The notes beneath the pieces were generated by a model that saw only the letters and a list, made by a program, of their open reading frames with translations, was not told where the DNA came from and did no database searches. A stretch of 64,000 nt of DNA from Candidatus Latescibacterota bacterium. GTDB taxonomy: Bacteria > Latescibacterota > UBA2968. Location of the stretch: the NCBI GenBank assembly GCA_965222605.1, contig OZ244960.1, forward strand, positions 6,176,001 to 6,240,000, read 5' to 3'. Position numbers and translations under genes: made by a program. Shown here one piece after another: positions 1-64,000 of this stretch; position 1 is the first letter of the stretch, and each line of letters opens with the position of its first letter.

Positions 1-2
1 AG

Positions 3-494
3 TGGGTGCCGCTTTACGAGTCGCGGTTAGATGCGGTGAAGAGTGAGATAGCGACATTTTTTCAGGTGTTTCCACAAGGGACAATTTGGGGCAATCAGAA
101 TGATGGCGAGGGGTATGATGTCGTCCTGTTGGGGCAAAAGGATATTCTGTCCGTTGATGTCGATGCTTTGCAGGCGCGTTTGGATCGCGAGGATTATACG
201 GAGGTGTGGTACTCGCTGAATGATGTGTCTTTGGGATCAGCTGTCGCGCTGCTTTCGACGTATGCCGGGCACGCGCGTGATCTGGGCGAGTGGCTCGCAG
301 ATGCGGAGATCAACCTGGATCGCAATATGCGGCTCCAGTATTTGGCGGGATTGGGTTTGGATAACTATGAGGCGGATGCGATTTATACGGTGCTTTTAGA
401 GTACGCGCATTATCCCGATAATTTTTTTGTTGCGACTGAAGCGACTGAAACCGCATTGAAGGCGCAACTTGCCCGGCAGCACGAGGGGAGATGA
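3..494 (+). CDS. C-terminal part of a spermidine synthase-like (fused MFS/spermidine synthase) protein, 5'-truncated by the window edge
   Basis: Frame is open from the window start (W-V-P-L-Y-E...); WVPLYE...ATFFQVFP...GYDVVLLG resembles the C-terminal SAM-dependent domain of these fusions. Confidence 0.65.
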   Translation, partial: WVPLYESRLDAVKSEIATFFQVFPQGTIWGNQNDGEGYDVVLLGQKDILSVDVDALQARLDREDYTEVWYSLNDVSLGSAVALLSTYAGHARDLGEWLADAEINLDRNMRLQYLAGLGLDNYEADAIYTVLLEYAHYPDNFFVATEATETALKAQLARQHEGR

Positions 495-525
495 TGACAG
501 GTTTAACTGAGGAGGTTTTTACAGT

Positions 526-1632
526 ATGGAAAAGGTGAGAGTTGGCATTATTGGCATTGGCGGCAGAGGAAGCGGTCACGCAAAGTATTTTGCGGCGGGC
601 GATATTCCGCAGGGGGAATTGACAGCGGTGTGCGATATCGATCCGGATAGGATTCAGTGGGCGCGCGAAAACCTCGGGGAAAACGTGCGGACATTTGACA
701 ATGGCGATGATTTGATCACATCGGGCGCTGTTGATGCGGTTATTGTGGCGACGCCGCATTACGATCATCCGACATTTGCGGTAAAGGGATTTGAGAACAA
801 TTTGCATGTATTGGTCGAGAAACCCGCAGGCGTATATACCAGGCAAGTTTATGAGATGAACGAGGCTGCCCAAAAAAGTGGCAAAGTATTTGCCTTGATG
901 TTCAATCAGCGAACCCGTCCACACCATCAAAAATTGCGAGAATTGGTGGCTTCTGGCGAGTTGGGAGATATTCAGCGCACGAATTATATCGTCACAAACT
1001 GGTTTCGAGCGCAAAGTTATTACGATAAAGGCGAATGGCGCGCGACCTGGTCGGGTGAGGGGGGCGGTGTGTTGATGAATCAGTGCCCTCATAACCTGGA
1101 TCTGTGGCAGTGGATCTGCGGGATGCCCTCGCGCGTGCGCGCGTTTATCAGCTATGGCAAATATCACGATATTGAAGTGGATGACGATGTCACTGCCTAT
1201 GTGGAATACGATAGCGGTGCGACGGGTGTGTTTATCACCACAACTGGAGAGTATCCAGGAAGCAACCGCCTGGAGATAGCGACGGATCGCGGCAAAGTGA
1301 TTATGGAAGACAATAAAATTGTGTGGTGGCGTTCGAATGTTTCCCTGAGCGAATTTTCCCGGGGATATACGGGCGGCTTTGGCAAACCCAGGGCGGAAAA
1401 ACTCGATATTTCTCTCGGCGAAGATGGCGGGGCACACCGCGGTATAATAAACAACTGGTGTGACGCCATATTGAATGACAGCCCACTACTCGCGCCCGGG
1501 GTTGAGGGCATTCGTGGGGTTGAATTGGCGAATGCGATGCTTTTGTCTTCATGGCTGGACGATTGGGTCGATATTCCCGTTGATCGAGATCTGTATTTTG
1601 AAAAATTGCAAGAGAAAATTCAAAATTCATAG
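526..1632 (+). CDS. Gfo/Idh/MocA family oxidoreductase
   Basis: GIIGIGGRG Rossmann motif, VATPHYDH, LVEKP, GGGVLMNQCPH; GAGGAGG RBS. Confidence 0.93.
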   Translation: MEKVRVGIIGIGGRGSGHAKYFAAGDIPQGELTAVCDIDPDRIQWARENLGENVRTFDNGDDLITSGAVDAVIVATPHYDHPTFAVKGFENNLHVLVEKPAGVYTRQVYEMNEAAQKSGKVFALMFNQRTRPHHQKLRELVASGELGDIQRTNYIVTNWFRAQSYYDKGEWRATWSGEGGGVLMNQCPHNLDLWQWICGMPSRVRAFISYGKYHDIEVDDDVTAYVEYDSGATGVFITTTGEYPGSNRLEIATDRGKVIMEDNKIVWWRSNVSLSEFSRGYTGGFGKPRAEKLDISLGEDGGAHRGIINNWCDAILNDSPLLAPGVEGIRGVELANAMLLSSWLDDWVDIPVDRDLYFEKLQEKIQNS

Positions 1633-1645
1633 CAGAGGACTTAAA

Positions 1646-2803
1646 ATGGCTCTGACACCGAGTATTGCGGCATTGGATGAGGTAGCTGAAAAACCCGTTC
1701 TGGTCTTAGATGGACTGGATGAGCCGGTTGTGATCGAATCCATCAAGTTGCTCAAAGATGAGCGGGAGTATTATGTTCATGTGCGTTCGAGAGATGGTGC
1801 GGAAGGCCTGGCTTTTACGAATGGACGGGCGCAATATGTGTATCCGATTCTCAATGAGTTGGTAATTCCCTATTTTATCGGGAAAGATGCCCGCGATCTC
1901 GAAGACCATCTGTGGGGTGTGTACCGACACAGCAGCAATTACAAATTGCAGGGGTTGGCTTTCTGGTGTTGTGTGGCGTGGGTTGAGATGGCACTGTTGG
2001 ATTTACTCGGTCGGATTGCACAAAAATCCATTTCCGAACTCCTGGGCGGTGCCGTGCGTGAGTGGGTTCCCTTTTACGTTGCGAGTGGGCGGCGGGATAG
2101 CACACCGGAAGAAGAAGTGGTTTATCTGCAGGGGCTGATCGACGAGACGGGCGCGCCGGCTGTGAAGTTTAGAATTGGCGGGCGCATGAGCAAAAACGCT
2201 GATGCCCTGCCCGGGCGAACGCCAAATTTGATCGCGTTGTCTCGCAAGGTACTCGGTGATGCGATTGATATTCACGCGGATTCCAATAGTTCTTACGATC
2301 CGCCGCAAGCGATTGAAGTGGGGCGTATGCTCGAAGATATTGGGGCTGTTTATTTTGAAGAGCCTTGTCCATTTGATCACCTCGAAGATACGAAGGTCGT
2401 TGCCGATACGCTGGATATTTCCGTTTCTGGGGGCGAACAGGAGTTCAGCGACCGGCGGTTTCGATGGATGATTGCCAATCGCGGTGTGGATATTGTTCAG
2501 CCCGATCTGCATTATTACGGGGGGCTTATTCGCTCGACGCGCGTTGCGCGAATGGCCGCTCTGGCCGGGATGCCGACAACAGTACACATTTCTGGTGGCT
2601 TTGGTTTTATTTATATGCTCCACTTTGCCGCATGTACGCCAGATATTGGTCGGTATCAGGAATACAAACGAGGGATTGAAAAATACCGCGAGTGGTTTGA
2701 TCCCGCGCTCGAGATTCGAGATGGAAAAATGAGCATTCCCGGGGGACCGGGGTGTGGGATTGTGGATATTCAGCCAATTATTGAAGGTGCAGATCGCTTA
2801 TAA
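1646..2803 (+). CDS. Mandelate racemase/muconate lactonizing enzyme (enolase superfamily) protein
   Basis: VEMALLDLLG, KFRIG, ADSN, YFEEP, GGEQ, VQPD motifs; start moved to ATG 1646 behind AGAGGA. Confidence 0.9.
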   Translation: MALTPSIAALDEVAEKPVLVLDGLDEPVVIESIKLLKDEREYYVHVRSRDGAEGLAFTNGRAQYVYPILNELVIPYFIGKDARDLEDHLWGVYRHSSNYKLQGLAFWCCVAWVEMALLDLLGRIAQKSISELLGGAVREWVPFYVASGRRDSTPEEEVVYLQGLIDETGAPAVKFRIGGRMSKNADALPGRTPNLIALSRKVLGDAIDIHADSNSSYDPPQAIEVGRMLEDIGAVYFEEPCPFDHLEDTKVVADTLDISVSGGEQEFSDRRFRWMIANRGVDIVQPDLHYYGGLIRSTRVARMAALAGMPTTVHISGGFGFIYMLHFAACTPDIGRYQEYKRGIEKYREWFDPALEIRDGKMSIPGGPGCGIVDIQPIIEGADRL

Positions 2804-2815
2804 GGCGAATTAACT

Positions 2816-4156
2816 ATGGAAATGGCACAGCATGGAGGACCGCCGCTACGCGATGTGGTGGCGGCGAGGCACGCACAGAAAGAGACGCGCCGAAATAGCT
2901 GGTTGTTGGTGATCAATGGCGGCATGGTCATGATGTCCTACACGTTTATTAGCTCGGATCTGGTGATGCCGGCTTTTGTACAAACGCTGACCACGTCCAG
3001 CATTTTGGTCGGGATGGCCGGTGCGCTCATGAGGATGGGGTGGGCGTGGCCGCAGGTCTTTATTTCTCGGATTATCGAACCCAAACCTCGAAAGATGCCC
3101 TTACTGATCTGGGCGGGTATGGCTCGAAGTGTGATGTGGATCTTTGTGGGCGTGATGACAATTTTTTTCGGCGGGTTGAAGCCCGCAATTTTTTTGTCTT
3201 TGTTTATGGTGTTTTACGCTTTGGGAACATCGCTGATGGGTGTGATGAGTGTGCCGTGGATGGATTTGATGGGCAAGGCAATTCCCGCGTCGGATCGGGC
3301 AAAAGTTTTTGCTCTGCGCCGATTTTCGGGCGGTGTGATGTCGATGGTTGCGGGCGTTCTGATTTCCTATGTCCTGAGCGCGCAAAGCGGCCTCTCGTTT
3401 CCGAATAATTACGCGGTATTGTTTATGCTCTCTGGTATGGGTACTACGATGGCCGTGCTGACATTTGGCATGATCCGCGAACCCATTGAAAAGCGTACGC
3501 GCGCACAGCTTTCGCTGAAAAATTATTTGCTCAGTGGCCTGAGTCTGATGAAAGATGATGTGAATTTCAGGCGTTTGTGTATGGTACAATTTTTGTGGGG
3601 CTTTAGCATGATGGGCGGGCCGTTTTACATGCCTTATGCGATTTCTGGCTTAGGCATTGGGGCGGTTTATATTGGATTTTATGTGACCGCTATGCAGTTT
3701 AGCGCGGTTTTTTCAAATGTTGCGTGGGCCTGGGTGGGGCGTTACAAGGGCAATCAGGCGTTGTTTTTGTACGGCACCTGCTTGCTCGCACTGTCTATTC
3801 TGGTTCCGATATGTATCGTGTATGTGCCCGATCGCACCATCTGGTTCTGGGGCACAGAAGTGAATTTGAGGGTTGTGGTGTATGCGTTTACGTTCATTTT
3901 TTCAGGCGCGGCGCAAAGCGGCATGTATTCGGGACGCATGACATACGTCCTCGACATCGCGCCCGCTGACCGACGGCCGACCTATACCAGCTTTATGAAT
4001 ATGTTTATGTTTCCACAGGGTTTGTTGCCCATGCTGGCCGGGTTGCTGGTCGCCTGGATTTCCTATCAGAATTTGTTTCGCATTTCTCTGTTATTTATCC
4101 CATTTGCCGCGATGCTCGCCTATCAGTTAAAACCCGTTATTCACAGTGAGGAATGA
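2816..4156 (+). CDS. MFS transporter
   Basis: About 12 hydrophobic segments; WMDLMGKAIP..R and APADRRPTY loop motifs. Confidence 0.85.
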   Translation: MEMAQHGGPPLRDVVAARHAQKETRRNSWLLVINGGMVMMSYTFISSDLVMPAFVQTLTTSSILVGMAGALMRMGWAWPQVFISRIIEPKPRKMPLLIWAGMARSVMWIFVGVMTIFFGGLKPAIFLSLFMVFYALGTSLMGVMSVPWMDLMGKAIPASDRAKVFALRRFSGGVMSMVAGVLISYVLSAQSGLSFPNNYAVLFMLSGMGTTMAVLTFGMIREPIEKRTRAQLSLKNYLLSGLSLMKDDVNFRRLCMVQFLWGFSMMGGPFYMPYAISGLGIGAVYIGFYVTAMQFSAVFSNVAWAWVGRYKGNQALFLYGTCLLALSILVPICIVYVPDRTIWFWGTEVNLRVVVYAFTFIFSGAAQSGMYSGRMTYVLDIAPADRRPTYTSFMNMFMFPQGLLPMLAGLLVAWISYQNLFRISLLFIPFAAMLAYQLKPVIHSEE

Positions 4157-5520
4157 ATTTCTTCAACGAGGTCTTCTGCAGGATAGGTGAGAATTTCCGC
4201 TAATGTGGGGTGGTAATGCGGGATGTCCATGAGGTCATGTACTGTGCCGCGAAAGTGCATGATGGCGATGAGTTCGTGAAAGAGTTCGCCGGCTTCTGGA
4301 CCGACGATATGCCCACCGATGATTTCGCCTGTTTCGGGATGGCAGAGGATTTTGACAAATCCATGGGTTTCCCCCAGGACCATGGATTTGCCGTGGTCGT
4401 CAAAGGGATAGGATGCAACGCGATAGGAGATGTTTTGTTCGCGGCATTCTTTTTCTGTGAGGCCCACAGACGCGAGTTGCGGATCGGTGAAGACCACTTC
4501 GGCTTTGAGCCTGTAGTCGATGTGCTGCTTTTGGGTTCCATCAACGGCGTTGTGACCGGCTATCTCGCCTTGCTGAACGGCGATGTGTACGATTTCATAC
4601 AGTCCCGTACAATCGCCCGCTGCATAAATATTGGGCGCGTTGGTACGCATGTGATGATCCACGAGAATGCGTCCGCGCTCGACGCGTACGCCGGCATTTT
4701 TAAGCGCGAGCGATTGGATGGCGGGTACGCGTCCCAAAGCATGGAGGATCACGTCTGCTGAAGCGCGGCGGGATTTTCCCTTATGGTGGAAGTGGGCGAT
4801 TTTGGCGTTGTTTTTGGTCGTAAATTTTTGCAATTGCGTGTCGGTAAAGACTTTCATGCCTTCTTCTCTGAAGCGGGCTTCCACCGGACGTGCGAGGTCT
4901 TCATCTGTGCTGCTGAAGATGTGATGGCTGCGTTGAATGAGTGTGGTGCACGTTCCCAGACGGCAGAAAAATTGTGCAAATTCCGTTGCGACAGGACCGC
5001 CGCCTAAGACGATCATCGATTTTGGCAATTCCCGCAGTTCAAGTGCTTCATCACTGGCGATAAAGCCCACTTCTTCCAGGCCGGGAATGGCGATGTCAGC
5101 AACGGTTGATCCCGTGCTGATGATGAAACTTCGCGCGGTGATATTTTGTTTTCCCACAGTGATGGTGTTGCGATTGACAAACTGCGCCGTGCCGTTGATG
5201 AGAGTGAATCGCGGATTGCGAAGTTGCCCGATGCGATAATCTGCAAATTCACCGACGAGCGCGCGTTTGCGGTCATTGATTTCATCGAGATTTGCGCGCA
5301 AATTAGAAGCGCGCAGACCAAATTCTCTGGCGCGGCGCATCAAGGACATGATCTCGGATGAGCGCAGGATGGTTTTGGTTGGCATGCAGCCGCGCAAGAT
5401 GCACAGGCCACCAAGAGGCCCTTTGTCTATAATGGCAACTTTTGCGCCGAGTTCTTGTGCCGTGCGTGCAGCGGCGTATCCTGCACTCCCGCCGCCGATG
5501 ACGATGACATCGTAATCCAT
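4141..5520 (-). CDS. Pyridine nucleotide-disulfide oxidoreductase (dihydrolipoamide dehydrogenase/MerA-like family)
   Basis: GGGSAG FAD motif, GGLCILRGCMPTK redox disulfide, YAAGD, C-terminal HYHPTLAE. Confidence 0.9.
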   Translation of the reverse strand: MDYDVIVIGGGSAGYAAARTAQELGAKVAIIDKGPLGGLCILRGCMPTKTILRSSEIMSLMRRAREFGLRASNLRANLDEINDRKRALVGEFADYRIGQLRNPRFTLINGTAQFVNRNTITVGKQNITARSFIISTGSTVADIAIPGLEEVGFIASDEALELRELPKSMIVLGGGPVATEFAQFFCRLGTCTTLIQRSHHIFSSTDEDLARPVEARFREEGMKVFTDTQLQKFTTKNNAKIAHFHHKGKSRRASADVILHALGRVPAIQSLALKNAGVRVERGRILVDHHMRTNAPNIYAAGDCTGLYEIVHIAVQQGEIAGHNAVDGTQKQHIDYRLKAEVVFTDPQLASVGLTEKECREQNISYRVASYPFDDHGKSMVLGETHGFVKILCHPETGEIIGGHIVGPEAGELFHELIAIMHFRGTVHDLMDIPHYHPTLAEILTYPAEDLVEEIHSSL

Positions 5521-5676
5521 GGTGATTTCCTTAGAGGTAAAATGTAAGATGAGGTAAAACTAAGACGACCCAATCCCTCTCGTGTTTCACCTTTCATGTC
5601 TTATCTCGGAGAGCGGTTGGGCGAACTGACAACTTAAAATGTCTCTTTGATTTGAGCAAGGAGTTTGGAGGTTTTT

Positions 5677-6753
5677 ATGCATGAACTCGTGAATGGTATT
5701 GTGCCGACAGAGGCGGGGGAGCAGGAGCGGTTGATTCAGGTTGGCGATTTGAAAGAGACGACACAGCGGCTTTATGAAGCAGTTGGTGTGCCGAGGGCAG
5801 ATGCGCAGTTGATGGCCGATTTGCAAGTTGAGACAGATGTACGCGGGGTTCACTCACACGGTACGCGGGCTGTGCCGGGTTACTTAAAGCGCATTCAAAC
5901 TGGTCACACAAATGCAAAACCCGAAATTCGCGTTGTCCGCGAAGGGCCTGCCTGGGCAACGGTAGATGGCGATGGGTGTTTGGGACATCTGGCGTCTTAT
6001 CGGGCGATGCAACTGGCAATTGCAAAAGCGAATGATCTGGGGATTGCCGCGACAACAGTTATAAACAGCCGGCACTACGGCGCAGCGGCATGTTATGCGA
6101 CGATGGCATTGGACTGGGATATGATCGGTTTTTGCGTGTCGAGCAGCAGTCGAGGTGTGGCACCTTACGGAGGGATTGATCGGCTGTTGGGCAATCACGC
6201 GCTGGCTTATGCGATTCCAGCGGGTCGAGAACATCCCATTGTTCTGGATATGGCAACGGGGCGGTCCGCCTGGGGGCGGGTGGGCACTATGCGTTTGTAT
6301 GGACGGAAATTAGACGGCGAGTGGGTGTTAGATGAGGATGGGCAGGTGACAGACGATCCGGGTCGCGCGCATGCGCTGGTAGCGCCCGGTGGCACAAAAG
6401 GATCGGGATTAAATGTGGTGATGGATGTTTTGAGCGGTATTCTGCCTTTTGGCCTGGCAACTGTGAATCGGGAGGATGAATATCAAGGGCAGCGACGGGC
6501 CAGTCACTTTTTTCAGGCGATCAAGATCGAGACATTTTGCGATGTGTCGGATTTTAAACGGGAAGTTGATCGGATGATTCAGACGATTCGGGCTTCTCGC
6601 CCCAAAGAAGGCGTGGATCGCATTTACGTGCCCGGTGAGATCGAGTGGTTAAAAAAGGCGGCCTGGGAAAAGACGGGAATTCCACTGCATAAAACCCATG
6701 TGGAAAGTCTGGAAAAAGCGGCTGAGGAATTGGGGGTGGAGGTGGCGTTTTAA
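5677..6753 (+). CDS. Ldh_2 family (malate/L-lactate/ureidoglycolate/sulfolactate-type) oxidoreductase
   Basis: RGVHSHG, DGDGCLG, NSRHYGAA, LDMAT, KGSGL, YVPGE; GGAGG RBS before ATG 5677. Confidence 0.9.
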   Translation: MHELVNGIVPTEAGEQERLIQVGDLKETTQRLYEAVGVPRADAQLMADLQVETDVRGVHSHGTRAVPGYLKRIQTGHTNAKPEIRVVREGPAWATVDGDGCLGHLASYRAMQLAIAKANDLGIAATTVINSRHYGAAACYATMALDWDMIGFCVSSSSRGVAPYGGIDRLLGNHALAYAIPAGREHPIVLDMATGRSAWGRVGTMRLYGRKLDGEWVLDEDGQVTDDPGRAHALVAPGGTKGSGLNVVMDVLSGILPFGLATVNREDEYQGQRRASHFFQAIKIETFCDVSDFKREVDRMIQTIRASRPKEGVDRIYVPGEIEWLKKAAWEKTGIPLHKTHVESLEKAAEELGVEVAF

Positions 6754-7835
6754 TGGAGGAAGGCCGAGATTCCAAAATGGATGACAATAATAAACCATTG
6801 GTCTCAATTATTATTCCCCATTATTTGGGAGATATTCTTTCCGAGTGTCTGGCATTTGTCTATGCGCGGACATCGGATGTTCCCTTTGAAGTTATTGTGG
6901 CAGATGACCAGCCTTATCCCGACGGTAGTCTGGATCGGGCATTGGAGAAGTTTCCGGATATTCGCATTGTGAAGACGGGTGGGGGAAATGGAAAACCGAG
7001 CAAAGGAATGGGCGCCGGGTGCAACCGGGGGTTGGAGGTTGCAAAAGGGACGTATGCGATGTTGTTGAATTCGGATGTGGAGGTGGGCGAAGGATGGTTG
7101 CCCCCGCTGATTGATGCGCTGAAATTCGATCCCGCAATTGGGGCGTGTCAGTCCAGAGTGCGGTCGTTGCAGAATCGCAAAATGTTTGATTATGGCGGGG
7201 CTGCGGGCGGGCTGATGGACAGATGGGGATTTACGTTTTGTCAGGGCAGGATATTTGAGTTTGTCGAAGAAGATGTGGGGCAATACAATCACCCCCGCGA
7301 TATTTTTTGGGCTATTGGGGGGGCTATGTTCTTGCGTATGGATTGCCTCGATAAAACGGGGCTGATCGATGAGGACTTTGTAATGCATATGGAAGAGATC
7401 GATTTGTCCTGGCGGTTTCACCTTGCGGGGTATCGCATCTTATATGTGCCCGATTCTCTCGTATATCACTACGGCGGATTTACGCTGGGTGCAGAGAGTT
7501 ATAAGAAAGCGTATTTGAATCACCGCAATCAACTCGTGATGTTGTTGAAAAATTTTTCTATTGCGCGGCTGTTGTATAAATTCCCGATTCGCGTTGCTAT
7601 GGAATTGGCGAATTTGGGTTTGTTGCTAAAGGGCAATTGGAAACATCCCGTTGCGGCGATAGCTGGGCTTTGGTGGGTGTTGCTGCATCCGTTCAATATC
7701 TTGCGGCGGCGGCGAGAAGCCCAGCGGTTCAGAAGCGTGGGAGATGGCGAGATTGAACGGCGTCTTTTCAAGGGATCAGTGGTTTATCACTATTTTATTC
7801 GCGGTATCAAAACGGTTCGTGAGATAGGAGCGTGA
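6753..7835 (+). CDS. Glycosyltransferase family 2
   Basis: VSIIIP, CNRGL, LLNSD, WAIGGAM, HMEEIDLSWR; start could be ATG 6777. Confidence 0.9.
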   Translation: MEEGRDSKMDDNNKPLVSIIIPHYLGDILSECLAFVYARTSDVPFEVIVADDQPYPDGSLDRALEKFPDIRIVKTGGGNGKPSKGMGAGCNRGLEVAKGTYAMLLNSDVEVGEGWLPPLIDALKFDPAIGACQSRVRSLQNRKMFDYGGAAGGLMDRWGFTFCQGRIFEFVEEDVGQYNHPRDIFWAIGGAMFLRMDCLDKTGLIDEDFVMHMEEIDLSWRFHLAGYRILYVPDSLVYHYGGFTLGAESYKKAYLNHRNQLVMLLKNFSIARLLYKFPIRVAMELANLGLLLKGNWKHPVAAIAGLWWVLLHPFNILRRRREAQRFRSVGDGEIERRLFKGSVVYHYFIRGIKTVREIGA

Positions 7836-7836
7836 G

Positions 7837-9000
7837 GTGAAAGCGATTGGTCTCATGTCTGGAACTTCTGCCGATGGGGTGGATGCCGCGCTTGTGGAGA
7901 TCGGAGAATCTGGTCTGTCTCTACTCGGATATGTCGAGGTACCTTTTCCCAAAGATGTCAGAAGGGAGATTTTGTCGCTTTGTGAAGGTGGACGGGTCGA
8001 TGCAATATGCCGCATGGATGCCGCGCTTGGGGAATGGTTTGCAGAAGCTGCACTCCGCGTGTGTGAGGAAGCTAATATCAGCACGGGAGAAGTCGAGGTG
8101 ATTGGATCGCACGGGCAGACGATTCAACATTTGCCCGCACTTGCCGTGGTTGCTGATAAAAAGGTGCGGTCAACGCTGCAAATTGGCAATCCCGCGGTGA
8201 TTGCAGAGCACACGGGAATCACTACGGTATCGGATTTTCGGTCGCGGGATATGGCTGTGGGCGGACAGGGGGCACCACTCGTCCCGCTGGTGGATTATCT
8301 GTTGTTTCGGTCTGAATACGCGGGACGCGCAATGCTCAATATCGGTGGTATTGCCAATGTCAATATATTGCCCGCAAACTGTGGGGTACCAGACATTTTC
8401 GCATTTGATACTGGACCTGGCAATATGGTTATTGATGGGGTTGTGCAGGCGATCACACGCGACAAACTGAGTTTCGATAGGGATGGGGATCTTGCGGGCA
8501 AAGGCCAGGTGTGTGAGGATCTGCTGGATGTGCTTATGGCGCATCCTTTTTTGGATATGGCGCCGCCCAAATCAACGGGGCGCGAAGATTTTGGGACCGA
8601 TATGGTTCAGAAAATTCTCGATTGGGAGGGTAAAGGGGAAGACCTCGTGCGTACGGCAACACAGTTCACGGTGGAGAGCATTGTACATGGGCTAAAACGA
8701 TTTGTTTTGCCCAGGTGTGAAATCCACGAGGTGATTGCAAGTGGGGGCGGCACTAAAAATCCGATTATGATGGATCTTTTGGACCGGGCACTGGGAAATA
8801 TTGCATTCAAGCGATTGGATGACCTGGGAATGGCGTCAGAAGCAAAAGAAGCTATTGCATTTGCGATTCTTGCCTATCGAACTGTGAATGGGCATCCGGG
8901 CAATGTGCCGAGTGTAACCGGTGCCGATAAACAGGTGGTGTTAGGCTCTATTACGCCGGGGAAAAGGGGTGCCCAACCATCCACCCCAAAATCTTTGTGA
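7837..9000 (+). CDS. anmK: Anhydro-N-acetylmuramic acid kinase
   Basis: IGLMSGTSADGVD, GSHGQT, DFRSRD..GGQGAPLVP, NIGGIAN, FDTGPGN, PKSTGRE, KEAIAFA. Confidence 0.97.
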   Translation: MKAIGLMSGTSADGVDAALVEIGESGLSLLGYVEVPFPKDVRREILSLCEGGRVDAICRMDAALGEWFAEAALRVCEEANISTGEVEVIGSHGQTIQHLPALAVVADKKVRSTLQIGNPAVIAEHTGITTVSDFRSRDMAVGGQGAPLVPLVDYLLFRSEYAGRAMLNIGGIANVNILPANCGVPDIFAFDTGPGNMVIDGVVQAITRDKLSFDRDGDLAGKGQVCEDLLDVLMAHPFLDMAPPKSTGREDFGTDMVQKILDWEGKGEDLVRTATQFTVESIVHGLKRFVLPRCEIHEVIASGGGTKNPIMMDLLDRALGNIAFKRLDDLGMASEAKEAIAFAILAYRTVNGHPGNVPSVTGADKQVVLGSITPGKRGAQPSTPKSL

Positions 9001-9098
9001 GCGTCGTTGAGTTGATGATACTGGCGCAGTTATATTCCGTTTCGTATATTTCTTTGCTACGCTACCAGTATGTGAGCGGATGATTCGAGGAAAAGGCT

Positions 9099-9923
9099 AT
9101 GGTTTTTGACATCTTACTCATTGCAACAGGAGTGGCATACATCGTCAGTGCTCTGGGTTATGCATTGGACTTTCACGGGCCTAAAGCGTACTGGCGTGAC
9201 CTGTGTACCTGGGGAATATGGGGGGCCTGGTGTATGCACACTGTGCTCCTGGCCCTTATTACAATTTCTGCTGGCGAGGTGCCTTTGACCAGTCAGGTTT
9301 TGCCATCGCTGTGCGCGTGGCTGGTCGCGGTTGTTTATATTTATCTCGAAGTGAGTACGCGAGATCGGTCTTTGGGTGTGCTCATCGTGCCTATTGTGGT
9401 AATTCTGCACATGTTGACGCTCACAAAATTGCTGGGTATTGAGAATATTCAGGTTACGGGATATAGCGGCGGGTGGTTTGAACTGCATGTACTGGCTTAT
9501 GGCCTTGCGTACACGGCTTTTGCGATTTCCTGTGTTGGAGGTGTGATGTATCTGATGCTTTTGAGCGAAATTCAGGCCAAGCATTTTGGTTTTTTTTATT
9601 CCCGTCTGCCTTCACTCGAGGTATTGAATCAGATCACTAACCGCGCTGCCACTTTTGGATTTGTCTTTTTGACGGGCGGTACTATTGCCAGTTCAGTGTG
9701 GGCATTTCAACATCTTTCGCAGTTTTCTATATGGCGCGAGCCGGTATTTTTGCCCGTTTTGATTGCCTGGTTTATTTATGCGGGCAATCTCGCCGCGCGG
9801 TGGTGGGGCGGCTGGCAAGGCAAGCGGGCGGTTTTTTTGTCTATCATGGGTTTTGTGCTCGTCATTCTGGCATTTCCCGTGGTGGGTGTTCTTTTTTCTG
9901 GTCCCCACAATTTAGGACCTTAG
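9099..9923 (+). CDS. ccsA: CcsA/HemX-like cytochrome c assembly family membrane protein
   Basis: About 8 TM segments, LHV, RLPSLE, GFVFLTGG, WxG motifs; leads a heme operon as HemX/CcsA-like genes commonly do. Confidence 0.8.
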   Translation: MVFDILLIATGVAYIVSALGYALDFHGPKAYWRDLCTWGIWGAWCMHTVLLALITISAGEVPLTSQVLPSLCAWLVAVVYIYLEVSTRDRSLGVLIVPIVVILHMLTLTKLLGIENIQVTGYSGGWFELHVLAYGLAYTAFAISCVGGVMYLMLLSEIQAKHFGFFYSRLPSLEVLNQITNRAATFGFVFLTGGTIASSVWAFQHLSQFSIWREPVFLPVLIAWFIYAGNLAARWWGGWQGKRAVFLSIMGFVLVILAFPVVGVLFSGPHNLGP

Positions 9924-9926
9924 GCC

Positions 9927-10556
9927 ATGCGCTATCCCGTGTTTTTGAATTTGGAAAATAAATTGTGTGTTGTGGTTGGGGCGGGGCGCGTTGCCGAACG
10001 CAGAGTGCGCGGGCTGTGCAATGCGAGCGCGCGGGTTCGTGTTGTGGGTATAACCGCGACTGAGGGCATTCTGAAATTGGCCGATGAAGGCGCGATACAT
10101 TTGTGGCTAAGGGCATTTGAGCCAAGCGATTTGGACGGCAGCGCGCTCGTGATTGCCGCGACTGATCATGCAGGTGTCAATCGGGCGGTGCAGGCGGCGG
10201 CGAAATGCCGAGGGATTTTGTTCTGCGGTGCAGATCCGCATACGGATAGCGATTTTATTGTGCCCGCGGTTGTGCGGCGCGGCGACTTACAGGTGGCGAT
10301 TTCTACAGGGGGCAACAGTCCTGCGTACGCCGTGCTGTTGCGCCGGGAAATTGAGGCATTTTTGGAAGATGGACACGCTGGTTTGCTGGATATGATGGCG
10401 GGTTTAAGGCACAGAGTTTATGCGCGATTCCCCGATGCACCAGACCGTCGGCAAGCGTTTTGGCAACAGTTGGTGACAGATGATACGCTTGCCCTCGCGC
10501 GTCAGGGCAAGTGGGCTGAAATTGAGGAGAGGATTGAAGTATGTCTCTCGTCGTAA
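9927..10556 (+). CDS. Precorrin-2 dehydrogenase / sirohydrochlorin ferrochelatase (SirC/Met8/CysG N-terminal)
   Basis: YPVFLNL, VVGAGRVAERR, AATD, DFIVPA, AISTGGNSP. Confidence 0.92.
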   Translation: MRYPVFLNLENKLCVVVGAGRVAERRVRGLCNASARVRVVGITATEGILKLADEGAIHLWLRAFEPSDLDGSALVIAATDHAGVNRAVQAAAKCRGILFCGADPHTDSDFIVPAVVRRGDLQVAISTGGNSPAYAVLLRREIEAFLEDGHAGLLDMMAGLRHRVYARFPDAPDRRQAFWQQLVTDDTLALARQGKWAEIEERIEVCLSS

Positions 10557-11842
10557 TTGGACTGAGTTATCGCACGGCACCTGTTGAAATCCGAGATGGA
10601 GTCGCGGTTTTGCCCCAGGCTTTGGATGCGATTCTCCAATACTTTTCCAGCGTGCCGGAGATTGCCGAATGCGCGGTTTTATCGACGTGCAATCGCTCGG
10701 AAGTCTATTGTGTTGCCGCGGATATTCACGCTGCCCGCGCGGCAGTGATCTCGGGGTGGGGCAAGCAAAGTGGGCTGGATGCCGACGCGTTGGGGCGGCA
10801 CATGTTTGTCTATCGCGGTGCAGAAGCCGTGCGCCATCTTTTCAGGGTCGCCTGTGGGTTGGATTCCATGGTAATGGGCGAGCCACAAATTGCCGGTCAG
10901 GTAAAAGAGGCCGGGGCTGCCGCACTGTCTATGGGAACGAGCAAGACTGTGTTGAATCGCTTATTTCGCTCTGCGACCGAGGTTTCAAAGCGGGCGCGTA
11001 CAGAAACGGAGATTGCAACAGGTGCTGTTTCCGTCAGTTTTGCAGCGGTGGAACTCGCAAAGAAAATTTTCGGCAATCTCGAAGGACATACGGCTCTGGT
11101 GCTTGGTGCTGGCGAGATGAGTGAATTGACGGCGCGGCACCTCGCCGACAACGGGGTGAAGTCTTTGCTGGTGACGAGTCGCACGTTCGAGCGAGCACAA
11201 AATCTGGCGGTGCGCGTGGGCGGTCGCGCCATTTCATGGGACGATGGGATAGGTAATTTGCACGGCGCAGATGTTGTTATCAGTTCCACGAGCGCGGAAA
11301 CTTATGTTCTGGAACGTCACCATGTGACAGCGGCGATGCAAAAGCGTAATAACCGCTCAATGTTTTTGATCGATATTGCCATGCCGCGCGATATCGATCC
11401 TGCAGTTGGCGATCTGTACAATGTGTTTTTATACGATCTCGACGATCTGGAATCTGTTGTTGGCGCGAATTTGGAGAAGCGAAAAATTGAAGCGGATAAA
11501 GTCAGTGTAATCATAGAAGAAGAGATTGGGAATTTTTCTGCGTGGATAAATTCTCTGGCGGTTGTGCCCGCGATTGTGGCATTGCGTGGGCATTTTCAAT
11601 CTTTTATGGATTCGGAACTCGCACAGGCCAAGTTCAGTGAATTTTCAGATGATCAACGCGCTCAAGTTGCCAATTTGATGCGCCGATTTATGAATAAGGT
11701 ACTGCACAAGCCAGTGACGCGCCTTAGAGAGGCTGGCGAGGAAGAAGATGGTGGGGCTTATGTGGCGGCACTTTCCTATTTGTTTGATCTGGTGGTTGAG
11801 GGACATCCAAAAAAAGAAATTGAAGAGGTGCGAGGCTCATGA
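10541..11842 (+). CDS. hemA: Glutamyl-tRNA reductase
   Basis: STCNRSE, HLFRVACGLDSMVMGEPQI, GAGEM, DIAMPRD. Confidence 0.98.
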   Translation: MSLVVIGLSYRTAPVEIRDGVAVLPQALDAILQYFSSVPEIAECAVLSTCNRSEVYCVAADIHAARAAVISGWGKQSGLDADALGRHMFVYRGAEAVRHLFRVACGLDSMVMGEPQIAGQVKEAGAAALSMGTSKTVLNRLFRSATEVSKRARTETEIATGAVSVSFAAVELAKKIFGNLEGHTALVLGAGEMSELTARHLADNGVKSLLVTSRTFERAQNLAVRVGGRAISWDDGIGNLHGADVVISSTSAETYVLERHHVTAAMQKRNNRSMFLIDIAMPRDIDPAVGDLYNVFLYDLDDLESVVGANLEKRKIEADKVSVIIEEEIGNFSAWINSLAVVPAIVALRGHFQSFMDSELAQAKFSEFSDDQRAQVANLMRRFMNKVLHKPVTRLREAGEEEDGGAYVAALSYLFDLVVEGHPKKEIEEVRGS

Positions 11843-12762
11843 GGATAGTTATTGGCAGTCGAGGCAGTGCATTGGCTTTGTGGCAGGCCAATTGGGCAAA
11901 AAGAAAACTGGCGAGCACATATCCCGATCTCAGCGTCGAGATTGAGGTGATTAAAACAAAAGGAGATCGCCTGTCGGAAATGTCTCTGTCCCAGATTGGT
12001 GGCAAAGAGGTGTGGACAAAGGAGATAGAACACGCGCTGCTGTCGGGCAACATTGATATAGCGGTTCACAGTTTGAAAGATTTGCCGACTAAGTTGCCAG
12101 AGGGATTGGTTTTGGGCGCGGTGAGCGAGCGCGAAGATGTGCGAGATGTACTGGTCAGTAAAAATAATCGGGTGTTTTGGGAGTTGCCAGAAGGCGCGAC
12201 GGTTGCAACGAGCAGTTTGCGTCGGCAAGCACAGTTGAAACACGCGCGGCCGGATTTAAATTTTGTGTCAATTCGGGGGAATGTGGATACGCGCGTGAAA
12301 AAACTCGAAACGGAAAATTTAGATGGTATTATTCTGGCCGCAGCGGGTTTGAAGCGGTTGGGATTGGGAGATCGCATCGCGGAGTTTATCGATCCTGAAA
12401 TCTGTTTGCCCGCGCCAGGGCAGGCCGCACTGGGGATAGAAATACGAGAAGGGGATCAGAGGATTACAGAACTCGTTGGCGTTTTGAATTGTGTTGAAAC
12501 GCAGCAGGCCGTTACGGCAGAACGCGCGATGCTGGCGGCATTGGGAGGAGGCTGCCTCGTTCCAATTGGGGGATACGCGGCTGTTGACAGGGTTTCTGTG
12601 GTTGTTCTGCTGCTATCGGGCGTTGTTGCAACACCCGATGGGCGCCAGGTGATATCGAAAAAGATGGAAGGGCAGGCATCATCTGCTGAGCAGTTGGGTG
12701 TGCGCGTTGCAAAGGGATTGCTCGAACAGGGGGCAGGGGAGATATTGGACGCAAGAGCTTAG
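11839..12762 (+). CDS. hemC: Hydroxymethylbilane synthase
   Basis: GSRGSALALWQ, AVHSLKDLP, SSLRR, RGNVDTR, GGGCLVPIG. Confidence 0.98.
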   Translation: MRIVIGSRGSALALWQANWAKRKLASTYPDLSVEIEVIKTKGDRLSEMSLSQIGGKEVWTKEIEHALLSGNIDIAVHSLKDLPTKLPEGLVLGAVSEREDVRDVLVSKNNRVFWELPEGATVATSSLRRQAQLKHARPDLNFVSIRGNVDTRVKKLETENLDGIILAAAGLKRLGLGDRIAEFIDPEICLPAPGQAALGIEIREGDQRITELVGVLNCVETQQAVTAERAMLAALGGGCLVPIGGYAAVDRVSVVVLLLSGVVATPDGRQVISKKMEGQASSAEQLGVRVAKGLLEQGAGEILDARA

Positions 12763-12774
12763 CAGAGAATTGTT

Positions 12775-14277
12775 ATGCAAACTGGATGTGTATATCTTAT
12801 AGGTGCTGGACCGGGCGATCTGGAATTGATAACGGTGAAGGGTCTGCGCCTGATTCGGGAAGCCGATGTGATCTTGTATGACGGGCTGGCGAATCCCGAG
12901 TTTTTGAAGGAAGCGCGGCGGGGATGTGAGTGTATCAATGTGGAAAAGCGCCCGGGTTTTCAGCGCGTGCAGCAAGATGAGATCAATCATCTGATGGTTG
13001 ATCGCGCCCAAAAAGGGTTGATGGTGGTGCGGTTAAAGGGGGGGGATCCCATTGTTTTTGGGCGCGGTGGAGAGGAAGCTGAGGTACTTAGAAACCACGA
13101 GATTCCGTTTGAGATTGTGCCGGGTATTACCAGTGCAATAGCAGCACCTGCTTATGCTGGTATTCCGGTGACGCATCGCGGTATATCCCCCCATGTGACG
13201 ATTGTAACGGGGACAACGGCTTCGCTTGAAGGCGAGGGAAAAGTCGATTGGGAAGGGTTGGCAAAAGTGGGCGGTACGCTCTTGATTTTGATGGGCACGC
13301 GAAAGCGCCGTGAAATTGCCCAACGCCTCATTGCGGGGGGGTGCCCACCCGAAACCCCCGTTGCAGCCATACAGTGGGGATCTTTGCCATTGCAGCGGAC
13401 AGTGAGGACCTCTTTGGGGGAGATGGGCGCGGTCGAAATGACCAATCCCACAGTCATTGTCGTTGGGAAGGTTGCGGCGATGGACCTGGACTGGTTTGCG
13501 TCTAAGCCCCTGTTTGGACGAACAATTGCTGTGACGCGGGCGCGCACGCAGGCAAGTGAATTGGTACGCATGCTGCGGGCGTTAGGCGCACAAGTGCTGG
13601 AAGTGCCAACTATTGTATTTGCCGAACCCCAAAATTGGCTCGATGTGGATTGTGCTATTGCAGATATTCATACATGTGATTGGCTTGTTCTGACGAGTAC
13701 AAACGGAACCGATCGCTTTTTTGAGCGTCTGTTTAAGCAGGGATGCGATGTGCGCGCATTGGGTGGAATAAAAATTGCGACTATTGGCGCAGCGACATCG
13801 GCAAGGGTGCGCGAGTGGCATTTCAATGTAGATCTCGAAGCGGCGCATCGTGCGTCAGAAGGATTGCTCGCGGCTTTTGGCGAGGATCTTTCTGGGCAGC
13901 GTTTTTTGTTGCCTCGCCCTGAAAAATCTCGGGATGTGCTTGCCAATGGGCTTCGAGAACGCGGCGGTGAAGTACGAGAACTTATTGTTTACAAAACGGT
14001 TATGCCCGAATGTTTACCAGAAAACTTTTTACAGTTGCTAAAACAAGATGCCATTGACCTAATCGCATTTACGAGTTCCTCTACGGTCTTAAATCTGGTG
14101 AATCTACTAAAAAAGACGCGGCAAAATTGGAAATCCTTGCCAGCAGCGTGTATCGGTCCCATCACAGCCCAAACCGCAGTTGTCCAGGGACTTGATGTGG
14201 TTGTCGAACTTGACGAAACATCGGTATCTATTGCTGGTCTTGTACGAGCGATTGCTGCGTATTTTAGATCTGGGTAA
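12775..14277 (+). CDS. cobA: Uroporphyrinogen-III C-methyltransferase / uroporphyrinogen-III synthase fusion (CobA-HemD)
   Basis: GAGPGD, RLKGGDP..FGRGGEE, VPGITSA, then PLFGRTIAVTR, FTSSSTV, CIGPIT. Confidence 0.95.
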   Translation: MQTGCVYLIGAGPGDLELITVKGLRLIREADVILYDGLANPEFLKEARRGCECINVEKRPGFQRVQQDEINHLMVDRAQKGLMVVRLKGGDPIVFGRGGEEAEVLRNHEIPFEIVPGITSAIAAPAYAGIPVTHRGISPHVTIVTGTTASLEGEGKVDWEGLAKVGGTLLILMGTRKRREIAQRLIAGGCPPETPVAAIQWGSLPLQRTVRTSLGEMGAVEMTNPTVIVVGKVAAMDLDWFASKPLFGRTIAVTRARTQASELVRMLRALGAQVLEVPTIVFAEPQNWLDVDCAIADIHTCDWLVLTSTNGTDRFFERLFKQGCDVRALGGIKIATIGAATSARVREWHFNVDLEAAHRASEGLLAAFGEDLSGQRFLLPRPEKSRDVLANGLRERGGEVRELIVYKTVMPECLPENFLQLLKQDAIDLIAFTSSSTVLNLVNLLKKTRQNWKSLPAACIGPITAQTAVVQGLDVVVELDETSVSIAGLVRAIAAYFRSG

Positions 14278-14285
14278 AAATGCGG

Positions 14286-14314
14286 TTGACATATAGGCGG
14301 GTAAGCAGTAAATT
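14286..14314 (+). promoter_or_regulatory. Sigma-70-type promoter of the cohesin-FlgD gene
   Basis: TTGACA-17 nt-TAAATT, 45 nt before ATG 14360, which has an AGGAGG RBS. Confidence 0.65.
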
Positions 14315-14359
14315 TTCAGAAATGGAGTGTGAACACTTTCATACACAGGAGGAAGCGTT

Positions 14360-15166
14360 ATGAAACGTTTGATTATTGCGACATGTTTGGGGCTGGGATT
14401 GGTTGGATCGGCCATTGCTGGACCTTTGACACAGGGTATAGAATTTACGGGCGGTGAAAATAGCCTGGCAGGTCTGGTGCTGCAACGCACGCAAAATATT
14501 GTCGCCGAAGATGGCGTTTTGAAGTTACAGGTTGCTATCAATCATGCGCAGAAATTGAAGGGTTATGGCTTTGTGCTACAGTACGATCAATCCAAGTATG
14601 AGTTTGTCGAAGCACGCCAGGTCGATCAAAATCTGCTCGATGCGAGCAGTGCCCAACCCGCGCTATTTCTCGCGTCTAACAAGACGCCTGGGCAAGTGGC
14701 TGTTGGCGCGATGAAGGTCGATGGTCAGGCGGTCAGCGGCGACGGTGGTCTGGTTGAGTTTACGTTTAAGACCACACACACACCGCTTGCCTCTGATTTT
14801 CAAATTCTCGACGGTGTGATGGTTGATTTGTCAGGCGGGATTGATGCGATTACCAATATTGAAATTGGTGCCCTCAAGCCCATGCCCAGAGATTACGCCC
14901 TTGGACAAAATGTCCCGAATCCCTTTAACCCCTCCACGACGATTGAATATCGGTTGCCCGAAGCCGGTGACGTCCAACTGGTGATCTACAATCTGCTCGG
15001 GCAGGAAGTTCGCACCTTAGTTCAAGAGTCGATGGATGCAGGTTTTCACTCGGTCGTTTGGGATGGCACGGATGGATTTGGCAAGCAAGTAGCCAGTGGG
15101 ATTTATATTTATCGCATGTCAGTGGCTGATTTTACCCAGGTTCAACGCATGATGTTGCTGAAGTAA
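14360..15166 (+). CDS. Secreted protein: cohesin-like domain plus C-terminal FlgD-Ig / T9SS type A sorting-like domain
   Basis: Signal peptide MKRLIIATCLGLGLVGSAIA; cohesin pattern LQVAI..LKGYGFVLQYD...GDGGLVEFTFK; YALGQNVPNPFNPSTTI...WDG...VASGIYIYRM...MMLLK. Confidence 0.8.
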   Translation: MKRLIIATCLGLGLVGSAIAGPLTQGIEFTGGENSLAGLVLQRTQNIVAEDGVLKLQVAINHAQKLKGYGFVLQYDQSKYEFVEARQVDQNLLDASSAQPALFLASNKTPGQVAVGAMKVDGQAVSGDGGLVEFTFKTTHTPLASDFQILDGVMVDLSGGIDAITNIEIGALKPMPRDYALGQNVPNPFNPSTTIEYRLPEAGDVQLVIYNLLGQEVRTLVQESMDAGFHSVVWDGTDGFGKQVASGIYIYRMSVADFTQVQRMMLLK

Positions 15167-15222
15167 TGGCGCATTCGAAAAGGGTACAACTGGCCGGGGA
15201 ACACTCAAGCCAGTTCAGTTTC

Positions 15223-15255
15223 GAGGCCGCTTCTTTTGAGGCGGCCTTTCTTTTT
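15223..15255 (+). terminator. Intrinsic terminator
   Basis: GAGGCCGCTTC-loop-GAGGCGGCCTT followed by a T-tract. Confidence 0.75.
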
Positions 15256-15268
15256 GGGGGGGAGTATC

Positions 15269-16315
15269 ATGATTCGCGTTGGCCTGGTTGGTTATGGTTT
15301 GGGTGGCAAAGTCTTTCACGCACAATTGATTCAGATGGCGCCCGATCTCGAACTCTACGCGGTTTGTTCGCGTTCATTAGAGAAACGCCAGGACGCAGAG
15401 GCCGATTTCCCGCAGATCGTGACGTATGACACCTTTGACGCGCTATTGGACGATGGCAACGTAGATCTCGTTGTGTTGGCGACACCTCACGACACGCACG
15501 CGCCCATGGCGATTCAGGCAATGGACGCGGGCAAACATCTCGTAACAGATAAAATTATGTGTTTGAATGAATCTGAAGCGCGGTCTATGATTGAAGCGTC
15601 TGAGCGCAATCAGGTGCTTTTGAGTGTGTATCAGAATCGGCGATGGGACGGCGATTTTTTGACGTTGCAACACATACTTGCAGAAGGGATACTGGGCGAT
15701 ATTTATACTATTGAGTCCAATATCACAACTTATGGTGGACCGCATGTCGGGTGGCGTGCGTGGAAAAAATACGGCGGAGGACGCGTCCTCGATTGGGGAG
15801 CGCATCTGGTGGACCAGGCTCTCAGACTGTACGGCCCGACAGTTGAAACTGTTTTTGCCGATTTGCAATATCGCTATCCCAAAGATAAGGCCGATGTTGA
15901 AGCTCTGGCTCTGATTCATCTGAGATTTGCAAACGGGGTGCGCTATTTTATTGAATTGGGCACCGCGTGGATGTATGCCAAACCGCGCTATCATGTGCGC
16001 GGCGCGCTCGGAAGTTTCAGAAAATACGGCATAGACCCTCAAGAGGCAGCGATGAAGTCAGGGGTTTTTGGCGTGCTCGTTCCGGAAGATCCTGCGCGTT
16101 ATCAATTGCGCGTTATCAATGATCGCGGACAAACTGTAGAGTATCCTGTGTCGCCTCTGTTTGGCAGCTATCGCACGTATTACGATAATGTGGGCGCGGC
16201 ACTTGCACATGGGGAAGAATTGCTGGTCAAACCCAGGGAATGTTTGGAGGCCATTCGCGTGATTGACGCAATCAGGCTATCGGCAGAACGAGAAGAGGTT
16301 GTCAAGCTGATATAG
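15269..16315 (+). CDS. Gfo/Idh/MocA oxidoreductase (YdgJ/IolW-like)
   Basis: VGLVGYGLGG..FH, LATPHDTH, YQNRRWDGDF, DWGAHLVDQ, GIDPQE. Confidence 0.92.
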   Translation: MIRVGLVGYGLGGKVFHAQLIQMAPDLELYAVCSRSLEKRQDAEADFPQIVTYDTFDALLDDGNVDLVVLATPHDTHAPMAIQAMDAGKHLVTDKIMCLNESEARSMIEASERNQVLLSVYQNRRWDGDFLTLQHILAEGILGDIYTIESNITTYGGPHVGWRAWKKYGGGRVLDWGAHLVDQALRLYGPTVETVFADLQYRYPKDKADVEALALIHLRFANGVRYFIELGTAWMYAKPRYHVRGALGSFRKYGIDPQEAAMKSGVFGVLVPEDPARYQLRVINDRGQTVEYPVSPLFGSYRTYYDNVGAALAHGEELLVKPRECLEAIRVIDAIRLSAEREEVVKLI

Positions 16316-16328
16316 GAAAGGGTATTTT

Positions 16329-16484
16329 ATGGTGTGGGGCATTGTATTATTTGTCATTTTTACGGGTTGTTATCTCGGGCAGTGTATTTCTTCTGGCATG
16401 GGCAAAAAGCATGGCTGGTCATTGCAGTGGCTCTGTTGGCTGGTCACGAGTTTGACAATCCTGATCTGCTATTTCATTGTTTAG
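16329..16484 (+). CDS. Small two-TM membrane protein, 51 aa, absent from the ORF track
   Basis: Translates to MVWGIVLFVIFTGCYLGQCISSGMGKKHGWSLQWLCWLVTSLTILICYFIV*; purine-rich RBS (AGGAAAGGG); fills the gap between flanking genes. Confidence 0.6.
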   Translation: MVWGIVLFVIFTGCYLGQCISSGMGKKHGWSLQWLCWLVTSLTILICYFIV

Positions 16485-16494
16485 GACTACCATC

Positions 16495-16974
16495 GTGTTG
16501 TTTTGCGAATTTAAGCGCCATCTCGACAAGCCTGATGAAACATATATGTGCGATTTAGTCGCCCATGGCACAGATTGGGTGATTTTGTCTTATGTGTCAA
16601 ATCGCGCCTGGGAAGTCGCTGGTACCTACCTGCCTGCTGGTTCTCAAACGCTGGCGTTTTACCAGACGGACGGCGCGCATGTCCTGTGGCGAATGTGTGC
16701 CCCTTCAGGTGATCTGAAAGGGCACTTGTTCCATATATGTCGAGATCTGCAGGTGGAAAAGCGCAGGGTCAGTTACCTGGATTTACTTTTGGATATATGG
16801 ATAGATTCCGATGGCGTTGCCGAGGTGTTAGACCGAGAAGATGTAGAAATGTGTTATAGGGAAGGCAAGCTGTGTGAGGCCGATCTGAAAACCATATCGG
16901 CAGAGGAGAAGCGGATTGTGACACACTGGCCCGGGCTGGTGCGGGAGATGGACGCGCTTTTGAGGGGGCTATAA
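16495..16974 (+). CDS. DUF402 domain protein (nucleotide phosphatase FomD/Ntdp-like)
   Basis: YLDLLLDIWI...VLDREDV motif; GTG 16495 follows AGGA. Confidence 0.75.
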   Translation: MLFCEFKRHLDKPDETYMCDLVAHGTDWVILSYVSNRAWEVAGTYLPAGSQTLAFYQTDGAHVLWRMCAPSGDLKGHLFHICRDLQVEKRRVSYLDLLLDIWIDSDGVAEVLDREDVEMCYREGKLCEADLKTISAEEKRIVTHWPGLVREMDALLRGL

Positions 16975-16983
16975 TGGTTTCTT

Positions 16984-17856
16984 TTACTGTTCGAGTTGCG
17001 GGACGAGTTCTTTGAGGTATTTGCGAAAATCTTTGGCAATGGCCGGATGGTTGAGGGAAAATGCCACCGATGTTTTGAGATATGAGAGGAGATCGCCTAC
17101 CGTATGCCACTCTCCTTCGATAGCGCATGCGTACACCGCTCGGGATTGGCTCATCAATTCGATAGCGTCGGTGAGTTGATATTCTCCATTTTCAGCAGGT
17201 TCGATCTGTTCGAGGAAGTCAAAAATTTCGGGTCCAAATATGTAGCGCCCAAGGGTTGCGAGATTTGATGGTGCTCTTGCCGGATCGGGTTTTTCAACGA
17301 GTCCTTCAACGAGATAGACATCGTTTATGCGTTTGGCTTTAATAACGCCATAACTACTGATGCGATCTTGCGGTACTTCTTTGACTGCGAGAATGGAACT
17401 GCCGTACCTGTTGTAGTGATCGATCATTTGCCCAATGCAAGGGCGCTCCGAAACGACGAGGTCATCGCCATAAAGAACGGCAAAGGGTTCGTCGCCAATA
17501 TGTTTTCGGGCTTTGAGAACGGCGTGTCCTGTACCTAACTGGTCTTTTTGCCGCACGTAATGGATATCGGCCAGTTGTTCGATTCGGTCCAGAGTTTCAA
17601 GCATTTTCCGATCTGCGCGTTCATGCAATGCATGGGCGATTTCGATGTTGCGATCAAAGTGGTCTTCAATTGCGCGTTTTCCCCGGCCCGTGATGATCAG
17701 GATATCTTCAATACCCGAGTTGACGAGTTCCTCAATGATGTATTGAATCGCCGGTTTGTCAACAATGGGCATCATTTCTTTGGGCAGAGCCTTGGTGGCG
17801 GGCAGCATGCGACTGCCGTGCCCCGCTGCTGGAATTACTGCTTTTCTAATTTTCAA
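16984..17856 (-). CDS. galU: UTP--glucose-1-phosphate uridylyltransferase
   Basis: KAVIPAAGHGSRMLPATKALPKEM, LGTGHAV, VEKP, GRY, GEYQLTDAI; TTG start behind GGAGG. Confidence 0.96.
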   Translation of the reverse strand: MKIRKAVIPAAGHGSRMLPATKALPKEMMPIVDKPAIQYIIEELVNSGIEDILIITGRGKRAIEDHFDRNIEIAHALHERADRKMLETLDRIEQLADIHYVRQKDQLGTGHAVLKARKHIGDEPFAVLYGDDLVVSERPCIGQMIDHYNRYGSSILAVKEVPQDRISSYGVIKAKRINDVYLVEGLVEKPDPARAPSNLATLGRYIFGPEIFDFLEQIEPAENGEYQLTDAIELMSQSRAVYACAIEGEWHTVGDLLSYLKTSVAFSLNHPAIAKDFRKYLKELVPQLEQ

Positions 17857-17964
17857 CAAGACCTCCAGAATGCTGAGATTTGTCAAACGATCTGAATGAC
17901 AAATTTCAGATTGCCAGAAAGAAATGTCAAGGATATTTTTCCACAATACGTTGTTTCTCATTAC

Positions 17965-17993
17965 TTGACTTTATTTTTTTAAAGAGTTATTAT
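17965..17993 (+). promoter_or_regulatory. Sigma-70-type promoter of mreBC
   Basis: TTGACT-17 nt-TATTAT in the divergent galU/mreB intergenic region. Confidence 0.6.
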
Positions 17994-18219
17994 TGTTCGC
18001 GAAAAGCCACCCGCTCTGCGGGTGGTCGTTTACTCAGCCGATTTTCTGCACCATTTCTCCTCCTTTCGTGTATTTTTCCCCATTCAAAAAGATTGTGTTC
18101 TCACTGCCATTCAGCAATGTTTTGTTAGGCAGTTGAGAATGCCAAACTCGGAAATACTATTAACCAATTTTGCGGGATTGTTGTTCGCCTTATCGATTCC
18201 GGTGGGAGATACTTTAGCT

Positions 18220-19239
18220 ATGGCTTTATGGTTTTCGAACTTGTTTTCTAACGATATTGGTATTGATCTGGGAACTGCCAATACACTGATTTATGTCAAA
18301 GGGCAGGGCATTGCGATCAACGAGCCTTCAATTGTTGCCCTTGATCGTCATACACGCAAACCGCTGGCCATTGGTTCCCAGGCCAAAGAAATGCTTGGGC
18401 GCGAAAAACCAGATATAGAAGTGGTTCGTCCGCTCCGCGATGGCGTTATCGCCGATTTTGATGTGACTGAGGAAATGTTGCGTTTTTTTATTTCTAAAGT
18501 ACAAAAAAATAAACTCCTGGTCAGGCCACGCGTTGTGATTTGTGTGCCTTCTGGTGTTACCCCTGTTGAGATGCGCGCTGTCAGTGAAGCTGCCGATCGC
18601 GCAGGTGCCCGCGAAGTTTTTTTGATGAAAGAACCCATGGCGGCTGCGATTGGCGTTGGGTTGCCCATAGGGGATGCGGTGGGCACTATGGTCGTTGATA
18701 TTGGCGGCGGAACAACGGAAATCGCGGTGATTGCACTATCTGGCATTGTGACGTCCAGATCAATTAAAACAGCGGGCGATGAATTGACAGAAGTCATTGT
18801 GCAATTTCTCAAACGCAAACACAATCTGCTGGTGGGAAGCCGCAGTGCAGAGCAAATCAAGTGCGCTATTGGTACTGCTGTGGGGCTCGAGGAAGAACTA
18901 CAACATACGTGCCGCGGCCTGGAGATGGTGCAAGCGATACCCAGAGTCATTAATGTCCATTCAAAAGAAATCAGGGAGGCAATAGCCGGTTCGGTAAATG
19001 CGATCGTTAACGCTGTGCGCCGAACACTCGAGCAGACACCACCCGAATTGGCCGCCGATCTTCTCGACAATGGCATTATTTTGACGGGGGGAGGGGCACT
19101 ACTACGCGGGCTGGATCGGCGATTGGTCAATGAGACCGGTTTGCCCGTTATGGTAGCCGATGATCCATTGACCTGTGTGGTGCGAGGTACGGGGAAAGTA
19201 CTTGCAGATATCCATGGCTACAGGAACGTTTTGGAATAG
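18220..19239 (+). CDS. mreB: Rod shape-determining protein MreB
   Basis: IGIDLGTANT, RPLRDGVIADF, EPMAAAIG, DIGGGTTE, TPPEL, LTGGGALL. Confidence 0.98.
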   Translation: MALWFSNLFSNDIGIDLGTANTLIYVKGQGIAINEPSIVALDRHTRKPLAIGSQAKEMLGREKPDIEVVRPLRDGVIADFDVTEEMLRFFISKVQKNKLLVRPRVVICVPSGVTPVEMRAVSEAADRAGAREVFLMKEPMAAAIGVGLPIGDAVGTMVVDIGGGTTEIAVIALSGIVTSRSIKTAGDELTEVIVQFLKRKHNLLVGSRSAEQIKCAIGTAVGLEEELQHTCRGLEMVQAIPRVINVHSKEIREAIAGSVNAIVNAVRRTLEQTPPELAADLLDNGIILTGGGALLRGLDRRLVNETGLPVMVADDPLTCVVRGTGKVLADIHGYRNVLE

Positions 19240-19241
19240 CG

Positions 19242-20048
19242 ATGCAACGAATTCGTGTTTTTTTGCGTGTTCGCCGTAAGGGGGTTGTACTGGGCGTTGC
19301 GATTTTGACGTCTTTGATATTGATGTTGTTCGATTCCTCAATACAGGCGCGATTTGCACACAATGTTGTTTTTGGGTTGATGTCTATTGGGCACCGTATC
19401 TTTGCCTGGCCGATGGGACTTTCATCGCTGCGATACGAAAATGAGGCTTTGCGCGATCAGAATTTGCGCCTTTCTCTCGAATTGCTCAAACTCAGAGAGG
19501 CCCAGCTTGAAAATGCGCGCCTCCATGCCTTGTTACATTTTAAGTCGCAGCAGGCAGCTAAAAAATCTTATATTCTTGCACGGGTGATTGCACGTAATCC
19601 CGCGCGAATTGCAAATACGATATTGATCGATGCCGGTGCAGATGAAGGCATACAGGCCCGCATGCCTGTTGTGACTGCGGATGGGTTGGTGGGGCGTATC
19701 TTGGAAGTATACGGTTATACTGCTATTGTGCAGTTGCTCATAGATCACAATTGTCGGGTCAGTGCAGTGGTGCAGCGACACAGTCGTGTAAGTGGCATTG
19801 TGTCTTTTGAAGATGGCACATTCTATTTAAAAAATGTGTCGCTTCGTGGGAATATTGAAGTTGGAGATCTGATCGTATCGTCCGGTTTGGGGGAAATGTT
19901 TCCCAAAGGGCTTTACGTGGGGCAGGTCGTCAAAGTACGGGATGAAGCACAGGGTTTGTTTAGAGAGGTCATTTTGGCACCGGGCGTAAATTTCCACAAT
20001 TTAGAGGAAGTTTTTGTGCTAAAGACCAATTCACAGATTAATAATTAA
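19242..20048 (+). CDS. mreC: Rod shape-determining protein MreC
   Basis: N-terminal TM, coiled coil ENARLHALL, ARVIAR, GLVGRI, SSGLGEMFPKG; follows mreB. Confidence 0.95.
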   Translation: MQRIRVFLRVRRKGVVLGVAILTSLILMLFDSSIQARFAHNVVFGLMSIGHRIFAWPMGLSSLRYENEALRDQNLRLSLELLKLREAQLENARLHALLHFKSQQAAKKSYILARVIARNPARIANTILIDAGADEGIQARMPVVTADGLVGRILEVYGYTAIVQLLIDHNCRVSAVVQRHSRVSGIVSFEDGTFYLKNVSLRGNIEVGDLIVSSGLGEMFPKGLYVGQVVKVRDEAQGLFREVILAPGVNFHNLEEVFVLKTNSQINN

Positions 20049-20052
20049 AGTG

Positions 20053-21525
20053 TTACAATTGAATCGATTTTTTGAGCTCCCTGAGGGCAGTGCCTTCAGG
20101 GGATTTTTTGTAGTAGGTATCCAGCGGGAAGCAGCCCGATATCATGCCATTTCGGGGGGCTGTGGTGCAGTCACTGAAGGTTCGACAGAGTTTGCGTTTG
20201 GACGCTTCTCCTTTTTGGAGTACATCAACGGGTAAGTCGGGATAAGACAGCACCATGCGTCCCAGGCCAATAAAATCTACCTTGCCATCGCGCACGAGTG
20301 CCTGTGTAACGTGGGGCAAAAATTCCTGGAGGTAGGAATAGGCCGTGCCGACGATGAGCAAATCGGAAAATTGTTCTTTGATTTGCGCCGTAATGTCAAC
20401 TTGACGAGCAACACCCACGAGTGGGTCTTCGGGGGGTTGATAGCCGTCGGAGGGGGGAAAATAAGCGGGCCGCTGAATGTGGGGGTTGTAGTAAGGGCTG
20501 CCTGCTGAGAGATTGACGAGCAAAATATCGAGTTCGCGCAGCAATTCGAGGAAGCGACAGGTTTCGGCAATATTTGCGACTATAGGATTGTTTTCATCGA
20601 TGCCAAAACCGTATTTATAGGGCAAGCATTCGGAAAAATCCTCGGGAATGCCCGGTCCGAGTTTTTTGCCTTCGGATAGTTCGGGATCGGGATAAAAAGG
20701 CACAAAGTCGAATGCACTGAGGCGCACACCTATTTTGAGATCGGGACAATCGGCGCGAATGCCCGCGACGATTTCCCGAAGAAATCGGGTTCGATTTTCA
20801 AATGAGCCACCATAAGGTCCCGGTCGGGTAAAAGCACTCAAAAATTCGTGACCGAGATAACCGTGACAGTGTTTGACATCGACAAACTGATATCCGAGGT
20901 TATACGCCATGCGTGCGGCACAGTGGTAGTCGTCAATCAGGCTTTTGATTTCGCTATCGGACAGCACGAGGGCGTCTGAGTCAATGCCAAATTTGCGGTC
21001 GAGGATCGGATGGCGATACACAATGCGGGGTTCGAGTTTGATTTTGTCATTGGGTCTGCAAAAGCGCCCCGAGTGAGTCAGTTGAAGGCCAACGAGCAGG
21101 TCATCGATGTTGCCGATGTGTGCGCGGTGTGCCGATAGGAGTTCTTCTCGGAGTTTGCCCAGGCCGGCTTTGGTATGTCCGGCTGCAAAGAGTTGATTTG
21201 GATTTGCGCGTCCTTCCTGGCACACGGCAACGGCTTCACCACCCCATATCAATTTTGCTCCGCTCAGGCCAAAGTTGTGCCATCTTCGGAGGGTATATTC
21301 CGAGGGATTGCCATCAATTTCGCCATCCCAGCCCTCCATGGGTTGGATGCAGAAGCGATTGCCAATGCGAAAGCCTTGACAATCGCTCGTTTGGGCAAGT
21401 GGTGATTCTGGTGCTTTGAGAATTTCGTCATCGCAGGGAAGATCAATCCCCAGGCTGTTGACATGCGCTTTGAATGATTCGACAGTTTTGTGATGTCCGA
21501 TGCGCTGGTATTTTGCCAGAGGCAT
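20053..21525 (-). CDS. NADH:flavin oxidoreductase (Old Yellow Enzyme family)
   Basis: [43 protein letters not shown]. Confidence 0.9.
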
Positions 21526-21624
21526 TGGCACTCCTTGGGCGAAATGGTTTGCATTATATGCCTTAGAAAGCTATGAATATACCAAAGGATGTTTTGGGAA
21601 GCAATGTTTCTGAAAGGAGTTAGT

Positions 21625-22593
21625 ATGGCAGTGGAGGATTATGTGCAGATTGTGGTGCCTGGCGATGAGCCGGTACAGATTGCGGGAGCCCCCCATCTCG
21701 ACCGATTGACGAGTTATGGCGATGTGACGCTTTACGATACGCGCCCCGAGTCATCAAAAGAGAAGGTCGAACGAGTAAAGAACGCCGATGTGATTATGAA
21801 CACGCGCGGTGCTGTGACGTGGGGCGAGCAAGAGTTTAGCCAATTGCCAAAGTTGAAGATGATTACGACGTGTTCTATTGGCACAGATATGTTCGATCTG
21901 GAGGCCGCAAAAAAGCGCGGAATTGTGATATGCAACCAACCGGGCAGAACAGCACCGGTTGTGGCAGAACACATGTTTGGGCTGATGTTTGCCGTTGCAA
22001 AACGCGCTGCATATTTGACCGCAGAGATGAAGAAGGGGGGCTGGCCCCGGCGGGATAATGTGATGCTTCAGGGCAAAACCCTGGGGATTATTGGTGCGGG
22101 CAATATCGGTGCTGAGATGGCGCGGCTCGCTCGAGCGATTGGGATGGAGGTGATTGCGTGGACATTTCATCCGTCAACTGAGCGAGCAAAAAAACTCGGC
22201 GTGCGATTTGTCGCATTAGATACACTACTCGACAAATCTGATGTGGTCAGTTTGCACGTGGCGTTGACAGATGATACCAGGGGGATGATTGGCGAGGCCG
22301 AGTTAGAAAAGATGAAAGCGGGCGCGCTATTGCTGAATGGGGCGCGTGGCGCAATAGTCGATACGGATGCGCTTGTCGATGCCTTAAACAGTGGGCACCT
22401 TGGTGGGGCGGGTATCGATGTGTACGAAGAAGAACCGACACCGCCCGATCATCCTCTTTTTGCGTGTGAACAGGTGGTGCTTACGCCGCATTGTGCCGAT
22501 ATGACGCCGGAAGGTGTCGATCTACTCAATAGCGGCGCAGTGGAGAATGTTATCGCATTTTTGGAGGGGCGGACGCAAAATGCGGTGACTTAG
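21625..22593 (+). CDS. D-isomer-specific 2-hydroxyacid dehydrogenase (SerA/GhrB-like)
   Basis: VAEH, GKTLGIIGAGNIG, NGARG, DVYEEEP, LTPH. Confidence 0.92.
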   Translation: MAVEDYVQIVVPGDEPVQIAGAPHLDRLTSYGDVTLYDTRPESSKEKVERVKNADVIMNTRGAVTWGEQEFSQLPKLKMITTCSIGTDMFDLEAAKKRGIVICNQPGRTAPVVAEHMFGLMFAVAKRAAYLTAEMKKGGWPRRDNVMLQGKTLGIIGAGNIGAEMARLARAIGMEVIAWTFHPSTERAKKLGVRFVALDTLLDKSDVVSLHVALTDDTRGMIGEAELEKMKAGALLLNGARGAIVDTDALVDALNSGHLGGAGIDVYEEEPTPPDHPLFACEQVVLTPHCADMTPEGVDLLNSGAVENVIAFLEGRTQNAVT

Positions 22594-23672
22594 TTTTTGA
22601 TATACCCCTCTCGAGTCAAGAGTTCGGCCATCAGGACAGCACCGCCTGCTGCACCGCGCACGGTGTTGTGACTGAGGGCGATGAATTTGTAATCGAAAAT
22701 ATTATCTTCGCGCAAGCGGCCGAGTGTGATGCCCATACCATTTTCTGCATCGCGGTCTAAGCGCGTCTGCGGGCGGTCATCGCCTTCGATGTAAGCGAGA
22801 AATGTTTTGGGCGAGGAAGGCAAGCCCGCAGCTTTGTGGTCGCCCTCGAAATCTTGCCAGCGCGAGAGGATGTCTTCTGCTGTGGGTTTTTTGTCGAAGG
22901 ATACAGATACAGCTGCCATGTGTCCATCTGTGACGGGAACCCGAACACATTGGGCTGAAATAATCGGACTGCGCCTGGGCACTATTTCATCTTTGACGAT
23001 TTTGCCCCAAATTTTGTGAGGTTCGCTTTCGCTTTTGTCTTCTTCGCCGCCGATATATGGGATGACATTGTCTATCATTTCTGGCCATGTCTCAAAGGTT
23101 TTACCAGCACCGGAAATAGCCTGATATGTGCATATGGAGGCTCTGGAAGGCCCAAATTCTGATAATGCGTGAAAAGCCGGTACATAAGGCTGAATGGAGC
23201 AATTGGGTTTGACGGCGATAAAACCGCGTTGGGCACCCAGACGTTTGCGTTGCGCCGGGATGATTTCGGCATGTTGTGGGTTGATTTCTGGCAATAGTAT
23301 GGGAACATCGGGCGTCCAGCGATGCGCTGAATTATTGGAGATGACCGGAGTTTCCGCTTTTGCATAAGCTTCTTCGAGTCTGTAAATCTCCTCTTTTTCC
23401 ATGTCGAGCGCGCAACAGACGAAATCGACTTGTGATGAGATAGCATCAATTTCGCCCGCGTCCTGCACGACGAGATCGGATACTTTTGTGGGAATGTCAA
23501 TATCGCGTTGCGTCCATCGGCCTTTTACGGCTTCTCGATAGGTTTTACCGGCAGAGCGCGGGCTGGCGGCAACGGCGGCGACTTCAAAATAGGGATGATC
23601 GGCGAGCAATGTGACAAAGCGCTGTCCGACCATGCCGGTTGCGCCGAGAACCCCAACTTTAAGCTTGGACAT
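22590..23672 (-). CDS. asd: Aspartate-semialdehyde dehydrogenase
   Basis: GVLGATGMVGQR, KPNCS catalytic Cys, QAISGAG, RVPVTDGH, HNTVRGAAG. Confidence 0.97.
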   Translation of the reverse strand: MSKLKVGVLGATGMVGQRFVTLLADHPYFEVAAVAASPRSAGKTYREAVKGRWTQRDIDIPTKVSDLVVQDAGEIDAISSQVDFVCCALDMEKEEIYRLEEAYAKAETPVISNNSAHRWTPDVPILLPEINPQHAEIIPAQRKRLGAQRGFIAVKPNCSIQPYVPAFHALSEFGPSRASICTYQAISGAGKTFETWPEMIDNVIPYIGGEEDKSESEPHKIWGKIVKDEIVPRRSPIISAQCVRVPVTDGHMAAVSVSFDKKPTAEDILSRWQDFEGDHKAAGLPSSPKTFLAYIEGDDRPQTRLDRDAENGMGITLGRLREDNIFDYKFIALSHNTVRGAAGGAVLMAELLTREGYIKN

Positions 23673-23699
23673 CGGTTTTTCCTTTCTGCGGATCTGAAT

Positions 23700-23740
23700 A
23701 AAAAAAACAGTCGGTTGCCAGAGTAGAAGCACGCCGACTG
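23700..23740 (-). terminator. Riboswitch expression-platform terminator
   Basis: Minus strand CAGTCGG...CCGACTG followed by T8, between aptamer and asd start. Confidence 0.85.
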
Positions 23741-23759
23741 CATATAGCAGAGACTGCCC

Positions 23760-23936
23760 ACAAGAGAGTGCTCCACGGGATTATTTCTCGTGACAGTTCA
23801 GCAGATATTATCTGCTGACCCAGCCAAATGCCCTGCGGTGGAATATTTGGCTTCGGCATCCCGACCCTTTCATCTGGCCTACAGATCCGCTTTCTTGTGC
23901 CAGATTACTGATGACGGGACGCGCCTCTACTCTTGG
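23760..23936 (-). promoter_or_regulatory. Lysine riboswitch (L-box)
   Basis: Minus strand reads CAAGAGTAGAGGCGCG...AGTA...GAAAGG...GCCGAA...GCTGGG...AATA...ACTGTC...GGAGCACTCTCTTG, the L-box consensus elements in order, upstream of asd; TTGACA at 23973-23968 just upstream. Confidence 0.93.
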
Positions 23937-24081
23937 TGGAGAGAAATTTCACATATTCTACATTTTTTGTCAACCTGAAAATGGAATATGCCGCTGATAT
24001 TGACATGTGGGGCATTGCAGATTATCATGGAATAAGGATAGTTTAGACCAATCCATGTTTGAATTACACAAGGAGATTTTT

Positions 24082-25488
24082 ATGAATATAGTAGTAATTT
24101 GCTGCGATACGTTTCGCGCAGACATTGTTGGAGCAGGTAAAAAGTTGAGCCATGTGAAAACTCCTCATTTAGATCAGTTGGCTTCTGAGGGCTTGACTTT
24201 TGATCGCTGTTTTGCAGAGGGCTTGCCGACGATTCCGTTTCGGCGGTGTGTTTTTACGGGTATCCCATCTTTTCCCTGGCGGTTTGACACGCCGAATGAA
24301 GGACTACAGCCGGCAGGCTCTGGCTGGCATCCGATTCCGCCAGAGCAGGATACACTCGCGGAACGCTTGCACGATGCGGGTTTTGTCACGGGCCTGGTCG
24401 CGGATACCTATCACATGTTTAAGCCGACGCAGAATTTCACGCGGGGTTTTTTGTCGTGGCGCTTTATTCGCGGGCAGGAACAAGATGGATATCGCTCGGG
24501 GCCGCTATCGCGTATTGATCTGGCAGCACATGTGAGGGACGGAGATGCAGATCCCAGAAAACATGCGGTGATTGTTCAGTATTTGCTCAATATGCTGGAT
24601 CGGCAGGAAGGCGAAGAGAATTATCTCGCCGCTCAAGTGTTCCGCGAGGCATCGCAATGGGTAGAGGACAATAGGGGCAACAAGCCGTTTTTTCTATGGA
24701 TTGACAGCTTTAGCCCACACGAGTTATGGGATCCGCCCAGGCAGTATGCCGATGCCTATTTTTCAGATCCCTCGGTGAAGGATTATATCCACCACCGTGC
24801 CTTGTCCTTTGGCGATGCGACAGATGCGGAAATCGAGCGCACAAAAGCGTTGTATATGGGCTATGTCACGTTTGTGGATCGCTGGATTGGGCATTTATTG
24901 GAAACGATTGACCGATTGAATTTGCGGGACGATACGGTGGTGATGTTCATATCCGATCACGGCACGCAATTGATGGATAGGGGGCGGTTTGGCAAGGGCG
25001 GTAACGCGCTTTTTCCATTTAATACGCAGATCAATTGGGTCGTGCGCCACCCGGATGGACCGCGCGGACAGCAAACGGATATCTGGACGCAGAATCAGGA
25101 TATTACTCCGACGATTCTCAATATGCTGGACGTTGAGTACGAAGAGATGGATGGGGCAGATGCATGGGCAGGTGCAATGGGTGGAGCTGAACCTGCTCGG
25201 GATTATATCACAACGGGATGGGGAACGAGTTTTAATGTGCGGGATGATCGCTATAGCGTACACATGGATGTGGGAACAAGATCGCCACAGGCGACGGTTT
25301 ACGATTTGAGTGTGGATGCCGATGAGGAAAATCCCTTGAGCGATCCGCCCCGCGAAGTCGTCGCGCAGGCATTGGAACGGGCGCGTACTGTGATTGGCGA
25401 TTTTCCCGATGTGTTTAGTGCGTACAAACAAAGACACGCGGCACGGGCGATGCGGACGTTCATGAACAAGTATAATATTGGAACGTGA
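24082..25488 (+). CDS. Sulfatase-like hydrolase (alkaline phosphatase superfamily) with Thr at the nucleophile position
   Basis: NIVVICCDTFRAD, TPHLD, LPTIPFRR (aligns to C/SxPxR), DSFSPHE, SDHG; AAGGAG RBS. Confidence 0.85.
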   Translation: MNIVVICCDTFRADIVGAGKKLSHVKTPHLDQLASEGLTFDRCFAEGLPTIPFRRCVFTGIPSFPWRFDTPNEGLQPAGSGWHPIPPEQDTLAERLHDAGFVTGLVADTYHMFKPTQNFTRGFLSWRFIRGQEQDGYRSGPLSRIDLAAHVRDGDADPRKHAVIVQYLLNMLDRQEGEENYLAAQVFREASQWVEDNRGNKPFFLWIDSFSPHELWDPPRQYADAYFSDPSVKDYIHHRALSFGDATDAEIERTKALYMGYVTFVDRWIGHLLETIDRLNLRDDTVVMFISDHGTQLMDRGRFGKGGNALFPFNTQINWVVRHPDGPRGQQTDIWTQNQDITPTILNMLDVEYEEMDGADAWAGAMGGAEPARDYITTGWGTSFNVRDDRYSVHMDVGTRSPQATVYDLSVDADEENPLSDPPREVVAQALERARTVIGDFPDVFSAYKQRHAARAMRTFMNKYNIGT

Positions 25489-25700
25489 TTACTCCCAACG
25501 ATAGAGCAGTTGGGCTTCTTGGCGGTCAAGCCACCTGACTTTGTAATCCCAAAGTCAATATGTTTATCGCAGCATTGAGGTCTCTGTCCGTCATATAGCC
25601 ACACGCCTTACAATGATGCACACGCTGAGAAAGTGCTTTCTTCTCTCTATGTCCGCATGCCGAGCAATCTTGTGAGGTGTATTCAGGATTTACGGCCTTG
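25485..25700 (-). ncRNA. Predicted TnpB omega (re)RNA scaffold; 5' boundary approximate, guide read from 25484 leftward
   Basis: TnpB reRNAs derive from the 3' end of tnpB plus the right end; hairpins TGACTTTG..CAAAGTCA and CCCAAC..GTTGGG are present. Confidence 0.6.
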
Positions 25701-26650
25701 AATCCAATACCAGCTTCTTCCGCTTTGTATTCGAGACAATGCCGAAACAGTGACCATGCTACGTCTGCTATTGATTTAGACAATCGCCTATTCTTTTGCA
25801 TCGTTTTAACTTTCAACTTCTCGACGGCTATGAAGCCGTGACGATTGACAATTTTTCTTGATTCTTGATGGGCAAAGTTATGTCGCTTATTACGGATACG
25901 CTCATGCACTCTGGCAATTACTTTACGACGCTTTTCTCTTACGGCGTCGGTCTTAGGTCTTTTTTTTACCGCGTCCCATTTGCGCTGTGCTTTTGTAAGT
26001 GATTTTTGCTCTTTTCTAAAGAATCGCTGGTTGGCTATCGTCTCGCCATCACTGGTTACAGCAAAGGAATTGAGACCCACGTCAATGCCTGTTGGCGGAC
26101 GTTGCTCGTCGCAAGATTTTGGCTCGCCCATATCACAAGAAATAGTAGCGAACCACTTGCCCGTTGCCGTACGCGTGACTGTGCAAGATTTAGGAACGCC
26201 GTCAAGTGGCCTGTGCTGGACAATCCGAATACAGCCTATTTTGCCCAATCGCAAGCCCTTATCGTCCAATCGGCATCCATTGGAAAACTGAGGGTAGGTG
26301 ATAGAATCATAGCGATTCTGACCCTTGTATCTGGGAAAGCCAGCTTTCTCGCCCGTCTTTGCTTTTTCTTTGAGGCGACGAAAGAATGCTTTGAATGCCA
26401 GATCAACTCTTGTTGATACTTGTTGCAATACTTGACTATAGACTTGCTGGAATGCAAGACGCTGTTGCTTTATCAATGGTATTGTTTTGGTCTGGTCGTG
26501 ACGAGACAGAGACTTATTTTCACTTTCCCATGCTTGCACTCTATCACAGACAAGCTGGTTATATAGCAAGCGACATTCTTCAATATGTGCCAACAAGACT
26601 TTCTCTTGCTTTTTCGTTGGGCGCAATCTGTATTTGAAGGACTTAAGCAT
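25526..26650 (-). CDS. tnpB: RNA-guided endonuclease TnpB
   Basis: FKYRLRPT N-terminus, GFPRYK, RuvC GIDVG / VEKL / DRDLNAA, zinc finger CSAC..CKAC, all intact. Confidence 0.97.
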   Translation of the reverse strand: MLKSFKYRLRPTKKQEKVLLAHIEECRLLYNQLVCDRVQAWESENKSLSRHDQTKTIPLIKQQRLAFQQVYSQVLQQVSTRVDLAFKAFFRRLKEKAKTGEKAGFPRYKGQNRYDSITYPQFSNGCRLDDKGLRLGKIGCIRIVQHRPLDGVPKSCTVTRTATGKWFATISCDMGEPKSCDEQRPPTGIDVGLNSFAVTSDGETIANQRFFRKEQKSLTKAQRKWDAVKKRPKTDAVREKRRKVIARVHERIRNKRHNFAHQESRKIVNRHGFIAVEKLKVKTMQKNRRLSKSIADVAWSLFRHCLEYKAEEAGIGFKAVNPEYTSQDCSACGHREKKALSQRVHHCKACGYMTDRDLNAAINILTLGLQSQVA

Positions 26651-26656
26651 AATAAA

Positions 26657-26685
26657 AATATATACTTATGTGCAATTTTTGTCAA
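26657..26685 (-). promoter_or_regulatory. tnpB promoter, probably giving a leaderless mRNA
   Basis: TTGACA-17 nt-TATATT, then 6 nt to the ATG; no SD sequence. Confidence 0.65.
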
Positions 26686-26842
26686 GCGAAATAGAATAAA
26701 AATATGGTCAGCGTACCAAAAACGCATAGTTCGTCTTTAACGATATGGCAATGTTCATATACGCTAAAGCTAAAAAAGGAAGCCCTCATATCCCACGCCT
26801 AAAGGACGTGGGTTTTACGGGCTATTTGATAAGGGGCTGAAT

Positions 26843-27739
26843 TTGAACTATACTGTTGAACAACATCCCGACCATAACCGGCTGTACCACATCACAATTG
26901 ATGCCGATGTCGCGGCGAGATTTGTGCGCGAGGTCGAAGATTTTTCGGAACAGCGATTGATTTATGTGCCGTATCTGAGACTGATCGCTGCGGATCACTT
27001 GCAAAACATCGTCGGTGGTGATTTCTCCGAGCATATCAATGCAATCGTTAGAGACCGCGCAACCGGCGGATTTACCCTTGCTGTTGCGGGTGGGTTTGAG
27101 ACGATGGATCAGCGCGTTGCTTTTGGCACGGCTGTTTCACATGCGATCGGGGTGCCCAATTTTGACGATATGACGGGGAATTATTACGCCTGTTTTGAGG
27201 TAAAGGATACGGATAGTAGCGATTCGTATTTGCGTCAGGCATATCGACTGTTCACGCTCCATACCGATGGCACATACATCCGCGAGCGCACAGACTGGAT
27301 TTTGATGATGAAGATGGCAGAGCACGATGCGGTGGGGGGGGAGTCGCGGCTGTTGCATTTGGATGATTGGGAGGCGTTAGAGCGATTTGCCAGTCATCCG
27401 TTGGCTTCTTTGCCTCTGGTCTATCACTCGCCGCCGAGTAAGAATTATCCCGTTAGGGTTGAAAAAACGACGTTTTACGAACAAGACGGCAAAGCATGCG
27501 TGTGTTTTATCGATCAGTTTGTTTATCCCGAGACCATTGAACAGGGCCGATATCTGCGCGATCTGTCCGATTCGATGGAAGCGTCGCAGGGAGTGGTCTC
27601 TGTGCCCTTGCCACCCGATCATCTCGTGGTGCTCAACAACCATTTCTGGCTGCACGGACGCGAAGCGTTTGAGAAACATCCCAATCTCTATCGCTTGTTG
27701 ATGCGACAGAGGGGATATTTCAGGAAGGTAAACGATTAA
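26843..27739 (+). CDS. glaH: Glutarate dioxygenase GlaH/CsiD (Fe/2-oxoglutarate)
   Basis: DSSDSYLRQAYR..LHTDGTY, GGESRLLHLDDW, FIDQFV.P, NNHFWLHGR, RLLMRQRG; TTG start after AAGGGG. Confidence 0.88.
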   Translation: MNYTVEQHPDHNRLYHITIDADVAARFVREVEDFSEQRLIYVPYLRLIAADHLQNIVGGDFSEHINAIVRDRATGGFTLAVAGGFETMDQRVAFGTAVSHAIGVPNFDDMTGNYYACFEVKDTDSSDSYLRQAYRLFTLHTDGTYIRERTDWILMMKMAEHDAVGGESRLLHLDDWEALERFASHPLASLPLVYHSPPSKNYPVRVEKTTFYEQDGKACVCFIDQFVYPETIEQGRYLRDLSDSMEASQGVVSVPLPPDHLVVLNNHFWLHGREAFEKHPNLYRLLMRQRGYFRKVND

Positions 27740-30270
27740 AATTTCGGTGATAGAAAATCTGGTAGCGGCGTATTTCGAATTGTATCCCATTCTGTGTGGA
27801 GGTCGTTGAGCCAGGAGGGGAGGGTTTGGAGGCGCGATTCGAGTTGGGCTTCGAAAAGCGATTCTGGTTCAACAGGGCTGCCGTTGGATTCGATTACCTG
27901 GAGGGTACCTTCATTAAAGGTGGCGGGGTCGCCGTGCAAGCCAACGATAATGGGCTGTACAAATCGGTCGCGCGCATCGCCCGGTCGCCAGAAATCGTAG
28001 TATCTCAGAATGCCTCGATGTTTGAAATTCCAGAGCACGTAATGCTTGAGGTGATTGGGATAATTGGCGAGGGATGCGCCGCTACCATACAGGATACCGC
28101 CATTGACGCGGTCGAGCAGGTTGGCATAAGGTTGGGCGCCATGGGAATCAATGCGTTGATTTGGACGCATGTCATAACGCCAATATACCATTCCAGTAGA
28201 GCGGCTACTCGTGCCCGGTCCATGCCAGTGGCCTGCGAGGTCTTCTGAAAGCCCGACCCATACGCCATAACCGCCATGGCTGGCAATGGATGAATGGCCC
28301 AGGTTTCCCGCCTGTGTGACGTGGTACACGGATATGGCAGAACCCAAATCGGTGTGAAGGGCGCGATTGCAATTGATAAATGATGTGCGCCGAATCCAGG
28401 AATTGACACATCGACTGAGTCGGAGCAAACTCCAGCCACCATCGTGAATGGCGTCTTTGTGGTGGACAAATTCATCCAACCATGTGCCGTGAAAACTGAT
28501 GTCTTCGACGCCGATTTCCTCGAGGTGCTGATATTCGCGCACGGTCCAGTTATACGTGTGGTTGACATCGGTGTGCAGGGGTTCATTGAGGCGAATCCGA
28601 TTGCCCTGTATTTCGGCAATGCTGTGCTTTTCGCGCACCTGGATACCATTGGTCAGCAGGGCCGTCCAGATGGATTCTGCCGAGTACGGCGCGAGAAATT
28701 CTGTGACTGCTGCGGTGCTGTTCATATAGAGCGTTATCCATTGACCAGGAACGAGTCTGGAGGCATCGGCCACTGTGATATAGAAAGTTTCTCGGGCGGC
28801 ACTTTCCGTGATGGACGTCAGGGATCTATCGCTTGTATTACGGGGGTAAAAAATGAACATATAGGGCGATGTCCACAGTTGTTCGGGATTGCGCGGCGGC
28901 ATGTAATTCACCTGGCGGATGATTGTGCCTCCGCTTCGGCTACCGCTTCCTCTGAGGATGATATTGCTGTTGCGGATGTAGATGGGCTGGTTGTTGTCGG
29001 CGTTGGTGTTCACCAGAAATTCGCCCGGAGGGAAGAAGACAATGCCGCCGTTGTTTTGCTCGGCTGCAGTAATAGCACGTACGATAGCTGCCTGGTCGGA
29101 GAGGCCATCGTTGGGGATGGCGCCATAAGCGGTGACGTCGAATACGTCGCCCTGGATATCGGGAACGGGTTTGTCAAAGTAGTGATAGCCCGAGTATGAA
29201 AAATCGGGTAAAATGGGTTCTGTGCCATTCTCTTTGGCCGCTACAAACTGTGTCCAGGTGCGTGCGGGGCCAATCTGGGGGACGTAAGATATCCAATTGC
29301 TCCGCGTCTGGATAAAATCTGCAACTTGCGCCCAAATTGGGATGGGATGTGTATCGGAGGGGTTGCGTGAGGTGAGGAGGGATTTGGGGATTGGTACGCG
29401 AATCCGGGTTGTTCCCGCCTCAATGGTCTGTGTCAACAGGGTCTGCGTTTCGGTTCCCACCGCAATGCTCAACTGTTGTGTGGTGTGGTTTTCAAATGCG
29501 ATGGGTATGTACCACTGCGTGCCGCCAGATCCGAATCCAGCGGCGAAAGTGAGAAAATCTCCAAAACCGATTTGTCCGTCAGAATCGAGATCGTACACAG
29601 GATCGTATCCCGAATCGGTCTGCGTTGTACCGAATTTCTGAGCAAAGAGAATAAAATCAGTGAAGCCAACGGCTCCGTTGCCATCAAAATCGAGATGGGT
29701 AATGGAGCTTGTTTCCTTTACTGGCGCGTCAACTTGCCATGAAAAGGTCTGATCGACGGTTGCAATATGGTCGATGAACAGGCGCGCATTTGAATTTGGA
29801 CTGGTTTCTGTTCTAAATGTGATGTATCGTTGGTTGTAATCGGGTTCTCTTCCCCAGTTATCGTATTGGGGTTTTGCCAGTTCTACAACAGTAAGTTGCC
29901 ACCCCTGGGGCGGTGTTTGTCCCCCCCAGATCGTATATACGGCTTCCATGCCGCCGACCAGGGGATAGTTGCGAACTTTGATTTTGAGGTCCCTCAGACC
30001 ATTGCCTTCTACTTTCCACCAGAAGCTCAGGCTGTGTTTTTTTGAGATGTCTTGACCAGTGCTAAAAAAATTGTAGGTAAAGAATCCCGCCTGACCTGCT
30101 GGCAGGGAAGCAGCGATGGCAAAGCGACCCTCTGGCGCGTCTTTAGATAATTGTAAGCCACTGGACCATCCGGAAAGATTGTCGCAATAGGTTAGCGTTT
30201 GCACCGGATCGCTGGCAAAGCAAGCACAGGCCCACAACAATACCATTGTGCAGGTGATGATTGATCGCAT
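27736..30270 (-). CDS. Secreted modular protein: CBM-like domain, dockerin-like EF-hand pair, pectate-lyase-like beta-helix/DUF4955
   Basis: Signal peptide; DFDGNGAVGFTDFILFAQKFG...YDLDSDGQIGFGDFLTFAAGFG; LPDFSYSGY, DVTAYGAIPND, FFPPGEF; C-terminal PESLFEAQL..RL. Confidence 0.8.
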   Translation of the reverse strand: MRSIITCTMVLLWACACFASDPVQTLTYCDNLSGWSSGLQLSKDAPEGRFAIAASLPAGQAGFFTYNFFSTGQDISKKHSLSFWWKVEGNGLRDLKIKVRNYPLVGGMEAVYTIWGGQTPPQGWQLTVVELAKPQYDNWGREPDYNQRYITFRTETSPNSNARLFIDHIATVDQTFSWQVDAPVKETSSITHLDFDGNGAVGFTDFILFAQKFGTTQTDSGYDPVYDLDSDGQIGFGDFLTFAAGFGSGGTQWYIPIAFENHTTQQLSIAVGTETQTLLTQTIEAGTTRIRVPIPKSLLTSRNPSDTHPIPIWAQVADFIQTRSNWISYVPQIGPARTWTQFVAAKENGTEPILPDFSYSGYHYFDKPVPDIQGDVFDVTAYGAIPNDGLSDQAAIVRAITAAEQNNGGIVFFPPGEFLVNTNADNNQPIYIRNSNIILRGSGSRSGGTIIRQVNYMPPRNPEQLWTSPYMFIFYPRNTSDRSLTSITESAARETFYITVADASRLVPGQWITLYMNSTAAVTEFLAPYSAESIWTALLTNGIQVREKHSIAEIQGNRIRLNEPLHTDVNHTYNWTVREYQHLEEIGVEDISFHGTWLDEFVHHKDAIHDGGWSLLRLSRCVNSWIRRTSFINCNRALHTDLGSAISVYHVTQAGNLGHSSIASHGGYGVWVGLSEDLAGHWHGPGTSSRSTGMVYWRYDMRPNQRIDSHGAQPYANLLDRVNGGILYGSGASLANYPNHLKHYVLWNFKHRGILRYYDFWRPGDARDRFVQPIIVGLHGDPATFNEGTLQVIESNGSPVEPESLFEAQLESRLQTLPSWLNDLHTEWDTIRNTPLPDFLSPKF

Positions 30271-30538
30271 TGTGTTTTCTCCTGAGCGGTCAATATAGGG
30301 TTGGGTAGTTCGCCTAATATACCCATTCAGCGCGTAGGGGAACAAGGTTTTTATGCCATATTGTCTGTTTGTACGGACACGCAGACAGATCGGTTGATGT
30401 CAAAATGAGGCGTTTGTGGCGATCTGACAGGTTTGGAGATGGGGTGGTACGCTGATAAAAATGGAAGGGAAAAATTTAAAAATTTTAAAGCACTTATTTA
30501 CAATAGGTTATTAAAATTTTTGAGAAAATTAAATATTG

Positions 30539-30554
30539 TGGCACGGGGGTTGCA
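30539..30554 (+). promoter_or_regulatory. Sigma-54 (-24/-12) promoter of hsp20
   Basis: TGGCACGGGGGTTGCA is an exact TGGCAC-N5-TTGCA match; AT-rich tract upstream. Confidence 0.85.
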
Positions 30555-30610
30555 ACAGAAATAGAGCGAGACGAACAAGCAACCAACAACCAATAACAGG
30601 AGGTATTAAG

Positions 30611-31045
30611 ATGGCACTTATTCGTTGGCAACCCCGTGAGTCTTTCGCGATTCAGCGCGAAATTGACGACCTGGTGAGTAAGTTCTGGGGCGATGTAAAC
30701 ACCTGGCACGGCACGGGCTGGTACCCCCGCGTGGATGTAGTGGAATCAGATCTCGAATTTACCGTTCACGCCGAATTGCCCGGGCTGAACAAGGATGATA
30801 TCAAGGTGACGCTCGAAGACAATGTGCTCACAATTGAAGGCGAGCGGAAGCACGAAGACGAGCAGAAGGATAAACATTTCTTCCGTCGTGAACGTTCCTA
30901 CGGGACATTCAAACGCGCTTTCAAGCTCGGCACAGAAGTACAGGCCGATAAAATTGCTGCGAATTACAAGGATGGGATTTTGAGTCTGACGGTGCCCAAG
31001 TCCGAAGCAGCAAAACCGCGGCAGATCGAAGTTGCTGTGTCGTGA
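30611..31045 (+). CDS. Hsp20/alpha-crystallin small heat shock protein
   Basis: PRVDV.E, AELPG, LTIEGER, RERSYGTF.R, A.YKDGILSLTVPK, IEV; AGGAGG RBS. Confidence 0.96.
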   Translation: MALIRWQPRESFAIQREIDDLVSKFWGDVNTWHGTGWYPRVDVVESDLEFTVHAELPGLNKDDIKVTLEDNVLTIEGERKHEDEQKDKHFFRRERSYGTFKRAFKLGTEVQADKIAANYKDGILSLTVPKSEAAKPRQIEVAVS

Positions 31046-31103
31046 GAAGTATGAAGGGAGAACACATGTAGGTCACGCATGTCGAAAGTCCGATGGACTA
31101 AAA

Positions 31104-31145
31104 AGTCCGGATAAACTTCTTCAGAAGTTCATTCGGGCTTTTTTT
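31104..31145 (+). terminator. Intrinsic terminator after hsp20
   Basis: AGTCCGGATAAACTTC-TTCA-GAAGTTCATTCGGGCT followed by a T-tract. Confidence 0.7.
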
Positions 31146-31364
31146 CGTATTGGCGCATCTGACTTCAGTCTCTCGCCTTTTTCCTCTTTACTCATTTTAT
31201 CCTGTGCTGTATCATTTGGAATCACAAATGAAAGCCATTTAAAGATGAATGTAGCACGCGGAATTTTTCTGCGTTCGTTGAGAGATCACTCCATGCTGCA
31301 ACAAGCATGCATTGGCTAACACTTCTTAATGTTAAGAGTTGTTAGAAAGAAAGGATCGGTATTC

Positions 31365-32405
31365 ATGGCAGAAAGAGTAAAAGTGGCTGCGTTGGGGCTG
31401 GCGCACGATCATGTGTGGTCAAATTTACGTACGCTCAAAGCGCAGGATAATGCCGTGCTGGTGGCTGGCGCAGATGGCAATGCAGAGTTGCGAGAACAAT
31501 TTGTCGAGGCAACGGGTTGTGAGTTGGTATATGATGATTTTGAAGCGTTGCTGGACAATGAGGAGCCGGAGGCGGTATTTGTGTTTACCCCGACAGCGCA
31601 TCACGCCGATGTGGTGGCGTTGTGTGCGCCGCGCGGGATTCATGTGATGGTTGAAAAACCGATGGCAGCGACCTTAGAGCAAGCAGATCGCATGTTGACG
31701 GCTGCGCGAAAGGCAGGGACGGTGTTGATGGTCAATTGGCCAACGGCGTGGAATCGCGGCATCCGCACGGCTTATCGGCTGGTGCAAGAAGGCGCAATCG
31801 GCCAGGTGTGGCAACTGCTGTGGCGCGGTGGGCATTGTGGGCCGGATGAGTTGGGATGTTCCGAACATTTTTGCGATTTCCTGTTTGATAGTCATCTCAA
31901 TGGCGCGGGTGCTTTTAACGATTACGGGGGATATGGCGCGAGTTTGTGTGTGTTGTTTTTGGGGCGGCCAAATCGCGTGGTGGGAATGGCGGGCCGGCTG
32001 TTGAAAACGCATTTGTCCGTGGATGATAATGGGATGATGATTTTGCGCTATCCAAATGCGATGTGCCGGCTGGAGATGACATGGACAGAAGCCGTGCCGA
32101 ACAAGCCGCCGCACGATTTGATGTTGCACGGGACGGAGGGGACAATTATTGCTGGAAATGATGTTGTTTTGTACACGCGCGATTGTAGAGATGGAGAAAC
32201 GGTTGCGCCGGATACATTGCCCGAAGGGGAAAATAATGCCTCCGAACATTTTATTTCTTGTATTCAATCTGGCGCATCGCCCGGTTTTGTGACTTGCGCG
32301 GATTTGTCGCGCAATGCACAGGAAATTATGGAGGCAGGGCTTATTTCTGCGACCAATGGCATTGCCATGTCATTGCCCATTGAAGATCATTTGTTCAGGG
32401 AGTAG
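31365..32405 (+). CDS. Gfo/Idh/MocA family oxidoreductase
   Basis: GLAHDH, HVMVEKPMA, NWPTAW, GAGAFNDYGGYG. Confidence 0.9.
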   Translation: MAERVKVAALGLAHDHVWSNLRTLKAQDNAVLVAGADGNAELREQFVEATGCELVYDDFEALLDNEEPEAVFVFTPTAHHADVVALCAPRGIHVMVEKPMAATLEQADRMLTAARKAGTVLMVNWPTAWNRGIRTAYRLVQEGAIGQVWQLLWRGGHCGPDELGCSEHFCDFLFDSHLNGAGAFNDYGGYGASLCVLFLGRPNRVVGMAGRLLKTHLSVDDNGMMILRYPNAMCRLEMTWTEAVPNKPPHDLMLHGTEGTIIAGNDVVLYTRDCRDGETVAPDTLPEGENNASEHFISCIQSGASPGFVTCADLSRNAQEIMEAGLISATNGIAMSLPIEDHLFRE

Positions 32406-32408
32406 GGG

Positions 32409-34679
32409 ATGAGGTGGTTTATTTTTGTCGTATTCACTATTGCTTTTGCCGGTCAAAGTGAGGGACAAAACGATGTAATTGATCGGGATAGTCTCGCAGT
32501 CTTACTCGCCGAAGTTCCAGTTGATACGCTGGTCGCAAAATTGGGCAATTCTCTGTTTTCACCTCCAGAGGGTACGGCGCGTATTTTGCGCGATGCTTAT
32601 GGCGTACCACATATTTATGGGCGCACTGATGTGGATGTAGCATTTGGTTTTGGCTATGCACAGTCAGAAGATCATCTCCTGCAGATGTTGAAGAATTTTC
32701 GCCAGGCCAGAGGACGTTTGGCCGAGGTCGAGGGGGCTTCGGCTTTAAAATTGGATGAAATGGCTTTGCGGTGGCGCATTCACAGTGTGGTTGGTGAACG
32801 GTATGGAGATATTCCTGAGGAGACGCGGCAATATATCGCAGCTTTTGTTGAGGGCATCAACCACTATATTGCAATTCATCGACAGGTGTTGCCGCAGTGG
32901 GTGCAGGATGTGCGAGCAGTAGATGTCGTGGCTCTTGCGCGGTGGATCTTGTTCTTGTTTGCCGAGCAGACTGGTGAATCCGAATTGTCCCATGTGGGAT
33001 TGGCGACAACGGTTCCCAAATTGCCGGGGTCCAATATGTGGGTTGTGGGGGCGTCTCGGTCTGGTAGCGGCGCGCCCGTGCTGGCGATGGATGTGCAGTT
33101 GCCATACACAACGCCCTTTCAGCTTTGTGAAGCACATTTGGTTAGCAACTCGGGGTTGAATGTGATGGGGGCGACATTTTTTGGATTACCGGTTATTTTT
33201 GCAGGTCACAATGATCACATTGCCTGGTCAATGACTTCCAATGATATTGATATTTTTGATTTGTACGAGGAGCGTCTGGATCCCATCAATCCCAGACGCT
33301 ATTTTTATGGGGACGGGAAAAGGCGCGTGGTGTCGCGGCATGTGAAAATCGGCGTGCATAGCGAGCAGGGAATTCGGGAAGTTGAGCGCGAGTTGCGCTA
33401 TACCGATCACGGCCCGGTTTATAAGACGATTGGCAACTGGGCTTATGCGGCGCGTACGAGTGTGGCAAATCGCGTGGATGCAATAGGGCAATTGCTGGGG
33501 ATGAATCGCGCGGTGACACTGAATGATTTTCAGCAGGCACTTACTCATTTGGAGTTGCCGGTTTTCAATGTGATATATGGCGATGTGACAGGCGAGATTT
33601 TTTATGTGTTTAATGGCCGCTGCCCCATGCGATCAGAAGATTTCGATTGGCGCGCGCCCGTGCCGGGCTGGACGCCAGAAACTGAGTGGAGAGGTGTGAT
33701 CGCATTTTCGCAATTGCCAAAAGTGCATAATCCCGTTTCGGATTTTTTGCAAAATTGCAATGTCTCGCCAGATGTGGTTGCGATTGATAGTGGTCTTAAA
33801 ATGGATGATTTCCCACCATTTTTGGGGTGGGGAACACCCAATTATCGCGCGCAATGGATTGTGAACAGATTGCTCACGCCTCGAAATATCGCGGTTGGCG
33901 ATATGCAGGTTTTGCTTCGGGATGATTACCTCGTTGACGCAGAAGAATATAAGGGACTGATTTATCGCGCTTATAACCGCGCCTGGCCTGTGCTACACGA
34001 TCCCAACTGGGAGGTAGGCAAGGCTGTTCAAATTCTCAGGGCATGGGATAATCGGGCGAGTTTAGAGAGTGTTGGCACGCTTTTGTTTTCGGTCTGGAAG
34101 ACGCGATTCGATTCGTTGTTCGCACAGATTCCGCAAAAGCGCGATATTTTTGTGCGGGAAAAGGTCGTATTGGAGGCATTGCAGCAAGCGGTCGCATATA
34201 TGACCGCGACTTATGGGCGGTTGGATGTGCCGTGGGGGCAGGTGCATCACTTGAAGCGGGGAGATCGCACTTTTCCGATAAGCGGTGCGCCTTCTGGCAC
34301 GGAGGCTTTGCATCAGACACTGACCAGAATAGAAGCAGATGGCACAATAGTTATCGAAGGTGGATCAGCTTTTGGGATGGTGGTTTCCCTGGTGCAGCCG
34401 GTGCAGTCGTGGGGTGCGCTGGTTTATGGCAATAGCGAAGATCCCGCGTCCCCCCATTATGACGATCAGGCCGATTTGCAACATCGCAATACATTTAAGA
34501 AGACGGTTTTTACAACTGGCGATTTGCAACCTGTTCTGACGGGTCTCACCACGGTTCCTTATGATCCCAAAGAAGTTGAGCGTCAATCTCTGAAGGTGCT
34601 CTGGATTAAGCAGTTGCAGTCAGGTGCGATTGCACCCGATTCTACGAACACTGAGCCAGAATCCTCACGCGACGATTAA
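32409..34679 (+). CDS. Penicillin acylase family (Ntn-hydrolase), secreted
   Basis: Signal peptide, RDAYGVPHIYG, FGFGYAQSED, GSNMW Ser nucleophile, HGP, FNVIYGD, SPHYDDQ. Confidence 0.92.
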   Translation: MRWFIFVVFTIAFAGQSEGQNDVIDRDSLAVLLAEVPVDTLVAKLGNSLFSPPEGTARILRDAYGVPHIYGRTDVDVAFGFGYAQSEDHLLQMLKNFRQARGRLAEVEGASALKLDEMALRWRIHSVVGERYGDIPEETRQYIAAFVEGINHYIAIHRQVLPQWVQDVRAVDVVALARWILFLFAEQTGESELSHVGLATTVPKLPGSNMWVVGASRSGSGAPVLAMDVQLPYTTPFQLCEAHLVSNSGLNVMGATFFGLPVIFAGHNDHIAWSMTSNDIDIFDLYEERLDPINPRRYFYGDGKRRVVSRHVKIGVHSEQGIREVERELRYTDHGPVYKTIGNWAYAARTSVANRVDAIGQLLGMNRAVTLNDFQQALTHLELPVFNVIYGDVTGEIFYVFNGRCPMRSEDFDWRAPVPGWTPETEWRGVIAFSQLPKVHNPVSDFLQNCNVSPDVVAIDSGLKMDDFPPFLGWGTPNYRAQWIVNRLLTPRNIAVGDMQVLLRDDYLVDAEEYKGLIYRAYNRAWPVLHDPNWEVGKAVQILRAWDNRASLESVGTLLFSVWKTRFDSLFAQIPQKRDIFVREKVVLEALQQAVAYMTATYGRLDVPWGQVHHLKRGDRTFPISGAPSGTEALHQTLTRIEADGTIVIEGGSAFGMVVSLVQPVQSWGALVYGNSEDPASPHYDDQADLQHRNTFKKTVFTTGDLQPVLTGLTTVPYDPKEVERQSLKVLWIKQLQSGAIAPDSTNTEPESSRDD

Positions 34680-34764
34680 ACCAACCCCCGTACGAACCCC
34701 AGGCCAGTTTACCAACGAAATGGTTTACAATTGACTATCCCTCAGGTCGGTTCATCTACACAGT

Positions 34765-34791
34765 GTAGGGGCGGTGCCTCTGTGCCCGCCC
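34765..34791 (+). repeat. GTAG-type REP-like palindrome, single copy in the window
   Basis: GTAG-GGGCGG-(N)-CCGCCC intergenic hairpin. Confidence 0.5.
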
Positions 34792-34834
34792 GTTTGGTGG
34801 CAGGGGTGTCTATTCGTCCATTTCAGGAGGTGTT

Positions 34835-37258
34835 ATGCGTCTTTGTTTATTTTTTTTCACACTGATGGCAGTTGTAACTCCCGGTCATATATATGCACAG
34901 GGCACAGTGCAACAGGTGGTGGGCGATCTCGTCTATGTGGAAGGGCTTTCGGCTGATCTGGATGACAAATTGCGGGTGGTGGGCGATGGCGGTGCGGTTT
35001 TGCAGGTGATCAAGGTGTTGCCCAATGTGGTGGTTGCGCGCGTGGTTGAGGAGAATGGTTCGCCTGTAAAACCCGACGATCGGACTCAGGTAAATGATGG
35101 CGCGCTTGCGGAGTCGCCGCGCAGGGTAGTGCATGCGGCGCGGGTTGCTGATGCGCCGCGCATTGACGGGCGGTTGGATGATGTAGTCTGGCAAGAGGCT
35201 CAGGCCGCGGAGGGCTTTGTTCAGCGCGATCCGAAATACTGGATGCCGGTAACCGAGCGAACGGTTGCGAAAATTATTTATGACAATAAAAAAATTTATT
35301 TTGGTTTTGAATGTTATGACAAAAATCCCGACCTCATTGTGACCAATAATATGCGCCGAGATGCACAGCTTTCTGGCGATGACAATATCCAGTTGTTGCT
35401 CGATCCGTTTAATGACAAACAGAATGGGGTTTTCTTTTTTCTAAATGCGCTCGGCGCTCGGGCAGATATGCTTTTGTCAAATGAAGGCCGAACGACGAAT
35501 GAAGATTGGGATTGTATCTGGGAGGCGCGATGCATACGTCACGAGGAGGGCTGGACTGCCGAAATAGCAATTCCGTTTGATCAACTCCGTTTCAATCCGT
35601 CTGATGAGATGGAATGGGGGATTAACATGGGTCGCTATATCGGACACAAGAACGAAGAGACCGCGTTTATTGTCGGGCGGCACACCCCGTCGCCCCGGCG
35701 GCGGTATCAAATGACAGATTTGGGGGTGTTGCGCGGATTAAAGGCCGTTAAAAGAAAGCGGCTGTTTCAGGCCAAGCCGTATGTGCTGCCGGGGACTTCG
35801 CGCAATTTTGCAGGTGATGAAGATGAAAATCGCACGTTTGAAGCGGGTGCAGATGTGCGCTATGGCCTGACATCCAATCTCGCACTGGATGTGTCTTATA
35901 ATACGGATTTTGCTCAGGTTGAAGCAGATCAAGAGCAGGTGAATTTGACACAATTTTCTCAGTTTTTTCCCGAAAAACGCGAGTTTTTTCTGGAGGGGGC
36001 ACAGTTGTTTGATTTTGGCGAGGCCGCGTCAAATCGCGGGGGCGATGTGCGTCCGCCAACGCTTTTGTTTTACAGCAGGCGGATTGGTCTGGATGGGGGA
36101 CAGCCCGTGCCGATTCTGGCAGGAGGCAAATTGGCTGGCAAAGCCGGGCGCACCAGCATTGGTGCGTTAAATGTTTTGACGGATTCTGAGATGTTGGACA
36201 CGCAGACGTTGCCGCGCAGAAATTTTTCCGTGCTGCGCATCAAACGCGATGTGTTCGCGCGGTCCAATGTGGGGTTTATTTGGGTAAATAAACAAAGCGA
36301 AGTGTCCGATGGCGGATGGGGCGACTACAATCGCGCGGGTGGTTTGGATTTCAGTTTTTCGCCTTCAACGGCGATCAATATACAGGCTTTTTATGCGCGT
36401 ACGTGGGATAAGGAGCAAGAGGATGTGGATGATGCTCGGTACCTTCGCTTTTCGTATAACGGAACCAAATACGCGGGTTCGGCAACTGTTCTGGATGTGG
36501 AGGACAATTTTGAGCCTGAAGCGGGATTTGTCAATCGCCGGCGCGGCATTCGAGGATTTCGGCGCTACAATGCCAATCTATCCTATTTGCCGCGTCCCAA
36601 AGTAGCCAATATCCGAAATTTGAGGTTCACACCCGATATTCAGGTGATTGAAGATGACGAAGGCGAAGTGCCGTTCTGGCGGTTCAGATTTGATGGTGTG
36701 CTCGCCCTTCAGACGGCCGACCGCTTTTTGGTGCGTATAGAAAGGACTCGTGATGTCGTCACGCGGCCTTTCAGACTGTCGAACAAGCGGCCCGACGTTG
36801 CCATTCCACCGCGCGAATATACTTTTACATCGTTCAGGCTGGGGCCGGATACGGCAAATTATCGCAAATGGCAGTTGGATTTTGATTTTCTGGTGGGGAC
36901 CTATTATACGGGACATCTGTATCGGGTGACAGCAGAGAATGCCTATCGGCCCAATGGCAGATTGGGTATTGAGCTGATTTACGATGGGAATTGGATTCGC
37001 TTGCCAGAGGGCAATCTCAATATTCAGGCATTGAGTTCGCGGATGATTTACTCGTTTACAACCGATTTCTTTTTCAAAATTTTCGCACAGTGGAATAATG
37101 ACAGCGAATCCGTGGGCGCAAATTTTTTGCTCAATTACCGGTTCCGCCCGGGCAGCGATATTTTCTTTGTTTACGACCACGGGTTTGGAACCGCTGGCGA
37201 TTTGCACCAGACCGGTCGCGCGGTGCTGCTCAAGGTATCGTATTTGATTGGGTTGTGA
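34835..37258 (+). CDS. CBM9-like/DUF5916 domain outer-membrane protein
   Basis: Signal peptide, PRIDGRLDD..W, GWTAEIAIPFDQLRF, NTDFAQVEAD, FFPEKREFFLEG, LFYSRRIG; beta-strand C-terminus KVSYL. Confidence 0.88.
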   Translation: MRLCLFFFTLMAVVTPGHIYAQGTVQQVVGDLVYVEGLSADLDDKLRVVGDGGAVLQVIKVLPNVVVARVVEENGSPVKPDDRTQVNDGALAESPRRVVHAARVADAPRIDGRLDDVVWQEAQAAEGFVQRDPKYWMPVTERTVAKIIYDNKKIYFGFECYDKNPDLIVTNNMRRDAQLSGDDNIQLLLDPFNDKQNGVFFFLNALGARADMLLSNEGRTTNEDWDCIWEARCIRHEEGWTAEIAIPFDQLRFNPSDEMEWGINMGRYIGHKNEETAFIVGRHTPSPRRRYQMTDLGVLRGLKAVKRKRLFQAKPYVLPGTSRNFAGDEDENRTFEAGADVRYGLTSNLALDVSYNTDFAQVEADQEQVNLTQFSQFFPEKREFFLEGAQLFDFGEAASNRGGDVRPPTLLFYSRRIGLDGGQPVPILAGGKLAGKAGRTSIGALNVLTDSEMLDTQTLPRRNFSVLRIKRDVFARSNVGFIWVNKQSEVSDGGWGDYNRAGGLDFSFSPSTAINIQAFYARTWDKEQEDVDDARYLRFSYNGTKYAGSATVLDVEDNFEPEAGFVNRRRGIRGFRRYNANLSYLPRPKVANIRNLRFTPDIQVIEDDEGEVPFWRFRFDGVLALQTADRFLVRIERTRDVVTRPFRLSNKRPDVAIPPREYTFTSFRLGPDTANYRKWQLDFDFLVGTYYTGHLYRVTAENAYRPNGRLGIELIYDGNWIRLPEGNLNIQALSSRMIYSFTTDFFFKIFAQWNNDSESVGANFLLNYRFRPGSDIFFVYDHGFGTAGDLHQTGRAVLLKVSYLIGL

Positions 37259-37293
37259 GATAGGTTCTATCACGAGAAAGGGAGGTGTAGCAA

Positions 37294-38478
37294 ATGAACA
37301 ACATATTATGCGTTCTGATTCTATCAATGGTGATAGGACCGCCCGATTCGGGAAAGACAGTTGATTCGAAAACGTTGGAACGCGTGAGAATCGGTGACAA
37401 GTGGGGGTTTGCCGACTCGACAGGCAAGGTGGTTATCGACCCGATATTTGACCTTACCTGGGGTTTTTCAGAGGGGTTGGCTGCGGTGAAAGTTAGGGGC
37501 AAGTGGGGGTATATCAACCCTGAAAGTGAGATCGTTATCAAGCTGCAATTTGATGAAGCCTGGTCTTTTTCAGAAGGGTTGGCTAGTGTGAAAATTGAGG
37601 ATAAGTATGGGTATATTGACAAGTTAGGCGAGGTCGTTATAAAGCCGCAATTTGGCCTGACCAAACCTTTTTGCGAGGGGCTGGCTGCTGTCGCAATTGG
37701 TCACAAGAGAGGGTATATCAATCGGGAAGGTAAAATCGTTATCAAGCCGCAATTTGACGGTGCTAAGTCTTTTAGAGAGGGATTAGCTGCTGTCGCAATT
37801 GGTCGCAAGTGGGGATATATCAACCCCGCGGGAAAGATGGTTATTAAACCACAATTTGACAATATCTCTTATTTTTTACTGGGATTGGCTGTGGTGAAAA
37901 TTGGGGACAAGAAGGGGTATATCAACAAGGCAGGTAAGATCGTTATTGAGCCGCAATTTGATGAGGCCTGGTCTTTTTCGGAAGGATTGGCGCGTGTGAA
38001 AATCGGTAGCAAGTGGGGATATATTGATCGTACAGGTGAGATGGTGATCAAGCCACAGTTTGACTATGTCCAGTCTTTTTCAAAAGGGTTGGCTATGGTG
38101 CAAAACGAGGGGTCTTGGCGATACATCGACAAGAATGGACAGTATATCAAGAATACAGATGGCAGTGGAAAGAATACGATGGGCGGTTTGCCTCCGCCGC
38201 CATCGGGTGTAATTGAGCAAGGACCAGAACTCGTGCATTCCGTATCACCAGTCTATCCCAAAGATGCCTGGAAAGCCAGATTGACCGGAAAAGTGTTTTT
38301 GAGGTTTTTGGTTGAGACGGATGGTCGCGTGAGCAATGTGACAGTGCTTAGAGGTCGAGAAGTTTTCCGGCAGGCAGCGATTGATGCTCTTATGCAATTC
38401 CGGTTCAAGCCCGCACAAATAGACGGTGAACCGATTTCTGTATGGATGACGCAGGTGATTTCATTCCATTTGAAATGA
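37294..38478 (+). CDS. WG (KWG) repeat protein with C-terminal TonB_C domain
   Basis: About 7.5 repeats of 40 aa (KWGYI..G..VI.PQFD.A.SFSEGLA.V), PPPP linker, then PVYP..A....G.V...F.V..DGRV....V......F..AA......F.PA. Confidence 0.9.
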   Translation: MNNILCVLILSMVIGPPDSGKTVDSKTLERVRIGDKWGFADSTGKVVIDPIFDLTWGFSEGLAAVKVRGKWGYINPESEIVIKLQFDEAWSFSEGLASVKIEDKYGYIDKLGEVVIKPQFGLTKPFCEGLAAVAIGHKRGYINREGKIVIKPQFDGAKSFREGLAAVAIGRKWGYINPAGKMVIKPQFDNISYFLLGLAVVKIGDKKGYINKAGKIVIEPQFDEAWSFSEGLARVKIGSKWGYIDRTGEMVIKPQFDYVQSFSKGLAMVQNEGSWRYIDKNGQYIKNTDGSGKNTMGGLPPPPSGVIEQGPELVHSVSPVYPKDAWKARLTGKVFLRFLVETDGRVSNVTVLRGREVFRQAAIDALMQFRFKPAQIDGEPISVWMTQVISFHLK

Positions 38479-38488
38479 GGTGACGCCT

Positions 38489-38725
38489 TCAAACGTCCGT
38501 AGCTTCTATTATCAAATCGGCTCTATAAAAACTGCTACGTTCATTTTTGGTAATATTCAGGGCAGTTCGGGGAATTAGAGAGATGATCTCTTCTTGAAGT
38601 AAGATTCTCGCTTTGGAGAATCCGATGTCATGGGCGATTAAGGCGGCTTCTCTGTGTGCGATATCTCTGGCATGGTAATTTCTGAGCCATACTAGGCCTA
38701 TGTCATTTTTGTCGATTTTCGTCAA
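38489..38725 (-). CDS. Hypothetical protein (78 aa)
   Basis: TTG start overlaps the upstream stop codon; no motif recognised. Confidence 0.45.
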   Translation of the reverse strand: MTKIDKNDIGLVWLRNYHARDIAHREAALIAHDIGFSKARILLQEEIISLIPRTALNITKNERSSFYRADLIIEATDV

Positions 38726-39117
38726 GAAACATCAACCGTGTCGGATTGTTTTTGGGTTTCAGGGGATAATACAGCCAAAGCAACCTTTCTTGCCCAAAAG
38801 AGATTAGGTGTTGACTCAACTATTTGCGCCAAAATTTGACCTTCCTCTGGGTTGTAATCCTGAATAATGGTCAAGTAGGCTGCAATGGATATATCCCAGG
38901 GATTTGCATAATTTTGATCAATAGGACGATTGCAGACTTCGGCAGCCCTTTCCCAGAGTTTCCTATAAGCAGAGTCATCTTCGATGCAAGCTCGAAGTTG
39001 TTTAACCTCATTTTGATTACAAACTATCGATCCAAATGTTCGAAATCCACTTGCAACGCCCACTCTGGCTCCGAACTCGAAACTTTCAATCGCTTTAAAT
39101 AAGTTTTGAAGGCTCAT
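38722..39117 (-). CDS. Hypothetical protein (131 aa)
   Basis: ATG with AAAGGGTGA RBS; AT-richer than its neighbours; no motif recognised. Confidence 0.6.
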   Translation of the reverse strand: MSLQNLFKAIESFEFGARVGVASGFRTFGSIVCNQNEVKQLRACIEDDSAYRKLWERAAEVCNRPIDQNYANPWDISIAAYLTIIQDYNPEEGQILAQIVESTPNLFWARKVALAVLSPETQKQSDTVDVS

Positions 39118-39215
39118 GGATCACCCTTTCTTTCTGTCCAGATCTCCCAATCATCAAATTGCAATGCCTCTGGAAGAGCTTTTATTTTGTGAAAATACTC
39201 CCCGCGATCATTTTC

Positions 39216-40916
39216 TCACAGCGCGAGGGCCACACCTATACCGACGATGGGAATGAGCAGGTATTTGAGAATCCCGCTGCGTTTGCCCTGGATGTTGCCG
39301 AGGATGGATGTTTCCAATTTATTGTTGCCCGTTTTGTAATACAGGCATTCTGCACCAGGGGTCGCGGCGATGGCGGTGACGCCGGGCCAGACGGGTTTAA
39401 TGCCGCCCGAGGGATAGAGGATGATGTTTTCGCGGTGGCGTTTGTAATCGCCCATTTTGACCAAAAGCGCGTATTCTCGCCCAAAAGTAATTTGATCGGG
39501 TTGAACAATAGGGCCGAGTTCGTCCTCAATTACCGTTTGCAAGCGAACCGTATCCGACGCGGTTTTGGCGGTGGGCAACCACAAACTAACGCGCGGTGAT
39601 ATGGGTAGAAAAGTGGGAACATCCGAAACTCGGAATGAAATGGGAATGGCCATGTTCCGCGTATCTTTGAGCATGTAATGACCTTTGGGAAGCGCGAGGG
39701 AAAACTCTTGCTGCCGATTGGCGATATTGTTGTTCAAAATGTGTTCGGCAAGGACAACGAGGCTGTCATACATGGCCTGTTCGCGTGGTGATGCGGCTGG
39801 AGGAACAGGTGCTTCTCGCGTGAAGCGCACCTGTTCAAAGCGCAGAGCATTGGGTTGCATGTTGCGAAGGGCGAGCCAGGCTGCATTCACGTTGACATCC
39901 AATCGACCGAGGCGGGCGTGCCATTTTTCGACAAAGCGCGTGAGGTCACCCAATCGTTGAGATGTTTTACCTGGAAGGGGATTGGGTTCTTGTTCAATGG
40001 GAAAAGGCGAGCGCTCAAGGGCTTCGCGGAAGAGTGCGTGCGCTTCTGAGAAGCGGCGGTATTTGCCAAGCAAGATACCGCGATACACATCAATTTGCGC
40101 GAGGGCGCGAATTACGCGGAGTTCGCTTTGCCCCATACGACGCACCGTGCGTTCTAACTCGCGTGTCTGCCGACTATAGCGTTTTAGTTCTTCAACAAAA
40201 GGCGTTAAGCTCGGGTCAGTCAGGCGGATAGACGCATTGGTCTCGACCGCGGGTGCTGTTTCGCCAATGGCCAGGGCAGCCGCGAGAAGTTGCGCGCTTT
40301 CGGTGCGATATTGGTCTGCTATATCCACGAGACCGGGTATGGATAATGCCGTGAGTGGCAGGTGATTGGGGGTAAGCCCAATTACTATGAGTTTGCCGCG
40401 CGGTGGAAGAAAGAATTCTTGTTCGATGAGGTTAAAACCGGGTTTGCTAATTTCGAGGTGATATTTGCCCACAAAGAGGTCCGACTCATAAGCCACATTG
40501 CCGCGTCCGATGTTGATAAACCCGGTAATGGTCGTGTCTTGATCTGCAAATCGAAGGTGAATTTCTGCACCTAAGGCTATGAGCTGATCGGATCGGATCT
40601 CCAGACGCGCTTTCTGGCGCGTGAGCGAAATATGTACCGTATCTGCTAAAACAGTTGCCGTAAATGTGCGCGTCCATGGCTGGTAGCCATGGGCAAAAGC
40701 CTGAATTTTATCGCCAATACCCAGCAACTTTTCTGTGGCAAATGGCGTATAACCCGCTTCCTGTCCATTGATGAAAACCTGGGCACCCGTAGGTTCTGAT
40801 CGAATGTGAATTTTCGGCTTTAGAAGCATCTCTGGCACAAGCTGTGTTTCCTGTGCCAGAATATGGAGCGGTGTGGTCATCAGGATGCAAAATAAGATGA
40901 ATCGCAGGGTGTTCAT
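39216..40916 (-). CDS. PEGA-domain exported protein with C-terminal hydrophobic anchor
   Basis: Signal peptide MNTLRFILFCILMTTPLHILAQE, PEGA IRSEPTGAQVFINGQEAGYTP, second Ig-like GKYHLEISKPGF, C-terminal LLIPIVGIGVALAL; ATGA overlap with the upstream gene. Confidence 0.75.
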   Translation of the reverse strand: MNTLRFILFCILMTTPLHILAQETQLVPEMLLKPKIHIRSEPTGAQVFINGQEAGYTPFATEKLLGIGDKIQAFAHGYQPWTRTFTATVLADTVHISLTRQKARLEIRSDQLIALGAEIHLRFADQDTTITGFINIGRGNVAYESDLFVGKYHLEISKPGFNLIEQEFFLPPRGKLIVIGLTPNHLPLTALSIPGLVDIADQYRTESAQLLAAALAIGETAPAVETNASIRLTDPSLTPFVEELKRYSRQTRELERTVRRMGQSELRVIRALAQIDVYRGILLGKYRRFSEAHALFREALERSPFPIEQEPNPLPGKTSQRLGDLTRFVEKWHARLGRLDVNVNAAWLALRNMQPNALRFEQVRFTREAPVPPAASPREQAMYDSLVVLAEHILNNNIANRQQEFSLALPKGHYMLKDTRNMAIPISFRVSDVPTFLPISPRVSLWLPTAKTASDTVRLQTVIEDELGPIVQPDQITFGREYALLVKMGDYKRHRENIILYPSGGIKPVWPGVTAIAATPGAECLYYKTGNNKLETSILGNIQGKRSGILKYLLIPIVGIGVALAL

Positions 40917-42289
40917 GGGGAGGTATCCTGTTTTTTGCTGAGCAGAGCACCGCTGTGTTTTTCTTCGAGCTGACGTGCTTGCACATAGTTGCCCTGACTT
41001 TTGGCAATGCGATGGAATTCCTTCCAGTAGCGTTCTGGCGCAATGCGATAGGCCATTTCTGCGGCCTGGTATGCTCTTGCACCCACATTTTGCAGATCGG
41101 AGTTGTAATAGGCAATGGCCAGGGTGATCAGGGCTTCGCCGCGGTCTTGCCATCCAAATGTGGTCACGGGATAAATGGTTGAGATCGCCTCTCGATATGC
41201 GCCCTCTTTGAGCTTTACGCTCGCCAAACTGAGCGAAAGTCCACCATAGGTATCGCATACTCTCGGTTCGTATTGGTTGTGCGCGTATGCGTATTTGGCA
41301 TATTCGACGGCTTTGGGCAAATCGTCTCGGTACGCGGTGAAGGCCATGTCGAGATAGAGGGCGGCGCGAGAGGTGTCTGACCTCGCATAGACCAGAGCGC
41401 GTTGCATCGCGTGGATTGCGTGGTCGGATTTTTCTTCTTCGCTGTGGCGCAATCCCTTGAGGCGGTAGATGGCGCAGCGCATGTTATAGCCGCCGTCAAA
41501 GCGCACCGCAGCGAGTACTTGATTGAACCAATCGGGATTGTTGCCCAAAACGCCGCGGGAAGATGCTGCGGCAATTTTGGGGATGTAAAAATCGGGTTCT
41601 ATCCCTTCAAAATTGACCTGTCCTGCTTTTTCGATCAGGTTCAGGCTGTTTTCGATATAGACGCTTAAATAAGCCTGCAGGGTATCACTCATGCTGCTGC
41701 GTTGAGGCGCGGCATAGACAATTTCCTTTTGCTCTCTACCGAGAATCGCTGTCCAAATTTCGCGCAGACCATCCTCTGCAAGATGCCATATACGATGTAG
41801 TGTATCAATTGTGGCGGGTTGAAAGCGCGTGGGTATCCAGGTGCTGTCTCGCAAATCTGGCGGGGGAAGATGCAGGGATAGAGGTTGACGGTTGTGTTCG
41901 CGTGCGAGTGCGAAGTTAGCACGCGCCATAGCGTATTTGACGGTGAGGCGGCCTTGTTCGTAGCGAACATCGGGGTCTTGCTCGCGGTCGAGTGTCTTGC
42001 GGTATGCGTTTGCACCTTTTCTGAGCATATCCAATCGGTTGGGTGCGTCCTGCCCCGTGTCGTAGGCGCGCTCGCATGCCGTGCCCAACCATATATAATA
42101 GGCACTGGTAAAAATGAGGGCGTGGTTGCACGCGCGCTCGAAATGTGCGATGGCTTCGATATATCGCTCAAGCGCGTAAGCATTGCGCCCCTGTTCAAAG
42201 GCCTGATAGGCGAGGTCGTCGTCCTTTTCCTGGGCAAAGGAAAGGGGCGGTAAAAGTAAAAAAGCGAGGATAAGGGCTATTTTTTTCAT
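40913..42289 (-). CDS. Exported TPR-like helical repeat protein
   Basis: Signal peptide MKKIALILAFLLLPPLSFAQE; TPR-like AFEQGRNAYALERYIEAIAHFERA and later helical repeats; alternative GTG start at 42301. Confidence 0.7.
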   Translation of the reverse strand: MKKIALILAFLLLPPLSFAQEKDDDLAYQAFEQGRNAYALERYIEAIAHFERACNHALIFTSAYYIWLGTACERAYDTGQDAPNRLDMLRKGANAYRKTLDREQDPDVRYEQGRLTVKYAMARANFALAREHNRQPLSLHLPPPDLRDSTWIPTRFQPATIDTLHRIWHLAEDGLREIWTAILGREQKEIVYAAPQRSSMSDTLQAYLSVYIENSLNLIEKAGQVNFEGIEPDFYIPKIAAASSRGVLGNNPDWFNQVLAAVRFDGGYNMRCAIYRLKGLRHSEEEKSDHAIHAMQRALVYARSDTSRAALYLDMAFTAYRDDLPKAVEYAKYAYAHNQYEPRVCDTYGGLSLSLASVKLKEGAYREAISTIYPVTTFGWQDRGEALITLAIAYYNSDLQNVGARAYQAAEMAYRIAPERYWKEFHRIAKSQGNYVQARQLEEKHSGALLSKKQDTSP

Positions 42290-42297
42290 AAGCGATC

Positions 42298-43656
42298 TCA
42301 CGAATTGCTCAGGGCGCGGTTGAGGAAGCGAATGCCCCGACGCGCTTCGGTTTCTATGTGAAGGGATTTGTCTATGCCCGATCGTGCGAAAATCCGAATG
42401 CCGTCGAGTTGCCCCAGTCGAAATGTGAGGATAAATGCAACGCCATCGGCGAACTGTATTTTGGCTTTGTCTGCAGCCAATGTGAGTTGGGCATTTTCAT
42501 ATATTCTGCTTTGAGGCGTTTTCAGTCGAGAGAGTGCGCGTTGGATGCGGGTCAAGCGCACGAGTTCTGCAGAGAGACCAGCCGATGTGCGAAAGCTGGA
42601 AAAACCAATGCGTCCCGCAGGTCGATAGCCTTTGAGTCCGTCGGATTCCGCTTGTTGCTCGGGCTGATCTTTGCCTGTTGATGGCAATGGGGTAGGGGTG
42701 TGCGCTGGCATGCTCATCGTGGGGCGCGCGACATGGACTTCTGGCCGTGAACCAAAAAATGATGACGGGCTTGCGCCTCTGTCCAGATTGGGTGCCGAAA
42801 CACGGGGCGGTGTTTTCAATCCGCCGAGCGACGTGCCGAGTGGCCTGTCGAGTTGGCGCGGAATATCGGGTAAAGATGCGAGTGCCAATTTCGGTTTGTC
42901 TGGCAGCGCGATTTTTGGACGTGGTGCAGGCTTTGGGAGAGCCTGTACCCTGGGTTCTGGTTCTGGTTTTGTTGCGTCGGCTTGCACATTTTTGCTAAGA
43001 TCAAAGACGCCCTGCGCGCTTACGAGCATTTCTTCAAAATTTGTGACAATGGCTTTGAATGCCCGTCCCCCCTGGGGTGGACTGGCTGCCAATAGCAAGA
43101 CGATGCCCAGCGCAAATGCGCCGGCCAATGCGGGCAAAAAGCGTTGCTGTGTGCGTTGAATAGGGGCAAACGCCAAACGGATGGGTTGCGGTTGGAGGGG
43201 CTGGACAGGCGCAAGGGCGATGGCGATTTCTATTTCATGCCGGCGAGTGGGGAAGTGCGTCCAGAGTTTGGAAAGCCCCAGGTGGTTCTGTTTGGCTACA
43301 AGTGCACATGCTTCGTGGAAAATATGGCCTTTGTAGCAGCGATTGATGATTTCGCGCGAAGGCAATTTGGAGTGGCTCGATGGCGAATCTGCGCTTGTTT
43401 TCCCCATGCGATCCTCAAAGCTGTCGATTTCCGATGGAAGAACATATCCCTGGTCTCGCAACTGTTTGGCGAGGTGTTCGATGGCTTTATGATAGTCGCT
43501 CGTAAAGTCTTCGGGCGAGGGGTAATTGCATGCTCGGCGCGCCTCAGACAAGTTGCGAGCGCGCAGTGTGGCCGATAACACGCCAAAGAGTTTGAGATGA
43601 TCCCGTCGCATGCTTTCAAGAGCGCTTTGGATCAAATTTTTTTGTTGGGGAGACAT
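42298..43656 (-). CDS. Single-TM protein with ~170-aa cytoplasmic N-terminus and Pro-rich periplasmic region (TonB/TolA/GltG-like position)
   Basis: TM FLPALAGAFALGIVLLLAAS, KPEPEPRVQALPKPAPRPK spacer; directly follows exbD. Confidence 0.6.
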   Translation of the reverse strand: MSPQQKNLIQSALESMRRDHLKLFGVLSATLRARNLSEARRACNYPSPEDFTSDYHKAIEHLAKQLRDQGYVLPSEIDSFEDRMGKTSADSPSSHSKLPSREIINRCYKGHIFHEACALVAKQNHLGLSKLWTHFPTRRHEIEIAIALAPVQPLQPQPIRLAFAPIQRTQQRFLPALAGAFALGIVLLLAASPPQGGRAFKAIVTNFEEMLVSAQGVFDLSKNVQADATKPEPEPRVQALPKPAPRPKIALPDKPKLALASLPDIPRQLDRPLGTSLGGLKTPPRVSAPNLDRGASPSSFFGSRPEVHVARPTMSMPAHTPTPLPSTGKDQPEQQAESDGLKGYRPAGRIGFSSFRTSAGLSAELVRLTRIQRALSRLKTPQSRIYENAQLTLAADKAKIQFADGVAFILTFRLGQLDGIRIFARSGIDKSLHIETEARRGIRFLNRALSNS

Positions 43657-43660
43657 GTTT

Positions 43661-44191
43661 TTACAATTTTCTTTTTTGGCTTTCAAGCCCCCATTGCACG
43701 GTCTTAAATCCGCTGGAGTTGAGGGCGTCGTACACACCAACGGTATAAGTCACGGTTGCATCGCGTTCAAAATAGAGGCGCACCAGAATATCGTTGGGCG
43801 CAAACCCATGTTGTGCCTGTAGTGCGAGTAAGGCTTTTTTTACGGATAAAAATACAGCGCGTTCAATGCTAATTTGGTCGTTATCTGCGCGGTCTTGAAA
43901 GACCATGTGCTCTTCAGTGGCAACACCGCCTTTGTCAAATTGCACATAGGATTTGCCGATGATGATCTGCAAAAACCGTTCATCTGTGGGGTGGGGTGCA
44001 GAGCCTTTTTCGTCGGGTGCTTTAATAAAGTTGAGTTTTTGTGCGTGAACAAAGCGGTTGTGCAAATTGGCGAGATGGGTTTGCCACACGTTCTGGATAA
44101 TAAAAAATGTAAGCAGCAAAAACAAGACGTCAATAAACCCTTCGCCCGTGTCTAAAAGTGCTGCCAGAGGTCGCCTGTTGCGATGTCTCAC
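43661..44191 (-). CDS. ExbD/TolR family protein
   Basis: GFIDVLFLLLTFFII TM with the conserved Asp; C-terminal RLYFERDAT....VYDAL..SG..V. Confidence 0.8.
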   Translation of the reverse strand: MRHRNRRPLAALLDTGEGFIDVLFLLLTFFIIQNVWQTHLANLHNRFVHAQKLNFIKAPDEKGSAPHPTDERFLQIIIGKSYVQFDKGGVATEEHMVFQDRADNDQISIERAVFLSVKKALLALQAQHGFAPNDILVRLYFERDATVTYTVGVYDALNSSGFKTVQWGLESQKRKL

Positions 44192-45468
44192 GCCTCACGT
44201 CTCCCCTCAACCTGATAAAAGTGCTGAATCAGGTTGAGCATGCGCGCCCGATGTTGCAGACTGTGGGCTTTGATTTTGCGTATGAGGATCATGGATAAAA
44301 TGCGTCCGAGGAATCCAATGGCTGTGGTGACAAGGGCAAAGTTGATATAGTGTGCCATTTTGAGCTGGGTTTGGGCAGGACCTTCGCCCACTTTCATCGT
44401 GTCTTCCAAAATTTTGAAGGCGTCTATCATGCCTATCACCGTGCCCAAAAGGCCCATGGTGAGCGATAGAAGACCCAACATGCCAAATCCCTCGGAGAGG
44501 CGATCTTCAATTTCATCGAAGAGAAGATAGATTTTGTCGGTGCATCGCTCGACCAATCGCGCCTGGTCAGATGCGATTTCAGATTCGACAGATGTGAGGA
44601 TGGCATATAGTTCTGTGTTTTCAGACAAGGCGTAGTCGGCGTTGTATTGACCGCCCCATAGCAGGTTAATACCTTGCTTCTGAACGATTTGCGCGTCGGA
44701 ATTGGTGAAGAAGCGGTCGGGTGACAGGTCGTGAGACAAGGCCTGGGCATAGCGTACAACCATATAGAAGGGTAAAGCAATCAGGAGCAGGATCAAAACT
44801 GTAGAAAGTGGACCACTGATGTTGGAGATATAGCGTCCGATGGATTCGGCCAAATCACCGCCGCGAACAACCGTGGGTACGGCATTGTCGGCTGCAAATG
44901 CGATTTGGATGTCCTCAAACTTGTATTCGACCATCTGCGTATTGGGCGCAATGGGACCATCGGCTGTTTGGTCAAAGTCCATCGCATAGATCCGGTTGTT
45001 GTGTTGAAAGCTCAAATCGTCGATCACGGCGCTGTGGCTGGCGTTGCGCGTGCGAATGACGAGGCTGTCGATGGGCAGGTCGGGTATTTCGATCCATTCT
45101 CGCTGTGTGCCGGTGTGATATGTCACGTCACTTCCCTGTGTGTGTATAATCACTGTGATGGGCAAAAAGCGATCCACATTTTTGAAGCGGATATCCGTGA
45201 CTGCTATTTTTTGTTTTGGATTGTCGGGTTGTTGGAATGTGACGGTAAGTGCTTTCCAAAAAGTCCCCCCCTGAAGGACTTGCCCGCCTTGCAGTCCCGT
45301 GATGGCTCCGTCGAGCCAGATTGCCGCTTTTGTGCAGATATAGAGGCCAATAAAGAGGGTAGCAAGATAAAGTGCTACCTGAGCAATGGGACTTTTTTTG
45401 ATAGTGGGATGATTCAGGATCAGTGCCATGTATTCGCGGTATTTGGGCATGCGATAAGAAATCTCCAT
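44188..45468 (-). CDS. MotA/TolQ/ExbB proton channel protein with extended N-terminal extracytoplasmic domain
   Basis: GLLGTVIGMIDAF and ALVTTAIG motifs; extra TM plus ~170-aa beta-rich domain at the N-terminus; start uncertain. Confidence 0.85.
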   Translation of the reverse strand: MEISYRMPKYREYMALILNHPTIKKSPIAQVALYLATLFIGLYICTKAAIWLDGAITGLQGGQVLQGGTFWKALTVTFQQPDNPKQKIAVTDIRFKNVDRFLPITVIIHTQGSDVTYHTGTQREWIEIPDLPIDSLVIRTRNASHSAVIDDLSFQHNNRIYAMDFDQTADGPIAPNTQMVEYKFEDIQIAFAADNAVPTVVRGGDLAESIGRYISNISGPLSTVLILLLIALPFYMVVRYAQALSHDLSPDRFFTNSDAQIVQKQGINLLWGGQYNADYALSENTELYAILTSVESEIASDQARLVERCTDKIYLLFDEIEDRLSEGFGMLGLLSLTMGLLGTVIGMIDAFKILEDTMKVGEGPAQTQLKMAHYINFALVTTAIGFLGRILSMILIRKIKAHSLQHRARMLNLIQHFYQVEGRREA

Positions 45469-45570
45469 GTGTGCGTTACGTAGCGGACAGATTTGAGCAA
45501 TTTAAGGATTTACCCAGAAATTATCCACCAAAACTTTTGGAGAGAAGCATACGGGGCGAAATTGGTACTG

Positions 45571-45623
45571 AAAAAAGGCCCCATCTGAAATCGCTTGCAC
45601 GATCTCAGATGGGACCTTTTTTT
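45571..45623 (-). terminator. Intrinsic terminator after the cupin gene (bidirectional shape)
   Basis: A6-GGCCCCATCTGA...TCAGATGGGACC-T7. Confidence 0.85.
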
Positions 45624-45644
45624 AAAGCGGAATTATCATTTCTT

Positions 45645-46376
45645 TTATCCTGCGATGATCATATAGCTCAACCATTCGCTGTGGGGATTCTCGATGTGGT
45701 AGGATGTGCCGGGGGGTAAGTGAACTGCATCACCTTCTGTAATGTGCTGTTCACCGTTGGGAATGACGAGGATGCCCTGGTTTTCGAGAATCCAGAAGCC
45801 GAGTTCTATGTCGTCATAACACCGCGCAATGCTCTGTTGGCCGGGTTGTACGGCTTCTCGGTCGATAAAGGCGATGGATTTTAAGCATCCCGTGTTTTCT
45901 TCGCCAACAGGACCGAGTTGATGCCAGCGAATTGCGCCCGCACCATCGCTTGCGGGCAAAACGTCTTCCCAGTTGCGGATCACACATTCGCCCCGGGGTT
46001 CGGTGTCGATGTTTTTGCTGAGGACGAGGTGTTCGAGCCACTCATCATTCATGTCGTTGAACATCTGATGATAAATATCGGCAGGCAAATATACGGCATC
46101 GCCGGGGCGCACGGGAAAGCGGTCGTCTCCAACGAGGACCTCGCCACTGCCGCTGAGGATGTAATACGCCTGTTCGACTTGCGGGTGTTTGTGGTGGTCA
46201 GAGGTTTTGCGTCCTTGGAGTCCGTGTTTGACAACGCCTTGAAGATTGTGCAACTGTGGTGAGTCATCTTCGTCGTGTTTGGGTGTCGCATTTCTCTGTC
46301 TTAATCCCGGCCAGCGAATCGCGCTCAGATGCGCCACTTCGGGTTGCTGATCTCGCCAGTTTTTGATGTGTGCCAT
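45645..46376 (-). CDS. Bicupin domain protein
   Basis: HHKH..EQAYYILSGSG...PGDAVYLPADIYH, plus a second degenerate cupin GDAVHLPPG..Y. Confidence 0.85.
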   Translation of the reverse strand: MAHIKNWRDQQPEVAHLSAIRWPGLRQRNATPKHDEDDSPQLHNLQGVVKHGLQGRKTSDHHKHPQVEQAYYILSGSGEVLVGDDRFPVRPGDAVYLPADIYHQMFNDMNDEWLEHLVLSKNIDTEPRGECVIRNWEDVLPASDGAGAIRWHQLGPVGEENTGCLKSIAFIDREAVQPGQQSIARCYDDIELGFWILENQGILVIPNGEQHITEGDAVHLPPGTSYHIENPHSEWLSYMIIAG

Positions 46377-46499
46377 ATTTGCCTCTTGTTAGTGTGGAAA
46401 AATTTGTGGGACACTAAGTTAATACGATTGTCTTGTGCCGCAATTCAAAAGTAGGTGGGGGATTCTCTTAATATTAATTGTGTAAAAAGGAGATCGACA

Positions 46500-47960
46500 A
46501 TGTATGATCCCTATTCACTAATTGGCGTGCGATCGTTTATCAATTGCTGTGGTACGCGAACGATTCACGGGGGTACACTGATGTTGCCGCAGGTGCGCGA
46601 AGCGATGATGGCTGCTTCGCGCTTTTTTGTCAACATGGATGAACTCATGGCGGGGGTGGGTAAGCGTTTGGCCACGCTTACAGGAGCAGAGTGGGGGATG
46701 GTAGCCCCTGGCGCGGCGGCATGCATGTGTCACGCAACAGCAGCCTGTGTGACGGGTGGCGATCCCGAGTTGATGTTTCGATTGCCCGATACAAGTGGGA
46801 TGAAGCGCGAGGTCGTCATGCCCAGAGAAAGTCGATTTACGTATGATCACGCCATTCGCTCGGTAGGGGTGACGATCGTGGAGGTGGCTAATCTCAGGGA
46901 AATGGATGCGATGCTCGATCGGGAACAGGTGGCTATGGTTGCCTTACTGGGGACCTGGGAGACGGATATGACACTTGAATCGGTTGTTGACATGGCGCGC
47001 AGGAGAGATGTTCCCGTGCTGGTTGATGCAGCGTCGGAGCATCTCCAATCTCCTGAACCCTATACCAATCGCGGTGCGAATTTGGTCGCTTATAGCGGGG
47101 GCAAATACCTGCGCGGACCCCAGCCTACGGGATTGTTATTAGGTGACCGCGATCTCGTCGAGGCCGCCTGGGTTCATGCGGCACCTCATCACACGCTTGG
47201 ACGCGCGATGAAGATTGGGAAAGAGGAGGTTATGGGCATTTTAGCGGCTGTGGAATATCTGCTAAAGGAACGCGATTCCGAGAGTGAATACGAGGGCTGG
47301 ATTACCAGCCTTGAGACGATTGCACAGCATGTGACGGATGTATCGGGCGTAGAAGCAGAAATTCTCGCGTCTGATCAGTCAGATGTTCCCCGGTTGGAAA
47401 TCCAGTGGGATAGTGACCGCATTGGTCTGACCGGCCTTGAATTGCGCGAACAACTTTTGTGCGGTGATCCTCGCATTATGCTGGATGATCGCGGGGCAAC
47501 GGATACATCTATTTTTATTTTGCCGTTTTCGCTACAATCTGGGGAAGCAGATATTGTTGGCGGGCATATTCGCGACGCATTATCCCACGCACCTTTGCCT
47601 TTGAAAGAAAAGGCGCGAGAACCCATTGATGTGTCGGGTGCATGGGAAATTGAAATCGCGCTTGTAAGAAAAATAGCGCGTCATCGCGTGGATATTGAAC
47701 AAATTGCCGGCGTTTTAACAGGTGATCACCAGACGCGCGGGCTAATAAATTCGTTGAACGGCTCAGTGAATGGAGATAAAATCGTATTGACGAGCCAACA
47801 TCGATTTGAGGGAACCCATCTATCTTATCGATTTGAGGGAACGGTGTCGGGTAACGAAATGCGCGGCGAAGTTGAAATGGGCAGTTCGGGACAGTCTGCA
47901 CCCGGGCCGTTGAATCAGCGCGAATATGGCACTGCGAGATGGCGGGCGGTGAGACGATAG
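46500..47960 (+). CDS. SelA-like PLP-dependent enzyme (DgaE-like) with C-terminal beta domain
   Basis: INCCGTRTIHGG, VDAASE, YSGGKYLRGPQ PLP lysine, GRAMKIGKEE. Confidence 0.85.
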   Translation: MYDPYSLIGVRSFINCCGTRTIHGGTLMLPQVREAMMAASRFFVNMDELMAGVGKRLATLTGAEWGMVAPGAAACMCHATAACVTGGDPELMFRLPDTSGMKREVVMPRESRFTYDHAIRSVGVTIVEVANLREMDAMLDREQVAMVALLGTWETDMTLESVVDMARRRDVPVLVDAASEHLQSPEPYTNRGANLVAYSGGKYLRGPQPTGLLLGDRDLVEAAWVHAAPHHTLGRAMKIGKEEVMGILAAVEYLLKERDSESEYEGWITSLETIAQHVTDVSGVEAEILASDQSDVPRLEIQWDSDRIGLTGLELREQLLCGDPRIMLDDRGATDTSIFILPFSLQSGEADIVGGHIRDALSHAPLPLKEKAREPIDVSGAWEIEIALVRKIARHRVDIEQIAGVLTGDHQTRGLINSLNGSVNGDKIVLTSQHRFEGTHLSYRFEGTVSGNEMRGEVEMGSSGQSAPGPLNQREYGTARWRAVRR

Positions 47961-47978
47961 GCCACTTGAGGACTGGGA

Positions 47979-48971
47979 CTATTTGGAAATGGATACAGTT
48001 TTTCCATTTTTGCCCGATTCCATTGCCGCAAAGATGAGTGCCATTGTTTTGCGTACATCTTGAGCTGATGCTTGTGCGAGTGGGCGATTGTTGCGGATAG
48101 CTGTGAGAAATTCGAGATGAATGGTGGGTTCGCCAGCGAGGAGAACGGTTTCGGGTATGTTCTGTTCTTTGCCGTTGAGCAATAAAGGTCCACGGGTACT
48201 GTTGAGGTGAATGACGCCTTCATCGCCCATTACGATCCATTCCGTGCCGCCCTGATGGTGAAATGAGAGGGCACAGTTGAGGATGGCATTGCTTTCTGTT
48301 GTGGCGATGAGGGAGACTTCGTCTTCGATGTCGATATCGGGGTGTGGGTCGATGTTTTGCACGATTGCAGAGACGGATACGGCTTTTTCATCCATCCACC
48401 ACAAGAGTACATCGAGCGAGTGAACGCCAATGCCGGGGAGAATGCCGCCCGATAATTCCTGACGCGCAAACCAGCTATTTTCGTCGCCGCCGCGGCCCGA
48501 CCCAAGTCTGCGGTGGATGACGTGGCGAATTTTTCCTACAGCTTTTTCTTCGAGTAGCTTTTTGACCTGACGAATAGCTGTTGAAAAACGCTGGCTCTGT
48601 CCAGACATGAGCAATTTGCCTTTGGCTTCGGCTGTAGCGATCATGTCATCGACATCTGCGAGGGTGAGAGCCATGGGTTTTTCGATAAGGGTGTGCAATC
48701 CTTTTTCGAGACAGGCAATGGTGTAATCCCGGTGCAGGAAGTTGGGCACGGCAATAATTGCAGCATCTGCTTCCACGTTTGCAAGTGCCTGGTCGAGGTT
48801 GTCAAAGGTGGTTGACACGCCATACTGGGTTTTTAGATTGTTGCGGGCGTCTTTCGACGGATCAACGCCAGCGACAATGAGACCGAGTTCCGGCAGGGAC
48901 TTCAAACTATTGGCATGGCCCAAAGCCATGCGACCACAGCCGACGAGCAAAATGCGAATGGGGGGCTTCAT
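47979..48971 (-). CDS. Gfo/Idh/MocA family oxidoreductase
   Basis: LVGCGRMA, AVPNFLH, IEKPMA, GVHSLD. Confidence 0.92.
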   Translation of the reverse strand: MKPPIRILLVGCGRMALGHANSLKSLPELGLIVAGVDPSKDARNNLKTQYGVSTTFDNLDQALANVEADAAIIAVPNFLHRDYTIACLEKGLHTLIEKPMALTLADVDDMIATAEAKGKLLMSGQSQRFSTAIRQVKKLLEEKAVGKIRHVIHRRLGSGRGGDENSWFARQELSGGILPGIGVHSLDVLLWWMDEKAVSVSAIVQNIDPHPDIDIEDEVSLIATTESNAILNCALSFHHQGGTEWIVMGDEGVIHLNSTRGPLLLNGKEQNIPETVLLAGEPTIHLEFLTAIRNNRPLAQASAQDVRKTMALIFAAMESGKNGKTVSISK

Positions 48972-49008
48972 CGTGTTCTCCGTTTACAGGATGGGTTGAT
49001 CAGGTGTC

Positions 49009-49512
49009 TTATGTCTTTGAGACGGTGCGAAAGCCCAGGCGTTTGTAGAGGCGAACGGCGGGTTCACGCCAGAGAGCTGTGTTGAGATAGGCATCGGCAT
49101 ACCCGCGGGCAACGAGTTCTTTAAGTGCGCGAAGGGTGAGAGCGTAGCCGAGTCCATGCCCACGGTATTTGGGATCGGTACCAACCCAGTGGATAAGGCC
49201 AACTGGGCCTCCTCCGTAATAGGCTTCCCACGCGCTGGCAGTTGCGACCATGTAATCGTCTTTGAGAGCAACAAAAATGCGCTTGTAGTCGCAACACGGT
49301 TCACGGGTGAATGTGGTGTGAAAATTGTCGATGGTCCAGGGTTTTCCGCCTTCTTCGCCAAAAGCCTCATTTTTCATGCGAACCCATTCTTCTTCTTCTC
49401 CGAGCCAGAGCGAGCGAATTGTGAAGCCTTCAGGCTCAGTGTATTCGGGAAGTGGATGGCTGAGAGGGCGGTGCATGCGAATGCTGCTTGTGGGATTGGA
49501 CGCAACGTTCAT
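49009..49512 (-). CDS. GNAT family N-acetyltransferase
   Basis: VGTDPKYRGHGLG acetyl-CoA motif, AVRLYKRLGF. Confidence 0.9.
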   Translation of the reverse strand: MNVASNPTSSIRMHRPLSHPLPEYTEPEGFTIRSLWLGEEEEWVRMKNEAFGEEGGKPWTIDNFHTTFTREPCCDYKRIFVALKDDYMVATASAWEAYYGGGPVGLIHWVGTDPKYRGHGLGYALTLRALKELVARGYADAYLNTALWREPAVRLYKRLGFRTVSKT

Positions 49513-49514
49513 CG

Positions 49515-50525
49515 TTAAAAATCCAGGAATACGGTTGCCGGACGATTGTTTTCAATGGATTCGATTATGGCACAGCATACGGCGACGGACCGCGCACCAT
49601 CAACCGCGTCGATCAGCGGTTTTTCACCACGTTCAATACAGGTTAAAAAGTGGTCGAGTTCCTGGGGACACGTATGGTCTTCTGCGCGAATTTCAATTGG
49701 TAGCTCAGACCATTCTTCAATGTGGGGCATACCGCCGATGAAGAGTTTGTTGTTGTGAATGGATCCTCTGGTTCCGTGATAGCTAAAGTTGAGGTTATAA
49801 GGGATTTCAGCGCCACAGGAGACCAGGCATTTGCCCAGGGCACCGGATTCAAATTTTAAGCCTGCAATAACCGTGTCGTACCATGGTGCATCGGGAATAT
49901 TTTTGTTCACGCCATACGCGCTTACTTCAACGATTTCTCCGGCGATCCACCGCATCAGGTCTAAGGGGTGGCACGCCCCGCCGATAATGGGCAGTTGGCC
50001 TTCTTTTTCCGTGTCCATCCACCAGTCGTGACCCGGCAAAGGCAGGAAGGGTTTGAGGTCGTGGATATAATCGCCTTCTACAAAACAGGCTTCTCCCAGC
50101 GTGCCGTTGTGAACGAGATGGTAAATGGTTTCAAATATGTTGCTAAATCGCGCGCCGTGACCGACCATGACTTGTCGCCCGGATCGTTTGGCTGCATCGA
50201 CGATTTTTTGACAGTCTTCAACCGTAACGGCGAGGGGTTTTTCCACAAAGACGTGCTTGCCCGCGTCGAGCGCAGCGATGGCTTGATCTATGTGTTGTGA
50301 GTTGGGCGTGCAGAGATAAATGATGTTGATTTCGGAGTCGGACAGGACGCTCTCGTATTCTGTCGAGATTTTATCTGCGCGATATGTCGCTTGTAGATCT
50401 TTTGCGATCTGTTCGCTGCGCGGCGTTGTACATATCGTTCGCAAATGTGCATTGGGATGTGCTGAGATGGCTTTGATGTGCTCGCCACCGATATAGCCCG
50501 TTCCTATCACGGCAATCGCGTTCAT
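49515..50525 (-). CDS. Gfo/Idh/MocA family oxidoreductase
   Basis: IGTGYIG, CTPNSQH, GKHVFVEKP, CHPLDL. Confidence 0.92.
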   Translation of the reverse strand: MNAIAVIGTGYIGGEHIKAISAHPNAHLRTICTTPRSEQIAKDLQATYRADKISTEYESVLSDSEINIIYLCTPNSQHIDQAIAALDAGKHVFVEKPLAVTVEDCQKIVDAAKRSGRQVMVGHGARFSNIFETIYHLVHNGTLGEACFVEGDYIHDLKPFLPLPGHDWWMDTEKEGQLPIIGGACHPLDLMRWIAGEIVEVSAYGVNKNIPDAPWYDTVIAGLKFESGALGKCLVSCGAEIPYNLNFSYHGTRGSIHNNKLFIGGMPHIEEWSELPIEIRAEDHTCPQELDHFLTCIERGEKPLIDAVDGARSVAVCCAIIESIENNRPATVFLDF

Positions 50526-50558
50526 TGGGATACCTCCTGTAGTTTATCCAACAGGGCG

Positions 50559-50600
50559 TGAAAATGTAAGATTGAAAATGTAAAATTGAAAACTAAAAAT
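50559..50600. repeat. Short tandem heptamer array (6 x 7 bp)
   Basis: TGAAAAT GTAAGAT TGAAAAT GTAAAAT TGAAAAC TAAAAAT. Confidence 0.7.
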
Positions 50601-50639
50601 CGAGTGGTATATTAAACTTCATAACATGGAGGTGAGAAT

Positions 50640-52016
50640 ATGGCACAAAAAGATCGACCAAATGTGTTATTCATTTCGTTTGATGATTTAAATCACTATG
50701 TGGGGTTTTTAGATCGTGCACCGAATGCTGTGACCCCTCATTTTAATCGATTGGCCGAGCGGTGTACAGTATTTGAACGCGCGTATTGTCAGGCGCCAAT
50801 TTGCAATCCGTCTCGGGCGAGTTTGATGAGTGGGTTGCGACCATCCACTACGGGTGTTTATAATAATCGACAGCCGCTCAGATTTTCGGAAGCGGGAAAG
50901 AATTGCGTGACTTTGCCACAGTACTTTCGGCAAAACGGCTATTTCACAACGGGCAGTGGCAAGGTATATCACGGTAAATTTCCCGATCCAATGTCGTGGG
51001 ATTCTTATGTGCCGAGTTTGTTCAACCAATCGCATTCCGGCGCGGAACCCGATCATCATCCTGTAAATGGCATGGCGGGTATGGGCAATCTGGACTGGGG
51101 ACCGATGGATGTTGCCGATGAAGATATGCAGGATTACAAGGCTGTGAGTTATTGTGTTGAGCAATTGCATGAAAGGCATGACAAGCCCTTCTTTTTGACG
51201 TGTGGATTTAAGCTGCCACATCTGATGTGGCATGTGCCGAGGAAATATATAGAGGCTTATGACCTGAGTGATCTTCATCTGCCCGAGACATTGGCAAATG
51301 ATCTGGATGATGTTCCCGAGGTCGCGCAGCGATGGGCGAATCAGAAACCGCATGCGCGCATCGTAGGAGCAGGGCAATGGAAAGAAGCGATTCGGTGTTA
51401 TCTGGCGTGTATCAGTTTTGTCGATACACAAATTGGACGATTGATAGATGCGCTGGATGCAAGTGCTTATGCCGAGGATACAGCAATTGTTTTGTGGGCA
51501 GATCACGGGTGGCATTTGGGCGAAAAAAGCCACTGGAAAAAGAGTACGTTGTGGGAAGAAGCCACGCGCGTGCCCTTGCTTATTTCGGCTCCGGGGTATT
51601 CGCCCGGCACCTGTTCAAAGCCCGTGGGATTGATCGATATTTATCCTGCGCTGATTGCGTTGTGCGGCTTGCCAGATCACAAAGGATTGGAAGGCCGAAG
51701 TCTGTTGCCTTTGATGGAAAATCCCAACCGCAACTGGCCCTTTCCCGCAATCACTACACACGGGCGTGGCAATCATGCCATACGGTCTGAGCGATGGCGA
51801 TATATCTGTTATGCAGATGGATCAGAGGAGCTTTACGATCACAGGCATGACGAGATGGAGTGGGAAAATATGGCGCATAGCCCTATTTTACGCGAGGTCA
51901 AAGAGCTTTTGGCACAGTGGTTGCCCGAAAACGATGCGCCGGATTCTGAGATTGTCGAATGGCCTGAAGAGACAGAAAGCTATCGGGCGAGGATAGAGGT
52001 GATGATGGACGAATAG
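50640..52016 (+). CDS. Cys-type sulfatase (iduronate-2-sulfatase/choline-sulfatase-like)
   Basis: PNVLFISFDDL, CNPSRASLMSG FGly motif, GKVYH, ADHGWHLGEK. Confidence 0.93.
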   Translation: MAQKDRPNVLFISFDDLNHYVGFLDRAPNAVTPHFNRLAERCTVFERAYCQAPICNPSRASLMSGLRPSTTGVYNNRQPLRFSEAGKNCVTLPQYFRQNGYFTTGSGKVYHGKFPDPMSWDSYVPSLFNQSHSGAEPDHHPVNGMAGMGNLDWGPMDVADEDMQDYKAVSYCVEQLHERHDKPFFLTCGFKLPHLMWHVPRKYIEAYDLSDLHLPETLANDLDDVPEVAQRWANQKPHARIVGAGQWKEAIRCYLACISFVDTQIGRLIDALDASAYAEDTAIVLWADHGWHLGEKSHWKKSTLWEEATRVPLLISAPGYSPGTCSKPVGLIDIYPALIALCGLPDHKGLEGRSLLPLMENPNRNWPFPAITTHGRGNHAIRSERWRYICYADGSEELYDHRHDEMEWENMAHSPILREVKELLAQWLPENDAPDSEIVEWPEETESYRARIEVMMDE

Positions 52017-52044
52017 ACAAAGGTGGATACAAGCTGATCGCTTC

Positions 52045-54021
52045 TCACCATCCATGCACAATATGGCCTGCGTCGGGGAACCAGATGGCATCGACACCTG
52101 TAGAGATGCCAACGCCAAGCAAGTAGCCGACCATGAGGCCGTACCAGAAGGGCAGGGATTTGTAGAGCGCGACGCCGCCAAAACGCATGATGAGTGCTTT
52201 GGTCGCCCACACAACAAGCAGGCTAAAGCCATAGCGGCGGGTGGGAAAGGCAATGGCTACGGGATTAAAGGGCCACCAGGAAAAACGCGTGCGTATGTAG
52301 GTCAGGGTGCCGGCTATTGCAAATCCCCAGAGCCACACGCCCAACTTTTCGATGTCGAAGTAGAGTATTGTAGAGCCTTCTACATAAGGGACCAGTTGCT
52401 CGAGACGTCGCCAATCACCCAAATAGAGCGGGCCGTTCATTCCACCGTCCATGTAGCTGCGATACAGCGAATCGGTGGCCGTTGTGATACAGCCCGCGAT
52501 GTAGGCTATGGGGATAATGGCCCAGACCATGGGATGTCGCTTGAGGTGGTTGCCCAGCATGCGAAAGTAGTGGGGAACAGACATGGTGGCGGTGAGGCGA
52601 ATGGGCATGCCGGCAAATCCATTGCGGTTGATCATCCAGATTGTCGTGAGTGTTCCGGGCGACATGTTAGCCGTGCCGCCCATCTGCATCCACACATTGC
52701 CTCCCTTGTCGGCACCCAGTCCGCCGGTACTTCCGGGGGATAAAAAGGTGAATCCGGTTGCTGCGGCGTATTTGGCTACGCCGAATAGCGCGATGAACAT
52801 CAAGATGAGTTGCACAATGGTTGCCCAGAGTTCCATACCTGCGGCCAGGCACCAGCCCGCGAGGAATATGACCGAAGCCGAGAGGCCGAGCCAGGCGGTT
52901 CGATAGGTGACTGGTGTTCCATCGTCTGCGGCGCGGTTGCTCATCAGCGCACATTCGAGGGTGTTTTTGAGGTGTTTGCGGGATACCCATAGCGACCAGG
53001 CGACGAGAAAAACGAGTGCGCCGTGGGATTCGAAGCTGAGTATTTCTGCCGGTGTCGCTTGCTGTCCCTGTAAACCCACTGTGATGCCAGTTTGGTTCAT
53101 CAGCCCCTCTTTGATAATATTGAGGACATTGTAGAACCAGAAACTGAAGAGCAGGTCAAGCGGGCATAAATATGCCAGGCCCATTATCAGGGGTTGCATG
53201 CGTAAAAAATATCTTGGATAGTGATAGCCGATGTTTATAGCCATTTGTCCGGCGAGGTCGTAGATGGGAATATGGGGCAGGGTGTGGACAAAATAACCCG
53301 CTATATTCCAGCAGATCACAAAGGCCGAAATGCCAAATCCCACCCAAAACAGGGGGGCGTGAAAGACGACGGGCAGGCGATAGCCGGGTTCTTCGCGCAA
53401 CATTTCGGTGGGGAAGATAGCCATCGGAAAGGTGAGTCGCTCTTTTTCATGCCACTGTTTGAAGAACAAGACGCTGCAAAAAAAACCGGCCATGACCACG
53501 GATAAACAGGCGGCGGTCCACCAGAAGAGCGGGCGGATCCACGGTTGCCAGGGAATAGATGTGTTGGGTTCTAACCCCCCGTAGAGTTGCCCGATAACCA
53601 CGGGCGATTTTTGCATAAATAGCCAGTCGGGCAGCAGAGGGGCAATGACGTCGCCCACGCGGTTTTCCGGCGATGCGAGGTGTACCGGGGCAGAGATGTT
53701 GCCCAGGAGATAGCCCGCCCAGCCCGTGGTGGGTAAGTTGCCTACGAGCCAGACCATGAAGAAGATGGTTAGCATTTCCGTGCGCGACAGGGCGCGTTTT
53801 GGCGCGACGAGTTTGAGTATGGCGTTGATACCGACCCAGGCGACAAAGGGGATCAGAGCCGATACGGGCATGTAGTTTTTGATCATATTCCACGCAAAAT
53901 GCGTGATGTAGATCGTCATGAGGGCAATGGTTAAGATGCCGAGCATGACTGCGCGCACTGTGATGCCCGAATCCTGCGTATCGGGAACGGTTTCCCGGGA
54001 TATGTCTGTTTGTATGGCCAT
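52045..54021 (-). CDS. DUF6785/DUF6784-type polytopic membrane protein (putative transporter)
   Basis: ITVRAV..G, IPWQPWIRPL, QWHEKERLTFP, WWPFNPV, RFGG..LY...PFWYGL. Confidence 0.75.
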   Translation of the reverse strand: MAIQTDISRETVPDTQDSGITVRAVMLGILTIALMTIYITHFAWNMIKNYMPVSALIPFVAWVGINAILKLVAPKRALSRTEMLTIFFMVWLVGNLPTTGWAGYLLGNISAPVHLASPENRVGDVIAPLLPDWLFMQKSPVVIGQLYGGLEPNTSIPWQPWIRPLFWWTAACLSVVMAGFFCSVLFFKQWHEKERLTFPMAIFPTEMLREEPGYRLPVVFHAPLFWVGFGISAFVICWNIAGYFVHTLPHIPIYDLAGQMAINIGYHYPRYFLRMQPLIMGLAYLCPLDLLFSFWFYNVLNIIKEGLMNQTGITVGLQGQQATPAEILSFESHGALVFLVAWSLWVSRKHLKNTLECALMSNRAADDGTPVTYRTAWLGLSASVIFLAGWCLAAGMELWATIVQLILMFIALFGVAKYAAATGFTFLSPGSTGGLGADKGGNVWMQMGGTANMSPGTLTTIWMINRNGFAGMPIRLTATMSVPHYFRMLGNHLKRHPMVWAIIPIAYIAGCITTATDSLYRSYMDGGMNGPLYLGDWRRLEQLVPYVEGSTILYFDIEKLGVWLWGFAIAGTLTYIRTRFSWWPFNPVAIAFPTRRYGFSLLVVWATKALIMRFGGVALYKSLPFWYGLMVGYLLGVGISTGVDAIWFPDAGHIVHGW

Positions 54022-54169
54022 TTATGTAAAGGGGCTAAGGAGTTGAGTGCTCGTCCGAGATGCATTTTAATGACAGGACAAAATAGGGCGAAGGTCAGAA
54101 GTTTTCAACTTAAAATTTATGCTATAATTTTCGGTGAATCCAGGGGGTGATCCCCAGAAGGAGGGTGTT

Positions 54170-55051
54170 ATGGATGTTTATGAGAAGTATTTTTTCGATG
54201 TGAATGGGTATCTGGTTGTGGAGGATATTTTGTCTGCCGAGCAGGTCGCAGCACTCAATGAGGCAATTGACCACAATCGGGATAGAATTCGGATTCGGGA
54301 GGGAACAGAGAGGTTGTCGGGCGGCGCGGGCAAACACGGTGGTGAGGTTTCTGTTGCACTGGAGGGCGCGCACGGGCGAGGGGATATCGGGAGTATTTTG
54401 AGATGGCCGAAGTCGTGGTGCCAACCCTTCCGCGATTTGCTATCCCATTTACCAACAATGCACTATATGCTCGACATGATCGGCAATGGGTTTCGCTATG
54501 GCAATGCCAATGGGATTAGCATGACCAAAGGCGCAGAAGGGCATCTGCTTCACGGTGGCGGTGGGTTTTTGGGCGGACATATGTATTTCTGCAAGGATGG
54601 GAAGATGTGGAATAATCTGATTGCCGTGTGTTATCAGCTTGCCGATGTCAATCCCGGCGATGGTGGGTTTGTGTGTATCCCCGGCAGTCATAAGGCAAAT
54701 TTTGAATGTCCGACGGATGTGCGCCGAATGGAGCGGGATTTGGGGTGTTTTAAACATATTCCCATGAAGGCGGGATCCGCGGTGATTTTTACCGAGGCGT
54801 TGACACATGGCGCGATGCCGTGGACTGCGGATCACGAGCGACGGACTCTGTTGTATCGCTATGCCGCAGGTGGATATGTCAACCCGCCCAGTGGCAATGA
54901 CCCAGCGAAATACGCGCCATTTATGGATGAGTTGACACCGCTTCAGCAGGCTATTATGCAACCCCCGCACAATGCGGGGCGTATAGATATTGCGGCACTC
55001 ATCAAGGCGGAGGAAAAAGCGAGTGCTGAATGCCGGGGAGTCGCTCAGTGA
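54170..55051 (+). CDS. Phytanoyl-CoA dioxygenase (PhyH) family protein
   Basis: YFFDVNGYLVVEDIL, LH, GDGGFVCIPGSHK, KAGSAVIFTEALTHG, RR. Confidence 0.9.
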   Translation: MDVYEKYFFDVNGYLVVEDILSAEQVAALNEAIDHNRDRIRIREGTERLSGGAGKHGGEVSVALEGAHGRGDIGSILRWPKSWCQPFRDLLSHLPTMHYMLDMIGNGFRYGNANGISMTKGAEGHLLHGGGGFLGGHMYFCKDGKMWNNLIAVCYQLADVNPGDGGFVCIPGSHKANFECPTDVRRMERDLGCFKHIPMKAGSAVIFTEALTHGAMPWTADHERRTLLYRYAAGGYVNPPSGNDPAKYAPFMDELTPLQQAIMQPPHNAGRIDIAALIKAEEKASAECRGVAQ

Positions 55052-55251
55052 TATTGAAATTTTTGTTGCCGCCAAGTTTTTTTATGCCACCATCACGACA
55101 AAGAAGACAGCAGATTGGGGCTGCCAAAAAATAAAACAATTTCTCAATATAATATACCCCAAGGAGAAAAAACATGACAAAGAAACGGATATTGTTACAC
55201 AAGGGTGGTATGAATGTATTCGCCACTGGGTTAAGAGAAAATTGGGCTGCT

Positions 55252-56745
55252 ATGAAGTTCATCCCTGCTCTTTTGGCTGTCCTGCTGCTAGTCGTCGGCT
55301 GCGGTGAGCCAAACTTGGACGATCCGAAAGTTCGTGATAAAATCTTCGCCGAAGCAATAAATAAGGATATCTTGCAAATCCGACGGACACCATCAGGCGA
55401 AGAAATGCCTTATGCCCCTAATGAGCAAAAGCCCTATACAGGATGGGTGAAGGATCAAAAGCAAGAACAGGGGCTTAGGCTTTTGGGGCTTTGGAGAATG
55501 AAGGATGGCAAGAAAAACGGCAAATGGACTGCGTGGTACGAAAATGGACAAATGGCATCAGAAGGAAGCTACCAAGAGGATAAGAAAAACGGCAAATGGA
55601 CTGCGTGGTACAAAAATGGGCAAATGGCATCAGAAGGAAGCTACCAAGAGGATAAGAAAATTGGCAAATGGACCGAATGGTACGAAAATGGGCAAATCTT
55701 CAAGCCCTGGCTGTCGTCAGGGAGTCTCAAAGGACGACATAGCGAGGCTGTAATTGAGGCTGTATATTCCATGGCGTTTTCTCCCGACGGTTCGATCCTT
55801 GCCTCGGGATCGGGAGTCAGCAAGACTGTGATCCTCCTCCTGGGATCGGAAGGCCACAATGGAACCATCAAGCTATGGTCAGTTGCCAAGCGACAAGAAA
55901 TTACCACCCTCAAAGGACATGGCAAGTCTGTGAACTCTGTAGTATTCTCTCCCGACGGTTCAATCCTCGCCTCAGGAGGCGGCAATGGAACCATCAAGCT
56001 ATGGTCGGTTGCCAAGCGACAAGAAATTACCACCCTCAAAGGACATGGCAAGTCTGTGAATTCCGTAGTATTCTCTCCCGACGGTTCAATCCTCGCCTCA
56101 GGAGGCGGCAATGGAACCATCAAGCTATGGTCAGTTGCCAAGCGACAAGAAATTACCACCCTCAAAGGACATGGCAAGTCTGTGAACTCTGTAGTATTCT
56201 CTCCCGATGGTTCGATCCTCGCCTCAGGAGGCGGCAATGGAACCATCAAGCTATGGTCAGTTGCCAAGCGACAAGAAATTACCACCCTCAAAGGACATGG
56301 CAAGTCTGTGAACTCTGTAGTATTCTCTCCCGATGGTTCAATCCTCGCCTCGGGATCGGGAGTCAGCAAGACTGTGATCTTTGCCTCAGGATCGGGAGGC
56401 GAAGATGGAAGCATCAGGCTATGGTCGGTTGCCAAGCGACAAGAAATCACCACCCTCAAAGGACATGGCAAGTCTGTGAATTCCGTAGTATTCTCTCCCG
56501 ATGGTTCGATCCTCACCTCAGGATCGGGAGGCAGCAATGGAACCATCAAGTTATGGTCGGTTGCCAAGCGGCAAGAAATCGCTACTCTCGGATATATAAG
56601 CTATAATAGAAGGGGTATTGTGAATTTCGTGCCGTTTTTTTTTCCTAATGTGGACGTAGCGTTTTCTCCCGATGGTTCGATCCTTGCCGTGAAAGGCTCT
56701 GGGATGATCACCCTATGGAAACGTCCCAATAGCATTCTTGACTAA
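55252..56745 (+). CDS. Lipoprotein with MORN-variant (YwqK-like) repeats fused to a WD40 beta-propeller
   Basis: Lipobox LLLVVGC; KKNGKWTAWYENGQ x3; TLKGHGKSVNSVVFSPDGSILASG..GTIKLWS repeats. Confidence 0.85.
   Translation: MKFIPALLAVLLLVVGCGEPNLDDPKVRDKIFAEAINKDILQIRRTPSGEEMPYAPNEQKPYTGWVKDQKQEQGLRLLGLWRMKDGKKNGKWTAWYENGQMASEGSYQEDKKNGKWTAWYKNGQMASEGSYQEDKKIGKWTEWYENGQIFKPWLSSGSLKGRHSEAVIEAVYSMAFSPDGSILASGSGVSKTVILLLGSEGHNGTIKLWSVAKRQEITTLKGHGKSVNSVVFSPDGSILASGGGNGTIKLWSVAKRQEITTLKGHGKSVNSVVFSPDGSILASGGGNGTIKLWSVAKRQEITTLKGHGKSVNSVVFSPDGSILASGGGNGTIKLWSVAKRQEITTLKGHGKSVNSVVFSPDGSILASGSGVSKTVIFASGSGGEDGSIRLWSVAKRQEITTLKGHGKSVNSVVFSPDGSILTSGSGGSNGTIKLWSVAKRQEIATLGYISYNRRGIVNFVPFFFPNVDVAFSPDGSILAVKGSGMITLWKRPNSILD
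55510..55697 (+). repeat. 72-bp coding tandem repeat (about 2.6 copies, MORN-like)
   Basis: Units start at 55510, 55582 and 55654; the first two differ at only two positions by eye. Confidence 0.9.
55858..56590 (+). repeat. 126-bp coding tandem repeat (about 5.5 copies, WD40)
   Basis: Units start at 55858, 55984, 56110, 56236, ~56404 and 56536; near-identical DNA. Confidence 0.93.
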
Positions 56746-56784
56746 ATGGCCTTGAAGGATAGCAGATGTTTGACTCCAAGGAAA

Positions 56785-57142
56785 TTATATAGAAGTAAAA
56801 ATAAAACCGTCACACACGTCTGGCAAAAAACACCTGACATAAGTGGCCTCATCGTGATGGGCTTTGAAGGCTTGTCCGAGGATTTCAAACAGCATCACAA
56901 AATGGGGTTTGACACGATGCACACGACGATTACTGACTGCGAGAAAGACGAACAGGAATCGCACCACACATCTTCAACAGGACAGAGGTCTTCTCGAAAT
57001 TGCCTTGAAAAAACAGGGCAGAGGTGATTGCCGTGGTCATCACTTCTGCATCTGACACTTTACATTGGGCATCTTCCTTATGCTTGCAGGCTTGAAGATA
57101 CTCGTCACAAAGCACAAAAATCGTTATTATAGTCACGTCCAT
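56785..57142 (-). pseudogene. IS982-family transposase remnant (frameshifted, truncated)
   Basis: MDVTIITIFVLCDEYL....ED.Q..VSDAEVMTTAITSALFFQGNFE continues in another frame as NRRVHRVKPHF..LFEILG...VCD; no DDE core follows. Confidence 0.8.
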
Positions 57143-57266
57143 TTTGGTTATTTTTATATGATGAGGCAAAATAGAGCGGATGTTTTCAGCTTAATATTTA
57201 TTTGACAGACGGTTTTTTTATTTCTATATGTTCAATAGATTCAATATGACGGGGAGATATTGTCAA

Positions 57267-58160
57267 ATGTTAAAAAGAATAGAAAAAGAAAATCAGCCAT
57301 TGGCAGAAGTATTCGGTCATTTGCCAACAGATTTTAGCTCGAAAGCAATACGCTATCGGAGAAATAAACTCTGTCCGTTCAATAATCAAATTCCCAATTG
57401 TACTAAGGATAAGGCAAAGGATCCCCTTGGGGTCTGTAGTATTTACAACAGAGAAAGAGCAGTCATCACATGTCCCATCCGATTTCGAGAAGATTGGATT
57501 GTCGCTGACGATGCCGCGGATTTCTTCTTTCCTGAAGGATCCACCTGGACTTCATTGACCGAAGTAAGACTGGCCGATTTTGATGGTAAGTCTGCTGGGA
57601 ATATTGACGTAGTATTGGTTGCTTATGACCGCGATGGAATAGTGTACGACTTTGGCTCTTTAGAAATTCAGGCTGTTTATATTTCTGGAAACGTAAGAAA
57701 TCCATTTACCCATTACATGTCGGATTGTAAGGCGAATGCCGCAATGGACTGGAGGCATCAACCTAACTACCCTCGTCCCGATTTTCTCTCATCGTCTCGA
57801 AAGCGTTTAGCTCCTCAACTTATGTTTAAGGGAGGTATTCTTCAGGCGTGGAATAAGAAAATGGCGGTGGCTTTGGACAGTGCTTTCTATAACACCCTCC
57901 CCGATCTCACAGAGGTGCCAAAATCTGAGGCTGAAGTAGCCTGGCTTGTGTACGACCTTGTTCTCGATGCTAATGCCACTCGATACCAGTTAACAAGGAC
58001 CAAAGTCGTTTATACAAAATTCTCAGAGGCTTTGAACGCGATAACCCGCCCGAAAGTTGGGAGAATTGAAGATTTCATGAGATTAATTCAGTCAAAGGTA
58101 GATGAGAAACAGGAATTGCCACCAAGAAATAAAATTATTGAAAATCCATTTGAAGGCTAA
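57267..58160 (+). CDS. NotI-family type II restriction endonuclease
   Basis: AEVFG, CPF...CTK...GVCS...TCPIRF four-Cys motif, EV.L, GNIDVVL, EIQAVYISG, PQLMFKG; TTGACA-17 nt-TATATG at 57202-57230. Confidence 0.85.
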   Translation: MLKRIEKENQPLAEVFGHLPTDFSSKAIRYRRNKLCPFNNQIPNCTKDKAKDPLGVCSIYNRERAVITCPIRFREDWIVADDAADFFFPEGSTWTSLTEVRLADFDGKSAGNIDVVLVAYDRDGIVYDFGSLEIQAVYISGNVRNPFTHYMSDCKANAAMDWRHQPNYPRPDFLSSSRKRLAPQLMFKGGILQAWNKKMAVALDSAFYNTLPDLTEVPKSEAEVAWLVYDLVLDANATRYQLTRTKVVYTKFSEALNAITRPKVGRIEDFMRLIQSKVDEKQELPPRNKIIENPFEG

Positions 58161-58164
58161 TCAC

Positions 58165-59082
58165 ATGCAAAAATTGCTGTTTAGTGACAAAGAAGAACCC
58201 TTAAAGGCAGTCAACGTCGCCTCGGTCCCTCAGCGCAGTCCATTTCGGTATCCCGGTGGTAAGACCTGGTTTGTTCCCAGACTCCGAGAATGGCTTCGCA
58301 GTCAGGCGCAATGCCCCAGACTCTTGGTTGAGCCTTTTGCTGGAGGGGGTATTATCTCTTTAACAGCAATTTTTGAGAACCTGGCCGAAACTGCGTTGAT
58401 GGTTGAGCTTGATGACGAGGTCGCGGCTGTATGGCAGACAATTATTGATGGTGAAGCAGAATGGCTTGCCTCAAGGATACTAAACTTTGAAATGTCGAGG
58501 GAAAACGCTATCAACGAGATCAATGCTAATAGGAGTTCAACCAAAGAAAAAGCATTTCAAACTATTATAAAAAACCGCACGTTTCACAGTGGAATTTTGG
58601 CGGCAGGAGCCGGATTTCTGAAGAATGGCGAATCGGGCAAAGGCGTTCTTTCTCGTTGGTATCCCACCACGCTTGCCAAGCGTCTGCGAACCATTAATCT
58701 GATGCGAGATAAATTGTATTTCGAGCATGGAGATGCTTTTAGGGCATTGGAACGATATAAAAATGATGAGGAAGTGGTATTTTTTGTTGATCCCCCTTAT
58801 ACTGCTGGTGGCAAGAAAGCAGGAAGTCGTCTTTATACGCACTTTGAATTAGACCATGAAGCTCTTTTTGCGACCTGTGAAAAGCTAAGAGGCGACTTTA
58901 TAATGACTTATGATAATGCAGAAGAAGTTAAAAAACTTGCGCGAAAGCATCGTTTCATGGCTAAGCCTATCCCTATGAAGAATACACACCACGCGGCAAT
59001 GACAGAGCTTGTTATTGGAAGGGACCTGTCGTGGATGCGTGGAGTTGATCGGGTGTTGGAGGATCGAAGGGAATACAAATAA
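58165..59082 (+). CDS. Dam/D12-class DNA amino-methyltransferase
   Basis: SPFRYPGGK, EPFAGGG motif I, DPPY motif IV, MTYD. Confidence 0.92.
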   Translation: MQKLLFSDKEEPLKAVNVASVPQRSPFRYPGGKTWFVPRLREWLRSQAQCPRLLVEPFAGGGIISLTAIFENLAETALMVELDDEVAAVWQTIIDGEAEWLASRILNFEMSRENAINEINANRSSTKEKAFQTIIKNRTFHSGILAAGAGFLKNGESGKGVLSRWYPTTLAKRLRTINLMRDKLYFEHGDAFRALERYKNDEEVVFFVDPPYTAGGKKAGSRLYTHFELDHEALFATCEKLRGDFIMTYDNAEEVKKLARKHRFMAKPIPMKNTHHAAMTELVIGRDLSWMRGVDRVLEDRREYK

Positions 59083-59126
59083 AGAATCCACTGCATCCTG
59101 GCAAAATAGACCAAAGGAGACTACAC

Positions 59127-59414
59127 ATGGCAAACACGATCAAACTATCTGTGGAATTTCCCGAGTCCTTAGTCGCAGGCCTTTGGATAGATGAGGCTAC
59201 AGCTTCTGCGAAAATGAAAGAAGCCGTGGTGCTAGATCTTTTTCGCCAAAAGCGCATCTCGATTCGCAAAGGTGCCGAACTATTGGGTCTCTCCTATCGC
59301 GAATTTCTGGATCTCCTCTCCCGTCGCCAAGTCCCGATCACTGACTACGAAGAGGGAGAGATTGATTGCGATTTGGAAGCGTTTAAGAAAATAAAGCAAG
59401 AGGAGGCTCTATGA
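59127..59414 (+). CDS. UPF0175 family protein (putative antitoxin)
   Basis: LFRQKRISIRKGAELLGLSYREFLDLL....VP; AAGGAG RBS. Confidence 0.85.
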   Translation: MANTIKLSVEFPESLVAGLWIDEATASAKMKEAVVLDLFRQKRISIRKGAELLGLSYREFLDLLSRRQVPITDYEEGEIDCDLEAFKKIKQEEAL

Positions 59415-60055
59415 ATACAAATTTCTCTCGCGAGGTCGTTTTGTCAGATGATGCGGCAATGGGGCGGGCGGGGATGTCGAGACGCGATTTTATCAAAGGG
59501 ATTATTGCTACAGGTGCTTCTATTTCTGCGATGGGATATGTGTTTGGAGGTTGTGCGGGTGAAATGGGTAGCGCGCCGGGCGCGGTTGAGCGGCTTATTT
59601 CTTTGAATGTAAATGGTCGCGTGCGTCACGTTGATGTTTTGCCGCAGGAAACGCTGGCGATGACGTTGCGATACAAGCTGGGGCTTACGGGGACAAAGCT
59701 GGGATGCGATCGGGGTGAATGCGGCGCGTGTACAGTGCTGGTTGATGATGTGGCGATGTATTCGTGTTCGACTTTAACCCATCGCGTTCGGGGCCGTTCG
59801 GTTGTGACCGTTGAGGGTCTTGAAGGTGAAGACGACGCGTTGCATCCGGTTCAGCGGGCATTTATTGAAGAACTGGGGCCTCAGTGTGGTTTTTGCACGC
59901 CGGGCCAGGTGATGTCTGCGGTGGCGCTGCTGAATATCAACCCGAATCCAACTCGCGAAGAAGCACGGGTTGCCATGTCTGGAAACCTTTGTCGCTGTGG
60001 TGCTTATGACAATTATCTAAACTCAGTAATGCGCGCGGCAAAGGAGGTTTCTTAA
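59411..60055 (+). CDS. Tat-signal 2Fe-2S subunit of a xanthine dehydrogenase-family enzyme (PaoA/YagT-like)
   Basis: SRRDFIK twin arginine; GTKLGCDRGECGACTV...SC; QCGFCTPG; NLCRCG. Confidence 0.93.
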   Translation: MNTNFSREVVLSDDAAMGRAGMSRRDFIKGIIATGASISAMGYVFGGCAGEMGSAPGAVERLISLNVNGRVRHVDVLPQETLAMTLRYKLGLTGTKLGCDRGECGACTVLVDDVAMYSCSTLTHRVRGRSVVTVEGLEGEDDALHPVQRAFIEELGPQCGFCTPGQVMSAVALLNINPNPTREEARVAMSGNLCRCGAYDNYLNSVMRAAKEVS

Positions 60056-62452
60056 ATGGCATATCAATTGATTGGCAAGGATTTTATGCCGCCAGATGTG
60101 GCGGCAAAGGTTACGGGCAAGGCGAAATACGCCGAGGATTTTCGCGCTGAAGGCATGGTGTTTTGCCGCTTGCTTATGAGTACAATGCCCCATGCGCGCG
60201 TTCGCAACCTCGATGTGTCTGAAGCGATGAAGATGAAGGGCGTTGTAGGTATTTTAACGGCTGATGATGTGCCCGAACAAGAAGCGCCGAATAACCCCAT
60301 TTTGACAAATAATCCCCATTATGTGGGGGATCCTATTCTGGCGGTTGCCGCGATCGATGAGCAGACTGCACAGGATGCGATTGACAAAATTGCGATTGAT
60401 TATGAACCCCTGCCCTTTACACTCGATCCCCTGGAGAGTCTTTATCCCGGCGGTACAAATGCCCGCGAAGATGGCAATATTCGCAACCGGCGTTCGGGAA
60501 GCGAGACAATCAAATGGACTGCTGGAGATTTTGTAGGTAAGGATGTGTGTCCGACGGGCAAACCCGCAACTGAGTGGTCTTATGGCGAGGTTGATCAGGG
60601 GTTTGAGAGTGCAAAATTGATCGTGGATGAGAGCTTTGTCACGGCAAATAATCCGCATCATTCGATGGAACCGCGGTCGTGCATGGCCTATTGGCAAAAT
60701 GGCAAGTGTTTCGTGTATGGCGCAACGCAAAGCCAGAGTCGTCCCACGCGCGACCTGGCCCGTCTCTTGAAGATGGAGCCTGAAGAACTGGTCTATATTG
60801 CAGAATACTGCGGTGGCGGTTTTGGTTCCAAAGGCACGGCATATCCCGTGATGGCGATTCCGCCGCTTATGTCCAAAAAAGTCGGGCAGCCCGTGATGAT
60901 GCGTATTAGTCGCGCGGAAGAGTATTTCATAGGGTCGGCGCGCCATGGTTTTCAGGGGCGAATTAAAATTGGTTTTCGCGACAATGGGCGGATCAGTGCG
61001 CTGGATATGTACGTGATTCAGGAAAATGGCGCTTATCGCGGGGGTGGTGATTGGACTGCTGCCGGCGATGCGGTTTCGCTGGTTTATACGCCCGATGCCA
61101 TGCGCTTTCGGGGGATTCCCGTATATACCAATACGCCGATTAGAGGCGCGCAACGCGGTCCTGGACAGAACCAGATCGCCTGTGTGGTCGAACCCTTACT
61201 CGACAAGGCCGCCGAGGAATTGGGCCTTGATCCGCTGGGGATTCGGCGCATCAATGCACCCGATAACGATTCGAAATACGGACGCAGGCAAGGGCCGGTT
61301 ACGAGCGTTTATATGCGCGAGGCTCTGGACAAGGGCGGCAAAGCTTTTGATTGGGCAGGGAAAAAACAAAAAAGTCGCCAGAGAAATGGTTCTAAGATTA
61401 TTGGTGTGGGAGTTGGGCAGGCTTATCACTCGGCGGGTTCAAGTAAGTTTGATGGTCTGGTGCGCCTGACGCCAGAGGGCAAATTGCACATTCATTCGGG
61501 TGTTGGCAATCTCGGTACATTTTCGCACAGTGCAACATCTCGTGTCGCCGCCGAAGTGCTGACGTGTAAATGGGAAAATTGCGTGATTGAGCGGGGCGAT
61601 ACCCGCCGCCATTTGCCGTGGAACCATGCACAGTGGGGGAGCAATACCTCGTTTACGATGACGCGCACGAATTATGTCGCGGCTGTGGATGCAAAAAACA
61701 AATTGCTGGAGATTGCGGCAATGGATCTGGGTGGCTCTCCCGGCGATTACGATTTGGCCGATGAGCGGGTTGTGCATAAAACGGACAAATCCAAAAGCAT
61801 GGGATTTGTAGAGGCGGCAAAACGCGCAATTGAACTGGGGGGGAAGTACGACGGACATGAGGCTCCTGAAGATATTAATGATATGACAAAAGCCTCGGTG
61901 GCCGCGCTTGCGGGCACGGGTTTGATTGGTGTTGCCAAAGACAATTTGAAGCACGATGGCGTTGTGCCAGCGATGGCTGTCGGGTTTGTCGAGATTGAAT
62001 TGGATCTCGAGACCGGCAAGTACGAGATTTTGGATTATGTAGGGGTTGCCGAGTGCGGCACAGTGCTACATCCGCAGGGGCTGGAGACGCAGATCAAAGG
62101 CGGTGCGGTTATGGGATTTGGTCTGGCTGCTCTGGAGCGGTACGTGTATGATCCTCAAAACGGCCTTCCCGCAAATACGGGGCTTTATCAGTGCAAGCCG
62201 CCGTCTTATCTCGATGTTCCATCTGAGATGAAAACAGAAGTGGTCGATATCGCCGATCCTCAAAATCCAGTTGGTGCTAAGGGAATTGGCGAGCCTGTGC
62301 AGGGTTGTGCCGCTGCCGCGCTTTTGTGCGCGATTTCAGACGCGCTGGGCGGGCATTATTTTAATCGCATGCCAGTGACGACCGATCATATTGTCAATGC
62401 AGCCGCAGGGCGCGAACAGTCGTATAAGGCACTGCAGGTGAATACAGTATAA
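60056..62452 (+). CDS. Molybdopterin-binding large subunit (xanthine dehydrogenase/aldehyde oxidoreductase family)
   Basis: KVTGKAKYAED, MEP, GGGFGSK, RGPG, QIKGG, GAKGIGE. Confidence 0.93.
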   Translation: MAYQLIGKDFMPPDVAAKVTGKAKYAEDFRAEGMVFCRLLMSTMPHARVRNLDVSEAMKMKGVVGILTADDVPEQEAPNNPILTNNPHYVGDPILAVAAIDEQTAQDAIDKIAIDYEPLPFTLDPLESLYPGGTNAREDGNIRNRRSGSETIKWTAGDFVGKDVCPTGKPATEWSYGEVDQGFESAKLIVDESFVTANNPHHSMEPRSCMAYWQNGKCFVYGATQSQSRPTRDLARLLKMEPEELVYIAEYCGGGFGSKGTAYPVMAIPPLMSKKVGQPVMMRISRAEEYFIGSARHGFQGRIKIGFRDNGRISALDMYVIQENGAYRGGGDWTAAGDAVSLVYTPDAMRFRGIPVYTNTPIRGAQRGPGQNQIACVVEPLLDKAAEELGLDPLGIRRINAPDNDSKYGRRQGPVTSVYMREALDKGGKAFDWAGKKQKSRQRNGSKIIGVGVGQAYHSAGSSKFDGLVRLTPEGKLHIHSGVGNLGTFSHSATSRVAAEVLTCKWENCVIERGDTRRHLPWNHAQWGSNTSFTMTRTNYVAAVDAKNKLLEIAAMDLGGSPGDYDLADERVVHKTDKSKSMGFVEAAKRAIELGGKYDGHEAPEDINDMTKASVAALAGTGLIGVAKDNLKHDGVVPAMAVGFVEIELDLETGKYEILDYVGVAECGTVLHPQGLETQIKGGAVMGFGLAALERYVYDPQNGLPANTGLYQCKPPSYLDVPSEMKTEVVDIADPQNPVGAKGIGEPVQGCAAAALLCAISDALGGHYFNRMPVTTDHIVNAAAGREQSYKALQVNTV

Positions 62453-62467
62453 GAAGGGAGAAATGAA

Positions 62468-63457
62468 ATGCCCAGAGATATGATGGCTAATTTTGAGTTG
62501 TATCAGCCCACGACGATAGATCACGCGCTGAATTTAATGGATCGCTATGGCGATGACGGTTGGGTTCTGGCAGGGGGGCAGGATAGTTTTGACTGGTTTA
62601 AGGACCGCGCCAAGAAGCCCAAAGCAGTTATCGATATTAACGGTATTGATGATTTGCACGGGATTCGAGAAACAGCCGATGGGGTTGAGATTGGTGCGCT
62701 GACCACGCTGACGGCGATCGAGACAAGTGCGCTGATTAAAGAGAAATACGGCGTGTTAGCCGATGCTGCGCGGCATGTTGCAAGCCCGCAAATTCGCAAT
62801 GTGGGAACGATTGGGGGCAATGTCTGTCAGGATGCGCGGTGCTGGTATTATCGGTATGGTCTGGATTGTTATCGCGCGGGAGGGAATACCTGCTATGCCG
62901 ATACGCCCGAGGGAATTGACCGCGAACATTGTCTTTTTGGAGCTGATCGGTGTATTGCCGTATCGCCTTCGGATACCGCACCTGCACTTGTTGCCCTCGA
63001 TGCGCGTATGATTGTTGTAAATGGCGATGGGGAAAAAGAGGTGCAGGCAGAGGATTTTTTTATCGGTCCAGATGTGGATATTACGCGTATGACGATTTTG
63101 CAACCGGGTGATTTACTCAAGTCGATTGTGATTCCCAACACATGGGCAGGGGCGCGTTTTTATTTTGAAAAAGTGGCCGAAAGGAACACATGGGATTTCG
63201 CGCTGGTCAATATTGCCGCTGCGATGAAGGTGGATAACAATGCGATTGTCGATATCCGCATGGCATGTGGCGGCGTTGCGTGTGTGCCGCTGCGATTGAC
63301 GGTTGTGGAAGAGGTGGTCAAGGGCAATCCCAAAAATGGCGCGTCTGCCGATCTCGCTGCGAGTGCGGCAAGCCGAGGGGCCACGCCGCTGAATTACAAT
63401 GGGTTTAAGATTCCCCTTATGGAAGGTCTGGTCAAACGGGCGATACGAGAGAGTTGA
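62468..63457 (+). CDS. FAD-binding medium subunit with Cys-rich [4Fe-4S] insert (PaoB/YagS-like)
   Basis: LAGGQD, IGALTTL, ASPQIRNVGTIGGN, CQDARCWYYR...C...GG..C, PSD.APAL, WDFALV. Confidence 0.93.
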   Translation: MPRDMMANFELYQPTTIDHALNLMDRYGDDGWVLAGGQDSFDWFKDRAKKPKAVIDINGIDDLHGIRETADGVEIGALTTLTAIETSALIKEKYGVLADAARHVASPQIRNVGTIGGNVCQDARCWYYRYGLDCYRAGGNTCYADTPEGIDREHCLFGADRCIAVSPSDTAPALVALDARMIVVNGDGEKEVQAEDFFIGPDVDITRMTILQPGDLLKSIVIPNTWAGARFYFEKVAERNTWDFALVNIAAAMKVDNNAIVDIRMACGGVACVPLRLTVVEEVVKGNPKNGASADLAASAASRGATPLNYNGFKIPLMEGLVKRAIRES

Positions 63458-63612
63458 TGGATATTTTTCGATATACCAGCGATGCCTGGGGGCAGCGGGT
63501 TTTAGAAGGTCTTTCGTGGGATCTGATCGGGTATTTTGCAGGTGTGGGCGTTGTATTTATTGTTTTGCATTCGGGTTATATGCACTTTTTCGTGAAAAAA
63601 AACGGTCAATGA
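63457..63612 (+). CDS. Small single-TM protein (51 aa), possibly the N-terminal part of the following cytochrome b
   Basis: MDIFRYTSDAWGQRVLEGLSWDLIGYFAGVGVVFIVLHSGYMHFFVKKNGQ*; TGATG overlap upstream and ATGA overlap downstream; absent from the ORF track. Confidence 0.7.
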   Translation: MDIFRYTSDAWGQRVLEGLSWDLIGYFAGVGVVFIVLHSGYMHFFVKKNGQ

Positions 63613-64000
63613 ATGTCCTGCTGAGACATACTCTCGCTACCCGAATCAATCACTGGCTGATGGCGGCGTGCATGATTGCGCTGTTGTTGACTGGTTTTTT
63701 GCCGATTTTGGGGATTAAGTTTGCGTGGGTGACGCTGCACTGGGTTTCCGGCGCGATTTTCACCGCTTCTGTTTTATTTCACATTATTTATGCCATGACC
63801 CGGCAAGACTGGCGGTCTATGTGGATTGCGCCAGGAGAATTTGCAGATATTCTTTCCTCGCTGTCGGGTTCCATCAAGGCTTTGAAAGTGTCGCCCGGCA
63901 AATACTGGCTGATGCAAAAGTTTTATCATCATATTGTGGCGACCATGAGTCTCGTTGCTATTGTGACGGGTATTTTGATGCTACTTAAAATTGATTCGCC
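63609..64000 (+). CDS. Cytochrome b/b6-domain protein (FdnI/Ni-hydrogenase cytochrome b-like), 3'-truncated by the window edge
   Basis: MNVLLRHTLATRINHWLMA..LLLTG...LHWVSG...FHI...PGKY..MQKFYH; open to the end of the window. Confidence 0.85.
   Translation, partial: MNVLLRHTLATRINHWLMAACMIALLLTGFLPILGIKFAWVTLHWVSGAIFTASVLFHIIYAMTRQDWRSMWIAPGEFADILSSLSGSIKALKVSPGKYWLMQKFYHHIVATMSLVAIVTGILMLLKIDS

What the first reader, a model, noticed from the sequence alone, without database searches (positions are those of the whole stretch)
25465..26845. TnpB element inserted silently into a stop-codon junction, with ends, TAM and guide all readable
Seen: the sulfatase-like gene ends AAT ATT GGA ACG TGA, and GTGA (25485-25488) is the reverse complement of the element's terminal TCAC. 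Joining 25484 to 26829 gives AAT ATT GGA ACA TAA GGGG CTGAAT TTG, which encodes the same N-I-G-T-stop followed by the glaH RBS and start. The IS therefore supplies a synonymous Thr base and a new stop codon while splitting a former two-gene operon. Known: IS200/IS605 elements insert 3' of a short target without duplication, and guide tetranucleotides 5' of each hairpin specify the cleavage sites. AAAA/TTAT and GAAG/TCAC here fit the IS608 pairing pattern. Inference: the TAM is TTAT and the guide is GTTCCAATATTATACTTGTT. A TTAT target paired with a TCAC end would generally turn antisense insertion at A-TAA into G-TGA, a built-in safe-harbour mechanism at gene ends.
Basis: partly seen in the sequence, partly recalled or inferred. 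Interest (0 to 1): 0.72.

Follow-up and report, generated by a model that had tools for sequence, protein, structure and literature searches.

The report
TnpB transposon swapping a stop codon
A small TnpB-carrying transposon sits exactly on the stop codon of a sulfatase gene and replaces that stop with its own, leaving the protein unchanged; the element is an ordinary kind, but the same stop-for-stop swap recurs at about one in seven of its insertion sites in this genus.

Summary
Window 25485..26828 (minus strand, 1344 bp) is a TnpB-only IS200/IS605-family element.

- **Ends.** 21 of 22 right ends in this genome, and 112 of 114 in the genus, finish in TCAC. The left end lies directly after TTAT in 13 of 20 left-end matches.
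- **Empty site.** In 12 of 14 same-genus genomes the sulfatase 3' end abuts the glaH leader. Six of these read ATAA at the junction. One metagenome contig joins 25484 to 26829 exactly.
- **Effect.** The insertion changed ACA TAA to ACG TGA, which is still Thr-stop, and moved glaH 1344 bp away.
- **Cleavage rule.** Guide and cleavage tetranucleotides covary across subfamilies: AAAA/TTAT, AAGT/TTAA, AAAG/TTAC, GAAG/TCAC and CAAG/TGAC.
- **Recurrence.** An antisense gene ends on the element's terminal TGA at 15 of 99 unique sites in the genus. For 11 of these sites an empty orthologue has its stop codon at that exact position.
- **Enrichment.** This is about twice what site availability predicts (7-8%; p 0.003-0.02).
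- **Limits.** Other TnpB families in the same genome end in TGAC or TCGA and cannot regenerate a stop.

I read the swap as a by-product of the T-Y-A-N cleavage sites, filtered by selection. An evolved safe harbour is not shown. The element is a new member of a known kind with a tidy, recurrent side effect.

The parts
25485..26828 (-). Whole IS200/IS605-family (IS1341-type, TnpB-only) element, 1344 bp
   Evidence: The boundaries are shared with 21 other right ends and 13-15 left ends in the genome. The empty sites in relatives and the contig joint 25484->26829 fix them to the base.
26829..26832 (-). TTAT target / TAM (ATAA on the + strand). Its TAA was the sulfatase stop codon before insertion. 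It is not part of the element.
   Evidence: TTAT directly precedes 13 of 20 left-end matches. It precedes 10 of the 17 left ends found among the 22 right-end loci, plus 2 with a one-base offset. The relatives' empty sites read NNA TAA here.
26813..26816 (-). Left guide tetranucleotide AAAA, 5' of the left hairpin foot
   Evidence: Read from the sequence. It covaries with the flanking tetranucleotide in other subfamilies. The IS608 rule comes from passages of PMC3201880.
26792..26812 (-). Left subterminal hairpin (6-bp stem CCCACG/CGTGGG, 9-nt loop), the presumed TnpA binding site
   Evidence: Read from the sequence. It is nearly identical to the hairpin beside the genome's only full Y1 transposase gene.
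26657..26685 (-). Promoter-like site TTGACA-17-TATATT (11 of 12) just upstream of tnpB
   Evidence: Consensus scan only.
25526..26650 (-). tnpB, 374 aa, uninterrupted. It has GIDVG at 188, AVEKL at 275, two CxxC pairs at 329 and 347, and DRD at 355-357.
   Evidence: Pfam. It aligns over residues 3-366 to the solved 'RNA-guided DNA endonuclease TnpB', E 1.1e-50.
25485..25640 (-). Right end and presumed guide-RNA (omega/reRNA) scaffold, overlapping the tnpB 3' end. The extent is approximate.
   Evidence: The last 160 nt stay 88-92% identical in copies that are 78-80% identical overall. Two stems show compensatory changes among 96 distinct right ends. No Rfam family matched.
25494..25514 (-). Right subterminal hairpin (CCCAAC/GTTGGG)
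   Evidence: Read from the sequence.
25515..25518 (-). Right guide tetranucleotide GAAG
   Evidence: Read from the sequence. It pairs by the IS608 rule with the terminal TCAC. Families with CAAG end in TGAC.
25485..25488 (-). Terminal TCAC of the element. On the + strand it reads GTGA and supplies the third base of the last Thr codon and the new TGA stop of the sulfatase gene.
25465..25484 (-). Flank directly 3' of the right end: the presumed guide (16-20 nt), complementary to the last sulfatase codons
   Evidence: Position by analogy with ISDra2, whose guide is about 16 nt of flank (passages of PMC8612924). Not measured here.
24007..25488 (+). Sulfatase-family gene whose stop codon now lies inside the element (start codon uncertain)
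   Evidence: Orthologues occur in 20 of 20 same-genus genomes.
26843..27739 (+). CsiD/GlaH-family dioxygenase gene. In relatives it starts 10-11 nt behind the sulfatase stop; here it lies 1354 nt from it.

Best explanation
**What it is.** Window 25485..26828 is a non-autonomous IS200/IS605-family element of the TnpB-only (IS1341) type. It has no transposase gene of its own.

**How it moved (inferred).** The genome's single Y1 (IS200-like) transposase probably moved it in trans as a single strand. That enzyme's own element carries an almost identical hairpin. The element was pasted 3' of a TTAT on the strand opposite to the sulfatase gene.

**Why the protein is unchanged.** That TTAT is the complement of A+TAA, the last base of the final Thr codon plus the stop. 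The element's own last four bases are TCAC, the complement of G+TGA. The gene therefore now reads ACG TGA instead of ACA TAA. The protein is the same, but glaH is pushed 1344 bp downstream.

**How the sites are chosen.** Both cleavage sites are set by base pairing with the four bases 5' of each hairpin: AAAA with TTAT and GAAG with TCAC. This is the IS608 mechanism.

**Presumed TnpB role (inferred).** The intact TnpB, with an RNA made from the right end, would carry about 16-20 nt of flank as its guide. It would cut the vacated TTAT-plus-flank site to restore the element, as shown for ISDra2.

**Why the swap recurs.** The stop-for-stop swap follows mechanically from the T-Y-A-N form of both cleavage sites. 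It recurs because such insertions leave the upstream gene intact and pass purifying selection.

**Shown versus inferred.** Shown: the ends, the target, the empty allele, the recurrence and the covariation. Inferred: trans-mobilisation by that TnpA, the guide RNA, TnpB cleavage, and selection as the cause of the enrichment.
For: **Family and ends.** The three TnpB Pfam domains are present. The protein aligns to solved TnpB at E 1.1e-50. The own genome holds 22 right ends, 21 of them TCAC, and the genus 112 of 114. TTAT precedes 13 of 20 left-end matches.

**No target duplication, precise junction.** 12 of 14 relatives have an empty site. A contig joint links 25484 to 26829.

**Guide/cleavage covariation.** AAAA goes with TTAT. 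AAGT goes with TTAA in 3 of 4 copies. AAAG goes with TTAC in 1 copy. GAAG goes with TCAC in 3 sister left ends and in all right ends. CAAG goes with TGAC in 5 of 6 right ends of other families.

**Transposase.** There is one full Y1_Tnp gene (E 9e-41) beside a near-identical hairpin.

**TnpB kept intact.** 20 of 22 right-end loci keep open frames of 377-385 codons, although the copies are only 70-96% identical in DNA.

**Structured right end.** One stem pair reads TA in 42 and GC in 48 of 96 distinct sequences.

**Recurrence.** 15 of 99 unique sites are stop swaps. All 4 such sites in the own genome, and 7 in relatives, have an empty orthologue with its stop codon exactly at the junction.

**Enrichment.** Observed 15-17% against 7.4-8.2% expected, p 0.003-0.01. 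Against the local control: 15 of 33 versus 27%, p 0.019.
Against: - No RNA evidence was obtained for the guide RNA. The RNA run that was laid gave only contigs, and none was specific to this copy. No Rfam family matched.
- The TnpA link rests on hairpin similarity alone. By the same pairing rule, its own element seems to use other cleavage tetranucleotides (my reading).
- The enrichment is only about 2-fold. It rests on a home-made gene caller and on null counts taken from one genome.
- Stop-swap sites are not shared between species more often than other sites (2 of 15 versus 9 of 84). Longer persistence is therefore not evident.
- Element orientation shows no replichore bias. This neither helps nor hurts.
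Confidence: 0.8

Rival explanations
1. Evolved safe harbour. The TTAN target and the TCAC terminus of this family were selected because together they make antisense insertions at stop codons harmless. Gene ends would then be a preferred landing site, not just a tolerated one.
For: Stop-junction sites are about 2-fold over availability. ATAA is the commonest stop context in this genome (611 of 4986 called genes) and GTGA the second (585). All left-end targets seen in this family (TTAT, TTAA, TTAG, TTAC) contain the complement of TAA.
Against: T at position 1 and A at position 3 of the cleavage sites are shared with IS608's TTAC (PMC3201880), where DNA-DNA pairing sets the site, so they need no such selection. 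Three other TnpB families in the same genome end in TGAC or TCGA, which give no stop. The last residue is changed at 2 of the 4 own-genome sites. The stop swap still breaks operon junctions. Survival bias alone can produce the enrichment.
Confidence: 0.2
2. Pure coincidence. This copy happens to sit on a stop codon, and the family has no real excess there.
For: In the own genome alone only 4 of 22 sites are stop swaps. Against a 7.4% null this is not significant by my estimate, which I did not compute in any call. The null depends on how intergenic sites are counted.
Against: 15 of 99 unique sites in the genus are stop swaps. 11 of them are confirmed by empty orthologues with the stop at the exact base. 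Three different nulls give p between 0.003 and 0.02.
Confidence: 0.1
3. The element is ancestral at this locus, and the empty alleles in relatives and in the metagenome arose by precise excision.
For: IS200/IS605 excision is precise and leaves the target intact (passages of PMC3201880). An excised site would therefore look like a never-occupied one.
Against: None of the 14 related species examined has the element at this locus. Three of the empty sites read ATAG and three ATGA, which are not TTAT targets. The nearest copy in the genome is 96% identical, so this copy is a young branch of the family.
Confidence: 0.05

Closest known systems
IS608 of Helicobacter pylori (IS200/IS605 family)
   Same: Both have subterminal hairpins at each end and lack terminal inverted repeats and a target duplication. 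Both insert 3' of a tetranucleotide that pairs with the four bases 5' of the left hairpin. In both, the right-end cleavage site lies inside the element (PMC3201880 passages). The pairing pattern fits TTAC with AAAG. For TCAA with GAAT, GAAT is my recollection and was not found in the text searched.
   Different: The target is TTAT, not TTAC, and the terminus is TCAC, not TCAA. The spacing is 16 nt from the cleavage site to the left hairpin foot (19 in IS608). TCAC starts 5 nt after the right hairpin foot, whereas IS608's site lies 10 nt from it. The element has no tnpA.
ISDra2 of Deinococcus radiodurans and its TnpB/reRNA
   Same: The TnpB aligns over residues 3-366 to the solved 'RNA-guided DNA endonuclease TnpB' chains 8bf8, 8ex9 and 8h1j (E 1.1e-50). 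That these chains are ISDra2 TnpB is my recollection. The tnpB 3' end and right end are conserved and structured, as expected for a reRNA of about 150 nt with about 16 nt of flank as guide (PMC8612924 passages).
   Different: ISDra2 uses the pentanucleotide TTGAT, whose complement holds no stop codon, and it carries tnpA. RNA and cleavage were not tested here.
IS1341-type (TnpB-only) elements
   Same: Both carry only tnpB between IS605-like ends and occur as many diverged copies per genome with few or no tnpA genes. An example is the haloarchaeal expansion described in PMC3119063 (passage).
   Different: Here 20 of 22 copies keep an intact reading frame. In Haloquadratum most were reported as disrupted.
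IS605-derived stem-loops overlapping the 3' ends of Borrelia lipoprotein genes
   Same: An IS605 end sequence overlaps the last 8 nt of a coding region and its TAA stop (PMC2775950 passages). That paper also cites other inverted repeats that overlap the 3' ends of genes.
   Different: Those are remnants without a transposase gene. No stop-for-stop replacement tied to the target and terminus tetranucleotides was described in the passages I saw.

Membership tests
IS200/IS605 family | No terminal inverted repeats and no target-site duplication | tested here: met
   The ends are not inverted repeats of each other. Empty sites in 12 of 14 relatives and one contig joint show a clean 1344-bp insertion with nothing duplicated.
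IS200/IS605 family | Subterminal hairpins at both ends | tested here: met
   The left hairpin is at 26792-26812 and the right hairpin at 25494-25514. The right-hairpin pairs are kept in 82-96 of 96 distinct copies.
IS200/IS605 family | Insertion 3' of a specific tetra- or pentanucleotide, with cleavage sites paired to guide bases 5' of the hairpins | tested here: met
   TTAT precedes 13 of 20 left-end matches. Five different guide/cleavage pairs follow one rule.
IS200/IS605 family | Y1 HUH transposase TnpA | tested here: not met
   The 178 nt between the left end and tnpB hold no tnpA. The genome has one full Y1_Tnp gene elsewhere. The element is therefore a non-autonomous, TnpB-only member.
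IS200/IS605 family | Single-strand 'peel and paste' transposition | not testable with these tools
   This needs transposition assays. Element orientation shows no replichore bias, which is uninformative.
TnpB (OMEGA) RNA-guided nucleases | Domain set HTH, OrfB_IS605 (RuvC) and zinc-ribbon TNB, with catalytic acidic residues | tested here: met
   Pfam E-values are 2.8e-10, 3.5e-21 and 1.6e-24. The GIDVG, AVEKL and DRD motifs and two CxxC pairs are present. The protein aligns to solved TnpB.
TnpB (OMEGA) RNA-guided nucleases | Guide RNA from the right end that reads into the flank | tested here: inconclusive
   Right-end conservation and two covarying stems fit this. No Rfam match was found and no usable RNA reads were available.
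TnpB (OMEGA) RNA-guided nucleases | TAM-dependent cleavage of double-stranded DNA | not testable with these tools
   This needs a TAM-library cleavage assay.

The most novel reading that the evidence does not exclude
In the IS608-like branch of IS200/IS605, structure constrains both cleavage sites to T-Y-A-N, which is the reverse complement of N-TAA or N-TGA. Antisense insertion on a stop codon therefore always rebuilds a stop in the same frame. Under this reading, gene ends act as a general, so far unremarked low-cost landing class. This would help explain how TnpB-only elements reach dozens of intact copies in compact genomes. Lineages whose termini keep the property should spread better than those that lost it.
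Probability: 0.25. Interest if true: 0.6.

Novelty: new member of a known kind. Interest (0 to 1): 0.45.

Why it matters
The element itself is a routine TnpB transposon, but two things make this copy useful.

**A fully resolved natural example.** Both ends, the target/TAM, the presumed guide and the empty allele are fixed to the base. Five guide/cleavage pairs in one genus extend the IS608 pairing rule with natural covariation.

**A simple, checkable rule.** The complements of the target (TTAN) and of the terminus (TCAC) are both stop codons in the same register. An antisense insertion on a stop codon therefore leaves the upstream protein intact, or changed in one residue. This happened at 15 of 99 independent sites here.

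If the pattern holds in other IS608-like families, it is a cheap way for a transposon to lower its cost. It would also matter for annotation, because the stop codon of such a gene belongs to the mobile element. Insertions of this kind still split operon junctions. Here they separate a sulfatase gene from glaH, so the insertion is silent for the protein but not necessarily for expression.

Tried and rejected
- **Rfam** scan of 25300-27000 at E <= 1 gave only a chance snoRNA match.
- **Stop-to-stop open frames as a gene proxy** gave nulls from 7% to 36% depending on the length cut-off. I replaced them with a hexamer-trained gene caller (4986 genes, 88.9% coding).
- **Two long open frames ending on the element's TGA** (own 1963274 with 236 codons; L051 with 201 codons) had negative coding scores and were not counted.
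- **A class of 10 sites where a sense gene seemed to start at a TTG 14 nt inside the right end** is most likely an artefact. My caller extends each frame to the first start codon. I made nothing of it.
- **Replichore orientation:** 5 plus and 8 minus on one arm, 3 plus and 6 minus on the other. No bias.
- **Persistence:** stop-swap sites are shared by two or more genomes in 2 of 15 cases, other sites in 9 of 84. No difference.
- **Control with TnpB families whose right end cannot rebuild a stop (TGAC):** only 6 copies in the own genome and at most 5 in any relative, too few to test.
- **A promoter-like TTGATA-17-TATACT spanning the left junction (26826-26854, + strand)** has its -10 box inside the glaH coding region, so it cannot serve glaH.
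- **RNA run X15** gave contigs only. One carries a right end with a different flank, so it says nothing about this copy's RNA.
- **Literature.** (0 papers), with passages read, turned up no description of a stop-for-stop swap by an IS200/IS605 element. The nearest was the Borrelia overlap (PMC2775950). Barabas et al. 2008 (PMC2680152) is not held. The GAAT guide of IS608 and the identity of the PDB chains as ISDra2 are recalled.
- **Not run:** Structure prediction, complex prediction, the search for homologous proteins and the atlas search. The family assignment was already clear.

Full report
**What is at the coordinates.** The sulfatase-family ORF 24007..25488 (+) ends ...GGA ACG TGA. On the minus strand lies a 374-aa ORF (25526..26650). 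A CsiD/GlaH-family ORF starts with TTG at 26843. Pfam gives Sulfatase (E 1.3e-37) and CsiD (E 1.3e-114). For the minus-strand ORF it gives the three TnpB domains HTH_OrfB_IS605, OrfB_IS605 and Cas12f1-like_TNB. The TnpB aligns over residues 3-366 with the solved 'RNA-guided DNA endonuclease TnpB' chains (E 1.1e-50). It carries GIDVG, AVEKL and DRD motifs and two CxxC pairs. A promoter-like TTGACA-17-TATATT site lies just upstream of it.

**Ends.** The genome (one contig, 6.34 Mb) has 34 DNA matches to the region, 20 of them near full length at 70-96% identity.
- All 22 right-end matches stop at the base that corresponds to 25485. 21 end in TCAC and one in TCAT.
- Of 20 left-end matches, 13 start right after TTAT and two more after TTAT with a one-base offset. 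One follows TTAC, three of a sister family follow TCAC, and one is a spurious short match.
- It has no tnpA. The genome has one full Y1 transposase gene (E 9e-41). The hairpin next to that gene is almost the same as this element's left hairpin.

**Empty allele.**
- The sulfatase 3' end has an orthologue in 20 of 20 same-genus genomes.
- In 12 of the 14 loci fetched, the sulfatase 3' end runs straight into the glaH leader. The four bases at the junction are ATAA (6), ATAG (3) or ATGA (3).
- The other two loci carry an unrelated 80-100-nt repeat behind the stop.
- G014 shows the predicted junction letter for letter.
- Public metagenome contigs add one record in run X3 that joins 25484 to 26829, skipping 1344 bases. 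The same run also has a contig across the occupied left junction. This is a single contig with 30 letters on its shorter side, so it supports the finding but does not stand alone.
- The insertion thus turned ACA TAA into ACG TGA and separated two genes that in relatives lie 10-11 nt apart.

**Cleavage-site rule.** In IS608 the four bases 5' of each hairpin foot pair with the cleavage tetranucleotide (passages of PMC3201880).
- Here AAAA sits before the left hairpin and the target is TTAT. GAAG sits before the right hairpin and the terminus is TCAC.
- Other subfamilies in the same genome change both partners together:
  - AAGT with TTAA, in 3 of 4 copies (the fourth has TTAG);
  - AAAG with TTAC;
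  - GAAG-type left ends with TCAC, in 3 of 3;
  - right ends of two other TnpB families, CAAG with TGAC, in 5 of 6.
- Guide base 1 pairs with site base 2, and guide base 4 with site base 4.

**Right end as RNA.**
- The last 160 nt stay 88-92% identical in copies that are 78-80% identical overall.
- Among 96 distinct right ends from the genus, one stem pair is TA in 42 and GC in 48. Another is TG 21, CG 56, TA 15.
- This fits a guide-RNA scaffold like the roughly 150-nt reRNA of ISDra2, whose last 16 or so bases come from the flank (passages of PMC8612924).
It is an inference: no Rfam family matched and the RNA run gave nothing specific.
- 20 of 22 right-end loci keep open TnpB frames of 377-385 codons.

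**Is the stop-codon hit more than luck?** I collected right ends from the genus.
- *Data set.* 17 of 21 genomes have right ends. I took 92 flanks from relatives plus 22 from the own genome. These 114 records collapse to 99 unique sites.
- *Method.* I trained a hexamer-based gene caller on this genome (4986 genes) and applied it to the flanks.
- *Result.* At 15 of 99 sites an antisense gene ends on the element's terminal TGA. A looser open-frame criterion gives 17.
- *Real genes.* The three other genes of this class in the own genome carry HEAT or FG-GAP domains.
- *Empty orthologues.* They have their stop codon at exactly the junction for all 4 own-genome sites: 12 of 14, 11 of 11, 11 of 11 and 9 of 11 relatives. 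The same holds for 7 of the 10 relatives' sites that have a match in this genome. Three were unresolved and two had no match.
- *Expectation from site availability in this genome.* There are 611 ATAA stop junctions against 7599 intergenic ATAA/TTAT sites, or 7.4%. With the same open-frame criterion as the test the figure is 8.2%, giving p = 0.003 for 17 of 99, and p = 0.011 and 0.008 at stricter scores.
- *Local control.* Among antisense insertions within 150 nt of a gene end, 15 of 33 are exactly on the stop. From 611 stop sites and 1631 downstream ATAA sites, 27% is expected (p = 0.019).
- *Verdict.* The excess is real but about 2-fold.

**What limits the 'built-in safe harbour' idea.**
- The last codon stays synonymous only for TTAT-type copies (NNA to NNG). 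At two own-genome sites with TTAG/TTAA-type left ends, the final residue changed Ser to Arg and Ile to Met.
- Five further sites show the antisense gene running 20 nt into the element to a TAG. This is a tail swap, not a silent hit.
- Other TnpB families in this genome end in TGAC or TCGA, which give no stop on the complement. They are too rare in the genus to serve as a control.
- Stop-swap sites are not shared between species more often than other sites (2 of 15 against 9 of 84).
- T at position 1 and A at position 3 of both sites are features shared with IS608. I therefore read the swap as a by-product of the T-Y-A-N cleavage sites, made visible by purifying selection.
- The insertion is silent for the sulfatase protein. 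It still splits a tight gene pair, and I could not measure the effect on glaH.

**Comparison with what is known.** The element meets the tested family features of IS200/IS605 except for a tnpA of its own, which places it with the TnpB-only (IS1341-type) members.
- It differs from IS608 in target, terminus and spacings.
- It differs from ISDra2 in using a tetranucleotide whose complement is a stop.
- Five literature searches and the passages read gave no description of a stop-for-stop swap tied to the target and terminus.
- The nearest item is the overlap of IS605-derived stem-loops with the last 8 nt and TAA of Borrelia lipoprotein genes (PMC2775950).
- Supplements were closed and many journals are not held, so I cannot say the idea is unpublished.

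**Verdict.** The element is a new member of a known kind. The recurrent stop swap is a neat, modestly enriched consequence of its end sequences, worth testing across other IS608-like families. Interest 0.45.

Noticed in passing
L039 (G008) and L044 (G020), directly behind the sulfatase stop codon; related pieces in the own genome, e.g. near G000 positions 2653000, 418670 and 3637780: Two relatives carry a different small repeat (103 and 81 nt) at the same sulfatase-glaH junction. It has a short tandem motif followed by a G+C-rich hairpin. The own genome has 14 partial matches. This junction has therefore been hit by at least two kinds of mobile DNA.
   Followed up: partly
L046 (G000:352899-356258), tnpA at L046 1456..1920 (-): This is the genome's only full Y1 (IS200-like) transposase gene. 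Its flanking hairpins closely resemble the window element's left hairpin. By the pairing rule its own ends would use TTAG on the left and TTAC on the right, but I did not confirm its boundaries with an empty site.
   Followed up: partly
Own genome, e.g. G000 5557410 (+), 5491566 (-), 2320447 (+), 6032017 (+); and 2955978, 5764811, 5828105, 3678187, 4817094: There are 14 further TnpB genes in at least three other families. Their right ends finish in TGAC (guide CAAG) or TCGA. The left ends of one family lie after TCAC (guide GAAG).
   Followed up: partly
99 unique right-end flanks in the genus: At 31 of 99 sites a gene on the same strand as tnpB starts within 150 nt of the right end (21 called there, plus 10 that my caller ran into the element). 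At 5 sites an antisense gene runs 20 nt into the element to a TAG, replacing its last few residues.
   Followed up: partly
window 26826..26854 (+) and 25536..25557 (+): A promoter-like TTGATA-17-TATACT is created across the left junction, but its -10 box lies inside glaH. A weak terminator-like hairpin (the complement of a right-end stem) follows the new sulfatase stop. Both are consensus matches only.
   Followed up: no
Own genome, gene calls: ATAA is the commonest stop-codon context (611 of 4986 called genes) and GTGA the second (585). The swap therefore goes from the commonest context to the next commonest.
   Followed up: no
G000 5482098 (-), 5359888 (+), 1449078 (-): Solo ends of the family occur without a tnpB: a 77-nt right end and left-end pieces of 85 and 37 nt. 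They are remnants or miniature derivatives.
   Followed up: no
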